A stretch of 6,798 nt of DNA from IMG/VR virus record IMGVR_UViG_2690316243_000012. The stretch is one strand, 5' to 3'. This document shows positions 1 through 6,798 of the stretch, piece after piece. Positions within the stretch are counted from its first letter, which is position 1. The number at the start of each line of letters is the position of its first letter. The DNA comes from a virus. Lineage: Duplodnaviria; Heunggongvirae; Uroviricota; Caudoviricetes. The position numbers and the translations under genes were made by a program. Below the pieces are notes generated by a model, which made no database searches, was not told the DNA's origin, and worked only from the letters and a program-made list of their open reading frames with translations.

Positions 1-12
1 AGTGTAGCGGTA

Positions 13-1290
13 TTAAGCGCAGCTATTTAGTGAATTAAGTAAATTAGTCAGTGACCTTGTAAAGTCTGTTAAACCTTCCTGTGAACCATCGAACATTAAG
101 GCCAGATTATTATTCCATGAATTACTTAAGCGGCCTAACTGCGTCTGAGTAGAGTTAATAATCTTTTCCCATCCACCAGCTTTATCAATCATCCTTCCCA
201 TTTCAGCGGATACTTTAGGAAGAACATCTTTAGAAAGAACCTTACCGTCTTTCATGGCCTTGTCTAATTCTTCCGTAGTCATCCCAAGACTTCTGGCAAA
301 TAACTGAAAAGCACCTGCCATTCTGTCACCTAATTGACCGCGTAGCTCTTCAGCCTGAATCTTTCCTTTAGATGCCATCTGCTCGAAAGCTTTTAAAATC
401 CCGTTAATTTCATCGGTGCTTAGCCCCATTAATCTGGATGTACCAATCACATTAGAAAATAAGGATTCTTTCTGGTCTGCATTCATATCACCAGCACCAG
501 CGGAAAACTTAGCAAAACTGCTTAATGTTTCAATCTGGTCTACACCACTACTATCAGCAAGATTCTTAACAAATTCTGTAGCTCGTTTAGCACCTTCATC
601 ACCTAAAACGAATTGTGCCGCTCGTTGTGATGCTTCTTTTTTCAGACCAACCTCCATAATCCGCCTGTAAGCTTCTAAGGCTGTCTGAAAACTATAAATG
701 GCTGTACCTGCTTTGATTGCACTCGTAGCTAATACATCCAGACTATTTGAAGCATTTTCACTGTGATTATTTTTGCTGGTGGTCTTGTTAAACTTAGAAA
801 GTGTTTCACGAAGAGACTGATTTAACTTTGCTAACTCACGATTAAAAGTTTCGTTTCCAAGTGTCTTGGATTTACTGCTTAAGCTGTAATACTGGCTTTT
901 AAAATACTTCTCAAGCATAGGATTAAAGTCACGAAGCTTGCTCATATTCGCTGAGTAAGCTGCTGTGATTGCTCTGCTTCCGCTAATTCGTGGCTGTCTT
1001 GGTTGTCTAAGTGGCTTTAAAGTATCCTCAATTTCAGTTTTAATCTTAAACGCTCTAGTGTTTTTAAGACGCTGCTCAATCTTGGAAACAGTTTTATCGA
1101 CATTTCTTTCCATTAGTTTGAGAGAATCATTTAAAGGCGTAGGATTAACTCTAAACGACTTATTCAATCGCTTCTCAATTCGTGATGCTACCTGCATCGT
1201 TTGTTTCTCGGCTTTTTCCAAGCCTTTTAAAACTTTCTGAGAGTTAAAACTTAACTCAATCAGAAAATCATCAACTTTAAATTGTGCCAT
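13..1290 (-). CDS. Phage tail tape-measure-domain protein (425 aa); atypically short, domain near C-terminus
   Basis: ORF-track ORF. ATG at 1290-1288 with SD AAAGAGGTG about 10 nt upstream (rc of 1299-1307); TAA stop at 15-13. Residues ~285-385 (SKGKIQAEELRGQLGDRMAGAFQLFARSLGMTTEELDKAMKDGKVLSKDVLPKV) match the duplicated GK..EEL / G.S/T.EEL.K...GK...D.LPK signature I recall from the conserved core of tape-measure proteins. The N-terminal ~280 aa are K/E/S/N/L-rich (coiled-coil-like). Product call is from memory, not a search. Confidence 0.6.
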   Translation of the reverse strand: MAQFKVDDFLIELSFNSQKVLKGLEKAEKQTMQVASRIEKRLNKSFRVNPTPLNDSLKLMERNVDKTVSKIEQRLKNTRAFKIKTEIEDTLKPLRQPRQPRISGSRAITAAYSANMSKLRDFNPMLEKYFKSQYYSLSSKSKTLGNETFNRELAKLNQSLRETLSKFNKTTSKNNHSENASNSLDVLATSAIKAGTAIYSFQTALEAYRRIMEVGLKKEASQRAAQFVLGDEGAKRATEFVKNLADSSGVDQIETLSSFAKFSAGAGDMNADQKESLFSNVIGTSRLMGLSTDEINGILKAFEQMASKGKIQAEELRGQLGDRMAGAFQLFARSLGMTTEELDKAMKDGKVLSKDVLPKVSAEMGRMIDKAGGWEKIINSTQTQLGRLSNSWNNNLALMFDGSQEGLTDFTRSLTNLLNSLNSCA

Positions 1291-1380
1291 TCATATTTTT
1301 CACCTCTTTAAGCGTGTTGTACGTAAATTCTATTTTTCAGTGTGGGTATTAGCTTTACAGATTTCACGTAGCACACATAC

Positions 1381-1423
1381 AAAAAAAGGGAGAGCTACCG
1401 ATGTCACTCGATAATCTCTCCCC
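1381..1423 (-). terminator. Candidate intrinsic terminator after the 69-aa gene
   Basis: Perfect 7-bp stem GGGAGAG (1388-1394) / CTCTCCC (1416-1422) with a 21-nt loop; on the minus strand the hairpin is followed by a run of 7 T (rc of A-run 1381-1387). The loop is large for a classical terminator. Confidence 0.45.
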
Positions 1424-1446
1424 GTATTTACCCAACCAATTCTTTT

Positions 1447-1656
1447 TTAATGTCGGACAAGATAATGTAATTCCGTTTCACCTATGATTTGAGCATCAGA
1501 AGGAATACGGTCAATACACCACTTTGGAATCTTGCGTGTTTTTGGTTTGTGTGAGGTGATAACTTGACGTTTGTTTTTAATTCTTAAGGCTGGCTTAGTT
1601 TGTAACTTTAAGTTTTCACAAACAGACCGAATAGTCTCTAAACGTTCTTCAAACAT
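1447..1656 (-). CDS. Hypothetical small basic protein (69 aa)
   Basis: ORF-track ORF. ATG at 1656-1654 with strong SD AAAGAGGTG 5 nt upstream (rc of 1662-1670). The same TAAAGAGGTG context precedes the tape-measure-domain gene. Starts 22 nt after the TGA stop of the 236-aa gene. No recognisable family. Confidence 0.5.
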   Translation of the reverse strand: MFEERLETIRSVCENLKLQTKPALRIKNKRQVITSHKPKTRKIPKWCIDRIPSDAQIIGETELHYLVRH

Positions 1657-1678
1657 TAATCACCTCTTTAATTCATAA

Positions 1679-2389
1679 TCAAACAGCCTTGCTATACTTC
1701 TGAGAAATCTTCGTTAACTGCTCAATATCAGCCATCAAAGCAATCTTCTTCTGCGACTCATATTCACTAACAAGTTCTTTCATAGTATCAAGTTCTTTTT
1801 TAAGCTTTTGCTTTAACTTATCCAGTTTACCGGAATAATGCTTAGTCAAATTAGCTTCAGCTAACTGAAGAATCTCTTCATCTGTTTTATCAGTCATCAG
1901 AATAAATTGACCAGAACCCCTTAATGCTTGTCTGACATCAATTAACCGGAACCCTTCAGGGATACTTTGAAGAACTTTAGGAACGTCTTCAATCGCTGTA
2001 CCAAAACCATCATTAAAGTTTCCTTCATAATAGATAAACGGGTTTGACTTAATCTCGTAAGCAATATCATATTCTGAAGGTTTCGAGGTTTCTTCGAAGT
2101 TCTTAGCAGCATCGTAAGCGACATCAAGTCTAAGACGCTGTGATTTTAAAGCTGGGTAATATTCACGCTCAAGCTCAAATAGTGCTTCAGTTTTGCAGAT
2201 ATCAGGCATTTCTTGAGGCTCAGGAGACACAAAGGAAATTACCTTTGGTGACATCTTTAGCTCTTGCTCAAGCTCAATGCGCTTGTCATGCTCTTGACGC
2301 TGAATAGTATGTAGCGGATGTTCACCCTGTGGTGACCAGTCTCCGAAGCTATCAACCTTTTTACCGTTAATATATAAATCGTTTGTCAT
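1679..2389 (-). CDS. Hypothetical protein (236 aa), function unknown
   Basis: ORF-track ORF. ATG at 2389-2387 with SD AGAGGA 7 nt upstream (rc of 2397-2402); TGA stop at 1681-1679. Acidic, coiled-coil-like C-terminus (KLDKLKQKLKKELDTMKELVSEYESQKK). I do not recognise the family. Confidence 0.65.
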   Translation of the reverse strand: MTNDLYINGKKVDSFGDWSPQGEHPLHTIQRQEHDKRIELEQELKMSPKVISFVSPEPQEMPDICKTEALFELEREYYPALKSQRLRLDVAYDAAKNFEETSKPSEYDIAYEIKSNPFIYYEGNFNDGFGTAIEDVPKVLQSIPEGFRLIDVRQALRGSGQFILMTDKTDEEILQLAEANLTKHYSGKLDKLKQKLKKELDTMKELVSEYESQKKIALMADIEQLTKISQKYSKAV

Positions 2390-2413
2390 TATAATTTCCT
2401 CTAAGTGTGGTTA

Positions 2414-2491
2414 TTTCTTAATAGAGCACCTTCAACGCCAATACACTTAGAAGATGACTTAACGATTTATTAAAGATGCTCTATTAAGAAA
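2414..2491. promoter_or_regulatory. Perfect 15-bp inverted repeat pair with 48-bp spacer, 25-102 nt upstream of the 236-aa gene start
   Basis: TTTCTTAATAGAGCA (2414-2428) and its exact reverse complement TGCTCTATTAAGAAA (2477-2491); read directly from the sequence. Could be operator half-sites or a long-range RNA stem in the 5' leader. Confidence 0.4.
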
Positions 2492-2580
2492 AGCCCTAAA
2501 CATAATCTGTGAAGGGCTTTGGAGGTTTGCTTATAACGTTAACGAAGTTTCAGGAAAACTTTCTTTAAAAGCTCTGTTTA

Positions 2581-2617
2581 AAAACTCTTAAAGAAAGCCC
2601 TAACTCATGATTAGGGC
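2581..2617 (-). terminator. Candidate intrinsic terminator ending the upstream minus-strand transcription unit
   Basis: 7-bp stem GCCCTAA (2597-2603) / TTAGGGC (2611-2617) with a 7-nt loop; on the minus strand it is followed by TTTCTTTAAGAGTTTTT (rc of 2581-2596). A second hairpin, AAGCCCT (2491-2497) / AGGGCTT (2513-2519) with a 15-nt loop, lies 80 bp further along the minus strand. Confidence 0.5.
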
Positions 2618-2904
2618 AAAGCTGTAAAGGATTCAATAATGAATGAACAAAGACTTTTTGAGATAGCCTCTCAGACCAACCTGAAAGGCTAGGACGAAAA
2701 GCATTGCACCTTTCCAACTCAGAATATCCATCCATCGGATTATTGAAAGAAAAAATAAGAGAGAATTGCTCTCCCCCATATATACAATTATGTCATGCTC
2801 AAGGTTGTTTGTCAACAGCTTTTAACAGATTGGTAACATTTATACTTTAATAGATGCACCTGCAATCATACCAATCAATACAAAACAGATAATCACCAAT
2901 TCCA

Positions 2905-3228
2905 TTAATGCACCACCTTCGAATCCGTCACCAGAATATTATCGCTATACAAAATTGCTATAGCCGCCTTGAGATATTTTTCAGGGCTAACGCTGTATTT
3001 GTTCGTTTCTTCGATAATAAGACGCTTCATGTTTGAGTCGGTAACAGGAAACATAAAACGCGGTTCACCAGTTTCAATTTCCTGAATAAAGTCTTCAATT
3101 TCTTCTGAGTTTTCAGCCATTAGCTTTAGTAATTTATCAAGGTCAATTGATACACCGGAATCAGCGAAAGCCTGCACCATCATAGCAGTGTCGCTATCAA
3201 TGAAAATCTGTAATTCATATTCGTTCAT
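2905..3228 (-). CDS. Hypothetical acidic protein (107 aa from the ATG start)
   Basis: ORF-track ORF 2905..3261 begins at a TTG. The in-frame ATG at 3228-3226 has a strong SD AAAGGAG 8 nt upstream (minus strand GGTAAAAAGGAGATTTTAAAAATG), so I place the start there. TAA stop at 2907-2905. No recognisable family. Confidence 0.55.
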   Translation of the reverse strand: MNEYELQIFIDSDTAMMVQAFADSGVSIDLDKLLKLMAENSEEIEDFIQEIETGEPRFMFPVTDSNMKRLIIEETNKYSVSPEKYLKAAIAILYSDNILVTDSKVVH

Positions 3229-3248
3229 TTTTAAAATCTCCTTTTTAC

Positions 3249-3370
3249 CAGACCTCCTCAATCGCTCTGTAACGAGCTAAACAGTCTTTTTCAGGGGTAG
3301 CCTGTACAGTGGTATTACCCACCCTAAAATAAGATAGTTTTTTGCGTTAGAATGCGATTGAGAGCGTCTG
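3249..3370 (+). repeat. Repeat element copy A: ~122-bp element with imperfect ~27-bp terminal inverted repeats
   Basis: Left arm CAGACCTCCTCAATCGCTCTGTAACGAG (3249-3276); right arm GCGTTAGAATGCGATTGAGAGCGTCTG (3344-3370), whose reverse complement CAGACGCTCTCAATCGCATTCTAACGC matches the left arm at about 19 of 25 positions. Homologous to copy B (4901-4998) and, inverted, to copy C (6286-6392). Lies between two minus-strand genes, its left end 21 nt from the ATG at 3228. Confidence 0.65.
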
Positions 3371-3406
3371 ATAAGCTGTTTTTCTAATTTCTCTTAAAGT
3401 CTCGGA

Positions 3407-3607
3407 CTACCAATAACCTAATTCCGCTTTATTTCGTTCAAACCATTCCGCTGTAACTGCTGTCTTTAGTGTTGCGTTTGGGCTGGTGGCATGAATGAAG
3501 ATATCTTTTGGATTGCAAGCATCACCGAAACCACCTTCTTTGATGAGCAGGTCTGATACATGCTTAATCATTTTATCTGTCAAATATTCGAATTTAATAC
3601 ATAACAT
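3407..3607 (-). CDS. Hypothetical small protein (66 aa from the ATG start; track ORF extends to a TTG at 3640)
   Basis: ORF-track ORF 3407..3640 begins at a TTG. The in-frame ATG at 3607-3605 overlaps the TAA stop of the upstream HNH-like gene (minus strand TAATG) and has SD GGAG 5 nt upstream, a classic translational-coupling junction. TAG stop at 3409-3407. No recognisable family. Confidence 0.45.
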   Translation of the reverse strand: MLCIKFEYLTDKMIKHVSDLLIKEGGFGDACNPKDIFIHATSPNATLKTAVTAEWFERNKAELGYW

Positions 3608-3879
3608 TAAATCTCCAGGAGTAAATTGTTTGGGTGGCAATTTCTTTTATTACCATCCCTGAAGATAATCTTTTTAGTTGCCTGAACTTCATGATGCAAA
3701 AACCAGATGACATACTTCAGATAATAATCACGAGTGCCATAACGAATCATTGGATTACCGTAAGCATCATCTCTTGTCTTAACCTCTCCACCATCAATCC
3801 ATTCAAGCATTCCTGTCTCATAATTAATCATGAAGTAAGTTGCAAAGAACCGTTTAATATCATCTCGCCATTGCTTCAT
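3607..3879 (-). CDS. HNH_3/NUMOD4-like small protein (90 aa), probably catalytically degenerate
   Basis: ORF-track ORF. ATG at 3879-3877 with SD AGGAGG 7 nt upstream. N-terminal LEWIDGGEV...YGNPMIRYG resembles the NUMOD4 motif; C-terminal YLKYVIWFLHHEV...IIFRDGNKRNCHPNNL resembles the HNH_3 motif (H.DGNK.NN...NL), but the position of the catalytic His reads F-R-D-G. Family assignment from memory. Confidence 0.5.
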   Translation of the reverse strand: MKQWRDDIKRFFATYFMINYETGMLEWIDGGEVKTRDDAYGNPMIRYGTRDYYLKYVIWFLHHEVQATKKIIFRDGNKRNCHPNNLLLEI

Positions 3880-3881
3880 AA

Positions 3882-4160
3882 TCAGACCTCCTGAGACAGT
3901 TTGTGAATTTTGATACTTAGTAACCTTGCTAAATCCAGTCCAAAAGCATTTAAGGATTTCAGACTATCAAGGTCATCTTGCTTAATCCTGATATGGTGTC
4001 TTGCAGCCTCTAAGCGACTATTAAGCAAATCCTGTTCGTTAATATCACGGTTAATTGCAAGCTTCATCACTGCTGAGTGTGGCAGACCTGTAATGTTTTT
4101 GATTCGGTTCAGTTCATCAAAGGCTGTCTTTGTAACTCTGGTTAATGTGTGTTTATTCAT
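3882..4160 (-). CDS. Hypothetical small protein (92 aa), possibly DNA-binding
   Basis: ORF-track ORF. ATG at 4160-4158 directly follows the TAA stop of the 185-aa gene (minus strand TAAATG) with SD GAGGA 8 nt upstream; TGA stop at 3884-3882, 2 nt before the next ATG. No recognisable family. Confidence 0.5.
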   Translation of the reverse strand: MNKHTLTRVTKTAFDELNRIKNITGLPHSAVMKLAINRDINEQDLLNSRLEAARHHIRIKQDDLDSLKSLNAFGLDLARLLSIKIHKLSQEV

Positions 4161-4718
4161 TTAAAAATCCTCTGTAACTAAATAGGGGTCAAACTCGAAA
4201 TCTGGTTGCTCGTTTTCCATTGGCTCAATATTCCCAACGGCAATATGATGTTCAACAATGCCAATTAATTTCGCGCACATCACAGCAAGCAAAGCGCAAT
4301 ATTTATCGCTTGGTAATTCGTAACTAAGTCTGGTTGCCTGTCGCTGAAGATGATTTGTCACGGTGGATGCGTTAATTTCGTCAAGATTCTTTAGCAGATA
4401 AAATAGTTTTTTGTTGTATTTCGGGTGGCCTTCACTTCTACAGAACCCAATAAAAACATCATCAAGCTTGCTTGGTAACTGCTCGTAACTGTCAAAGTTA
4501 GCCAGATAATTTTTAATAGTATTCTTTGTTGTTTTGCGTACTGGCATAAATCTGTCTCGTGGCGTAATGCTACGAATGACCGCTTCAATGTTCTTACGTT
4601 CGGATTTGCTAAAGGTTGGGACTTCGTAGCTGGTGGGGTTGTTTGTGTAAGCGTAGGAGTTGTGCTTGTTGCGTTCTCTTGATGCCTGAAGCATCGCTCT
4701 AAATTCTGAATACTGCAT
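4161..4718 (-). CDS. Hypothetical protein (185 aa); first gene of the minus-strand operon
   Basis: ORF-track ORF. ATG at 4718-4716, TAA stop at 4163-4161. About 45 nt downstream of the predicted minus-strand promoter; the SD is weak (GAGAG ~11 nt upstream). No recognisable family. Confidence 0.6.
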   Translation of the reverse strand: MQYSEFRAMLQASRERNKHNSYAYTNNPTSYEVPTFSKSERKNIEAVIRSITPRDRFMPVRKTTKNTIKNYLANFDSYEQLPSKLDDVFIGFCRSEGHPKYNKKLFYLLKNLDEINASTVTNHLQRQATRLSYELPSDKYCALLAVMCAKLIGIVEHHIAVGNIEPMENEQPDFEFDPYLVTEDF

Positions 4719-4769
4719 TCATGTTCTGACTCTCATAAGATGTTATTATTCTGTTAACCTATATATACA

Positions 4770-4798
4770 ATATTAGCATTTTCAAAGACTAATGTCAA
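4770..4798 (-). promoter_or_regulatory. Candidate sigma70 promoter for the minus-strand operon
   Basis: On the minus strand: -35 TTGACA (rc of 4793-4798), 17-bp spacer, -10 TAATAT (rc of 4770-4775). Read directly; the -35 matches consensus perfectly. Confidence 0.5.
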
Positions 4799-4804
4799 GT
4801 ATTT

Positions 4805-4834
4805 TTAACATTTTCGTAACATCTGTGGTATAAT
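4805..4834 (+). promoter_or_regulatory. Candidate sigma70 promoter with extended -10, driving the plus-strand small-protein transcript
   Basis: -35 TTAACA (4805-4810), 18-bp spacer, extended -10 TGgTATAAT (4826-4834). Its -35 is 6 bp from the -35 of the divergent minus-strand promoter. Confidence 0.55.
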
Positions 4835-4900
4835 GGGTTTATGGGGAGAGTAAAATATGAGGCGTGGCTATGTATTTGGTCGCATATTTTGCATTGCACA

Positions 4901-4998
4901 CAGACCTCTTCAATCGCCCTGTAACGAGTTAAACGACCTCTTCAGGTCAACTCATAAGGTCAGGTACTTTTTGTGTCAGAATGCGATTGAGAGCGTCT
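4901..4998 (+). repeat. Repeat element copy B: ~98-bp homologue of copy A, in the leader of the small membrane-protein gene
   Basis: Left arm CAGACCTCTTCAATCGCCCTGTAACGAG (4901-4928) matches A's left arm at 26 of 28 positions; right arm GTCAGAATGCGATTGAGAGCGTCT (4975-4998) carries the same AGAATGCGATTGAGAGCGTCT core as A. The interior shares the first ~20 bp with A (TAAAC..CT.TTCAGG), then is ~20 bp shorter. Ends 15 nt before the ATG at 5013. Confidence 0.65.
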
Positions 4999-5012
4999 TA
5001 CAAGGAAAACTA

Positions 5013-5189
5013 ATGGTAAATCTCCCTCCTGAGCTGGGGTCACCTGATGTATGGACTGGTGGAGGTATTGGGCTGATTGCAGGCCTGCTACTTCGCTACG
5101 TCCTCGTCAGAGTGCTTGTTGTCTTTAAACTGTTCGGTCGTACATGGACGCTTGACCTTAAGGATAACGACCACACAGACCCCCGTTAA
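5013..5189 (+). CDS. Small single-pass membrane protein (58 aa); candidate toxin, holin-like or exclusion peptide
   Basis: ATG at 5013 with SD AAGGA 7 nt upstream; TAA stop at 5187-5189. Translation MVNLPPELGSPDVWTGGGIGLIAGLLLRYVLVRVLVVFKLFGRTWTLDLKDNDHTDPR has one hydrophobic helix (about residues 15-41). The track ORF 4857..5189 is the same frame extended to an ATG at 4857, which has its own SD GGAGAG; that N-terminal extension is encoded entirely by repeat copy B, so I prefer the short form. Confidence 0.5.
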   Translation: MVNLPPELGSPDVWTGGGIGLIAGLLLRYVLVRVLVVFKLFGRTWTLDLKDNDHTDPR

Positions 5190-5200
5190 ACTCCTTCAAA

Positions 5201-5260
5201 ACCCCTGCACGAGATGACAGATAGAAGTCTATGGTACAGGGGTGTCTTTAGCATTTTGTG
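5201..5260 (+). terminator. Candidate terminator-like hairpin after the small membrane-protein gene
   Basis: Perfect 7-bp stem ACCCCTG (5201-5207) / CAGGGGT (5237-5243) with a 29-nt loop that has its own short inverted repeat (ATAG..CTAT), followed by the T-rich GTCTTTAGCATTTTGTG. The large loop makes this a weak call. Confidence 0.3.
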
Positions 5261-5324
5261 CTATCTATTAAAAAATAGCTTGACAGAACCGGAAAGCTGT
5301 ATCTATCAAGCATTCACCTCTCTG

Positions 5325-5501
5325 ACAGTAATTTCTAAAAGTTCTTATTTTTCAATAAGTTGTAATTAGCCATATATAGAGAACTGACAAGTCTCTTCAC
5401 AGACAACTCTGCAACCTTAACAGTAACTTCTAAAAATGCTTATTTTTCAACGAGTTGTAATCACCCAATATATAAGGCTGTCCAGTACCTTCACAGATAA
5501 C
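5325..5501. repeat. Tandem direct repeat, two ~83-bp units at a ~95-bp period
   Basis: Unit 1 (5325-5407) and unit 2 (5420-5501) share ordered blocks ACAGTAA, TTCTAAAA, TTATTTTTCAA, AGTTGTAAT, ATATATA, CTTCACAGA, AAC, with divergent sequence between them (by eye roughly 70% identical). A partial third copy (ACAGTAACTT plus AT-rich tail) is at 6457-6490. Confidence 0.7.
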
Positions 5502-6285
5502 TTCAAGCCCTCTTAACCGCCCCACTAATCGGGAGAAGAGCGATAACCCCAGAGAGGGAAGCTCCTTTCTTAACCGACCTCTTAAACGACCTTTACAGAC
5601 CTTGTTCAAGGTAATCACAATAGTTTTTCTTCCCTCGGTTTCCTGTGTTCCTCGGCTGGCTATTGAGATTTGAAAGACCTCTGTAAGCGCTCTCTTAGCG
5701 AGAGAAAAATCATTCATAGTGACCCCAAGCGAAGCGCCCCTCTAAAAAAAGATTTTTTAGCTATTTTGTTTAAAAGCATATCAAACGATACATTTTATTG
5801 ATTTAGGTCAAAGACAAAAGCATTGACAAAATGGTAAGATTGTTCACATGACCTTACTTAACAGACTTTTAAGAGACTTTGAAACAGCCTGTTTAACAGG
5901 TCACTACCTCTGGTCTTATCGTTCCCTTCTTTCTAGGTGGTTATCTGTTAAGAGTTTTTCAGTTTTTATTCTTAAGATAATTGTTAAGATGATACTCTCC
6001 CTTCGGGTTATATCGTATCTCTTCTCCCGTTAAATATCCCTTCACAGTCAGACTAAATAACACCTGTGTAGTTCTTGGTAGAATCTTTCAAGGTAACTTA
6101 GCTCTGAGTTTATGAAGTTGACCTATGAGATAGACTCTACCGAATCTGTTAGTCAATTGTTGCTTAGGTGCTGCTAAGGCTTACTTAGTGGAAAGAGAGG
6201 GGATATGTGACCATAGGGGAACCCCTCCTGTTAAAAGACTACTTAGAAGTCTGAGGTTTTAGTAAAATCTGTGAATATGGCTTCT

Positions 6286-6392
6286 CAGACGCTCTGTAAC
6301 GCATTCTAAGCGATTTTACCCCTTTATTTTAAGGTGGTTAGTACATCCCTATAGGTTACCCCTAAAAATGGGGTTAAAACTCGCTACAGAGC
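6286..6392 (-). repeat. Repeat element copy C: inverted, diverged copy of element A/B lacking the outer left arm
   Basis: Plus-strand CAGACGCTCTGTAACGCATTCTAAGCG (6286-6312) matches the reverse complement of A's right arm (CAGACGCTCT....GCATTCTAA identical apart from CAATC to GTAAC). The reverse complement of 6313-6392 aligns with A's interior and inner left arm (AGGGGTAACCTATAGGG vs AGGGGTAGCCTGTACAG; CCACCTTAAAATAAA vs CCACCCTAAAATAAG; GCTCTGTAGCGAG vs GCTCTGTAACGAG). Confidence 0.55.
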
Positions 6393-6643
6393 TTTCTATG
6401 AGATTAGCTTCTAATCGAATCAACTATGAGGTTTGGTAGGATTGTGCAAAATCTGTACAGTAACTTTTCAGAATCTGAAAATTTTTATAAAAAATGACTA
6501 GCCCTCTTTGAATCTCATCTTCCCCGAATCTTCAAAAATATCTGACAGATGTCTGTAGCTGCTAAGTACCCGTCACACCAGCTATGTGACCCCCTTGGCA
6601 AAAAAGCCAAATATCAGCTACATCCATGTAACTATTCAGTAAC

Positions 6644-6798
6644 TTATTTAGCAAGTCTGTAATAAGTTGCTCTAGAGATTCCTAACTCTTCCTGAATCTG
6701 CAACCTCGTCTTACCTTGTGAAATAAGCGTCTGTACAGCCTCTGAAGAAGCTTTTACAGGCCTCCCCATATGTACCCCTTCAGCTTTAGCACGTTCAA
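6644..6798 (-). CDS. Small serine recombinase (resolvase/invertase family), C-terminal HTH domain only; 5' part lies beyond the window
   Basis: Not in the ORF track (only 50 codons inside the window). Minus-strand translation of 6796-6647 is ERAKAEGVHMGRPVKASSEAVQTLISQGKTRLQIQEELGISRATYYRLAK, then TAA at 6646-6644. The GRP motif followed by a helix-turn-helix ending ..G.SR.T.YR.. is the characteristic C-terminus of Hin/Gin/Tn3-resolvase-type serine recombinases (from memory). Confidence 0.7.
   Translation of the reverse strand, partial: ERAKAEGVHMGRPVKASSEAVQTLISQGKTRLQIQEELGISRATYYRLAK

Follow-up and report, generated by a model that had tools for sequence, protein, structure and literature searches.

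The PLEs of Vibrio cholerae are chromosomal islands of about 18 kb that carry a large serine recombinase and are linked to ICP1, a virulent phage with a contractile tail. In PMC12987554 they are described as encoding a tape measure, a chaperone and a baseplate hub of their own and as building chimeric tails. The PICI, cf-PICI and P4-like satellites of Escherichia coli and its relatives are also chromosomal islands, and dependence on a helper is a feature of theirs. The locus considered here, a stretch of 6,798 nucleotides that we call the window, belongs to an island that, judged from its sequence, may be a satellite of Felix O1-type phages. We propose, with a probability of roughly 0.6, that the 425-aa open reading frame at one end of the window is the broken gene of a decayed copy of this island, and that the island itself is a putative Felixounavirus satellite with chimeric tails.

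We liken the island to the PLEs in strategy, not in ancestry, and it is known here from sequence alone. Like them it is a small chromosomal element with a large serine recombinase, it lacks capsid genes and most tail genes, and it carries its own tape measure with a baseplate-hub or tube-initiator homologue, both homologous to proteins of a single group of virulent, contractile-tailed phages, all other virion genes being absent. Identity to the putative helper is about 31% for the island tape measure and 66-71% for its tube initiator, against 20% and 41% for the PLE tape measure and hub, and in both systems the tape measure is somewhat shorter than the helper's. The two differ in host, in helper family and in size, the island being about 11 kb; PLEs have the small RNA SviR, whereas the island has a candidate small RNA only, and no tail chaperone, replication initiator or capsid-remodelling gene is recognised in it. 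Membership of the PICI, cf-PICI or P4-like groups is not supported: searches with Pfam, PHROG and NCBIfam found none of their defining domains (capsid, portal, terminase, primase, tyrosine integrase, AlpA-type regulator) in any island protein, and the phage homologues of the island come from a virulent group, unlike the temperate helpers of PICI and P4-like elements. A limited literature search for satellites associated with Felix O1, Felixounavirus or Ounavirinae returned no paper, and the papers listed by wider searches include none on such an element, which may be described elsewhere.

The 425-aa reading frame (13..1290, minus strand) had been singled out in a preliminary description as an unusually short protein with a tape-measure domain, and profile searches bear this out. 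Pfam TMP_3 (PF20155) matches residues 229-396 (E 5e-21; 75.7 bits against a cut-off of 41), and TIGR02675 (tape_meas_nterm; cut-off 21.35 bits) matches an intact relative at residues 290-358 with 57.4 bits, equivalent to about residues 287-355 of the 425-aa frame and in agreement with the signature that had been placed at about 285-385. Relatives have 682-763 aa. Matches to the PHROG tape-measure profiles are confined to the first 60-65% or so of those profiles (phrog_4036 is matched over positions 250-470 of 749), and the frame corresponds to the front 61% of a normal-length tail gene, the parent product having about 690 aa. The supposition that the domain normally lies nearer the N-terminus fails for the Felixounavirus tape measures, in which it is found mid-protein (about residues 275-466 of 742 in PDB 9ndy_F); its position in the 425-aa protein is therefore normal, and the only abnormality is the loss of the C-terminal 270 residues or so, conserved C-terminus included. 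The C-terminal end of a tape measure sits in the baseplate, docked at the tube initiator. A fragment that holds only residues 1-421 of about 690, and so one of the two conserved termini, is therefore unable to measure a tail.

Of the three explanations offered in the preliminary description, truncation is the correct one, and its cause is an IS630 insertion at a CTAG target. Homology to the intact E. coli genes begins precisely at position 28. The stretch 28..1290 (minus strand) holds the first 421 of some 688-691 codons of the original island gene, and the last four codons (N-S-C-A) and the stop come from the end of the IS. Positions 1..27 are one end of IS630, 27 nt that read AATAGCTGCGCTTAATACCGCTACACT on the minus strand, inserted at the TA of CTAG, and the contig ends at window position 1 because IS630 is repeated in the genome. 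At the boundary the window reads ..CACTA followed by AATAGC.., against ..CACTAGGTGG.. in intact E. coli genes. Complete Shigella sonnei chromosomes supply what lies to the left of position 1: an IS of 1153 bp with TA at both flanks and terminal inverted repeats AATAGCTGCGC.., whose transposase, of the IS630 family and DDE_3 type, lies 5 nt past the stop of the 425-aa frame (NF033545; 236 bits against a cut-off of 100). The insertion site is ..CACTA[IS]TAGGTGG.. in S. sonnei and uninterrupted in E. coli, with the CTAG/TA target intact in the relatives. Beyond the IS lies the remainder of the gene: tape-measure residues 424-562, which adjoin it in CP023645.1 and JBEAAA010000004.1, then residues from about 560 to 691 past a second cut by an IS3-family element, and then residues 1-131 of the tube initiator, whose gene is cut by a further IS.

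In family, length and CTAG insertion the element is the IS630 of S. sonnei (1153 bp and CTAG are its published length and target), with nothing unusual about it. The short S. sonnei gene is thus a tape-measure gene for about 690 aa broken by IS630, an ordinary IS-made pseudogene of a kind abundant in Shigella genomes. The exact 425-aa protein is named as that of S. sonnei and falls in a cluster of 667 members, every one of which that was read has at most 425 aa. The integrity of the island is lost in the S. sonnei copy, which is a decaying relic and probably immobile.

The alternative that the 425-aa protein is a native, functional miniature tape measure, or a tape-measure domain recruited elsewhere, draws on the fact that the frame is unbroken between its start and stop codons, retains the ribosome-binding site and the palindrome upstream of it, and has become fixed in S. 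sonnei. We regard it as very improbable and already largely refuted, since its last codons and stop are IS630 sequence, the next 270 codons survive in frame-compatible pieces past the IS, the 425-aa form is found in no IS-free genome, and the intact relatives examined, uncut by an IS or a contig end, all have 682-726 aa. Recruitment of the domain for another role is likewise unsupported by those relatives, which have retained both termini and can be aligned over their whole length with a tape measure verified by structure. The third suggestion, a short-tailed satellite version, holds in part: the parent gene does lie in a satellite-like island, and its intact copies are 10-80 aa shorter than the phage tape measures, but the length of 425 aa is damage and not design.

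The intact island tape measures (682-726 aa) share both conserved termini with those of phages and have dN/dS values of 0.12-0.31 along their whole length. They align over residues 1-691 with residues 1-741 of PDB 9ndy_F, annotated 'Tape measure protein (gp017)' (E 2.6e-72). For the product of the adjacent gene the match is to 9ndy_A, annotated 'Tube initiator protein (gp018)', with an E value of 5.6e-106, a protein that in the phage collection is restricted to Ounavirinae-type genomes. By sequence comparison, then, the island pair are homologues of gp017 and gp018 of the virulent Felixounavirus (Felix O1-type) myophages, alike in end-to-end homology, gene order and conserved N- and C-termini, and they are under purifying selection. 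Phages of this genus, CHB7 for instance, infect S. sonnei. In the phages the pair belongs to a complete module of sheath, tube, two chaperones, tape measure, tube initiator, hub, spike, wedges and fibres; in the island it has no such neighbours and is preceded by a terminator and a palindrome peculiar to the island. The similarities are at the protein level or confined to short non-coding stretches, a megablast of the window against phage genomes having given no match.

The lack of a canonical tail-gene context pointed out in the preliminary description is genuine. Only the tube initiator follows the tape measure in intact islands, these two being the sole structural genes, with no sheath, tube or baseplate wedge genes, and in no relative does the protein lie inside a full tail module. 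The two genes upstream (69 and 236 aa) are indeed not a chaperone pair, since they match no tail-assembly-chaperone family, while the Felixounavirus chaperones match phrog_1613 and phrog_4963 strongly.

Such a pair could also be what deletion has spared of a prophage formerly equipped with a whole tail module, the island being a cryptic remnant that no longer has a function. Homology to the phage covers the 40 nt ahead of the tape-measure start codon, which correspond to the 3' end of the phage chaperone gene, and the tail genes of the island were therefore captured from a phage genome; the S. sonnei island is, moreover, visibly decaying. We nonetheless consider a remnant improbable. Ounavirinae are virulent. 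The donor genomes are of about 85 kb, the annotation of the Felixounavirus genome LinBro includes no integrase, no larger prophage of an intermediate kind was seen, and the tail genes are under purifying selection. The same architecture of about 11 kb also recurs, with precise ends, in variants that differ by at least 50% in protein and occupy three sites with different recombinases.

That architecture is of a discrete element of about 11.2 kb, whose gene order is kept across mosaic variants and whose large serine recombinase has Resolvase, Recombinase and Zn-ribbon domains. At the tonB/yciI site, the island is flanked by a direct repeat of 13 bp, and an unoccupied site was also found; other islands lie at wrbA/ymdF and inside yecE, with a different recombinase at each. 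The predicted attP/attB core is TCAAGGGTCATTG. In E. coli A0 34/86 (NZ_CP120567) the island occupies 3,017,58x-3,028,75x. Intact relatives thus have their own recombinase and defined ends, and a large serine recombinase accounts for integration of the island at three or more chromosomal sites. The island is present in 469-544 of 5426 complete E. coli genomes (~9%, about one in eleven), where it is always chromosomal and occupies up to 4-5 places per genome. Intact relatives also occur in E. albertii and Salmonella; a species-level genome collection yielded E. albertii alone because it was searched with close-relative patterns. Metagenome contigs of the island, 11.3-11.55 kb long, end precisely at its junctions. 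We considered whether contigs of about 11.4 kb could be circles and rejected this, as they have no terminal overlap and carry a few host bases at their ends, which points to junction polymorphism instead. Searches with Pfam, PHROG and NCBIfam found no capsid, terminase, sheath, tube or chaperone genes in the island, and no replication initiator, small terminase, capsid-size factor or chaperone was recognised among its proteins.

The window shows how the tail gene is set into this element. A long palindrome (GTGTGCTACGTGAAATCT ... AGAATTTACGTACAACAC; 1311..1376, minus strand) lies just upstream of the tape-measure ribosome-binding site and recurs in intact islands before the tube-initiator gene and after the small resolvase. 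Its interpretation as a copied phage late-gene signal is unsupported, the palindrome being absent from phage LinBro and from a 13-kb tail-gene stretch of phage Zyzzx. Upstream of it, after the 69-aa gene, a hairpin with a T-run can be read directly (GGGGAGAG..CTCTCCC TTTTTTT; 1381..1423, minus strand) and looks like a terminator that would make the tape-measure gene a separate transcription unit, although the interval from this hairpin to the gene yielded no sigma-70-like promoter. The 69-aa basic protein (1447..1656, minus strand; h71 family) keeps its position in all islands and is not chaperone-like. The 236-aa protein (1679..2389, minus strand) is island-specific and of an orphan family; it carries the NCBI label 'transposase' with no model supporting it, and its predicted structure, a long antiparallel coiled coil with a small alpha/beta insert, has no specific fold match.

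Upstream, an invariant strong sigma-70 promoter (TTGACA-17-TG-CATAAT; 2815-2787, minus strand) heads the stretch 2590..2815, within which a structured non-coding segment of about 190 nt on the same strand ends in a terminator at 2617-2597. Its transcript is a candidate island small RNA (2590-2782, minus strand). No Rfam family matched anywhere in the window at E<=1. One or more operons of island genes follow (2905..4718, minus strand), with genes of 107/118 aa (2905-3261), 66/77 aa (3407-3640), 90 aa (3607-3879), 92 aa (3882-4160) and 185 aa (4161-4718), all on the minus strand; the 90-aa product, a small HNH endonuclease, is the sole member with an assigned function. The model of the 185-aa protein (pLDDT 50) was too poor for structure search, and neither this protein nor the 236-aa one gave an informative match. 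Back-to-back sigma-70-like promoters at 4770..4834 face this operon on the minus strand and, on the plus strand, an open reading frame for a small membrane protein.

The best-conserved DNA of the island is the ORF-poor region at 4719..6100, which is 79-92% identical at the nucleotide level among variants whose tape measures are only 48-96% identical. Its sole codon-like part is the frame for that 58-aa hydrophobic protein (5013..5189, plus strand), with a substitution pattern of 10/2/18 and a 62-aa gene annotated in some E. coli records; the region is full of 1-2-nt indels and is therefore mostly non-coding, cis-acting DNA or RNA. Two short blocks are shared with Felixounavirus genome ends. 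Block B (5893..5942; 85% identity over 52 nt) corresponds to sequence inside the direct terminal repeat of ~590 bp (592 bp), and block A (6460..6500; 88% over 41 nt) to sequence about 65-105 nt outside the repeat boundary; against one phage, A and B have E values of 1.5e-7 and 1.8e-6. Among 50,697 phage records, 54 match the blocks, and all but one of these are named Escherichia, Salmonella, Shigella, Enterobacteria or Felixounavirus; among the matches listed, all genomes have 85-89 kb, the Felixounavirus size class. The island has B, 520 nt and then A, whereas the phage has A, the repeat boundary and then B, and with order and spacing both different we reject the blocks as a simple 'pac-site copy' of the concatemer junction. 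We suggest that they would be cis sites for phage proteins acting in packaging, replication or transcription.

The island could instead serve defence only, its tape measure and tube initiator being decoys that enter or block Felix O1-type tail assembly and so protect the population, while the island is never packaged and moves rarely, by its recombinase or other routes. Interference with tail assembly is a known defence strategy (PMC11364771; Rta, PMC12987554), and packaging and replication genes are not recognisable in the island. Its variable accessory end, represented in the window by the 3' end of a small serine recombinase gene of resolvase/invertase type (6644..6798, minus strand; cut by the contig end), also holds cargo that differs between islands, with Dam, HNH-AP2 and FRG-domain genes among it, as is typical of defence hotspots; no PADLOC model, however, matched any of the ten island proteins tested. 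We judge this reading rather unlikely, given that conservation of the tape-measure termini, with dN/dS low from end to end, fits a builder of tails and not a mere inhibitor, that the conserved non-coding region has blocks in common with the phage terminal region, and that mosaic variants at several att sites, with several copies per genome, imply frequent horizontal movement.

Under the satellite reading that we prefer, the island would, on infection, contribute a tape measure and a tube initiator of its own, which come together where the tail tube begins, and the helper phage would provide the capsid and the remaining tail parts. The outcome, by analogy with the V. cholerae PLEs and ICP1, would be chimeric, slightly shorter tails, probably to the detriment of the phage. 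The predicted shortening is about 1.5-12 nm, for a tape measure with 10-80 residues less and ~0.15 nm per residue. In its full form, the proposal is that the parent island represents an undescribed satellite family of E. coli, Shigella, E. albertii and Salmonella that parasitises Felixounavirus through these two proteins and through cis elements copied from the terminal-repeat region of the helper; this we advance tentatively, at a little under even odds.

The interest of the locus lies in the island, whose only virion genes encode the two central proteins of a Felix O1-type tail, whose conserved non-coding DNA echoes the ends of the phage genome, and whose coherence as a mobile element is hidden by RefSeq labels such as 'transposase' and 'phage baseplate protein'. 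Should it be a satellite, it would be a first candidate for a genus of virulent coliphages and would give the PLE-ICP1 system an enterobacterial equivalent in a host amenable to genetics, extending the recently discovered chimeric-tail strategy of the Vibrio PLEs to the best-studied bacterium, and it would probably affect the host range and efficacy of the Felixounavirus phages that are employed for typing Salmonella, for biocontrol in food and for therapy.

The window is the entire 6798-bp contig CXCY01000174.1 of assembly GCA_001258795.1, and the identical 425-aa protein is on record as Shigella sonnei. The truncated tape-measure gene, an ORF call backed by Pfam (13..1290, minus strand), encodes a TMP_3 domain that spans residues 229-396 and scores 75.7 bits (E 5e-21), the cut-off being 41, and PHROG tape-measure profiles match the protein strongly over the first part of the profile only (phrog_4036, positions 250-470 of 749). 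Its nearest phage relatives are Ounavirinae tape measures (Felixounavirus and Hafnia phages) of 735-763 aa, which show 32-44% identity and align from residue 1 to ~411. It follows that the 425-aa protein is the N-terminal portion, ~60%, of such a tape measure. The preliminary description held that this domain usually lies nearer the N-terminus; that generalization fails for tape measures of the Felixounavirus type, as the block sits mid-protein in 9ndy_F (742 aa), a structurally verified homologue. The fragment has neither the hydrophobic middle nor the conserved C-terminus (..SSAYPEE), which intact island tape measures have in common with the phage protein.

Similarity to complete E. coli genomes begins only at window position 28. 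The minus strand reads ..TTCACTA|AATAGCTGCGCTTAATACCGCTACACT at the break, whereas uninterrupted E. coli genes read ..TTCACTAGGTGG.., and a longer S. sonnei contig runs past the break directly into a DDE_3 transposase gene that NCBIfam assigns to the IS630 family (236 bits, cut-off 100). The insertion measures 1153 bp in the complete S. sonnei chromosomes CP023645.1 and JBEAAA010000004.1, is delimited by AATAGCTGCGC../..GCGCAGCTATT and occupies a CTAG target, with TA on either side. By its match to E. coli, the native part of the gene comprises 421 codons (window 28-1290, minus strand); the four codons that follow (N-S-C-A) and the stop codon are IS630 sequence (window 1-27). The window contig stops at position 1 because the IS is a repeat, and every contig with the 425-aa protein terminates at the IS or just within it. 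IS630 has truncated the tape-measure gene, and the IS junction excludes the alternative that the protein is a native short form; the truncated gene itself is ordinary.

Past IS630, both chromosomes carry tape-measure residues 424-562, an IS3-family element and tape-measure residues ~560-691, followed by residues 1-131 of the next gene and another IS. The S. sonnei copy is a relic of a mobile island, because two IS insertions cut its tape measure and one its tube initiator, and no intact recombinase was found nearby. Strains vary further: some have an additional IS1 within a 107-aa gene (L042-L045, fetched S. sonnei loci, 11634-12331, from several complete genomes) that is uninterrupted in the window, and a 361-bp ORF-poor stretch (window 5386-5746) is missing from JBEAAA010000004.1 (L044). 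Another wreck of the island, at two loci of other genomes (L023 1100-3900; L024 9900-10600), retains only the last 67 tape-measure codons, adjoining an IS3-family end, and its tube-initiator gene is split by an insertion.

The intact E. coli tape-measure gene (688-691 aa) has the same small genes upstream as in the window; downstream lie the gene for a 256-aa "phage baseplate protein" and, in convergent orientation, that for a large serine recombinase. A tblastn map across all fetched loci gave a constant order. It opens with cargo, such as a small serine recombinase, and an ORF-poor region of ~2 kb; next come genes for 185 aa and 92 aa, either HNH with 66 aa or a 128-aa substitute, and 107 aa. 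After a gap follow 236 aa and ~70 aa, then the tape measure, the 256-aa protein and the large serine recombinase. Variants are mosaic, with identities of 48-96% for the tape measure, 24-86% for the 236-aa protein and 29-35% for the recombinase. At its other end, away from the large recombinase, the island carries cargo that differs between variants (L034 13837-18837; L035 12573-13241; L036 1644-2312; L041 1017-1541): one or more small serine recombinases, a Dam methyltransferase, an HNH-AP2 nuclease, FRG-domain and other genes, or an ISLad2-type IS; one locus (L039 2515-3785) has 325-aa and 98-aa genes in place of the 185-aa gene.

In strain A0 34/86, ~11.17 kb of island lies between 13-bp direct repeats (TCAAGGGTCATTG) at the tonB start codon, a site unoccupied in most E. 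coli; further sites are the wrbA-ymdF interval and the inside of yecE, with a different recombinase at each. The island occurs in 469-544 of 5426 complete E. coli genomes, chromosomal in every case and in at most 4-5 places per genome, and records under the names S. flexneri, E. albertii and Salmonella enterica likewise include homologues of its proteins. Metagenome contigs of 11,330, 11,484 and 11,551 bp contain the entire island and end within a few bases of its junctions, so its presence/absence boundaries are sharp; these contigs are not circular, and we rejected them as circular forms. This is a discrete, recombinase-borne island. Its intact tape measures (682-726 aa, versus 735-763 aa in phages) are under purifying selection (pairwise dN/dS 0.12-0.31), and this selection, together with the conserved architecture and multiple att sites, makes it unlikely that we are looking at a functionless prophage remnant.

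The island tape measure aligns over its full length to PDB 9ndy_F, "Tape measure protein (gp017)" (E 2.6e-72), and the 256-aa protein, a Pfam Dit_like member, matches 9ndy_A, "Tube initiator protein (gp018)" (E 5.6e-106). The tail genes thus correspond to exactly two neighbouring phage genes, which encode the proteins that come together where the tail tube starts. The tube initiator was found in 299 records of the phage collection; the matches listed are all either ~85-88-kb genomes of Escherichia, Salmonella, Shigella or Citrobacter phages at 60-71% identity or less closely related phages that infect Erwinia, Hafnia and further hosts. Homology to phage extends ~40 nt upstream of the tape-measure start, into the end of the phage chaperone gene, and marks the point of capture. 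The best tape-measure match (44%; tube initiator 46%, like Hafnia Ounavirinae) is "Listeria phage LPML1" (OK283618.1, 87 kb), an Ounavirinae-type genome whose Listeria host label looks odd and may be wrong.

Pfam and PHROG searches found no capsid, portal, terminase, sheath, tube, chaperone, wedge or fibre genes in the island, and no PADLOC defence model matches any island protein. The remaining proteins are orphans. The 236-aa protein has just 19 related clusters among 1.84 billion representatives, and its predicted model (pLDDT 80), which combines a long antiparallel coiled coil and a small alpha/beta insert, has no specific fold match. Hundreds of RefSeq/NCBI records name this protein (window 1679-2389) "transposase", a label that no Pfam, NCBIfam or PHROG model or fold match supports and that is probably a propagated annotation error.

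The best-conserved DNA of the island is its ORF-poor region (window 4719-6100; pairwise identity 79-92%). Because it is full of 1-2-nt indels, it is mostly non-coding. The exception is a 58-aa hydrophobic ORF (5013-5189, plus strand) for a single-helix membrane protein of 58-62 aa; its substitutions follow a codon-like pattern, some E. coli records annotate it, and it is transcribed divergently from the 185-aa operon. Comparison with the complete genome of the Felixounavirus phage LinBro identified two shared blocks, A (window 6460-6500; 88% identity over 41 nt, E 1.5e-7) and B (window 5893-5942; 85% over 52 nt, E 1.8e-6), both within the ~1.5-kb gene-free region of the phage. When window 4719-6600 was compared with all 50,697 phage records, 54 matched, 53 of them bearing Escherichia, Salmonella, Shigella, Enterobacteria or Felixounavirus names, and the matches listed are all genomes of 85-89 kb, the Felixounavirus size class. 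Phage ECP2307 has a direct terminal repeat of 592 bp, and PhageTerm gave 581 bp for another Felixounavirus (PMC8303462); block B falls within the phage repeat and block A 65-105 nt beyond its boundary. Most island variants, and each of the three phages examined, retain both blocks. Because the island orders and spaces them differently from the phage concatemer junction, they are shared cis elements rather than a copy of that junction. A ~100-130-nt repeat (two direct copies and one partial inverted; window 3249-3375, 4901-5004, 6243-6309) may have a regulatory or origin-like role, and so may two ~95-nt units arranged in tandem (window 5318-5467) where the non-coding DNA is best conserved.

Of 11 aligned island variants, 10 share a sigma-70 promoter (TTGACA-17-TG-CATAAT), which has a variant -10 in locus L026; this promoter precedes a ~190-nt non-coding hairpin stretch ending in a terminator (window 2590-2815, minus strand). 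Compensatory changes (7 pairs) keep the hairpins paired, and we regard this as a candidate constitutive small RNA, comparable to SviR of PLE, the Vibrio cholerae satellite of phage ICP1, and CI RNA of P4; it has no Rfam match. A tiny hydrophobic ORF (2841-2906, minus strand; 21-25 aa) overlaps the 107-aa gene stop (TAATG). Long palindromes with 18-22-nt arms and a ~30-nt spacer directly precede the ribosome-binding sites of three genes, those for the 236-aa protein, the tape measure and the tube initiator (window 2414-2491 and 1311-1376; locus L013 11058-11132 and ~19400-19475), and other variants have a different palindrome of the same shape before the 236-aa gene; they may act as operators or as sites of RNA processing or attenuation. 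Each tail gene is preceded by a terminator-like hairpin and an island-specific palindrome, and no sigma-70-like promoter was found before either, which suggests that both may depend on an activator, possibly and speculatively one supplied during infection.

The PLEs of V. cholerae lack capsid genes, carry a large serine recombinase and have a virulent myophage, ICP1, as helper. With a tape measure, a chaperone and a baseplate hub encoded in their own DNA, they build chimeric tails ~10 nm shorter than those of the helper; PLE transduction requires the PLE tape measure, and one variant also blocks that of the phage (PMC12987554). As in PLE, the island tape measure is strongly diverged (~31% identity to phage) and its hub-side partner better conserved (66-71%), and because of this shared pattern we propose that the island is a satellite of Felixounavirus phages, whose tape measure and tube initiator would enter chimeric tails of the helper. 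The main rival is a decoy island serving defence only, which fits the absence of recognisable packaging and replication genes, but accounts less well for full-length tape-measure conservation, phage-like non-coding blocks and evident mobility. A search of limited scope found no literature that connects satellites to Felix O1, Felixounavirus or Ounavirinae; the PLE paper notes tmp genes in further putative satellites, and those it names are Vibrio PLE-like elements and cf-PICIs (PMC12987554). Islands of the chimeric-tail type have been established only recently, and the E. coli island would add a new case.

What the first reader, a model, noticed from the sequence alone, without database searches (positions are those of the whole stretch)
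3249..6392. Family of three homologous ~100-120 bp imperfect-palindromic elements (A and B forward, C inverted), plus scattered fragments
Copies at 3249-3370, 4901-4998 and 6286-6392 share long terminal inverted repeats built from the blocks CAGAC / GCTCT / CAATC or GTAAC / GCATT / CTAAC, and homologous interiors. Copy C is inverted relative to A and B by both arms and the interior polarity. Arm-like fragments recur in the gene-poor region (GACCTCTTAAACGACCTTTACAGACC at 5576-5601; CTATTGAGA...AGACCTCTGTAAGCGCTCTC at 5659-5695). I do not recognise this as ERIC, REP/BIME, Correia or an integron attC. Candidate roles are recombination sites, a MITE-like mobile repeat, or a structured RNA module.
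Basis: seen in the sequence. Interest (0 to 1): 0.8.

Follow-up and report, generated by a model that had tools for sequence, protein, structure and literature searches.

The report
Palindromic repeats in satellite-like phage island
Three real, related 100-120 bp palindromes lie in the non-coding parts of an uncharacterised, probably phage-parasitic island of Shigella and E. coli, and their arms are copies of a short motif also found in the non-coding control regions of many virulent phages, so they look like recognition sites for some factor rather than recombination sites or a known repeat family.

Summary
A (3249-3370), B (4901-4998) and C (6286-6392) are homologous imperfect palindromes. 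A and B are direct and C is inverted, and the two "fragments" are also non-random.

They occur only inside an ~11 kb integrative island. The island carries a large serine recombinase, tape-measure and Dit genes related to Felix O1-like phages, an HNH gene and a 1.4 kb gene-poor region. It is present in about 10% of complete E. coli genomes, and in S. sonnei, Citrobacter and Salmonella.

- B is a clean ~101 bp insertion in a 5' leader.
- C sits in a swappable cassette.
- A's arms are 100% identical between islands whose flanking genes are only 60-75% identical.
- Each arm consists of tandem 10-11 nt units (CTCTnnAAnCG).
- The same motif, nearly identical, occurs in unannotated intergenic DNA of T5-like, SPN3US-like, Xanthomonas jumbo and Vibrio T4-like phages. 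It also occurs in the iteron-packed non-coding region of Felix O1-like phages.

No recombinant arrangement between copies was found in 5,426 E. coli genomes. The elements do not track the small recombinase. There is no Rfam match and almost no covariation.

Best reading (0.4): sequence-specific cis-acting recognition palindromes, probably bound as DNA. The main rival is a co-transcribed RNA hairpin.

The parts
3249..3370 (-). Element A. A 122-bp imperfect palindrome, given in the orientation homologous to C(+). It lies between the stop of the 77-aa gene and the SD of the 107-aa gene, inside a minus-strand operon.
   Evidence: It is 93-100% identical in other islands whose flanking genes are 60-75% identical.
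3343..3370 (-). A, 5' arm in the minus orientation: CAGACGCTCTCAATCGCATTCTAACGC. It is made of two tandem ~10-nt units (CGCTCTCAAT | CGCATTCTAA) and matches the variant of the phage motif seen in Vibrio phage QD01.
   Evidence: Direct reading; pattern hit.
3249..3277 (+). A, other arm read on the plus strand: CAGACCTCCTCAATCGCTCTGTAACGAGC (units CTCCTCAATCG | CTCTGTAACG).
   Evidence: (D1).
4901..4998 (-). Element B. A ~100-bp palindrome with a shorter interior. The inserted block is about 4900-5001, placed between promoter P(+) and the SD of the 58-aa ORF.
   Evidence: The empty site GCATTGCACAC|AGGAAATTTAATGG is seen in L002, L036, L032 and L035; the site is filled in the window, L024, L023, L005, L026 and L038.
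6286..6396 (+). Element C. It is inverted relative to A and B and forms part of a swappable cassette at 6234-6447.
   Evidence: The cassette is empty (20 nt) in L036 and L032. In L005, L023, L026, L035 and L038 it is replaced by a block with a promoter, a G-rich stretch and a terminator.
6283..6319 (+). Core motif in C's 5' arm: CAGACGCTCTGTAACGCATTCTAAGCGATTTTAC. It is near-identical to intergenic sequence in many virulent phages.
   Evidence: 392 phage records match. XaC1 has 1 mismatch in 31. L007 has a 33-nt exact match. Instances are aligned.
5679..5700 (+). Solo tandem doublet of the arm motif (CTCTGTAAGCG | CTCTCTTAGCG) in the gene-poor region.
   Evidence: 0.03 expected. A CTCTGTAAC...CTCTTAAC block is kept at this position in all islands, including those without A, B or C.
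5570..5598 (+). Two overlapping copies of the B-interior motif TTAAMCGACCT.
   Evidence: (D8).
6254..6281 (+). Degenerate copy of promoter P(+) (TTTTAGTAAAATCTGTGAATATGG) just upstream of C. Its activity is uncertain.
   Evidence: (D7) and direct reading. It was not flagged by the promoter scan.
4805..4834 (+). Strong sigma-70-like promoter P(+): TTAACA, 18-nt spacer, TATAAT, preceded by TG. It reads through B into the 58-aa ORF and the gene-poor region.
   Evidence: 11 of 12 positions match; conserved in all islands.
4770..4798 (-). Divergent promoter P(-): TTGACA, 17-nt spacer, TAATAT. It drives the operon of the 185-aa, 92-aa, HNH, 77-aa and 107-aa genes, which contains A.
5013..5189 (+). 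Conserved 58-aa hydrophobic ORF. Its SD lies 3 nt after the B insertion.
   Evidence: Annotated as a hypothetical protein in RefSeq.
2905..3228 (-). 107-aa gene. Its SD (AAGGAG) lies ~10 nt after A.
3607..3879 (-). 90-aa HNH-like gene. In the loci sampled, A (or its variant in L035) is present only where this 77-aa/HNH-type cassette is present.
6644..6798 (-). C-terminus (HTH_7) of a small serine recombinase that runs off the window. It is context only, not a demonstrated partner of the elements.

Best explanation
A, B and C are island-specific composite palindromes. Each is made of two inverted copies of a short control motif built from tandem 10-11 nt units (CTCTnnAAnCG). The same motif is found in the non-coding regions of virulent phages: Felix O1-like, T5-like, SPN3US-like and others. 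The elements sit as discrete cassettes in the non-coding DNA of an ~11 kb integrative island that is probably a satellite of Felix O1-like phages. I think they work in cis as sequence-specific recognition sites for a trans-acting factor, most likely a DNA-binding protein of the helper phage, the island or the host. The factor would bind the phased repeats on both arms and so couple island gene expression, replication or packaging to phage infection.

Shown:
- The family, its confinement to the island, and its cassette behaviour.
- The extreme conservation of the arms.
- The shared phage motif.
- The lack of recombinant arrangements between copies.

Inferred:
- That recognition is by a protein on double-stranded DNA.
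- That the factor comes from the helper phage.
- What the biological output is.
For: 1. The arms are conserved as sequence, not as structure. Across islands, the 3250-3370 block is 100% identical while flanking genes fall to 58-78%. In L017 and L011 both arms stay 100% identical while the interior drops to 78-80%. The mismatches between the two arms are the same in A and B.
2. Each arm is two tandem ~10-nt units. The phage version is three units at exact 10-nt phasing (CTCTAAAACG|CTCTGTAACG|CTCTCTAAGCG).
3. The motif matches 392 phage records, and every hit opened lay in intergenic DNA. It occurs in both orientations relative to flanking genes: sense in SuperGirl and XaC1, antisense in L007 and EspYZU15.
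4. Link to a helper phage. The island's Dit-like protein is 65.6% identical to Felixounavirus garuso gp119. The tape-measure protein's best hits are Felix O1-like phages. Two blocks of the gene-poor region match garuso's 1.65-kb repeat-packed non-coding region. Four of garuso's eight GCTCT[AG]TA sites lie in that region, as two tandem doublets on opposite strands.
5. A solo doublet is conserved in every island, and B's interior reuses another motif of the gene-poor region.
6. No consensus RNA fold or covariation and no Rfam family.
Against: No binding protein is identified. The island's small proteins have no informative Pfam, NCBIfam, PHROG, PADLOC or PDB match.

The elements are dispensable. 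L032-34 have none, and other islands have one or two.

A and B lie in transcribed DNA immediately 5' of Shine-Dalgarno sequences and fold very stably, which fits an RNA role equally well.

In phages, the motif's flanks tend to be complementary in an instance-specific way. The mean duplex energy is -4.0 for each instance's own flanks, against -3.07 when flanks are permuted between instances (23 of 1000 permutations as low). This points to a hairpin with the motif in the loop.

B's interior shows one compensatory change, and one variant pairs only as G.U on the plus strand.

A motif shared by phages of Xanthomonas, Vibrio and enterobacteria is hard to assign to any one phage protein.
Confidence: 0.4

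Rival explanations
1. Co-transcribed RNA hairpins of the ERIC or Correia type. The elements are transcribed within mRNAs or leaders and fold into ~30-bp imperfect duplexes next to ribosome-binding sites. They would act through RNase III or RNase E processing, mRNA stabilisation or translational control. C might be a small RNA able to pair with transcripts containing A or B.
For: - A ends ~10 nt before the SD of the 107-aa gene, and B ends 3 nt before the SD of the 58-aa ORF, downstream of a strong promoter.
- Fold z-scores range from -3.2 to -6.4.
- Islands lacking A carry a different hairpin (9-bp stem) at the same intercistronic spot.
- C's cassette alternates with a block that has a promoter and a rho-independent terminator, which looks like a small-RNA gene.
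- B's interior shows a compensatory GACCT/AGGTC to GGCCT/AGGCC change.
- CTCTNTAA occurs 6 times on the plus strand of the window and never on the minus strand.
- Flanks of the phage motif are complementary more often than chance.
Against: - RNAalifold gives only -7 kcal/mol consensus energy with 2 weakly covarying pairs for the A and C types. For the T5-like element it finds only a 4-bp invariant stem.
- Arm sequences are 100% conserved, including fixed mismatches, instead of drifting with compensation.
- A(-) and B(+) are the transcribed strands but have opposite element orientations.
- The motif would be in the stem in the island but in the loop in phages.
- The motif's orientation relative to genes is mixed in phages.
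- The promoter upstream of C is degenerate and was not flagged.
Confidence: 0.3
2. Selfish or neutral miniature mobile palindromes. They would spread between islands by gene conversion, homing (perhaps aided by the adjacent HNH nuclease) or illegitimate insertion, with no function for the island.
For: - B is a clean indel.
- A is a sharply bounded block, 100% identical inside 60-75% identical flanks.
- Presence or absence is patchy.
- A co-occurs with the 77-aa/HNH cassette in the sampled loci.
- Many genomes carry two or more islands, which gives templates for conversion.
Against: - There are only three fixed positions and no new insertion sites among the ~20 islands inspected.
- The junction repeat is at most 2 bp, and B carries 4 extra nt beyond the palindrome.
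- No related transposase or IS was found.
- In L017 and L011 the arms are 100% identical but the interior only 78-80%. This argues for selection on the arms rather than recent transfer of whole copies.
Confidence: 0.15
3. Single-strand DNA signals: hairpins extruded or exposed during replication or packaging. They would serve as priming, origin or packaging signals that the island borrows from its helper phage.
For: - The size and form (100-120 nt imperfect palindromes with conserved arms) resemble single-strand initiation signals, judged from my own knowledge.
- They lie next to a non-coding region homologous to the helper's repeat-rich region.
- In T5-like phages the motif lies in the terminal-repeat untranslated region near DnaA boxes.
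Against: - The elements are dispensable in some islands, which is unexpected for an origin or packaging site.
- No replication or terminase protein is identified in the island.
- Nothing was tested directly.
Confidence: 0.1
4. Sites for the small serine recombinase at the island end. A x B would excise the 1.65-kb gene cassette, and B or A x C would invert the gene-poor region.
For: The repeats are direct and inverted, of res-like length (~100-120 bp), and lie near a resolvase/invertase gene.
Against: - Zero of 442-470 island-bearing E. coli genomes contain the predicted deletion or inversion junctions.
- L024 has a different recombinase on the other strand yet carries A, B and C.
- L036 and L023 have the window's recombinase type but only A or only B.
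- L032 has neither.
Confidence: 0.05

Closest known systems
Unannotated ~116-nt element in the terminal-repeat untranslated region of T5-like phages (Demerecviridae), and its ~30-nt core in SPN3US-like, XaC1, QD01 and other phages
   Same: The core CTCTaAAACGCTCTGTAACGCwyTCTAAGCG is near-identical to C's 5' arm (1 mismatch in 31 in XaC1). It has the same tandem 10-nt unit structure as all the arms. It is intergenic and unannotated.
   Different: In phages it is usually a single copy, or two copies about 275 bp apart in FZ41, with locally complementary flanks. It is not a 100-120 bp palindrome. It is absent from T5 itself and is not one of the named IRA-IRD repeats (Davison preprint 10.1101/866236). 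Its function is unknown.
Repeat-dense 1.65-kb non-coding region of Felix O1-like phages (e.g. garuso, 48.95-50.6 kb)
   Same: It contains tandem doublets of GCTCT(A/G)TA(A/T)A on both strands, plus TGTTAAG-type repeats that also fill the island's gene-poor region. Two blocks are 83% identical to the window.
   Different: No complete A-, B- or C-like palindrome was found there (best nhmmer E = 0.011-0.03). The doublets lie 435 bp apart.
ERIC/IRU, and Correia (NEMIS) elements
   Same: These are ~100-150 bp imperfect palindromes inserted in transcribed intergenic DNA next to genes, present or absent between strains, and predicted to form long RNA hairpins.
   Different: Those families are genome-wide and multi-copy. 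This one has at most three copies, all inside one island. No TA target duplication is seen. I recognise no sequence similarity, but that rests on my own knowledge and was not tested with a tool.
Iteron or operator arrays of plasmid and phage origins and partition sites
   Same: Short units repeated at one helical turn, in inverted groups, in non-coding control DNA. The sequence is conserved rather than the pairing.
   Different: No cognate Rep, Par or repressor protein is identified. The elements are dispensable in some islands.
Serine-recombinase sites (res, hix/gix) and integron attC sites
   Same: Imperfect inverted repeats of similar overall length, sitting at cassette boundaries near a recombinase gene.
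   Different: No recombination products were found. There is no link to recombinase type and no IntI. The attC core sites RYYYAAC/GTTRRRY are not matched on direct reading.
boxA/nut-type antitermination signals
   Same: CGCUCUGUAACGC matches rrn boxA (GCUCUUUAACAA, recalled from my own knowledge) at 9 of 12 positions. It is followed by a small hairpin, and several copies lie downstream of promoter-like sequences at the head of untranslated stretches.
   Different: The A-type and QD01 variants diverge from boxA. The motif's orientation relative to transcription is mixed. With a 12-nt consensus the match may well be chance. This is a lead only.

Membership tests
ERIC / REP-BIME (enterobacterial genome-wide intergenic repeats) | Many copies dispersed around the chromosome in unrelated intergenic regions | tested here: not met
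   A-like sequence occurs in 398 of 5,426 E. coli genomes at 1-6 places each. All places opened lie in this island or its remnants.
ERIC / REP-BIME | Match to the family consensus sequence | not tested
   No library of these consensus sequences was available. That I see no resemblance rests on my own knowledge.
Classical MITE (including Correia/NEMIS) | Terminal inverted repeats | tested here: met
   The arms are ~27-30 nt and ~75-80% complementary.
Classical MITE (including Correia/NEMIS) | Target-site duplication of fixed length (TA for Correia) | tested here: not met
   Comparison of the empty and filled B sites allows at most a 2-bp AG repeat. B carries 4 extra nt (TACA) outside the palindrome.
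Classical MITE (including Correia/NEMIS) | Copies at many independent insertion sites, and a parent IS with matching ends | tested here: not met
   Only three homologous positions were seen in ~20 islands. The IS elements present (IS1, IS3, IS630 types) are unrelated insertions.
Integron attC | An adjacent IntI tyrosine integrase and a cassette array | tested here: not met
   The only recombinases are serine-type.
Integron attC | R''/R' core sites RYYYAAC ... GTTRRRY | tested here: not met
   Direct reading gives TTCTAAC / GTTACAG and CTGTAAC / GTTAGAA, which do not fit the consensus.
Serine-recombinase res/hix-type sites | Natural variants showing deletion or inversion between copies | tested here: not met
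   0 of 442-470 matching genomes cover 80% or more of the synthetic junction queries.
Serine-recombinase res/hix-type sites | Co-occurrence with a particular recombinase | tested here: not met
   L024 has another recombinase on the other strand yet carries A, B and C. L036 and L023 have the window's recombinase type with only one element. L032 has neither.
Serine-recombinase res/hix-type sites | Binding and cleavage by the recombinase | not testable with these tools
   This needs biochemistry.
Curated RNA families (Rfam 15) | A covariance-model match | tested here: not met
   No hit at E <= 1 in the window. There was nothing in related islands at the gathering threshold, and nothing for the phage motif loci.
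Structured cis-regulatory RNA (generic) | A conserved secondary structure supported by covariation | tested here: inconclusive
   Single copies fold well. The consensus is only -7 kcal/mol with 2 weakly covarying pairs. One compensatory change lies in B's interior. Diversity is low.
Iteron/operator-type protein-binding arrays | Short units repeated in phase with the DNA helix, conserved in sequence | tested here: met
   Units of 10-11 nt make up the arms, the phage motif and the garuso doublets. The arms are 100% conserved.
Iteron/operator-type protein-binding arrays | A cognate binding protein | not testable with these tools
   No informative homology was found for the island's small proteins.
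T5 left-terminal-repeat elements (IRA-IRD, DRA-DRE; Davison) | Identity with the named repeats of T5 | tested here: not met
   The motif is absent from T5 positions 4500-10600 even allowing 9 mismatches in 31. In SuperGirl it lies outside the IRC-spacer-IRD homologue.

The most novel reading that the evidence does not exclude
The ~30-nt triple 10-mer (CTCTnnAAnCG, three times) is an undescribed, widely shared cis-element of virulent phages: Felix O1-like, T5-like, SPN3US-like, and jumbo and T4-like phages of Xanthomonas and Vibrio. It would be read by a conserved host or phage factor. A previously undescribed family of satellites of Felix O1-like phages has copied it, as inverted pairs, to sense or hijack its helper. 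The palindromes would then be the satellite's handle on the helper's regulatory, replication or packaging machinery.
Probability: 0.2. Interest if true: 0.85.

Novelty: new variant of a known kind. Interest (0 to 1): 0.6.

Why it matters
If the arms are recognition sites, they point to an unknown factor-site pair used by several families of virulent phages. They would also show how a chromosomal island plugs into it. The island itself looks like a satellite of strictly lytic Felix O1-like phages, a kind of relationship so far best documented only for PLE and ICP1. It is present in about one in ten E. coli genomes and in S. sonnei, yet I found no description of it in the paper library. Practically, the elements and the motif are cheap markers for finding such islands and for mapping control regions in therapeutic phages of the T5 and Felix O1 types. 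If instead they are only RNA hairpins or selfish repeats, the finding is a modest addition to the catalogue of intergenic palindromes.

Tried and rejected
- Megablast of the window against the phage and plasmid collections found no match. The source turned out to be a chromosomal island.
- Rfam and tRNA scans found nothing.
- My first collection scan used a mis-typed pattern, one N too many, and was wasted.
- A broader arm pattern in viral contigs added only chance hits.
- Recombination-site idea: three synthetic junction searches were all negative.
- RNA consensus folding was weak, both for the island copies and for the T5-like element.
- T5 injection-stop repeats: the motif is not in T5 and is not one of the named repeats.
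- T5 nick-site link: the BF23 paper gives no consensus.
- Shared protein between the island and the motif-bearing phage loci: none found by tblastn.
- Literature search by sequence strings, and for satellites with tape-measure or Felix O1 links, found nothing relevant.
- Searches of PDB, NCBIfam and PADLOC with the island's small proteins found nothing.
- I compared the motif from memory with known binding sites (PhoB, CpxR, TorR, ArgR, MetJ, IHF, Ter, LexA, mar box) and dropped them for poor fit. boxA is kept only as a lead.
- I considered a type I toxin-antitoxin reading (58-aa ORF with C as antisense RNA). It is unsupported because B and C are absent from many islands that keep the ORF.

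Full report
**Observation**

The repeat finder recovers the shared arms (D1, D6) and the A/C and B/C inverted relations (I1, I2). The pattern AGACGCTCTNNANCGCATTCT occurs exactly three times (A minus, B minus, C plus), against none in 200 shuffles. A(-), B(-) and C(+) align over their whole length at 73% column identity, with B missing about 23 interior bases. Each copy folds into a long imperfect hairpin on either strand, with z-scores from -3.2 to -6.4.

The two 'fragments' are also non-random. The B-interior 17-mer recurs twice at 5570-5598. Positions 5679-5700 are a solo tandem doublet, CTCTGTAAGCG|CTCTCTTAGCG. Each has 0.03 expected by chance.

**Where the window comes from**

The 185-aa protein is 100% identical to a Shigella sonnei protein found on more than 1,000 contigs. 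The window is part of an ~11 kb chromosomal island. Its gene order is:

- large serine recombinase
- Dit-like 'baseplate' gene
- tape-measure gene
- a 69-aa gene and a 236-aa gene
- a ~500-nt leader with a strong promoter and terminator hairpins
- a 107-aa gene
- element A
- a 77-aa gene, an HNH gene, a 92-aa gene and a 185-aa gene
- divergent promoters
- element B
- a 58-aa hydrophobic ORF
- ~1.3 kb of gene-poor DNA
- element C
- small serine recombinase

Related islands occur in 544 of 5,426 complete E. coli genomes, at several integration sites. They also occur in E. albertii, Citrobacter and Salmonella. In S. sonnei the island is decaying through IS insertions, and the tape-measure gene is truncated at the left end of the window.

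**Distribution of the elements**

A-like sequence occurs in 398 E. coli genomes, at 1-6 places each, never on plasmids. Every place I opened was in such an island or a remnant of one. Within islands the copies always occupy the same three positions, but presence is patchy:

| Loci | Elements present |
|---|---|
| window, L024, L017 | A, B and C |
| L005 | A and B |
| L023, L026, L038 | B only |
| L036, L002 | A only |
| L035 | one C-like copy at the A position |
| L032-34 | none |

**Cassette behaviour**

B is a clean indel. Islands without it read GCATTGCACAC|AGGAAATTTAATGG, that is, promoter leader directly followed by the SD of the 58-aa ORF. Islands with it carry ~101 bp at exactly that point, with only a 2-bp ambiguity and 4 extra bases beyond the palindrome.

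C lies in a 214-bp cassette. In L036 and L032 the cassette is absent, leaving 20 nt. In L005, L023, L026, L035 and L038 it is replaced by an unrelated block with a TTGACA promoter, GGTAGGGT-type repeats and a rho-independent terminator.

A was seen only where a 77-aa/HNH-type cassette precedes it. Islands with a 128-aa gene there instead have a different intergenic hairpin.

**The most informative result on constraint**

Against the window, block 3250-3370 is 100% identical in L002, L005, L036 and L003, while the flanking genes fall to 58-78%. In L017 and L011 both arms remain 100% identical, but the interior is 78-80% and the flanks 42-72%. The arms are therefore kept as sequence.

Their mutual mismatches are the same in A and B. 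RNAalifold on the A, C and L035-type copies gives only -7 kcal/mol and 2 weakly covarying pairs. This pattern fits sequence-specific recognition better than a requirement merely to pair.

**Recombination tested**

I built the junctions expected from an AxB deletion, a BxC inversion and an AxC inversion, and searched all E. coli genomes with them. Between 442 and 470 genomes matched the flanks, and none had a place covering 80% or more of a junction.

The small recombinase varies independently of the elements. L024 has a different recombinase gene on the other strand but carries all three elements. L036 and L023 have the window's recombinase type with one element each. L032 has a 277-aa unknown protein instead and no elements.

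**An unexpected relative**

C's 5' arm (CAGACGCTCTGTAACGCATTCTAAGCGATTTTAC) matches 392 records in the phage collection. No annotated feature lies under most listed matches, and every hit opened in detail was intergenic. The records include:

- T5-like Demerecviridae of Salmonella, Klebsiella, Escherichia, Vibrio and Pectobacterium
- SPN3US-like jumbo phages
- Xanthomonas jumbo phage XaC1 (1 mismatch in 31)
- Vibrio T4-like phage QD01
- Cronobacter phage EspYZU15
- several IMG/VR contigs

Aligned, the core is three tandem 10-mers: CTCTAAAACG|CTCTGTAACG|CTCTCTAAGCG. QD01's variant (CGCACTGAATCGCATTCTAAGCG) resembles the A-type arm (CGCTCTCAATCGCATTCTAACGC). So every arm of A, B and C is a copy of this motif, and each island element is an inverted pair of copies.

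In T5-like phages the core heads a ~116-nt block conserved in 205 records. The block lies in the untranslated part of the terminal repeat, next to DnaA boxes. It is absent from T5 itself and is not one of the repeats named by Davison. Neither Rfam nor the paper library knows it.

**Link to a helper phage**

The island's tape-measure fragment is closest to Felix O1-like myophages, at 32% identity over 97% of its length. Its Dit-like protein is 65.6% identical to the protein encoded next to the tape-measure gene of Felixounavirus garuso. Window positions 209-390 are 77.6% identical to that phage's tape-measure gene at the DNA level.

Two blocks of the gene-poor region (5893-5942 and 6453-6500) are 83% identical to garuso's 1.65-kb non-coding region. 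That region is packed with ~11-12 nt repeats of the TGTTAAG/CTTGTTAG type, which also populate the island's gene-poor DNA.

That region also holds four of the phage's eight GCTCT[AG]TA sites, arranged as two tandem doublets on opposite strands 435 bp apart: AAACGCTCTATAAAGCTCTATAACAG and AAAAGCTCTGTATAGCTCTGTATAACC. A solo doublet is conserved at one position in all islands, including those without A, B or C. B's interior reuses another motif of the region. The palindromes are thus assembled from the same short motifs as the control regions of the island and of its presumed helper.

**DNA or RNA?**

For DNA recognition:

- the units are phased at about one helical turn;
- the arms are conserved as sequence;
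- the motif has mixed orientation relative to neighbouring genes in phages (sense in SuperGirl and XaC1, between convergent genes in SPN3US and QD01, antisense in L007 and EspYZU15);
- there is no consensus fold.

For RNA, or single-stranded hairpins:

- A and B sit in transcribed DNA just 5' of Shine-Dalgarno sequences;
- the hairpins are stable;
- another hairpin replaces A in islands that lack it;
- B's interior has one compensatory change, and one variant pairs only as G.U on the plus strand, the strand transcribed from P(+);
- the sequences flanking CGCT...AGCG in phage instances are complementary more than expected (own -4.0 kcal/mol, shuffled -2.55 with 0 of 300 as low, permuted -3.07 with 23 of 1000 as low).

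The last point would put the motif in a loop in phages, whereas in the island it lies in the stem. I therefore commit, with modest confidence (0.4), to cis-acting recognition palindromes read as DNA. Co-transcribed RNA hairpins are the main rival (0.3).

**Comparison with known families**

- The elements work most like iteron or operator clusters, or alternatively like ERIC- or Correia-type transcribed palindromes.
- They are not members of ERIC or REP, because they are confined to the island.
- They are not classical MITEs: there is no fixed target duplication, only three fixed sites, and no parent IS.
- They are not attC sites: there is no IntI and the core sites are not matched.
- They do not behave as res or hix sites: no recombination products were found and they do not track the recombinase.
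- The similarity of CGCUCUGUAACGC to rrn boxA (9 of 12 positions, consensus recalled from memory) is noted only as a lead.

**Limits**

- About 20 islands were inspected in detail, not all ~540.
- The diversity of the copies is low, so covariation tests have little power.
- Nothing here shows transcription, binding or helper dependence.
- The Felix O1 link rests on one phage genome read in full.
- The co-occurrence of A with the HNH cassette is from a small sample.

Noticed in passing
whole window; L023 938-13040; L024 2715-13327; L032, L035, L036: The window belongs to an ~11 kb integrative island that looks like an undescribed satellite of virulent Felix O1-like phages. It carries a large serine recombinase, tape-measure and Dit-like genes (the Dit-like protein is 65.6% identical to garuso gp119), and non-coding blocks homologous to the phage's non-coding region. 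It is present in 544 of 5,426 E. coli genomes. I found no paper on it.
   Followed up: partly
window 5190-6640: The gene-poor region is a mosaic of conserved short motifs (TGTTAAG / TTAACAG, CTTCACAG, ACAGTAACTT) and small hairpins with compensatory changes between islands. One example is 5988-6015, where the stem GATAC...GTATC (window) becomes GAACC...GGTTC (L005) or GTAAC...GTTAC (L026). Each hairpin is followed by CTCCCGTTAAA-like sequence.
   Followed up: partly
L005 8075-8270; L023 12090-12290; L026 1735-1940: At the position of C, other islands carry a different cassette. It has a TTGACA promoter, ~150 nt with GGTAGGGT / GGTGGGGT repeats, and a rho-independent terminator (AAAGGGACTCTTTCGGGAGTCCTTTTT). 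It looks like a small-RNA gene and has no Rfam match.
   Followed up: partly
window 5013-5189 (+): A 58-aa ORF (MVNLPPELGSPDVWTGGGIGLIAGLLLRYVLVRVLVVFKLFGRTWTLDLKDNDHTDPR) is conserved in all islands and lies behind the strongest promoter. It has a hydrophobic stretch that looks like one membrane helix. It could be a toxin, holin-like or exclusion protein.
   Followed up: no
window 2400-2815 (-): A near-consensus promoter (TTGACA, 17-nt spacer, CATAAT, with TG; 2815-2787) is followed by terminator-like hairpins at 2779-2755 and 2617-2597, and by a 22-nt-arm palindrome at 2414-2491. All lie ahead of the 236-aa, 69-aa and tape-measure genes. The layout is that of an antitermination-controlled late operon.
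   Followed up: no
L070 2485-2600; L071 1996-2100; L082-L085: A ~116-nt block is conserved in the terminal-repeat untranslated region of 205 T5-like phage records and in Xanthomonas jumbo phage XaC1, together with the promoter that follows it. It is absent from T5, where an HNH gene is inserted in that region according to Davison's preprint.
   Followed up: partly
window 5317-5372 and 5412-5467: Two 95-bp-spaced direct repeats (85% identical) each contain ACAGTAAYTTCTAAAA and a TTGTAAT...ATATA promoter-like stretch. The Citrobacter and Salmonella islands (L032, L035, L036) and E. coli L038 have only one copy.
   Followed up: no
window 5386-5746 compared with L028-L031: Four other S. sonnei genomes lack this 361-bp stretch, which includes the second 95-bp repeat and both 'fragments'. 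The deletion appears to lie between the two 95-bp repeats.
   Followed up: no
L034 3822-6294: In one Citrobacter freundii island, a DDE transposase gene and a beta-lactamase gene are inserted in the island's gene-poor region.
   Followed up: no
window 1-1290 (-); L030 14204-16518: The tape-measure gene is cut to 425 codons in S. sonnei by an IS630-type insertion. Many S. sonnei genomes also carry IS1 inside the 107-aa gene. The island is decaying in this species.
   Followed up: no
window 1304, 1664, 3265, 4170, 5679, 6292: CTCTNTAA occurs six times on the plus strand and never on the minus strand. Three of the six are the reverse complements of ribosome-binding regions of minus-strand genes (TTAAAGAGGTG, TTACAGAGGAT). 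Part of the arm motif therefore resembles this operon's translation-initiation context.
   Followed up: no

Follow-up and report, generated by a model that had tools for sequence, protein, structure and literature searches.

Can a protein of the HNH_3 type in which phenylalanine occupies the position of the general-base histidine still cut DNA, and if not, what has it become? This question is raised by a 90-codon open reading frame on the minus strand (positions 3607..3879) of a 6,798-nt stretch of DNA, referred to here as the window, which is part of a phage-like chromosomal island of 11–13 kb in E. coli. Its genes include those for a large and a small serine recombinase, for baseplate and tape measure proteins and, in some cases, for a Dam methylase, along with small genes. 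This set is found at two chromosomal sites, tonB-yciI and wrbA-ymdF (L001 8715-19327; L012 3628-16621; L013), and 544 of 5426 complete E. coli genomes contain parts of the island. We saw neither head nor terminase genes in the island, which could be a mobile satellite-like element instead of a randomly decayed prophage. Neither a megablast search of phage and plasmid collections with the whole window nor a tblastn search of phages with the 90-aa protein returned a match, and the element is known from chromosomes only.

The gene starts with an ATG and specifies a product that begins MKQWRDDIKR and ends IIFRDGNKRNCHPNNLLLEI. Its ribosome-binding site, AGGAGG (3887..3892, minus strand), lies 7 nt 5' of the ATG and within the 3' end of the upstream 92-aa gene (3882..4160, minus strand), which is itself abutted by a 185-aa gene of unknown function (4161..4718, minus strand). 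At the other end, the TAA stop codon (3609..3607) and the ATG of a 66-aa gene of unknown function (3407..3607, minus strand) have one base in common, forming a GGAG-ATT-TAATG junction (3605..3616, minus strand) in which the GGAG that precedes the 66-aa gene start occupies 3616..3613. A promoter-like site upstream of these genes, TTGACA-17-TAATAT with a TG (4770..4798, minus strand), is a match to consensus only. Because of this site and the close gene spacing, the 185-aa, 92-aa, HNH-like and 66-aa genes look like one tightly coupled four-gene operon. A preliminary description of the window had given the coordinates of the HNH-like gene and its C-terminal motif correctly. The motif, IIFRDGNKRNCHPNNL (3622..3669, minus strand), comprises residues I71-I72-F73-R74-D75-G76-N77-K78-R79-N80-C81-H82-P83-N84-N85-L86 and thus holds the I72, F73 and N85 sites discussed below; the F73 codon is TTC (3663..3661, minus strand). 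The same description had the gene translationally coupled to the 66-aa gene, which is borne out by the TAATG overlap and the presence of a separate GGAG, although the 66-aa gene is not a fixed partner, as other genes occupy this junction elsewhere. An open reading frame on the plus strand (3634..3894) was rejected as a shadow ORF, since synonymous changes follow the minus-strand frame.

To which family the protein belongs can be stated firmly. Against the Pfam HNH_3 profile (PF13392) it scored 22.7 bits (E=7.5e-5) and did not reach the gathering cut-off of 24.8; residues 52-88 matched profile positions 1-38 of 46, leaving positions 39-46 unmatched, and three PHROG families named 'HNH endonuclease' matched weakly. 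Homology to HNH_3 is nevertheless secure, because a paralogue from the same island (P0011) scored 33.4 bits, above the cut-off, and distant relatives scored 28-275 bits. An exhaustive phmmer scan over 1.84 billion representatives with the 90-aa protein yielded 18 proteins, among which P0011 is the nearest relative that is not identical; a word-indexed search for homologues, run with the family profile, contributed hardly any more. When PDB sequences were searched with the single sequence, only chance matches were returned (antibody light chains, xylanase); I-HmuI came up only when a family profile was used, and even so at a marginal E of 0.16.

An AlphaFold (AF2) model built on the 18-sequence alignment had a pLDDT of 94.1 and predicts an N-terminal helix, a four-stranded sheet, a second helix and then the β-hairpin of a His-Me finger, with no α-helix after it. 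In a Foldseek comparison of this model with the PDB, the sole credible match was I-HmuI (1u3e, chain entry 1u3e_M; E=4e-3, prob 1.00, TMq 0.61), and the sheet-helix scaffold that precedes the finger superposes on 1u3e, as an N-terminal fold of the I-HmuI kind would. Among predicted viral structures in BFVD, 53 matched at E<=1e-3; those with names were mostly phage HNH or homing endonucleases, with HNH endonucleases reaching a TMq of 0.88. The Pfam result, the score of the paralogue and the structural match to I-HmuI together uphold the HNH_3-like label that the gene had been given. Two further labels had no such support. 'NUMOD4' found no counterpart in PF07463, with E<=1 as the limit for the protein itself and E<=0.1 for relatives, and the N-terminal half of the protein resembles the N-terminal sheet of I-HmuI at the level of fold only. 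'AP2-like' likewise found no match to Pfam AP2 (PF00847) at E<=1, and no residues remain beyond the HNH_3 remnant that could form such a domain. Relatives with AP2 have it as a domain of its own on the C-terminal side of HNH_3, as in the canonical relative P0026, in which ..LDHRDGNKRNN..NLRICTKSEN is followed by an AP2/ERF-like domain matching 1gcc and 7wq5.

I-HmuI, a nicking homing endonuclease of Bacillus phage SPO1 that belongs to HNH_3 (His-Me finger group 2), is thus the reference against which the active site can be read. Its Asp74, His75 and Asn96 were reportedly assigned by experiment in work by Shen and colleagues in 2004. Residues 15-88 of the 90-aa protein, spanning the N-terminal sheet, the helix and the β-hairpin, align to I-HmuI residues 17-92, with I-HmuI numbering taken straight from the printed alignments. 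In the family-profile alignment, D75-G76-N77 correspond to Asp77-Gly78-Asn79 and N85-L86 to Asn87-Leu88, so that the DGN..N....NL signature is kept; N85, the structural Asn of the hairpin, occupies the one column without variation in the 18-sequence alignment (A1). The same alignment places I72 on Asp74 and F73 on His75, and a pairwise alignment with the paralogue sets F73 opposite His73 (IIFRDGN versus IIHRNGN). In all, three alignments agree in putting Phe73 on the position of the general-base histidine, and F73 was invariant across all the Phe-bearing alleles that we examined (hereafter F alleles). The chain then ends at I90, which corresponds to Thr92 and lies 5 residues past N85, so that the position of Asn96, which in I-HmuI sits in 'TQKIN', is absent; the model shows a short strand (residues 86-88) and no terminal helix. 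I-HmuI also differs in having C-terminal DNA-binding domains that are missing here (174 aa versus 90 aa), and the 90-aa gene is not intron-encoded.

Three elements make up a His-Me active site (PMC5714182): the first strand ends in a His, the residue that precedes this His is a metal ligand, either acidic or another His, and the opening turn of the helix supplies an Asn or His. Judged by sequence and model, all three are gone from the 90-aa protein: the His has become Phe73, the Asp has become Ile72 and the whole Asn-bearing helix is missing. Given these three losses, we infer that the one-metal His-Me mechanism of DNA cleavage would not be open to the protein, which is very probably inactive as a nuclease. 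The replacement of the general base by Phe had been proposed in the preliminary description, and it had been recognized there that a conserved His at the catalytic position, for example the HH at residues 62-63, would speak against it. We found none: H62 and H63 align to Cys64 and Glu65 of I-HmuI, at the end of the preceding helix. The non-nucleolytic reading offered at the time is accordingly still the best one, and it gains from the Ile at the metal-ligand position and from a chain that stops before the metal-binding helix.

The paralogue shows how the truncation may have come about. This 95-aa protein (WP_000805963; P0011), encoded in the same island and annotated 'HNH endonuclease', is 39% identical to the 90-aa protein in a gapless alignment, is equal in length up to NL[LM]Q and is truncated at the same point. 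Its gene belongs to the same operon and stands beside a small partner gene that is 71% identical to the 66-aa one. It differs in keeping His73 (IIHRNGN), in lying after the small gene and not before it, and in being commoner: the His allele was found in 226 of the 5426 complete genomes and the F allele in 67, and a few genomes (strains 2e and CAVP888) carry both. The F-allele reading frame ends ..NLLQEV* or ..NLLLEI*, encoded by CAGGAGGTTTAATG, and this DNA is nearly identical to the stretch with which the 92-aa gene closes (..SQEV*, CAGGAGGTCTGA), such that the 3' end of the upstream gene is echoed at the 3' end of the HNH-like one. The His allele ends ..NLMQ-VRDFKRN*, and its last seven codons lie within the downstream flank; this flank shares 96% identity with positions 3392-3408 of the window, which are non-coding. 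By this comparison, the two alleles have a common core that stops at NL[LM]Q, with tails acquired from whatever comes next, and their common ancestor had already lost the helix; for that reason the His allele, too, is probably inactive as a nuclease. The terminal Asn95 of the His allele was considered as a surviving metal ligand and rejected, as the tail is encoded by the flank and the spacing is off by one.

Loss of the histidine extends beyond the enterobacteria. In the ten non-enterobacterial relatives found by phmmer we counted 25 HNH_3-like repeats, whose residue at the His position was F (17 repeats), Y (5), S, C or V, and in no case His. Seven proteins with multiple repeats (two in P0015, P0016, P0019, P0020 and P0023, five in P0024 and six in P0021) conform, like the 90-aa protein, to h-h-[FY]-x-D-G-N-x-x-N-x4-N-L, with an aromatic residue at the catalytic site; unlike it, they are far longer. 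Pfam HNH_3 recognizes them, and several of the His-less relatives score 113-275 bits on this profile. They come from a library without names or genomic context. Since none of the 25 repeats in the ten relatives has a His, its loss is a recurrent and stable state in this branch of HNH_3 rather than a one-off lesion.

Within the E. coli island, the surroundings of the gene vary in a manner that bears on its origin. Following the 185-aa and 92-aa genes we found the HNH-like F allele with a 66-aa, a 128-aa or an 84-aa gene or with an 84-aa pseudogene, a 71-aa gene followed by the His allele, or the 128-aa gene alone. Thus the HNH-like gene has differing downstream genes in L006, L008, L009 and L011; it is in reversed order with the small gene in L002 and L004; and in L013, which lacks it, the 92-aa gene is joined directly to the 128-aa gene, between which the HNH-like ORF is precisely inserted in L006. 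Such presence/absence polymorphism between conserved flanks is as for a free-standing homing endonuclease gene. All cassette junctions read GGAGGTYTRA(TT)ATG. Comparison of positions 3380-4165 of the window with L002, L006, L008 and L013 showed cassettes inserted, replaced and reordered at this sequence, with the final codons of each cassette ORF coming from the junction or the flank. On this comparative evidence the HNH-like gene behaves like a formerly free-standing homing endonuclease gene that has become a cassette.

The 66-aa protein is restricted to the Enterobacteriaceae and had no family match in Pfam, PHROG, NCBIfam or PADLOC. Its model is β-α-β-β-α, with one of five models confident and four poor, and it had no structural neighbour and no match to a His-Me or other nuclease (best E=0.15). 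Residues H16, D29, N32, D35, H39 and N44 are invariant or nearly so. For all four operon proteins, NCBIfam and PADLOC gave only weak sub-threshold NCBIfam matches and no known defence system.

Several lines of evidence indicate that the HNH-like gene is maintained where it is present. We compared nine E. coli copies of the F allele, namely that of the window and eight from complete genomes, together with a distant copy that is 84% identical (L005). Values of dN/dS were 0.04-0.11 among the nine and 0.12-0.23 against the distant copy. The segregating codons among the F alleles comprised 11 synonymous and 6 conservative non-synonymous changes (binomial p=4e-5), and about 19 of the 37 changes relative to L005 were synonymous (p=6e-6). 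All nine E. coli copies fetched have an intact 90-codon ORF, and an annotated HNH endonuclease feature covers each of the 40 genomic matches listed (67 in all). The evidence favours purifying selection, as read from these substitution patterns, on a gene that is not decaying where it is present and is nonetheless dispensable, since broken database copies exist and many copies of the island lack the gene. The broken copies include frameshifts (P0004, P0006 and P0007) and fusions or deletions (P0002 and P0010). The L005 copy (562-834) is metagenomic, has a TGA at codon 5 and is otherwise open; a different 73-aa gene follows it, and then a diverged homologue of the 66-aa gene.

We therefore propose, with a probability of about 55%, that the 90-aa gene specifies a non-catalytic, probably DNA-binding, C-terminally truncated relic of an I-HmuI-type homing endonuclease. 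Its ancestor would have been a free-standing enzyme of the HNH_3 kind, from which it retains the β-hairpin of the finger and, N-terminal to that, the scaffold of sheet and helix, but not catalysis. Made as the product of the third gene of the operon, the protein would serve as a small DNA-binding factor, presumably through the surface by which I-HmuI contacts DNA, and the gene is an optional cassette that recombines at the conserved Shine-Dalgarno/stop/start junctions. The confident fold prediction and the purifying selection suggest that the protein is probably still used. That it binds DNA, as judged from its homology to the N-terminal domain of I-HmuI, we regard as an even chance, and its net charge of about +2 (estimated by eye from the sequence) counts against it. 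Precedent comes from two inactive His-Me fingers, the Smad MH1 domain and the nuclease-like domain of Enpp, which have lost the catalytic His while their fold still serves to bind DNA or substrate (PMC5714182). The 90-aa protein resembles them in both respects and differs in lacking the helix; these domains, which are eukaryotic and fall into His-Me groups 16 and 21, have a complete β-β-α fold.

Much of the same evidence could be taken to mean that the gene does nothing at all, being a homing-endonuclease gene caught in its degeneration phase and open by chance or because of its recent origin. Loss of the catalytic residues and the helix, C-terminal codons made of junction sequence copied from where the 92-aa gene ends, the frameshifted, fused and nonsense variants, the islands without the gene and the rarity of the F allele among complete genomes would all be expected of such a remnant. 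Against this stand dN/dS values that stay within 0.04-0.23 and a significant excess of synonymous changes in both comparisons, the intact reading frames and annotated features described above, a strong ribosome-binding site and a very confident fold prediction; moreover, distant relatives retain His-less domains, some of them as tandem arrays. A functionless remnant is therefore somewhat unlikely in our view. Retained nuclease activity is a good deal less credible. It would have to proceed through H82, through H62/H63 or through a site to which the co-translated small protein contributes the missing part in trans. His82 lies in the finger loop and is conserved among F alleles, which counts against the reading that we favour, and relocation of a catalytic residue to the loop is known among His-Me enzymes: in PacI, a loop Tyr replaces the catalytic His (PMC5714182). 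However, H82, which aligns to Leu84 of I-HmuI, is not conserved in the His allele or in distant relatives, and both the metal-binding helix and the metal ligand are gone. As for completion in trans, the tightly coupled partner does have the invariant or nearly invariant His, Asp and Asn residues listed above, and the HNH-like and small genes remain linked in either order, but in other strains the 66-aa gene is swapped for unrelated genes or pseudogenes. We rejected its specific form, a split HNH in which the 66-aa protein supplies the helix and the catalytic residues, as only one of the five models of that protein is confident, none of the matches is nuclease-like and the partner is replaceable.

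A further alternative keeps the scaffold and gives it a protective role: the protein would act as a decoy that sits on the site targeted by active HNH_3 relatives, be they the His allele or enzymes of incoming phages, and so blocks cleavage or homing. A scaffold that has been kept while catalysis was lost would suit this role, as would the fact that F alleles in some strains and His alleles in others take up one and the same slot region of the operon, with both present in a few genomes. The proposal is purely inferential, and the His allele against which it would protect is cut off at the same point, has a flank-encoded tail and so is probably inactive as well; we consider it improbable. The non-catalytic, truncated relic with a probable DNA-binding role accordingly remains the reading that we prefer. 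A bolder extension, which we put forward tentatively and think unlikely to hold in full, is that the HNH_3 'half finger' without helix or His may be a domesticated, modular unit for sequence-specific DNA binding, deployed singly, as in the 90-aa protein, or, in other bacteria or phages, in arrays of two to six modules, and that in the island it would form a regulatory or anti-homing device with interchangeable small partners, the junctions being the recombination points of cassette shuffling.

Other features of the window are described here in their own right. Two back-to-back promoter-like sites at 4770-4834, TTGACA-17-TAATAT on the minus strand and TTAACA-18-TATAAT on the plus strand (consensus matches only), separate the operon from about 2 kb (4719-6640) that has no convincing ORF and is still 85-93% conserved between strains. 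In L012 the equivalent of this region contains a Dam methyltransferase gene, which is missing from the window. A 27-nt inverted repeat (4978-5004 and 6281-6307; 81% complementary, arms 1276 nt apart) is adjoined by an invertase-like small serine recombinase gene (6644-6796, minus strand) that runs off the end of the window, and these sequences might together constitute an invertible switch. A tandem direct repeat in two copies (5317-5408 and 5412-5502) of about 95 bp is 74-85% identical over extended stretches, and a related motif, ACAGTAACTT, is found again close to the recombinase gene, at 6453-6466 and 6632-6645. A 236-aa protein (1679-2389, minus strand) is called a 'transposase' in several RefSeq genomes, a name that finds no support in Pfam, PHROG or NCBIfam; its gene lies upstream of the tape measure gene, where tail genes would be expected. 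Rfam gave no match over the window, and a search of the literature on degenerate or inactive HNH_3 domains and on satellites with a tape measure gene found nothing specific.

These findings do not overturn current understanding, and they are relevant to homing endonucleases, pseudo-enzymes and mobile elements. The name 'HNH endonuclease' that RefSeq applies to both alleles would not fit the F allele and is probably wrong for the His allele too, making the F allele a concrete case of a nuclease annotation passed on to a likely pseudo-enzyme. The locus also provides a natural example of small-gene cassettes that are inserted, swapped and reordered at translational-coupling junctions. More broadly, the F allele draws attention to HNH_3 domains, little noticed so far, in which Phe or Tyr stands where the catalytic His would be; some of these form tandem arrays and may be DNA-binding modules.

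Follow-up and report, generated by a model that had tools for sequence, protein, structure and literature searches.

Conserved back-to-back promoters carrying ArcA-type direct repeats in a phage-like integrative island

Here we focus on a stretch of 6,798 nucleotides, referred to as the window, taken from a viral record assigned to the Caudoviricetes (IMG/VR record IMGVR_UViG_2690316243_000012), and in particular on the region from which two sets of genes diverge (Table 1). The leftward first gene is the 185-aa ORF, as the initial annotation had it, and it heads a series of co-oriented genes continuing with a 92-aa ORF and an HNH endonuclease gene. Between these genes and the rightward ones lie two sigma-70-type promoters, PL and PR, which occupy opposite strands and have the correct -35/-10 spacing of a back-to-back pair. 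A consensus scan confirmed both of the -35 hexamers proposed initially together with the gap of 6 bp between them. PL (TTGACA-17-TAATAT) agrees with the consensus at 10/12 positions and PR (TTAACA-18-TATAAT) at 11/12, and both possess an extended -10 TG. Placed about 7 nt after each -10 from the position of the hexamer, the predicted start of PL is at ~4763 and that of PR at ~4841, ~78 bp apart. The G+C content of 4720-4840 is 27%, and no consensus site for LexA, CRP, FNR, IHF, Fur, Fis, PhoB, OmpR, CpxR or NarL was found in 4700-4870.

Table 1. Features of the divergent region and of the third strong promoter, by position in the window.
Feature	Position	Strand	Basis and remarks
Third strong promoter, TTGACA-17-TGaCATAAT	2787-2815	-	11/12 + TG; conserved
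Third ArcA-type unit, ATGTTACCAA-T-CTGTTAAAAG	2819-2839	-	Directly upstream of the -35 of the 2815 promoter
92-aa gene, second of leftward operon	3882-4160	-	ORF
185-aa gene, first of leftward operon	4161-4718	-	Protein predicted to be all-helical; heads co-oriented genes
Left ArcA-type unit, ATGTTATTAT-T-CTGTTAACCT	4740-4760	+	Two TGTTA cores, 11 bp apart; contains GTTAAC
(TA)n tract at predicted PL start	4760-4767		(TA)4 in the window; alignment
PL extended -10, TGcTAATAT	4770-4778 (hexamer 4775-4770)	-	Consensus scan; TG invariant
PL -35 hexamer, TTGACA	4793-4798	-	Consensus scan; invariant in 13 aligned copies
Right ArcA-type unit, ATGTTACGAA-A-ATGTTAAAAA	4802-4822	-	Includes the TAACAT repeats; covers PR -35 and spacer
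PR -35 hexamer, TTAACA	4805-4810	+	Consensus scan, alignment; reverse complement of the ArcA core TGTTAA
PR extended -10, TGgTATAAT	4826-4834 (hexamer 4829-4834)	+	Consensus scan; invariant in all copies
Predicted untranslated PR leader, ~170 nt	4841-5012	+	No codon bias; conserved linker UUGCAUUGCACACAG
58-aa hydrophobic protein gene, first rightward gene	5013-5189	+	Intact in 12/12 copies
Conserved terminator-like hairpin CCCCTGCAC...GTACAGGGG with U-rich tail, after the 58-aa gene	5202-5260	+	Sliding RNAalifold, z = -8.3

Taken together, promoter-like sites are not unusually numerous in the window (22 against 16.5 +/- 4 expected). Three of them, PL, PR and one further site at 2815, score at least 10/12 and have the extended -10 TG, a result that none of 1000 Markov shuffles reproduced (mean 0.18), and a back-to-back pair of sites of at least 10/12 arose in 0.7% of Markov shuffles. 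The divergent region was aligned from 13 copies found in E. coli, S. sonnei, E. albertii and Citrobacter. Across these copies the PL -35 and the PR -10 are each invariant at 6/6 positions and both TG motifs are kept, with the PL -10 reading TGcTAGTAT in many relatives. Both promoters are also kept in the Salmonella island, and their conservation thus spans Escherichia, Shigella, Citrobacter and Salmonella. The back-to-back geometry described initially is above what shuffles yield and is shared among relatives, and the divergent region reads as a genuine conserved regulatory hub of a phage-like integrative island of ~11 kb. The (TA)n tract at the predicted PL start is reduced to (TA)3 in complete S. 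sonnei chromosomes and in one E. coli copy, which alters by 2 bp how far the left repeat unit stands from the PL -10.

The nature of the first rightward gene had to be revised. It had been taken for a small membrane protein, and such a gene is real, but it is the 58-aa ORF rather than the 110-aa ORF that begins at ATG 4857. The latter is spurious, as several relatives have lost its ATG and codon-position bias is lacking in 4857-5012 (12/17/12 variable sites). The 58-aa gene has in-frame indels only, and its variable sites number 26/14/37 by codon position in 12 copies; it has homologues in this island family only, all without a name. The predicted leader ahead of it folds more stably than shuffles do (z = -2.9), its 5' end pairing in the predicted fold with the start of the 58-aa coding region. 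The predicted PR transcript (4841-4850) and that of the 2815 promoter (2780-2770, minus strand) both start with AUGGGG(G)AGAG. This purine run can pair in the PR leader with CUCCCUCC, just inside the 58-aa coding region, and the same start forms the 5' hairpin of the 2815 unit.

The leader also contains a variable hairpin module of ~110 nt (about 4895-5004), which is absent or replaced in some relatives. Three copies of the module, of ~110-130 nt, are found in the window, at 3249-3375 (+), 4895-5004 (+) and, inverted, 6243-6309. Its ends are complementary (CAGACCTCTTCAATCGC ... GCGATTGAGAGCGTCTG) and its centre is variable; it is restricted to this island family (398 E. coli genomes, with a median of 1 place per genome), and the copy at 3249 often adjoins the HNH gene. 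Antisense control between the copies at 4895-5004 and 3249-3375 was considered and rejected, because they do not consistently occur together: among the loci compared, L002 and L004 have the leader copy only, while L005, L007 and L008 are without it.

The 2815 promoter is the only strong promoter of the window besides PL and PR. Within 2590-2839 on the minus strand it is followed by a unit of ~190-250 nt, in which a covarying hairpin at the 5' end comes first, then the invariant 20 nt GAAAGGUGCAAUGCUUUUCG folded as a hairpin, then a further hairpin that persists although its stem has three different sequences, and last a terminator at 2617-2597. The unit stands directly upstream of the genes for a 236-aa protein, a 69-aa protein, the tape measure protein and the Dit-like protein. 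No Rfam family matches the unit; it could encode an sRNA, or else form a terminated leader RNA that precedes late genes. A search for targets of this RNA was abandoned, with RNAduplex returning mostly artefacts and exact complementarity yielding only matches of 9-12 nt.

The island to which the window belongs is best described from intact copies. At ~11 kb, these carry in order a large serine recombinase at one end, a Dit-like baseplate protein, a tape measure protein and small uncharacterised proteins, followed by the HNH endonuclease, the 92-aa and 185-aa genes, ~2 kb without annotated genes, and a variable cargo of a small serine recombinase, Dam and an AP2-type protein. No capsid, terminase or recognisable replication gene is present (L001 16650-27950; L020 6200-17100), and the family may be one of phage satellites. 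The early region is modular, with the E24377A island having genes of 330 aa and 98 aa in place of those of 185 aa and 92 aa. At least three insertion sites are used (tonB-yciI, wrbA-ymdF and the yecE region), and the hosts include E. coli, S. sonnei, E. albertii, Citrobacter and Salmonella. Related DNA occurs in 544 of 5426 complete E. coli genomes (about 10%), with 86-91% identity among the best matches listed. A megablast search of the window against phage and plasmid collections gave no match, and nothing on this island was found in the literature.

In complete S. sonnei chromosomes the locus adjoins yciI and is riddled with IS elements, one of which lies after the tape measure ORF. The window itself has a tape measure ORF (13-1290, minus strand) of 425 aa, as against about 690-710 aa in intact islands. 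Together with the IS element, the short ORF implies that the island copy of the window is probably defective. Three complete S. sonnei chromosomes (L012-L014) lack 361 nt (5386-5746) and are otherwise 99-100% identical to the window, which therefore derives from a longer variant of the S. sonnei-type island.

Two further properties of the island DNA were observed. The first is a complete lack of GATC, with 0 occurrences in the window against 20.7 +/- 4.1 expected in 6798 nt. It is likewise absent from island copies outside inserted IS elements (L001 16650-27870, L003 1-9000, L020 5300-17100 and L021 2226-12362), compared with about 1 per 200-300 bp in the chromosomal flanks, and some GATC-free copies nevertheless encode a Dam-family methyltransferase. 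The second is a segment of ~1.4 kb (5260-6640) that is 78-93% conserved across genera and has no conserved ORF or RNA structure. Within it lie a tandem duplication of 95 nt (5317-5502), four to five CAGTAACTT-like motifs and a nearly invariant block at 5780-5850; the segment is possibly an origin, a packaging site or a set of binding sites. That the 2 kb without annotated genes might form one large structured RNA was dismissed, with no Rfam match at E <= 1, and sliding RNAalifold from 5300 to 6050 detected no conserved structure. A 95-aa ORF in this stretch (5430-5717, minus strand) was also discarded, being interrupted by indels in relatives.

The observation that no repressor gene is apparent next to the promoters holds, and it extends to the other island genes in the window, none of which matches a regulator family. 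Searches of Pfam, PHROGs, NCBIfam and PADLOC gave no CI/Cro, HTH, RHH or other regulator among the island proteins, the only matches being to TMP and HNH. A Shigella sonnei protein found on >1000 contigs matches the 185-aa protein at 100% identity. The family of the 185-aa protein is very narrow, with 19 representatives at E <= 0.001 among 1.8 billion, and the model of the protein has a reasonable helical core (pLDDT 72.6). For the 92-aa protein the AF2 model is poor (pLDDT 51). A tandem ribbon-helix-helix fold looked plausible by eye for this protein and was dropped; profile searches of Pfam, NCBIfam and the PDB gave no significant match and no internal repeat was seen. No DNA-binding family was matched by the sequence or the fold of either protein.

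Outside the promoter hexamers, the invariant bases of the 13-copy alignment are four TGTTA/TAACA pentamers. TGTTA is found at 4741 and 4752 on the plus strand and TAACA at 4806 and 4817, with the members of each pair 11 bp apart. Part of this had already been noticed as two TAACAT repeats and a GTTAAC palindrome that could be operator sites. The TAACAT repeats are indeed operator-like, with the first copy at 4806-4811 as given and the second at 4817-4822, 1 nt from the position assigned to it. GTTAAC is present as well, at 4753-4758, again 1 nt away; it makes more sense as the second TGTTA core in a pair of direct repeats than as a palindrome. Counted from starts predicted by hexamer position, the left unit would lie at about +4 to +24 of the PL transcript and the right unit at about -39 to -19 of PR. 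Together the two units make up a 20-nt inverted repeat (4738-4757 / 4805-4824, from a repeat search). It is the sole inverted repeat found, and no dyad-symmetric operator lies between or over the promoters. Among copies the two units stand 63 to 66 bp apart, a variation that speaks against a loop of strict phase.

The repeats are conserved in a particular manner. Three of the cores are invariant (5/5, 5/5 and 5/5) and the copy that doubles as the PR -35 is so at 4/6 positions, while the 6-nt gaps between cores vary (2/6 and 2/6). Invariant cores with variable gaps would be typical of a repeat-binding factor. Exact TGTTA-N6-TGTTA sites number three in the window against 0.03 expected, a count reached in 0/200 shuffles, and all three are located at the three strongest promoters. 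The 46-kb locus L001 has no exact site apart from the three of the island, and the Salmonella island carries the same three. The units at the divergent promoters have two repeats each and none further, but additional phased repeats occur elsewhere: in most relatives the site at 2819-2839 is an array of three, the third overlapping the -35 of the 2815 promoter, and in E24377A there are four.

Distant and variant islands carry two to four phased repeats within their own predicted promoters. In the L016 island, whose 185-aa homologue is only ~30% identical, the sequence reads TTGACAa-ATGTTACAGAA-ATGTTACTAT and the unit falls inside the spacer of a 10/12 promoter, TTGACA-16-TACTAT. The L018 island has ATGTTACAGAAATGTAATAAT upstream of its 185-aa homologue. 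In the E24377A island the four phased repeats ATGTAAATGAG-ATGTTGACAAT-ATGTTAAATAG-ATGTTAAGATT enclose a 10/12 promoter, TTGACA-17-TAAGAT, and overlap a divergent promoter.

ArcA and ArcB are encoded by Escherichia, Shigella, Salmonella and Citrobacter, and it is the binding site of ArcA that these repeats resemble. The minimal site of ArcA-P consists of two 10-bp direct repeats, ATGTTAAAAA-1-ATGTTAAAAA, spaced 11 bp centre to centre, of which TGTTA is the most conserved part and to which one to three further in-phase repeats are commonly added (PMC4173790). At the level of sequence, the island repeats have every feature of ArcA operators: at least two direct TGTTA repeats at 11 bp in three sites of the window, a match to the consensus that extends beyond the core, and extra repeats at a phase of 11 or 22 bp in the 2815 and E24377A arrays. 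The match to the consensus is 18/20 for the right unit, 16/20 for the third unit and only 13/20 for the left unit, which by this count is weaker outside its TGTTA cores. The right unit is the best match in the window and 60 kb of E. coli chromosomal flank combined, the maximum in the flank being 15/20. In most relatives it reads ATGTTAATGAAATGTTAAAAA, which is near the TGTTAAGTAAATGTTAA footprinted by ArcA-P in plasmid R1.

With no island repressor apparent, the simplest explanation is a host-encoded regulator that acts alike on both promoters. From the identity of the motif we infer that this regulator could be ArcA, and that host ArcA-P represses PL and PR and so ties the expression of the island to oxygen is the reading we favour, at about an even chance. 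The right pair of repeats covers the PR -35 and spacer, and ArcA-P bound there would occlude PR. The left pair would lie just downstream of the PL start, an arrangement also seen at the ArcA-repressed promoter icdA P1. The positions of the sites, at -39 to -19 and +4 to +24, thus predict repression. Under anaerobic or microaerobic conditions ArcA-P would occlude PL and PR, and rising oxygen would release both. PL would then drive the operon of the 185-aa, 92-aa and HNH genes and those beyond, and PR the long leader with the 58-aa hydrophobic protein. With ArcA-P on both, the promoters would form a co-regulated pair and not a toggle. The third ArcA-type site, at the 2815 promoter, would place the whole island programme under the same signal. 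As the region has a G+C content of only 27%, silencing by H-NS may be superimposed, as at the PY promoter of plasmid R1.

Even between deeply diverged islands the repeats accompany the 185-aa gene family, which would also fit autoregulation by the 185-aa protein. A protein of the island, likeliest the 185-aa or the 92-aa product, would then bind the TGTTA repeats, autoregulate PL and control PR, and the likeness to ArcA sites would be coincidence or mimicry. We consider this unlikely. As described above, neither protein resembles a DNA-binding family. An operator read by such a protein should also drift along with it, but at 30% identity of the 185-aa homologue the core is still TGTTA in the 11-bp phase, and the E24377A island, which is without the 185/92 module, has an array of four repeats all the same. 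Moreover, the units occur at four different positions and orientations relative to promoters, which would suit a general repressor.

It is also conceivable that there is no dedicated regulator, and that the promoters are constitutive or only silenced generically by H-NS as AT-rich foreign DNA, with the repeats kept as overlaps of promoter elements. TGTTAA is the reverse complement of the -35-like TTAACA, and ATGTTAAnAT resembles an extended -10, such that some repeats may be kept as promoter elements. The inner repeat of the right unit coincides with the PR -35 hexamer, the TG and -10 of the L016 and E24377A promoters come from a repeat, and the low G+C content of 4720-4840 would favour silencing. 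However, the left unit and, at the 2815 promoter, the two upstream repeats lie clear of any promoter hexamer, and their cores are invariant amid neighbouring bases that vary. With three exact sites where 0.03 would be expected as well, the lack of any dedicated regulator is distinctly improbable.

Control at the level of RNA was considered for the 58-aa gene, which as a small hydrophobic protein behind a long structured leader has this trait of type I toxin-antitoxin systems. In such a scheme, comparable to trans-encoded pairs of this type or to the RNA immunity of phage P4, the PR leader and the ~190-nt 2815 RNA would set the expression of the 58-aa protein. In its favour are the stability of the ~170-nt leader and the pairing of its 5' end with the coding start, as well as the promoter, covarying hairpins, invariant 20-nt segment and terminator of the 2815 unit. 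The only candidate for a cognate RNA comes from a 9-nt match, in which the invariant loop GUGCAAUGC of the 2815 unit is complementary to GCAUUGCAC (4891-4899), a conserved linker of the leader that is predicted to be single-stranded. With a probability of about 0.01 of arising by chance and a central mismatch in the Citrobacter copy, this match is suggestive at best. The consensus scan found no antisense promoter opposite the 58-aa gene, and RNA-level control would affect the rightward gene only, leaving PL unexplained. We rate it as highly unlikely to account for the region; it would in any case be compatible with control of initiation by ArcA and not an alternative to it. A bistable switch of the CI/Cro type, with each of the two divergent first genes encoding a repressor of the opposite promoter, is extremely improbable in spite of the switch-like layout noted initially. 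The back-to-back arrangement does recall lambda PR/PRM, the predicted starts being ~78 bp apart, but the rightward gene encodes a hydrophobic protein of 58 aa, no gene is CI or Cro or matches any HTH or Cro-like family, and the promoters have no dyad-symmetric operators between them.

Repression by ArcA-P can be compared with two systems in which ArcA sites have been characterised. At icdA P1, ArcA-P protects -12 to +21 and represses transcription (PMC4173790), and the left unit of the island at about +4 to +24 would fall largely within the same range. Promoters of the icdA P1 type share with the island TGTTA direct repeats at an 11-bp centre-to-centre spacing (PMC4173790), and arrays of two to four repeats over the core promoter or early transcribed region are found in both. 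Unlike icdA, the island has two inverted candidate units bracketing a divergent pair in horizontally acquired DNA, and its putative target genes are uncharacterised rather than belonging to respiratory metabolism.

The second system is a mobile element that makes use of ArcA. In F-like plasmids the PY (traY) promoter, studied in R1, is controlled by ArcA (SfrA), TraJ and H-NS, and ArcA-P leaves a footprint on TGTTAAGTAAATGTTAA (PMC7303359). Like the island, R1 PY is a key promoter with TGTTAA-N5-TGTTAA in AT-rich, H-NS-prone DNA (PMC7303359); most island copies read TGTTAATGAAATGTTAA where R1 PY reads TGTTAAGTAAATGTTAA. The site in R1 lies at -76 to -60, from where ArcA activates by counter-silencing with an element-encoded partner (PMC7303359). 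In the island, by contrast, the positions of the units predict repression, and no partner is known.

Phage and satellite control regions offer two further comparisons. Lambda PR/PRM are back-to-back sigma-70 promoters with starts about 80 bp apart that are operated as a switch by CI and Cro. The island similarly has back-to-back sigma-70 promoters at the control centre of a phage-like element, and differs in being without CI or Cro genes and without dyad operators, and in that both of its promoters are predicted to respond alike. P4, a satellite without a repressor and with RNA-based immunity, resembles the island as an integrative phage-related element of ~11 kb without a recognisable protein repressor, and in both a short structured RNA unit ending in a terminator precedes later genes. 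No homology between their genes was seen, and control of the island is proposed to occur through a host protein at initiation.

To our knowledge, no phage-like island has been described before in which ArcA represses a divergent control region. A broader reading, which we put forward tentatively and hold to be doubtful as a whole, is that the islands are an undescribed, repressor-less, satellite-like family of ~11 kb, marked by genes for a large serine recombinase, a tape measure protein and Dit, by complete avoidance of GATC and by an early region built of modules, whose whole programme is gated by host ArcA with oxygen as the primary on/off signal. The programme in that case would comprise both divergent promoters and the promoter from which the terminated leader RNA in front of the tail genes is made. 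Should ArcA indeed hold these promoters, a phage-like chromosomal island would be set by the oxygen or redox state of its host and not by a repressor of its own. Its induction logic would then be unlike that of SOS-controlled prophages, which respond to DNA damage, or of helper-induced satellites, which respond to an antirepressor of the helper phage, and it would be relevant to gut pathogens as they cross oxygen gradients.

Follow-up and report, generated by a model that had tools for sequence, protein, structure and literature searches.

Positions 4805-5259 of the window, the 6,798-nucleotide stretch of viral DNA (IMGVR_UViG_2690316243_000012) that was analyzed, constitute a self-contained transcription unit composed of an extended -10 promoter, a leader, a Shine-Dalgarno (SD) sequence, a 58-codon gene designated ORF58, and a T-tailed hairpin. 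The promoter, the hairpin within the leader, and the gene are all real, and the leader hairpin, which is formed by an imperfect palindrome designated element B, is an optional repeat and not a switch. We consider it fairly likely that ORF58 is an accessory single-pass inner-membrane peptide of a satellite-like Escherichia island, expressed from a transcript with an optional B leader, and that it acts in the conflict between phage and island. Here, we present the evidence for the unit and its gene, describe the modular states of the leader and the island that carries it, and weigh this reading against four alternatives.

The ORF58 transcription unit and its product

The promoter of ORF58 (4805-4834, plus strand) is of the sigma-70 type, with a -35 hexamer, TTAACA, at 4805-4810, a spacer of 18 nt, and an extended -10 element, TGgTATAAT, at 4826-4834. 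In a consensus scan of positions 2300-6798 it matches the consensus at 11 of 12 positions, possesses in addition the TG at 4826-4827, and is the joint best site. Promoter-like matches as a class are not clearly enriched in this interval (17, versus 11.6 +/- 3.5 in shuffles), so the support for this promoter comes from its conservation and not from the scan. Both hexamers and the TG are identical in five related loci, which bears out the strong promoter proposed in the initial annotation, and L116 and L117, two islands of greater divergence, keep them as well. The consensus scan also places a leftward promoter, TTGACA-17-TAATAT (4770-4798, minus strand), back to back with that of ORF58, for the operon that extends from a gene for a 185-aa protein to the tape-measure protein (TMP) gene. 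Since this promoter opposes that of ORF58, the region around position 4800 is a divergent control region.

The predicted 5' untranslated leader spans 4841-5012 (plus strand), about 172 nt, its start being placed about 7 nt past the -10. The SD sequence read at 5002-5007, AAGGAA, lies 5-6 nt ahead of the ATG at 5013. Past the stop codon, a hairpin at 5201-5243 (-20.8 kcal/mol) and a T-rich tail form a terminator-like structure (5201-5259, plus strand). In relatives this hairpin possesses a 9-bp stem, a 6-nt loop, and a UAUCUUUAG tail, and the window has a 17-nt insertion in the loop. In L116 and L117 a different hairpin, one lacking the T-run, follows ORF58; the terminator is weak and, in these divergent islands, not conserved. 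The GC content of the coding sequence is 0.48-0.49, versus 0.32-0.44 in its flanks. Like a moron, ORF58 is a single gene with its own promoter and its own, weak, terminator, and its base composition is unlike that of its neighbors.

ORF58 (5013-5189, plus strand) is a genuine gene. Fourteen distinct coding sequences have a pN/pS of 0.22; variable columns number 18 at the first, 6 at the second and 32 at the third codon position, and the sole length difference among the sequences is an in-frame block of 12 nt. Relatives were drawn from IMG/VR, one species-representative genome (Escherichia albertii), RefSeq E. coli genomes, and metagenomes. The family ranges from 58 to 62 aa; the start, MVNLPPEL, is conserved among its members, and an AGGA or AAGG motif precedes it in every form of the leader. 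This coding pattern, the conserved start at 5013 and a single predicted helix sustain the earlier proposal of a small hydrophobic protein of 58 aa.

The product is a predicted single-pass membrane protein. Its Kyte-Doolittle hydropathy peaks at 2.29 over residues 19-37 (19-residue window), two arginines notwithstanding, and AlphaFold2 predicts one helix comprising residues 11-54, with a pLDDT of about 90 over residues 21-40. The motifs G16xxxG20xxxG24, RY..VR and FGRxWxxDLKD are conserved. Glycines 17, 18, 20 and 24 are invariant and glycine 16 is nearly so, generating a GxxxGxxxG zipper which suggests that the peptide may self-associate or oligomerize. The N-terminus is acidic, and R28, R33, K39 and R43 lie toward the C-terminal side of the helix; by the positive-inside rule, the peptide is probably oriented with its N-terminus out and its C-terminus in, the basic juxtamembrane segment lying inside.

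ORF58 represents an orphan family, an uncharacterized small membrane protein known solely from an Escherichia island of about 11 kb that is related to Felix-O1-like phages. It has no match in Pfam, PHROGs, NCBIfam, PADLOC, or the sequences of the PDB, and tblastn of ORF58 and of its 185-aa neighbor against phages likewise gave no match. A word-indexed search retrieved 48 ORF58-like proteins, and every one with a named source is from E. coli. Additionally, a HMMER profile scan of 1.84 billion protein representatives yielded 17 matches, essentially all of them close relatives of ORF58. Because the gene is unannotated in most of the RefSeq genomes inspected, its description is useful for annotation, although one more small membrane protein of a mobile element, with a repeat in the leader, is in itself no surprise.

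Modular leader states and the nature of elements B and C

In the window, the copy of element B in the leader (B2, 4901-5006, plus strand) is a facultative imperfect palindrome that ends inside the SD sequence, in agreement with the initial annotation, which had placed B directly ahead of the SD. B had also been taken for an integral part of a structured leader, and in this respect the relatives differ: it is missing from 15 of 61 related loci that keep the promoter, the SD and ORF58. The distance from the -10 to the ATG in these 61 loci falls into discrete classes. Naked leaders measure 82-86 nt (6 loci); leaders bearing only a second element, C, 126-132 nt (9 loci); leaders bearing only B, 178-183 nt (31 loci); those with B and a shortened C, 195-213 nt (195 or 211-213 nt; 9 loci); and those with B and a complete C, 231-235 nt (6 loci). 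B is therefore present in 46 of the 61 loci, about three quarters, and accompanies a partial or full C in 15. The promoter, the SD and ORF58 are intact in all of these states, and because they persist in leaders that lack B, the element is not needed for the unit.

Both elements behave as insertions. An empty B site reads CACACAG followed directly by GAAATTTAATG, whereas in a filled site a 103-nt insert, beginning with ACCTCTTC and ending with GCGTCTTACAAG, stands between these two sequences with clean boundaries. The repeat that flanks B is imperfect (ACAG...ACAAG). Element C, a 51-nt palindrome distinct from B, has its insertion point about 35 nt upstream of that of B. Where C is missing the sequence reads GGCTATGTATTTGG, and where it is present CTATG stands on each side of it. 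A hairpin at 4864-4883, flagged as terminator-like in a scan, is not conserved and corresponds to the place at which C is inserted.

Partition-function folding of 14 natural leaders argues against the suggestion that B might sequester the SD. The predicted unpaired probability is 0.43-0.89 for the SD and 0.53-0.84 for the AUG, and only codons 2-7 are partly paired. Because the SD and the AUG are mostly unpaired in every leader form, B would not occlude the ribosome-binding site. Folding also predicts a long-range helix in which codons 4-6 (5022-5030) pair with the purine tract at the transcript's 5' end, GGGGAGAG (4843-4850, plus strand); for most leader types, the minimum-energy fold contains this helix. 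The tract alleles GGGGAGAG, GAGAGAGGG and GGGAGAGGG all complement UCUCCCUCC, the sequence of codons 4-6, and variable third positions are scarcer over codons 2-14, at 5 of 13, than over codons 15-51, at 28 of 37 (p = 0.02). Since the fold of the whole leader is unremarkable (z = -1.7), this long-range pairing is suggestive only. The leader also shares 16 identical nt (GAGAGTAAAATATGAG) with the ribosome-binding site of a phage; since the sequence upstream of that site is unrelated, we dismissed the match as chance.

The window contains three copies of element B. The B2 hairpin has a predicted energy of -33.2 kcal/mol (z = -2.9); the lower stem of B consists of its terminal inverted repeats, each arm measuring about 26 nt, and B recurs with its arms about 90% identical. 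Copy B1 (3249-3375, plus strand) separates two genes of the leftward operon, the 77-aa ORF and the 108-aa ORF. The base of its stem abuts the SD of the 108-aa ORF on the minus strand, and its right edge coincides with the junction between alternative gene modules. In loci that lack B1, another structured element fills the same intercistronic place. Copy B3 (6280-6392, minus strand) is inverted and degenerate, with a B1-like interior; it is missing at that place in loci L010-L013 and is missing from most islands. The hairpins of B1 and B2 each have their base 4-10 nt 5' of an SD sequence. Transcription reads B1 and B2 in opposite senses, so that their RNAs share only the symmetric stem. On account of the opposite senses, antitermination of the HK022 put-like or lambda nut-like type was set aside.

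Both elements have a narrow distribution. A survey of 110 loci places B-type elements at just two orthologous sites, with constant flanks and orientation. The 220 E. coli genomes that carry B2 have it at one place each (median value) and never on plasmids, and no B was found in the 35 kb of chromosome flanking two of the loci (L025 and L026). C-like elements occupy about 6-8 sites in the island, each bracketed by CTATG, with exact repeats at several of them, and none was found in the flanking chromosome. Neither element was found in the complete Felixounavirus genome examined, that of Escherichia phage EC106. A genome-wide MITE is ruled out by copy number, the element being confined to two orthologous sites and B3 rather than present in many dispersed copies. 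An invertible segment, in which B1 or B2 would be paired with B3 as sites for the small serine recombinase, was likewise rejected: the 110 loci are collinear, flanks and orientation are constant, and B3 is mostly missing. A search of the whole window against all Rfam families (E <= 1) gave no match, so B is not a known RNA family such as the C4/CI-type immunity RNAs or ribozymes. No cognate transposase for B was recognized; a 236-aa protein labeled 'transposase' in RefSeq has no support in Pfam, NCBIfam, or the PDB.

These observations indicate that B is not a dedicated riboregulator of ORF58; it is a facultative palindromic repeat private to the island. We read B and C as palindromic repeats, small and specific to the island, of the same type as MITEs, ERIC sequences or Correia elements; when co-transcribed, they may serve as double-stranded RNA processing or stability elements. 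In the 5' untranslated region of ORF58, B would at most add a stable double-stranded hairpin, possibly affecting the processing or stability of the transcript. A larger role, in which B is a functional cis-acting RNA element, such as a site for RNase III or another processing enzyme or a 5' stabilizer, that tunes both ORF58 and the 108-aa ORF, is in our judgment rather unlikely. Such a role, which folding by itself would not bring to light, would be consistent with a stable and conserved hairpin positioned just 5' of an SD at both sites, with the replacement of a missing B1 by another structured element, and with a symmetric stem, shared by RNAs of opposite sense, that a double-stranded RNA-specific enzyme could recognize. 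Variation in the stem also agrees with base pairing, since G-U-compatible variants (8 types in 33 cells) exceed A-C variants (5 types in 8 cells) and one compensatory series, U-A > U-G > C-G, is present. The same G-U bias, however, is seen in B1 when the strand opposite the mRNA is read, and mutation bias can explain it; the covariation term of RNAalifold is just -0.15 kcal/mol, the sequences are too alike for a strong test, and B2 is dispensable in the 15 loci described above. Thus, the support for a selected RNA structure in B is weak. The four natural leader alleles nevertheless provide a ready-made experiment on the effect of co-transcribed palindromic repeats on expression.

The chromosomal island and its TTAACA boxes

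The ORF58 locus is carried by a chromosomal island of about 11 kb that 544 of 5426 complete E. coli genomes possess (approximately 10%); examples lie between wrbA and ymdF and between tonB and yciI. A more divergent island with the same gene order adjoins other genes. The gene order begins with a large serine recombinase, a Dit-like protein, and a tape-measure protein, followed by unknowns with or without HNH endonucleases, and it continues with the divergent promoters, ORF58, and a stretch of 1.4-2 kb, either non-coding or occupied by a gene for Dam or AP2-HNH, before closing with a small serine recombinase. There is no capsid, terminase, or lysis gene among the island genes, and no excision, replication or packaging gene was recognized among them.

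Several features link the island to virulent phages of the genus Felixounavirus. Its tape-measure protein is 32-44% identical, and its Dit protein 66% identical, to Felixounavirus proteins, and two blocks of non-coding DNA in the window (5893-5942 and 6453-6500; 48-52 nt) are 84-90% identical to a 1.7-kb non-coding region found in 142 Felixounavirus genomes. A megablast comparison of the window with phage and plasmid collections gave no match, and a search of the literature for the island, for its protein accessions, or for a Felixounavirus satellite found nothing relevant. With its length of about 11 kb, its large serine recombinase, and tail genes limited to those for TMP and Dit, the island is a small integrative element with its own integrase and few structural genes and, as judged from its sequence, resembles a PLE-like satellite of Felix-O1-like phages.

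Repeated TTAACA boxes are associated with the island promoters. A direct-repeat dyad, TTAACAT-N4-GTAACAT (4805-4822, plus strand), overlaps the -35 and spacer of the ORF58 promoter and is a candidate operator. A second dyad, TTAACA-N5-ATAACAT (4740-4757, minus strand), lies just downstream of the leftward -10, and a third lies beside the -35 of a promoter at 2815. The dyad pattern TTAACA-N5-RTAACAT, which was defined only after the data were seen, has three copies in the window, all of them at promoters, versus none in 200 shuffles. Additionally, TTAACAG occurs 8 times in the window, versus 1.6 expected. The boxes are retained in divergent islands, and the 1.7-kb non-coding region of Felixounavirus is an array of boxes of the same type, spaced about 11 nt apart. 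The blocks and boxes that island and phage share might be pac, ori or operator signals. These observations suggest that the ORF58 promoter, whose -35 and spacer are made up of two TTAACAT boxes, may be controlled by a box-binding protein of the island or of a phage.

The reading that we favor, a membrane peptide of a satellite-like island, can be outlined as follows. A TTAACA-box binding factor would regulate the ORF58 promoter, and the peptide would oligomerize through its glycine zipper and act at the inner membrane during phage-island conflict, either by exclusion or by disturbing the timing of lysis in the manner of LidI, a protein of the Vibrio cholerae satellite PLE. The initial annotation had likened ORF58 to type I toxins, to phage holins and antiholins, and to exclusion peptides; because the island is related to virulent Felixounavirus phages, a role in phage interference or in lysis timing is the more plausible of these options. 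The setting adds weight to the gene, since an island with the tail genes and non-coding signals of a virulent Felixounavirus resides in about one tenth of E. coli genomes. Phages of this genus serve in phage therapy and typing, and the constitutively promoted ORF58 would be a prime candidate for the effector if the island either interferes with them or rides along with them.

A broader proposal, which we put forward only tentatively, is that the island is an undescribed satellite of Felix-O1-like coliphages, an analogue of PLE residing in about 10% of E. coli genomes. Its TTAACA-box promoters would sense a box-binding protein or be derepressed by titration on the box array of the helper phage, ORF58 would be a membrane effector that alters lysis timing or DNA entry, and B and C would form a family of very small palindromes, peculiar to the island, that are mobile or take part in RNA processing.

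Alternative functions and comparison with known systems

A type I toxin-antitoxin locus, in which ORF58 would be a membrane-depolarizing toxin whose mRNA is kept untranslated both by the structure of the leader and by a small antisense RNA, is improbable. A hydrophobic, single-helix peptide of 58-62 aa with a glycine zipper, a long 5' untranslated region, and a chromosomal mobile-element setting would all fit such a locus, as would the pairing of the 5' purine tract with codons 4-6 that is predicted for most forms of the leader and the reduced third-position variability of codons 2-14 (p = 0.02). However, the consensus scan finds no minus-strand promoter-like site in 4840-5300, a result that applies to sigma-70 promoters of reasonable strength and to RNAs encoded in cis. 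The SD and AUG are mostly unpaired, unlike those of an inert transcript, the whole-leader fold is not unusual, and no toxin family in Pfam, NCBIfam, PADLOC or the PDB matches the peptide. Furthermore, each island carries a single copy, whereas tandem paralogues are typical of many type I loci, and natural leaders without B or C persist in combination with a strong promoter and an open SD.

That ORF58 serves a lysis cassette as its holin or antiholin is, in our view, very improbable. As a small membrane protein that has one helix, a glycine zipper and a charged C-terminus and is encoded by a phage-related element, it has the general appearance of one, but there is no endolysin or spanin among the island genes, no conserved dual start, and no match to a PHROG or Pfam holin, and ORF58 is transcribed alone, divergently from the island operon. 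Both the type I and the holin readings are left without their defining companions: an antisense signal and a sequestered SD in the one case, a lysis cassette and a dual start in the other.

It is scarcely credible that the real product is the 110-aa protein that the initial annotation had offered as an alternative, initiated at position 4857, or a regulatory uORF spanning B: although in the window an in-frame ATG stands at 4857 behind GGAGAG and the frame is open through B, although gene callers give N-terminally extended versions in several relatives, and although a short uORF in naked leaders ends with a TGA directly ahead of the ORF58 ATG, the ATG at 4857 is ATA in many relatives, an in-frame upstream stop interrupts 43 of 44 distinct leaders at varying positions (-3 to -180), and the called extensions share no conserved sequence or length. 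Because the upstream extension is not conserved, the 110-aa product is an accident of the lineage to which the window belongs.

Several known systems share features with the elements and the gene described here. Phage T7 possesses related irregular hairpins between its genes that are cleaved by RNase III and lie just 5' of the next ribosome-binding site. B hairpins are likewise related, irregular, and located just 5' of the ribosome-binding site of the next gene, but they occur in both orientations relative to transcription, and cleavage of B is hypothetical. Co-transcribed palindromic repeats include the Correia elements of Neisseria, the ERIC/IRU sequences of enterobacteria, and MITEs. B and C resemble these in their length of 50-125 nt, their inverted termini and long imperfect hairpins, their presence in transcripts beside genes, and their presence/absence polymorphism at orthologous sites, and the CTATG direct repeats on the flanks of C resemble a target duplication. 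They differ from all of these in their tiny copy number, B occupying 2-3 sites and C about 6-8, within one island family.

With type I toxins such as Hok, TisB, Ldr and Zor, ORF58 shares its size, a hydrophobic helix, a long leader, and possible long-range 5' pairing; it departs from them in its open SD, in showing no antisense RNA signal, and in matching none of their families. A closer likeness is to prophage morons and small superinfection-exclusion membrane proteins, of which HK97 gp15 and T4 Imm are examples. As in these, a small membrane product is encoded on a phage-derived element by an autonomous promoter-gene-terminator unit of distinct GC content, although ORF58 has no homology to any of them and resides in an island of 11 kb, not in a complete prophage.

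The closest functional analogue of ORF58 would be LidI. The integrase of PLE is a large serine recombinase. LidI is a small, previously unannotated transmembrane ORF of 66 aa in PLE1 and PLE2 that has no recognizable homologues and that collapses lysis inhibition experimentally (eLife 2020, PMC7182436). Whereas the effect of LidI is experimental, ORF58 is known here from its sequence, is likened to LidI by analogy and not by sequence comparison, and belongs to an island whose satellite behavior is putative. Like LidI, ORF58 is a short ORF with a transmembrane domain that annotation has overlooked, carried by a small chromosomal island related to a virulent myovirus. Unlike LidI, it possesses its own sigma-70 promoter and may therefore be expressed even when no infection is under way.

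Composition of the island

The window forms part of an ~11-kb chromosomal island, which 544 of 5426 E. coli genomes carry. Comparison of the window with the related loci L025, L026 and L117 shows a serine recombinase at each end of this island, one large and the other small, the gene for the latter occurring in both orientations among islands. The region between the small recombinase and ORF58, the gene for a 58-aa single-pass membrane protein (5013-5189, plus strand), is variable when L026, L027, L031, L032 and L033 are compared with window 5200-6798, and in some islands it encodes a Dam methyltransferase that has a resolvase-type HTH at its C-terminus, or else an AP2-HNH endonuclease.

Directly past the ORF58 hairpin (5201-5243) lies a highly conserved non-coding stretch (5262-5312; TAGCTTGACAGAACCGGAAAGCTGTATCTATCAAGC), an imperfect inverted repeat. 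The islands L116 and L117, which are divergent, retain it as well, and it is recognisable neither as a promoter nor as a terminator. Positions 5317-5506 hold a 95-nt unit twice in tandem, and both repeats contain promoter-like hexamers; L010 has a single unit. The motif CCA(T)ATATATAG is present in both repeats and, additionally, 3' of the -10 at the two leftward promoters.

The tape-measure ORF (13-1290, minus strand) stops after 425 aa, compared with 691 aa in L026 and L117, and may be truncated in the window's island. In L117, a C9 homopolymer in the ORF58 start region (6020-6035) takes the ATG out of the reading frame, which C10 would re-establish, and the tract is either a sequencing error or prone to slippage.

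Palindromic elements and module exchange

Comparison of window 3239-3875 with L012, L025, L027 and L031 shows that some islands lack the module composed of B1, the first copy of the imperfect palindromic element B (3249-3375, plus strand), a 77-aa ORF and an HNH gene, and have a 128-aa ORF in its place. Upstream of the 128-aa ORF lies another structured element, distinct from B1, which has the short motifs CTCTGTAAC and AGAATG in common with B. This replacement is a mosaic exchange of modules at hairpin boundaries. The sequence CTCTGTAA occurs four times in the window (3265, 4170, 5679 and 6292; 0.36 expected), exclusively on the plus strand and in two cases outside B elements, and B2 (4901-5006, plus strand) additionally contains CCCTGTAA.

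Small palindromes of a second family, C (CTATGAGGTTTATTCGATAGGGGTTGGTACAAGCCCAACTAACCGAATCAACTATG and shortened forms), occupy at least six island sites, including window 6396-6428, L010 5895-5950 and several positions in L011, L013, L028, L034, L055 and L107. CTATG flanks every copy on both sides, as would follow from a 5-bp target duplication or a site-specific insertion.

Relationship to Felixounavirus

The dyad TTAACA-N5-RTAACAT occurs three times in the window (2822-2839 and 4805-4822, plus strand; 4740-4757, minus strand), each time at a promoter, versus none in shuffled sequences, and TTAACAG is likewise enriched (8 versus 1.6 expected). In a non-coding region of the phage, these boxes are arrayed with an 11-nt period. 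Two non-coding blocks of the window (5893-5942 and 6453-6500) are 84-90% identical to this 1.7-kb region in 142 Felixounavirus genomes, in swapped order; the latter block extends to ~150 nt in L013-type islands. Both could represent pac, ori or operator mimicry. Among encoded proteins, the island's tape-measure and Dit-like proteins are 32-44% and 66% identical, respectively, to Felixounavirus proteins. One possibility is that the island is a satellite of virulent Felix-O1-like phages that has not previously been described.

Follow-up and report, generated by a model that had tools for sequence, protein, structure and literature searches.

The gene-free stretch at positions 5190-6643 of the window (the whole 6,798-nt stretch of DNA that was analysed) is best explained as cis-acting genome-end, packaging or replication DNA derived from Felix-like phages, in which a small structured RNA is embedded; our confidence in this reading, which draws on sequence comparisons, is middling. 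The region would then be a compressed, permuted relative of the ~1.7-kb gene-free region in which the DNA ends of Felix O1-like phages lie. As parts of it match this Felix O1-type DNA-end region, the integrative island that carries it may borrow phage packaging signals as a parasite. Of the four functions originally proposed from the sequence (non-coding RNA, replication origin, packaging site or attachment site), packaging at a genome end is the best supported, because two modules are homologous to the phages' DNA-end region and one of them runs across the terminal repeat's left end.

A non-coding region between convergent genes

Positions 5190-6643 contain no credible gene and are genuinely non-coding, with open frames at chance level. 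The region begins directly after the stop codon of a plus-strand gene for a 58-aa peptide, and stops just short of the stop codon of a minus-strand small serine recombinase gene, and is hence gene-free DNA between convergent genes (Table 1). Each of its six frames holds 26-41 stop codons, and the longest open frame, of 103 codons, is matched or exceeded in 7% of dinucleotide shuffles (79 ± 16 codons). The original prediction that this ~1.45 kb lacks a convincing open reading frame (ORF) is thereby borne out, although its count of two weak ORFs should have been four, when those of at least 40 aa are listed mechanically. None of the four matches a Pfam family at the curated cut-off, and in relatives they are disrupted by indels and one lost start codon. 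The prediction had also allowed that the region might be decayed pseudogene DNA, should homologues carry an intact gene here. They do so as cassette insertions only, with a Dam methylase or HNH gene replacing parts of the region in some of them. The idea of a decayed gene was ruled out by the lack of Pfam families and by tblastn searches, which returned only noise when remnants of the relatives' Dam and HNH proteins were sought in this DNA.

The peptide gene on the left has an AAGGA ribosome-binding site at 5003-5007, read from the sequence, and its ORF is kept in nine relatives (tblastn, 57-97% identity); PGAP labels a homologue as a 62-aa hypothetical protein. The best blocks of the non-coding region are 84-97% conserved in relatives, equal to this neighbouring gene, and 88-97% identical when 10 loci are compared. 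The recombinase on the right matches Pfam HTH_7 (E 6.9e-7) and a PHROG annotated as a DNA invertase, and is 94-100% identical to the 182-aa recombinases of loci L011 and L012. In other islands the place of this cassette is taken by a plus-strand recombinase gene unrelated to it, by a 221-aa ORF or by an HNH gene. Of the 54 metagenome contigs recovered, 47 are homologues. A scan for tRNA and tmRNA genes found none.

Table 1. Features of the non-coding region and its borders, in window coordinates
Feature	Position	Strand	Basis or remark
58-aa membrane-peptide gene (MVNLPPELG...)	5013-5189	+	left border; outside the non-coding DNA
Terminator-like hairpin CCCCTG...CAGGGG with U-rich tail, after the peptide gene	5202-5262	+	read from sequence
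Weak ORF, at least 40 aa	5214-5369	+	mechanical ORF list
Highly conserved block with TTGACA and weak -10-like TATCAA	5280-5310	+	hexamers by eye
95-bp tandem repeat, 1.9 copies	5325-5502		TRF score 240, 81% matches
Weak ORF, at least 40 aa	5430-5717	-	mechanical ORF list
GC-richer variable core, with 12-bp TCTTAACCGACC-type repeats at 5568-5592	5506-5745		composition; TRF period 12
Weak ORF, at least 40 aa	5670-5801	+	mechanical ORF list
Most conserved block of the region, with extended -10 box TGGTAAGAT at 5832-5840	5780-5849	+	alignments
Module L, homologous to an internal portion of the direct terminal repeat of Felix O1-type phages	5810-5926	+	blastn, nhmmer
Weak ORF, at least 40 aa	5848-6033	+	mechanical ORF list
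Long imperfect hairpin of nested helices, ~130 nt	5857-5988	+	RNAalifold on 34 and 23 sequences
11-bp TTAACAGACTT repeat array	5858-5899	+	within module L
Pyrimidine-rich block CTGGTCTTATCGTTCCCTTCTTTCT	5910-5934	+	within module L
Hairpin 1, GAUAC-UCU-CCC-UUC-GGG-UUAUAUC-GUAUC	5991-6019	+	34 of 34 sequences fold as a hairpin
Hairpin 2, GAGGGG...CCCCTC, then CTGTTAAAAG	6195-6237		alignments, 79-85% conserved
Copy C, partial inverted copy of the ~105-nt island-specific repeat	6243-6309	-	repeat search
Poorly conserved variable segment with palindrome CCTATAGG	6310-6440		46-56% column identity, many gaps
Module R, homologous to the left-end junction of the terminal repeat	start about 6360-6440, end 6614	+	nhmmer, alignment
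Module R conserved block TTCAGAATCTGAAAATTTTTATAAAA	6467-6492
Module R conserved block TCAAAAATATCTG	6532-6544
Module R block CTGCTAAGTACCCG	6559-6572		aligns with the left end of the phage terminal repeat
Module R conserved block CCCCTTGGCAAAAAAGCCAAATATC	6591-6615
Small serine recombinase gene, 3' end	6644-6798	-	right border; variable cassette; 182 aa in relatives

Two modules homologous to phage genome-end DNA

The Felix O1-like phages (Ounavirinae) of the genera Felixounavirus, Suspvirus and Mooglevirus have in common a gene-free region, and it is to this ~1.5-1.7-kb non-coding DNA that the two modules are homologous. The DNA ends of the phages lie within it: record PP892526 carries an exact 581-bp repeat at both ends, which maps to positions 2223-2813 of the REP5 locus (L008), and the annotation of the UAB_69 record places a 618-bp direct terminal repeat (DTR) in the gene-free region. 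PhageTerm analysis of a Felixounavirus likewise reported DTR packaging, with 581-bp repeats (PMC8303462; PMC11737134). This position of the DNA ends is all that is known of the function of the region in the phages.

Module L was detected by blastn, with 87.5% identity between 5893-5946 and L008 2501-2556 (E 1.5e-12), and by an nhmmer profile that aligned 5810-5919 with L008 2453-2556 (E 7.8e-9). Blastn also gave a second match to the phage region (E 3.3e-8). Module R was detected by nhmmer, with 6359-6589 matching L008 2083-2319 (E 3.5e-9) and the UAB_69 locus L016 (E 6.3e-11). The left end of the terminal repeat, at L008 2223, falls inside the CTGCTT/GGTAGCCC block that this module shares. 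When module R was aligned across 11 phage loci from the three genera and 11 island loci, an identical 25-bp indel was found to be polymorphic in both phages and islands, which suggests exchange between them.

This is a distant and rearranged relationship. Identity between the modules and the phages is only 49-66% overall, and is concentrated in short blocks. Furthermore, module R (L008 2083-2319) precedes module L (2453-2556) in the phages, whereas here module L comes first, with ~430 bp separating the two; hence a simple copy of the phage cutting geometry does not follow. Megablast of the 6,798-nt window against phage and plasmid collections found no match. A 17-mer scan of viral contigs returned a single candidate (L075), which was rejected as a chance hit in coding DNA. 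A literature search found nothing relevant on the Felixounavirus non-coding region, a satellite, a transcriptome or the accessions of the island proteins.

An invariant promoter-like box upstream of covarying hairpins

The most conserved block of the region (88-97% column identity) holds an extended -10 promoter-like box. Across 34 sequences, including divergent alleles of the L074 and L054 types, the columns TTGAC.A..TG.TA..ATT are invariant, and the -10 hexamer varies at its inner positions only (TAAGAT, TATGAT, TAGGAT or TAATAT). The same box occurs in the Citrobacter locus of the 10-locus alignment (L010), as TGCTAAGAT. It is missing from the list produced by a sigma-70 scan because its -35 element is weak. 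We infer that transcription would start near 5847.

Two hairpins lie immediately downstream. In the longer, the outer helix pairs CTTAACAG (5857-5864) with TTGTTAAG (5981-5988), the inner helix pairs TTTAACAG (5892-5899) with CTGTTAAG (5945-5952), and an apical stem of CACTACCT and AGGTGGT closes a 25-nt pyrimidine-rich loop. Its positions are paired in 97.7% of alignment cells, compared with 38-59% when the partners are slid, a measure inflated by scoring the structure on the same alignment that yielded it. Pairs changed on both sides number 11, compared with 2-4 when slid, and the covariation score is 0.34 against ~0.09. The minimum-energy fold of the single sequence reproduces this hairpin (-40.2 kcal/mol, with a modest z of -1.74), and a hand count found 73 G-U cells that would be mismatches were the minus strand transcribed. 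In hairpin 1, the outer stem occurs in four compensatory variants (GAUAC/GUAUC, GUAAC/GUUAC, GAACC/GGUUC and AAUAC/GUAUU), and the inner stem varies from CCC/GGG to ACC/GGU. The compensatory changes and many G-U pairs in both hairpins point to a plus-strand RNA, and if the region yields a discrete product, this would most likely be a short structured RNA from that strand.

The suggestion that the region encodes large or multiple non-coding RNAs is consequently retained in reduced form. Covarying hairpins within ~140-175 nt downstream of the invariant box argue for a short RNA; no evidence favours a single large RNA across the 1.45 kb, the other blocks having little covariation and Rfam giving no match. 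The blocks 5236-5520, 5500-5760 and 6440-6645 were either too conserved, or their signal too weak, for a verdict on covariation. A closing helix proposed by RNAalifold, between 5844-5856 and 6199-6212, was dropped because it is essentially invariant, with three pairs varying in one or two sequences, and overlaps the proposed start site.

It could instead be that RNA is the main function: the region would encode one or more regulatory RNAs, controlling for example the island or an infecting phage, and the similarity to phages would reflect a shared RNA gene instead of the processing of DNA ends. The extended -10 box followed by hairpins rich in G-U pairs, the greater stability of the plus-strand fold over the minus-strand fold, and the pyrimidine-rich apical loop conserved between island and phages are all as this account would have it. 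However, Rfam covariance models matched nothing in the whole window at E up to 1 and gave only a chance-level hit on a phage locus; the terminator scan recognised no intrinsic terminator after the hairpins; and covariation is slight outside 5847-6020. In the Felix-like phages, the outer helices of the long hairpin are not conserved, and the block-1 stem is invariant apart from L080, where it is broken; support for the RNA structure is thus confined to the island family. Finally, no conserved plus-strand structure is predicted for module R, which is the stronger of the two matches to phages. RNA as the main function is therefore unlikely, and the RNA is better viewed as one component embedded in cis-acting DNA.

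Repeats and replaceable segments

Much of the remaining region is repetitive or variable. After the peptide gene, the terminator-like hairpin has a stem conserved in alignments and a 17-bp loop insertion in this DNA, and was not picked up by a simple terminator scan. The block at 5280-5310 (93-96% column identity across 10 loci) is a possible promoter by its hexamers, and is not listed by the promoter scan. The predicted 95-bp tandem repeat was recovered by TRF; its copy number is polymorphic, with a single copy in L001, and the second copy displaced by the Dam gene in L012. The predicted GC-richer core is real, although its enrichment is modest (0.437 for 5401-5700, against ~0.37-0.39 in neighbouring windows), and it has the lowest conservation of the left half (57-75%). 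The copy number of its 12-bp repeats differs in L009 and L019, and in L012 the core is occupied by the Dam methylase gene. Of the motifs described there as repeated, CTTAACCG was found at both 5512 and 5569, whereas TAAACGACCT occurs once inside the region (5583), its other copy lying outside (4930). TRF arrays in the region include one of 11 bp and one of 12 bp, and the heptamer TTAACAG/CTGTTAA occurs five times in 5190-6643, against 0.38 expected, a count reached in none of 1,000 shuffles.

Such repeats could mark a replication origin of the island or its phage ancestor, with the tandem and short phased repeats as initiator sites, the AT-rich and highly conserved 5750-5850 as an unwinding element, and a start primed from the promoter within it. 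DnaA-box-like nonamers are present at 5840 (one mismatch) and 6443 (exact), as is a GCGAAGC mini-hairpin motif at 5729. Nevertheless, there is no initiator gene in the vicinity, relatives do not keep the DnaA-like boxes, the number of 95-bp repeats varies from one to two, the core can be replaced by the Dam gene, and there is no region-specific switch in GC skew. The evidence is thus mixed, and an origin improbable as the main explanation.

The conserved left half of the region ends at hairpin 2, and L019 has two copies of the unit that lies between this hairpin and hairpin 1. Beyond it, copy C was confirmed, inverted relative to full copies of the ~105-nt repeat at 3249-3375 and 4901-5004. 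This repeat occurs in 1-3 places per genome across 214 E. coli genomes, and within the island in the loci examined, which rules out a genome-wide MITE. The predicted 8-bp palindrome is also present, one base from where it had been placed, at 6348-6355. The variable segment containing it is replaced in some relatives by an HNH endonuclease gene, an ORF found in L001, or by other sequence.

These inverted repeats raise the idea of invertible DNA, in which the adjacent small serine recombinase would act on inverted copies of the ~105-nt repeat (4978-5004 and 6281-6307) to flip the segment between them and so switch the peptide gene. The inverted repeats I1 and I2 do bracket that gene and most of the region, and the neighbouring gene is of the Hin/Gin type. 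Against this, the recombinase cassette is variable: L001, L002 and L083 lack it, and L082 has in its place an unrelated gene of opposite orientation; copy B is absent from L001 as a clean indel; copy C is missing in several relatives; and none of ~57 loci has the inverted orientation. Inversion is hence barely credible.

An integrative island with signs of continuing selection

The region belongs to an ~11-kb integrative island of Enterobacteria. This consists, in order, of a large serine recombinase gene (outside the window), Felix-like baseplate and tape-measure genes, island-specific small genes, a divergent promoter, the 58-aa peptide gene, the non-coding region and a variable cassette. 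The tape measure protein is 32-44% identical to its best matches, which come from Felix O1-like myoviruses, and the product of the gene that follows shares 66-70% identity with the Ounavirinae counterpart among the records that match best. The island's 185-aa and 236-aa proteins have no phage homologue and gave no clue from Pfam, PHROG or PADLOC. Ten island proteins produced no PADLOC hit, and the idea of a defence island was rejected. A full prophage was also discounted, since in L003 the baseplate and tail-fibre genes that follow the recombinase are those of another prophage, located past yciI.

The island ends lie beside the large serine recombinase gene and ~480 bp past the small recombinase gene (L011 22999). 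The non-coding region is therefore internal rather than at a boundary, and the suggested attachment site is not supported because the island extends ~1 kb further.

Island matches were found in 536 of 5426 complete E. coli genomes, about a tenth, and also in E. albertii and Citrobacter. The island could be an inert relic, a decaying fragment of a Felix-like temperate ancestor in which the non-coding region is what is left of a terminal-repeat region, conserved through recent ancestry and vertical inheritance and no longer functional. Many copies are truncated or interrupted by IS elements, as would be expected of such a remnant; only 34 of the 536 matching genomes keep at least 80% of the query, most E. 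coli copies share the tonB-yciI locus, and the modules are permuted relative to the phages. Consistent with this, no replication, capsid or terminase genes were recognised by Pfam and PHROG searches of the window's proteins or in the PGAP annotation of whole islands, nor was a replication module of its own (primase, helicase or initiator), with PADLOC also applied to the window's proteins and two proteins of L011.

However, the same architecture is found at a second site, wrbA-ymdF, with a different large serine recombinase, and the shared DNA ends at the same right-hand boundary. Moreover, GATC does not occur in the island, against ~34 expected; it is also absent from the Felix-like phage loci, and occurs at a normal rate in the host flank. 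Judged by this pattern, the absence of GATC is a signature of selection, and avoidance remains complete although island copies have diverged by ~18-25%. Taken with the invariant promoter box and the compensatory changes kept in the hairpins, these features point to continuing selection. Hence an inert relic is doubtful, and as an explanation stands well behind cis-acting DNA from Felix-like phages.

Proposed mechanism and significance

Under this preferred reading, module R would keep the sequence context of a helper-type left genome end, while module L, with the palindrome at 5857-5988, would keep an internal element of the terminal repeat. Together they could let a Felix-like phage terminase, and possibly the replication machinery, act on island DNA, much as satellites use the pac or cos sites of their helpers. 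The extended -10 promoter in module L would drive a short plus-strand RNA comprising the long nested hairpin and a second hairpin, which could function as primer, regulator or cofactor for packaging. The segment 6240-6440, together with the 95-bp repeats and the GC-richer core, would be variable filler and space for the insertion of cassettes.

More tentatively, the island may represent an undescribed satellite family that exploits virulent Felix O1-like phages in E. coli, E. albertii and Citrobacter, with the non-coding region as its hijacking device. Such a device would combine a rearranged terminal-repeat junction of the helper, for packaging, with a promoter-driven RNA partly shared with the helper, which could help to prime replication, process DNA ends or sense the helper. 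Felix O1-like phages are classic typing phages, and are frequent in phage collections and in therapeutic and biocontrol work. Were the island mobilised by them, it would constitute a new satellite-helper pair with a virulent coliphage, a possible influence on the outcomes of phage therapy and on gene transfer, and a tractable system in which to follow the cutting and duplication of direct terminal repeats. Were it not mobilised, the continued avoidance of GATC and the covarying hairpins would still need explaining. The selected pieces of the phage region that the island keeps amount to a natural deletion analysis of which blocks matter: the junction at the left end, the extended -10 box, and the TTAACAG palindrome together with the pyrimidine-rich loop that it carries.

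Comparison with known systems

The closest relative is the Ounavirinae region itself. Both are gene-free stretches of ~1.5-1.7 kb between convergent genes, dense in short TTAACA/GTTAAG-type repeats spaced by 11-12 bp, with a left-end junction module, a pyrimidine-rich hairpin block, complete avoidance of GATC, and the 25-bp indel polymorphism. They differ in that the module order is permuted in the island, where the repeat arrays have 3.6 copies rather than more than 20, and where 95-bp repeats, a 105-nt island repeat and cassette genes have been added. One is part of an integrated 11-kb island and the other of an 86-kb virulent phage, and DNA ends are known for the phages alone.

Two systems offer more remote analogies. 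In phi29, a packaging RNA (pRNA) is encoded near the genome end, a precedent for a packaging role that a short structured RNA beside a genome end might have here, although there is no Rfam match to pRNA and Felix O1 is a terminase-based myovirus. In T7, another phage with direct terminal repeats, the repeat is flanked by arrays of short repeats at the concatemer junction, and a nearby inverted repeat has been proposed to form a hairpin for end processing. The ~130-bp imperfect palindrome in the module homologous to the terminal repeat may be analogous, although there is no sequence similarity and the many G-U pairs speak for a hairpin of RNA and not of DNA.

The broader comparison is with phage satellites that carry packaging signals derived from their helpers, such as the cos site of P4, the pac or cos sites of PICIs, and PLE of Vibrio cholerae. 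No paper in the literature library searched connects a satellite with Felixounavirus. The island, a candidate satellite, differs from these in using a large serine recombinase, in having as candidate helper a virulent phage with direct terminal repeats, and in the lack of recognised genes for replication, capsid remodelling or regulation. What it shares with them is the combination of an ~11-kb island with its own integrase, a few structural genes from one phage lineage, and non-coding homology to the genome-end region of that same lineage.

A non-coding but conserved region

The region between the peptide gene and the serine recombinase gene (5190-6643) is non-coding, conserved and modular, within a window of AT-rich, phage-type DNA (G+C ~38%). 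The original prediction that it contains no convincing ORF was borne out: stops occur throughout all six frames, the longest open frame (103 codons) is at the chance level set by dinucleotide shuffles (79 +/- 16), and none of its four mechanical ORFs matched Pfam at the curated cut-off. In relatives, these ORFs are disrupted by indels and by loss of a start codon. No family match was found for the peptide gene upstream (58-62 aa, hydrophobic). Judging by size and position, it may encode a small toxin, a holin-like protein or an exclusion protein; its promoter is near-consensus (TTAACA-18-TATAAT, with an upstream TG). Elsewhere in the window, a 90-aa HNH_3-like ORF falls under the curated Pfam cut-off (E 7.5e-5); in E. 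coli islands its annotation is HNH endonuclease. It overlaps the ORF that follows and is rather small for a homing endonuclease.

Features of the window and their counterparts in the REP5 phage locus (L008)
Feature	Window position	Strand	Phage match
Tape-measure gene, 5' part	13-1290	minus	
~105-127-nt repeat, copy A	3249-3375		
HNH_3-like ORF	3607-3879	minus	
Run of small genes	up to 4718	minus	
Divergent promoter-like sites	~4770-4834		
Peptide gene promoter	4805-4834		
~105-127-nt repeat, copy B	4901-5004		
58-aa membrane-peptide ORF, conserved	5013-5189	plus	
Terminator-like hairpin	5202-5262		
TTGACA-containing block	5280-5310		
95-bp tandem repeat	5325-5502		
Heptamer GCGAAGC	5729-5735		
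Most conserved block of the region	5780-5849		
TGGTAAGAT, within that block	5832-5840		
Module L	~5810-5926		2453-2556, inside terminal repeat
Putative transcription start	~5847	plus	
Imperfect palindrome (~130 nt)	5857-5988		
Hairpin 1	5991-6019		
Sequence resembling 25-bp insertion, reversed	6128-6146		
Variable segment	6240-6440		
~105-127-nt repeat, copy C	6243-6309		
Palindrome CCTATAGG	6348-6355		
Module R	~6360-6614		2083-2319, across repeat's left end
CTGCTAAGTACCCG	6559-6572		
Serine recombinase, C-terminal helix-turn-helix	ends 6644	minus	

The repeats and palindromes previously described here were recovered with two corrections. The 95-bp tandem repeat, copy C and two copies of CTTAACCG are present, whereas TAAACGACCT, thought to be repeated, occurs once within the region, and the palindrome CCTATAGG lies one base from its stated position. 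Conservation is uneven: the TTGACA-containing block and the terminator-like hairpin that follows the peptide gene are well conserved, the copy number of the 95-bp repeat differs among relatives, and within the left half conservation is lowest in the GC-richer core, where the 12-bp TCTTAACCGACC repeats lie. An HNH gene takes the place of the variable segment in one relative. The small recombinase beyond module R is itself a cassette: other islands lack it, carry something else in its place or have one in the opposite orientation, which argues against an invertible switch; that the region is such a switch, or a replication origin, is very unlikely.

Two cassette slots can be distinguished in or beside the non-coding DNA (L082 13837-14406; L083 14619-15284; L001 ~1300-2700; L012 20797-21465, all islands). 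In the first, a Dam-type methylase gene (minus strand) substitutes in some islands for the GC-richer core and the second 95-bp repeat, while the second, within or beyond the right part, holds an HNH endonuclease, a 221-aa ORF or one of two unrelated types of small serine recombinase, which can point in either direction. The ~105-127-nt repeat is island-specific and missing in some relatives, occurring in only 1-3 places per genome, all inside the island in the loci examined. It bears imperfect terminal inverted repeats (AGACCTCTTCAATCGC / GCGATTGAGAGCGTCT), and copy B, which forms part of the peptide gene's 5' leader, differs from the island locus L001 by a clean insertion/deletion.

Modules shared with phage genome ends

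The island's kinship with Felix O1-like (Ounavirinae) myoviruses is evident in two proteins: the tape measure protein, whose top matches are in these phages (32-44% identity), and the protein encoded after it (66-70% identity to the product of the corresponding Ounavirinae gene). These are the only Felix-like genes in the island, the remainder being orphans; no phage homologue was found for its 185-aa and 236-aa proteins. A sensitive DNA search with the non-coding region also matched unannotated DNA of Felixounaviruses, in a ~1.7-kb gene-free stretch flanked by convergent genes. Across three genera, 257 phage records retain this stretch, which is dense in TTAACA / CTAACAAG / GTTAAGA repeats, roughly one per helical turn.

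The phage gene-free region holds the genome ends. The record PP892526 begins and ends with an exact 581-bp repeat that maps to positions 2223-2813 of the REP5 phage locus (L008), the UAB_69 record has a 618-bp DTR annotated at the equivalent position, and several records with determined termini begin at the repeat boundary. A profile made from ten island loci found both modules in every phage locus. Within module L lie the block GGTCACTAYCTCTGGTCTTATCGTTCCC and a short array of TTAACAG copies, and module R shows four conserved blocks in the joint phage-island alignment. The repeat's left end lies inside CTGCTT|GGTAGCCC, of which the window's version is CTGCTAAGTACCCG and that of Citrobacter-type islands CTGCTTGGTAC. 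Both modules trace back to the part of Felix O1-like phage genomes that holds the ends. Nevertheless, their order is reversed relative to the phage, and their identity to it is only 49-66% overall, concentrated in blocks, so the phage's cutting geometry is not simply transferable.

A 25-bp insertion (TAGAGTTGATTCGGTAGAATCTACC) at one point of module R is polymorphic in both phages (L014, L081) and islands (L039), and could represent either a very small mobile palindrome or the mark of phage-island exchange; a similar sequence lies reversed elsewhere in the window.

A promoter-like box followed by covarying hairpins

In the region's most conserved block, the columns TTGAC.A..TG.TA..ATT are invariant across 34 distinct aligned sequences, and constitute a predicted extended -10 promoter signature, from which transcription would start on the plus strand. 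Ten bases past this start begins the long imperfect palindrome, in which direct TTAACAG copies pair with inverted CTGTTAA copies as nested helices, with an apical stem around a pyrimidine-rich loop. The structure was scored on the 34-sequence alignment, the very one from which it was derived, against controls with partners slid by 1-3 columns: 97.7% of cells could form pairs (38-59% in controls), and the covariation score was 0.34 (~0.09). Eleven pairs changed on both sides (2-4 in controls), which stand for few evolutionary events, as the alleles fall in few clades. The nested architecture was reproduced by a second alignment and by the window's own minimum-energy fold; the apical stem is invariant among phages, except one in which it is broken.

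The covariation check suggested for the region was informative for this palindrome and for hairpin 1, which has four compensatory outer-stem variants, with nothing usable in other blocks. A hand count found 73 G-U cells that would mismatch on the minus strand. Pairing would drop to ~90% on that strand and, with Watson-Crick pairs alone, to ~88%. Hence a plus-strand RNA is favoured over a DNA cruciform, and these hairpins are probably RNA. No Rfam family matches them, and no terminator is evident downstream. A purely RNA function is improbable for the region.

The heptamer GCGAAGC, a DNA mini-hairpin of unusual stability, lies within a block that does not vary (CAAGCGAAGCG) and that closely precedes the AT-rich, conserved promoter block, and CGAAG, read on the minus strand, is the loop of hairpin 1. 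Two independent metagenome contigs (L036, L053) both start at ~5860-5864, exactly at the beginning of the long palindrome. A break in assembly at the inverted repeat could account for this, as could a genuine DNA end.

A mobile island, probably under phage-like selection

No close match to the window was found in phage and plasmid collections; relatives occur on three IMG/VR contigs, in E. albertii and Citrobacter, and among complete E. coli genomes, of which 536 of 5426 carry them. In annotated genomes the window corresponds to an island of ~11 kb, which holds, in order, a large serine recombinase, a 'phage baseplate protein', the tape measure protein, island-specific small genes, the 185-aa protein and the peptide gene; next come ~2 kb of non-coding DNA and the small recombinase, ~480 bp past which the island ends. 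Most copies lie at tonB-yciI (L011 11861-23000). One instead occupies wrbA-ymdF (L019 10695-23140) with a different large serine recombinase, and its unchanged internal order and right boundary mark the island as a discrete mobile unit rather than a random prophage stump. Tail genes past the recombinase in one locus were rejected as part of the island, being those of a separate prophage beyond yciI.

GATC is absent from the window (0 versus 20.7 +/- 4.1 expected), from whole islands (L011 13414-23000 and others; 0 versus ~34-36) and likewise from Felix-like phage loci (L008, L076), occurs at normal number in adjacent host DNA, and numbers 12 versus 36 expected in the Citrobacter island. As island copies have diverged by ~18-25% and yet lack GATC, ongoing phage-like selection is indicated rather than passive decay. 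Some islands carry a Dam-type methylase gene despite this absence. It is doubtful that the region is an inert relic, although island copies are often damaged by IS; this damage, the permuted module order and the absence of recognisable genes for replication or packaging also count against a satellite or cis-acting genome-end role.

We give even chances to the region acting in cis, as a genome end or in packaging or replication, with an RNA embedded in it, and the island may be a phage satellite. The literature searched contains no description of the island, of the phage region's function, or of a satellite of Felix O1-like phages. In the original description of Felix O1, short terminal repeats were inferred, and large intergenic regions were pointed out but given no function (PMC3185647). 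Published PhageTerm analyses found direct-terminal-repeat packaging in Felixounavirus (PMC8303462; PMC11737134). A Felix-like phage would use modules L and R to recognise ends, to package or to replicate DNA.

Follow-up and report, generated by a model that had tools for sequence, protein, structure and literature searches.

The window, the whole stretch of 6,798 nucleotides analysed here, comprises a coding part and a long non-coding part. From position 13 to 4718 all long open reading frames lie on the minus strand, and the first of them carries a tape-measure (TMP) domain. The right end of the window is formed by the 3' end of a gene for a 182-residue serine recombinase of the resolvase/invertase type. 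Between these genes extends a conserved region in which a 58-codon membrane-protein frame at 5013–5189 is the sole conserved open reading frame; this region harbors the two tandem units described below (Table 1).

The units reside on an integrative island of ~11 kb, which is found in Shigella sonnei, E. coli, E. albertii and Citrobacter. In complete E. coli genomes, where it measures ~11.4 kb, its insertion site is tonB/yciI or wrbA/ymdF. Among 5426 complete E. coli genomes the island is present in 536 (~10%) and the repeat in 414. The exact 185-residue protein (p185) encoded in the window belongs to Shigella sonnei; it is on record on at least 1000 contigs, and apparently many isolates of this species carry the island. 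The gene order of the island is a large serine recombinase (506–547 amino acids), a 257-residue 'baseplate' protein, the tape measure, six to eight small orphan genes, the non-coding region and the small serine recombinase. No island protein matched a replication family in Pfam, NCBIfam or PHROG, and single-sequence AlphaFold models of the 185- and 236-residue proteins (pLDDT 39 and 50, respectively) were too poor for a fold search. One metagenomic contig of 11,233 nt (L071) possesses a 55-nt terminal overlap, a circularly permuted gene order and two adjacent recombinase genes, which identifies it, in this one assembly, as the island in the form of a closed circle or a concatemer.

Two roles connected with the small recombinase were considered and rejected. 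Beside its invertase-like gene, inverted arms of 27 nt (4978–5004 and 6281–6307) could delimit an invertible segment, but all ~55 relatives are collinear with no inverted variant among them, and the arms belong to a dispersed element of ~110 nt that is missing at one site in many relatives. A res site for this enzyme was discarded as well, direct 95-bp repeats being at odds with a three-subsite architecture.

Tandem Repeats Finder (TRF) reports a repeat at 5325–5502 of the window with a period of 95, 1.9 copies, 81% matches, 3% indels and a score of 240. The two units are arranged head-to-tail, and their MAFFT alignment has a mean column identity of 84% with one 1-nt indel. In the best framing each unit begins at a CTKRACAG box. 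The repeat goes beyond chance, being kept in register with a period of 94–95 at ~55 related loci from genomes, viral contigs and metagenomes. Two tandem units of ~95 bp, as proposed in an earlier sequence-only reading of this DNA, are thus real by TRF, by alignment and by their retention in relatives, and the hexamers quoted there are all found in place, namely TTCAAT at 5351–5356, TATATA at 5373–5378 (16-nt spacer) and TTGACA at 5280–5285. The core of each unit had been described as a AGTTGTAAT block followed by ATATATA. This block is indeed present in both units (5358–5366 and 5453–5461, with the TATATA of unit 2 at 5469–5474), but the conserved part encompasses the whole 5' ~60 nt.

Table 1. 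Positions of the tandem units, their elements and neighboring features in the window.
Feature	Position	Strand	Basis
Conserved non-coding region holding the units (~1.9 kb)	4720–6640		ORF analysis; 81–99% identity in relatives
Leftward main operon, predicted promoter: TTGACA, 17 nt, TAATAT	4770–4798	−	prediction; resembles 5' half of the units
CTTGACAG box directly upstream of the array (contains the TTGACA hexamer)	5279–5286	+	box count
Putative promoter, unit 1: CTGACA, 18 nt, TATTTT (9/12)	5322–5351	+	consensus scan; column conservation
Unit 1 of the tandem cassette	5325–5419	+	TRF; unit alignment; near-invariance in relatives
IHF-consensus-like core TTTCAATAAGTTG, unit 1; T-tract before, invariant TAAT after	5350–5362	+	consensus match
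Dyad AGAGA-ACTGACAAG-TCTCT, unit 1; core CTGNNMAG	5378–5396		read from sequence
CTTCACAG box, unit 1 tail	5395–5402	+	invariant in 57/57 distinct units
Putative promoter, unit 2: TTAACA, 18 nt, TATTTT (9/12)	5417–5446	+	consensus scan; column conservation; operon-promoter likeness
Unit 2 of the tandem cassette	5420–5510 (end ~5510; TRF end 5502)	+	TRF; unit alignment; relatives
IHF-consensus-like core TTTCAACGAGTTG, unit 2	5445–5457	+	consensus match
Dyad AAGG-CTGTCCAGTA-CCTT, unit 2; resembles flipped unit 1 dyad	5474–5491		read from sequence and relatives
CTTCACAG box, unit 2 tail	5489–5496	+	box count; unit alignment
Homologue of internal Felixounavirus terminal-repeat segment	5832–5943	+	blastn; nhmmer E 6e-9
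Homologue spanning left end of Felixounavirus terminal repeat	6439–6640	+	nhmmer E 2.6e-14; island/phage alignment

Units in related islands were counted with BLAST anchors on both flanks. Of the 37 loci with both anchors, 26 carry two units, ten carry a single one and one carries three. Most single-unit arrays are hybrids composed of the head of unit 1 and the tail of unit 2, as expected from unequal crossing-over. This variation in copy number, the exactness of the hybrids, which fits unequal recombination, and the conservation of the entire non-coding region beyond the units alone are all compatible with a duplication devoid of function, in which a functional or hitch-hiking segment was copied by slippage or unequal crossing-over and the similarity of the copies reflects gene conversion and recent ancestry. 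Such an origin is nevertheless improbable, as several properties of the units argue against it. None of the relatives examined is without a unit, in a sample biased toward unit-bearing loci, since the relatives were mostly fetched with a pattern taken from the unit itself and unit-less islands would be missed; the three loci found via protein instead all contain units. Even the most distant locus, from Citrobacter (L008, ~70% identity overall), has one unit in which the core CTTATTnnTCAATGAGTTGTAATTAGCCAT is kept, together with a 9-nt insertion in the unit head and TATTAA in place of the -10-like hexamer. Furthermore, the units are more conserved than the flanking genes, the median identity to the window being 93.7% for unit 1 and 87% for unit 2, compared with 83% for the neighboring p185 gene and 75% for p236. 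Free variation of unit number and sequence among relatives, which by its own account would speak against the sequence-only reading, is thus seen in part: the number does vary (1, 2 or 3), but the sequence does not vary freely.

The pattern of invariant and variable columns, which likewise speaks against a functionless duplication, is sharply non-uniform. In an alignment of 57 distinct units the 5' 60 nt are almost invariant and read ACAGTAAYTTCTAAAA..CTTATTTTTCAAT.AGTTGTAAT[TAG/CAC]CCA.ATATA. Columns 24–34, 38–45, 49–51, 56–60 and 77–84 are invariant or nearly so, while the variable columns of the 5' part cluster at 8–12, 20–23 and 35–36. Few parts of the island's non-coding control region are as well conserved as the cassette.

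Each cassette consists, in this order, of a CTKRACAG box (extended -35-like), TATTTT 18 bp further on, an AT-rich core, a dyad and a second box, CTTCACAG. The hexamers of the promoter-like pair are more conserved than the spacer between them: columns 1–7 and 24–30 are kept among the 57 units, the variable columns 8–12 and 20–23 fall into the spacer, and the -10-like element is altered in the Citrobacter locus. The promoter-like 5' half as a whole is free of indels among the 57 distinct units. It also resembles the predicted promoter of the leftward operon, in that the 31 nt from box to hexamer of unit 2 agree at 22 positions with the reverse complement of 4769–4799, a score reached by 3 of 200 shuffles. 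Promoter-like sites are only about twice as frequent in the region as in shuffled sequences (9 versus 4.6 ± 2.1), which counts against the promoter reading.

This arrangement would place transcription starts near 5358 and 5453, whereas starts at 5385–5395 and 5480–5490 had been suggested earlier, along with TTCAAT and TATATA as a plausible -35/-10 pair of unit 1. The latter pair is a poor promoter: the key T at -7 is absent, and the spacer contains an invariant GTTGTAAT block, unlike the spacer of a promoter. The TTGACA hexamer upstream of the array is correct in sequence and position, but as a promoter it is deficient, since the TATCAA at a distance of 18 nt has no -7 T and the pair was not listed by the promoter scan. 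By its sequence it is a member of the CTTNACAG box family rather than one half of a good promoter. Some observations count against a promoter in the units, too. Their hexamers are weak (9/12, with an 18-nt spacer), the -10-like one is not kept in Citrobacter, and the transcript would have no obvious product, as neither an open reading frame nor a structured RNA nor a terminator follows. Moreover, a simple promoter leaves ~30 invariant bp downstream of the putative -10 element unexplained.

The AT-rich core contains a T-tract, TCAA-N4-TTG, GTAAT and TATATA and is almost invariant. The first two of these elements resemble a binding site for integration host factor (IHF): in both units eight of the nine specified positions of the consensus WATCAANNNNTTR fit with a T-tract adjacent, although the frequency of such matches does not exceed chance (11 found with at most one mismatch versus 13.6 expected). 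Neither TCAA nor TTG varies among the 57 units; it is in the NNNN stretch that the variable columns are found.

Short boxes are a further element of the cassette. Boxes of the type YTTNACAG, which also match the extended -35 consensus of E. coli, occur 18 times in the window versus 2.9 ± 1.8 expected, a number reached by 0 of 200 shuffles; the -35-like CTTNACAG boxes are thereby enriched ~6-fold. Eight YTTNACAG boxes lie on the plus strand between 5279 and 6047, among them one at the head of unit 2 and one at the tail of each unit. The box heading unit 1, CTCTGACAG, deviates slightly and fits the looser motif YTNACAR only. With two to three CTTNACAG/CTGACAAG boxes, each unit has the short boxes of an iteron-type origin or of an enhancer like P4 crr. 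The CTGNNMAG dyad occurs in several forms and in both orientations among the relatives, for instance as AGAGAACTGACAAGTCTCT and, flipped, as AGAGACTTGTCAGTTCTCT (unit 2 of locus L058).

Neither a structured RNA nor a protein could be assigned to the units. They have no match in Rfam at E values up to 1, a search for tRNA and tmRNA returned nothing, and no terminator-like site is present in them, the sole one in 4600–6798 being located at 4864–4883. Folding of the units is no better than that of shuffled sequences on either strand (z -0.49 and -0.78), and RNAalifold yields consensus energies of -0.6 and -0.1 kcal/mol for the 57 distinct units with no covariation. Downstream of the units no conserved open reading frame or structured RNA is found. 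Regarding coding potential, the units have no conserved frame; a 26-codon frame in unit 2 starts with an ATG that relatives do not retain, and the frames of 95 and 51 amino acids overlapping the units were rejected as genes, both crossing indels.

These results bear on the possibility that each unit is a gene for a small RNA (sRNA), the two being tandem paralogues with an unstructured 5' seed that pairs with mRNAs of a helper phage or of the island in the manner of SviR. For SviR of the phage satellite PLE, a helper-activated promoter and a conserved seed provide a precedent (bioRxiv 10.1101/2022.04.08.487710), and the conserved ~25 nt just past the putative start (AGUUGUAAU...AUAUA) are indeed unstructured. 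Contrary to what this would require, however, there is no Rfam family, no intrinsic terminator in or after the units, no folding energy beyond the shuffle level and no consensus structure or covariation; the only hairpin is out of register and flipped in some copies, and no significant complementary or similar stretch was detected on either strand of the helper genome. An sRNA gene is thus very improbable, and both it and a functionless duplication are less likely than a promoter cassette or a protein-binding platform. Because the dyad appears in both orientations and RNA structure, covariation and a terminator are lacking, the cassette is considered to act at the level of DNA rather than RNA. 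Promoter or sRNA modules and binding sites had both been suggested before; of these, a DNA-level element, promoter-like and/or composed of binding sites, is favored, while the sRNA part finds no support.

A connection to phages is provided by the surroundings of the units. A megablast search of phage and plasmid DNA with the window gave no match, and in distant mode plasmids again gave none. Phage DNA then matched only in short stretches (38–71 nt, 82–95% identical), which belong to an unannotated region of Felixounavirus genomes. This region, 1.7 kb of non-coding DNA flanked by convergent genes, contains the direct terminal repeat, which is annotated with 618 bp in phage UAB_69 and for which PhageTerm gives 581 bp in Pr103Blw (PMC8303462; compare PMC11737134). 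In several phage records the sequence begins precisely at one of the two repeat boundaries. Packaging in Felix O1-type phages relies on terminal repeats and not on cos sites (PMC8303462, PMC11737134). With blastn against ten Felixounavirus records and an nhmmer profile built from four phage terminal regions, two homologous segments were located in the non-coding region (Table 1). The match that begins at 6439 extends to 6746; its end, which is only weakly aligned, overlaps the recombinase gene. Within it the equivalent of the left repeat boundary lies at 6562/6563 (CTGC/TAAGTA), and CTGC/T..GTA is invariant among five islands, the window and three phages. No significant homologue of the right boundary was detected in the window; the best match, at 5968–5989, was rejected as a right-end site with a score within the range of shuffles. 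The distance between the units and the genome-end-like site is ~1.1 kb.

Similarity to these phages extends to two island proteins. The TMP is 31% identical (E 2e-65) to that of the Felix-type phage REP5, and the 257-residue protein is 65% identical (E 1e-120) to the product of the gene that immediately follows the tape measure in the phage, while the other island proteins have no phage homologue. The short boxes are shared as well: in the 1.7-kb terminal non-coding region of Felixounavirus 28–33 YTNACAR motifs lie on one strand, often at 11-bp spacing, versus 2.5 per kb genome-wide, and a box of this type is also the -35 element of the repeated early promoters of the phage. The unit itself has no homologue in 50,697 phage records or in the complete Felix O1-type genome of REP5 (best nhmmer E 0.065), the best weak matches being uninformative; this counts against the promoter cassette and the binding platform considered below. 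No resemblance was found to intergenic modules of Felix early genes or to regions upstream of late genes.

Several attributes of a phage satellite are combined in the island, namely an own recombinase, a length of ~11.4 kb, structural genes reduced to TMP and one tail gene with capsid and terminase genes absent, an excised circular or concatemeric form (in the single assembly L071) and, by homology only, the genome-end signal of a helper. From the homologues of the terminal repeat, the relationship of TMP and the 257-residue protein and the circular contig taken together, we infer a PLE-like satellite, or else a defence island, with ties to lytic Felix O1-like phages. In the literature, neither the island nor any satellite of such phages was found described.

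The same elements that resemble a promoter could instead make up a pure protein-binding platform without transcription, serving as an enhancer of replication or packaging in the way of P4 crr, the origin repeats of PLE or lambda cosB. A protein encoded by the helper or the island would occupy the CTTNACAG and CTGNNMAG boxes, and the AT-rich core would either bend (IHF) or melt as an unwinding element. Such a platform would account for the two to three strand-biased boxes per unit, whose vocabulary is common to the 11-bp-phased arrays of the Felix terminal region, for a core that fits WATCAANNNNTTR with its variable columns at N positions, for a dyad that flips without loss and for an array in which one copy suffices and extras are tolerated. 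The island has no recognisable replication initiator, so that helper functions would be borrowed, and in PLE the origin sits in the repeats of the non-coding region (PMC7145576). On the other hand, the units are ~1.1 kb away from the genome-end-like site instead of adjoining it, they have no homologue in the helper genome and the IHF match is without statistical support; the box, being an extended -35 consensus of E. coli, serves the promoter reading equally well. A pure binding platform is therefore held to be somewhat unlikely. It is the closest rival of the promoter cassette, and as the two are not mutually exclusive, both can hold.

The cassette was compared with four known systems. The crr region of satellite P4 consists of two direct 120-bp repeats, each with copies of the origin iteron, and one repeat is enough; its boxes are bound by the alpha primase-helicase of P4 itself. 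As in crr, direct tandem repeats of ~100 bp with several short boxes each are found in a satellite, and a single copy is apparently sufficient. In contrast to P4, no alpha-type primase-helicase is seen in the island, and no second cluster of boxes is defined as 'ori'.

In phage T7 the tandem promoters phi1.1A and phi1.1B constitute the primary origin, and A1–A3 lie near the left end. The island likewise combines closely spaced, putative tandem promoter modules with AT-rich, non-coding DNA near a region that resembles the genome end of a direct-terminal-repeat phage. The T7 origin promoters, however, are read by the phage RNA polymerase and have been mapped experimentally, whereas the hexamers of the island are weak sigma-70-like matches predicted from sequence. 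In cosB of phage lambda, which abuts the cleavage site, terminase-binding R sites are separated by the IHF site I1. Similar to this arrangement, short boxes flank an IHF-type bend site, putative here, within a packaging-related non-coding region; in contrast to cosB, the units are separated from the genome-end-like site and their IHF match does not stand out from chance.

The closest likeness in overall organization is to PLE of Vibrio cholerae, the satellite of ICP1, which is also a small integrative island with a large serine recombinase and a strictly lytic myovirus as helper (presumed in the present case). Both have a non-coding region of 2–3 kb packed with several repeat families. In PLE this region spans 2.7 kb and contains four types of repeat, with one type serving as the origin iteron (PMC7145576); it also holds the helper-activated promoter for the sRNA (bioRxiv 10.1101/2022.04.08.487710). 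Differences are nevertheless considerable. There is no sequence similarity between the two, the island has no recognisable initiator of the RepA_N or any other type, and its composite units of 95 bp are unlike the short, semi-palindromic iterons of PLE. The island also carries tail genes and a genome-end site that have homologues in the phages presumed to be its helper. Satellites whose non-coding control region contains long tandem repeats are a known kind (PLE, P4), while this particular cassette and its island family appear undescribed.

The best reading of the units is that of a promoter or protein-binding cassette functioning at the DNA level and not of an sRNA gene. Tentatively, and with somewhat less than even confidence, we propose a regulated promoter combined with an architectural site, from which rightward non-coding transcription toward the genome-end region would help to activate replication or packaging of the island upon infection. 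This proposal is based on the conserved -35/-10 geometry, on the likeness to the operon promoter and on the precedents of the helper-activated promoter of PLE and the tandem promoters at the T7 origin. RNA polymerase, unmodified or modified by the helper, would bind the cassette, joined by a protein with a bending or regulatory role. The cassette would then fire transcription in the direction of the helper-like terminal-repeat/genome-end site and so act in cis as an activator of island replication or packaging when the helper infects. Additional copies of the unit would raise the strength, a single one being enough. What has been observed is the repeat with its conservation, range of copy numbers and motifs, the absence of coding capacity and RNA structure, and the phage-related surroundings; that proteins bind the cassette, that it is transcribed and that it is tied to replication or packaging is proposed from sequence.

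An extended version of this proposal would see in the island the first satellite family of Escherichia, Shigella and Citrobacter shown to live on strictly lytic Felix O1-like phages, an enterobacterial counterpart of PLE with a captured genome-end site and two captured tail genes. The cassettes would be its essential switch or origin in cis, a helper-responsive promoter and nucleoprotein site from which replication or packaging is launched upon infection. In this full form the proposal is unlikely. The more general statement, that the units are part of the machinery by which the island exploits Felix O1-like phages, is probably correct, given the copy of their genome-end site on the island.

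Felix O1-like phages are regarded as strictly lytic and are widely used in typing, biocontrol and therapy of Salmonella and E. coli. If the island copies their genome-end site and tail genes, it could block these phages, ride in their particles, or both, and either activity would affect the efficacy of phage therapy and gene transfer. By its conservation the cassette is an obvious first target in the control region of the island. At the same time it would provide a way into the 1.7 kb of unstudied non-coding DNA at the termini of Felix O1-type genomes, with its ~30 phased TTAACAR boxes.

The non-coding region of the island harbors a clear homologue of the DNA that straddles the left boundary of the direct terminal repeat in Felixounavirus phages, the Felix O1-like lytic phages presumed to act as the island's helpers, and the same homology is found in five further islands (L003, L009, L010, L011 and the distant Citrobacter island L008). 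Around the left boundary islands and phages have in common the blocks TTCAGAATCTGAAAATTTTTATAAAA, AAAAATATC, CTGC|T..GTA and CTTTGCAAAA..AAATATC. The left-end homologue probably represents a genome-end or packaging site that the island has pirated. A homologue of a segment from within the phage terminal repeat also occurs in the window. It is located upstream of the left-boundary homologue, so that the order is permuted with respect to the phage; no significant homologue of the right boundary of the repeat was found in the window.

In the phages themselves, the Felix O1-type terminal non-coding region of 1.7 kb (L006 1551-3247, L014 465-2157) comprises 28-33 copies of the box motif YTNACAR on one strand, mainly of the form CTTAACAR and often with a spacing of 11 bp, the background across the phage genome being 2.5 per kb. 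Most Felixounavirus records leave this YTNACAR-rich region unannotated, and a literature search retrieved no paper on it for Felix O1-type phages.

The tape-measure gene of the island and the adjoining gene for a 257-aa protein have homologues in the corresponding gene pair of the Felixounavirus REP5, with identities of 31% and 65%, respectively. The tape-measure open reading frame encodes 425 aa in the window versus 707-725 aa in the E. coli relatives, and the gene may therefore be truncated in this Shigella copy.

Positions of features in the window, unless another locus is named
Feature	Position	Strand	Remarks
Tape-measure gene	13-1290	-	REP5 homology
Tape-measure and 257-aa gene pair in a relative	L011 13414-16468		REP5 homology
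YTTNACAG boxes (three)	2507, 2622, 2821		inside stretch 2390-2904
13-bp tandem repeat AAAACTCTGTTTA, x2.6	2555-2588		inside stretch 2390-2904
Third-family repeat, copy 1	3249-3376	+	
Third-family repeat, copy 2	4901-5004	+	
Third-family repeat, copy 3	6280-6392	-	
Conserved 58-aa hydrophobic protein (MVNLPPELGSPDVW...)	5013-5189	+	
Block GCGATAACCCCAGAGAGGGAAGCTCC	~5531-5556		invariant even in Citrobacter
12-bp tandem repeat TCTTAAACGACC, x2.1	5568-5592		related copy at 4929-4945
Homologue of internal part of phage terminal repeat	5832-5943		
Left-end homologue of Felixounavirus direct terminal repeat	6439-6640		boundary equivalent 6562|6563; nhmmer match extends to 6746

The small membrane protein of 58 aa matches no family; a toxin, a holin-like protein and an exclusion protein are all possible. 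Upstream of its gene a strong promoter is predicted (TTAACA, 18 nt, TGgTATAAT; 4805-4834), and on the 3' side a hairpin follows at ~5204-5241. The 5' leader contains the second of three copies of a third repeat family, whose members are ~105-130 nt long, have partly complementary ends and occur in both orientations, and the first half of a 110-aa open reading frame starting at 4857 derives from the inserted repeat element. Since this copy is missing in several relatives (L001, L008, L009, L028), the element looks like a small, MITE-like mobile insertion.

Homing-endonuclease-type genes are gained and lost among the islands. In many relatives the 90-aa HNH gene (window 3607-3879) is absent or replaced, while an additional 174-aa HNH/AP2-like open reading frame is inserted within the non-coding region of L001 (L001 9370-9894).

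A second stretch devoid of a convincing open reading frame lies between the genes for the 236-aa and 118-aa proteins (2390-2904). Directly 3' of the two tandem 95-bp units, the segment 5503-5600 holds two more features, an invariant block and a 12-bp tandem repeat.

The ends of the 11,233-nt metagenome contig L071 (ERZ506742 NODE-633) overlap by 55 nt, its gene order is circularly permuted and the large and small recombinase genes are placed side by side; by its arrangement, this contig is the island in a closed circular or concatemeric form. An alternative small serine recombinase, ~36% identical, is encoded in L008 (7844-8413), L062 (9755-10288) and L093 (592-1137), where it points the opposite way with respect to the non-coding region. 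Diversity is also high among the large recombinases of the islands (26-91% identity), which is consistent with the use of several integration sites.
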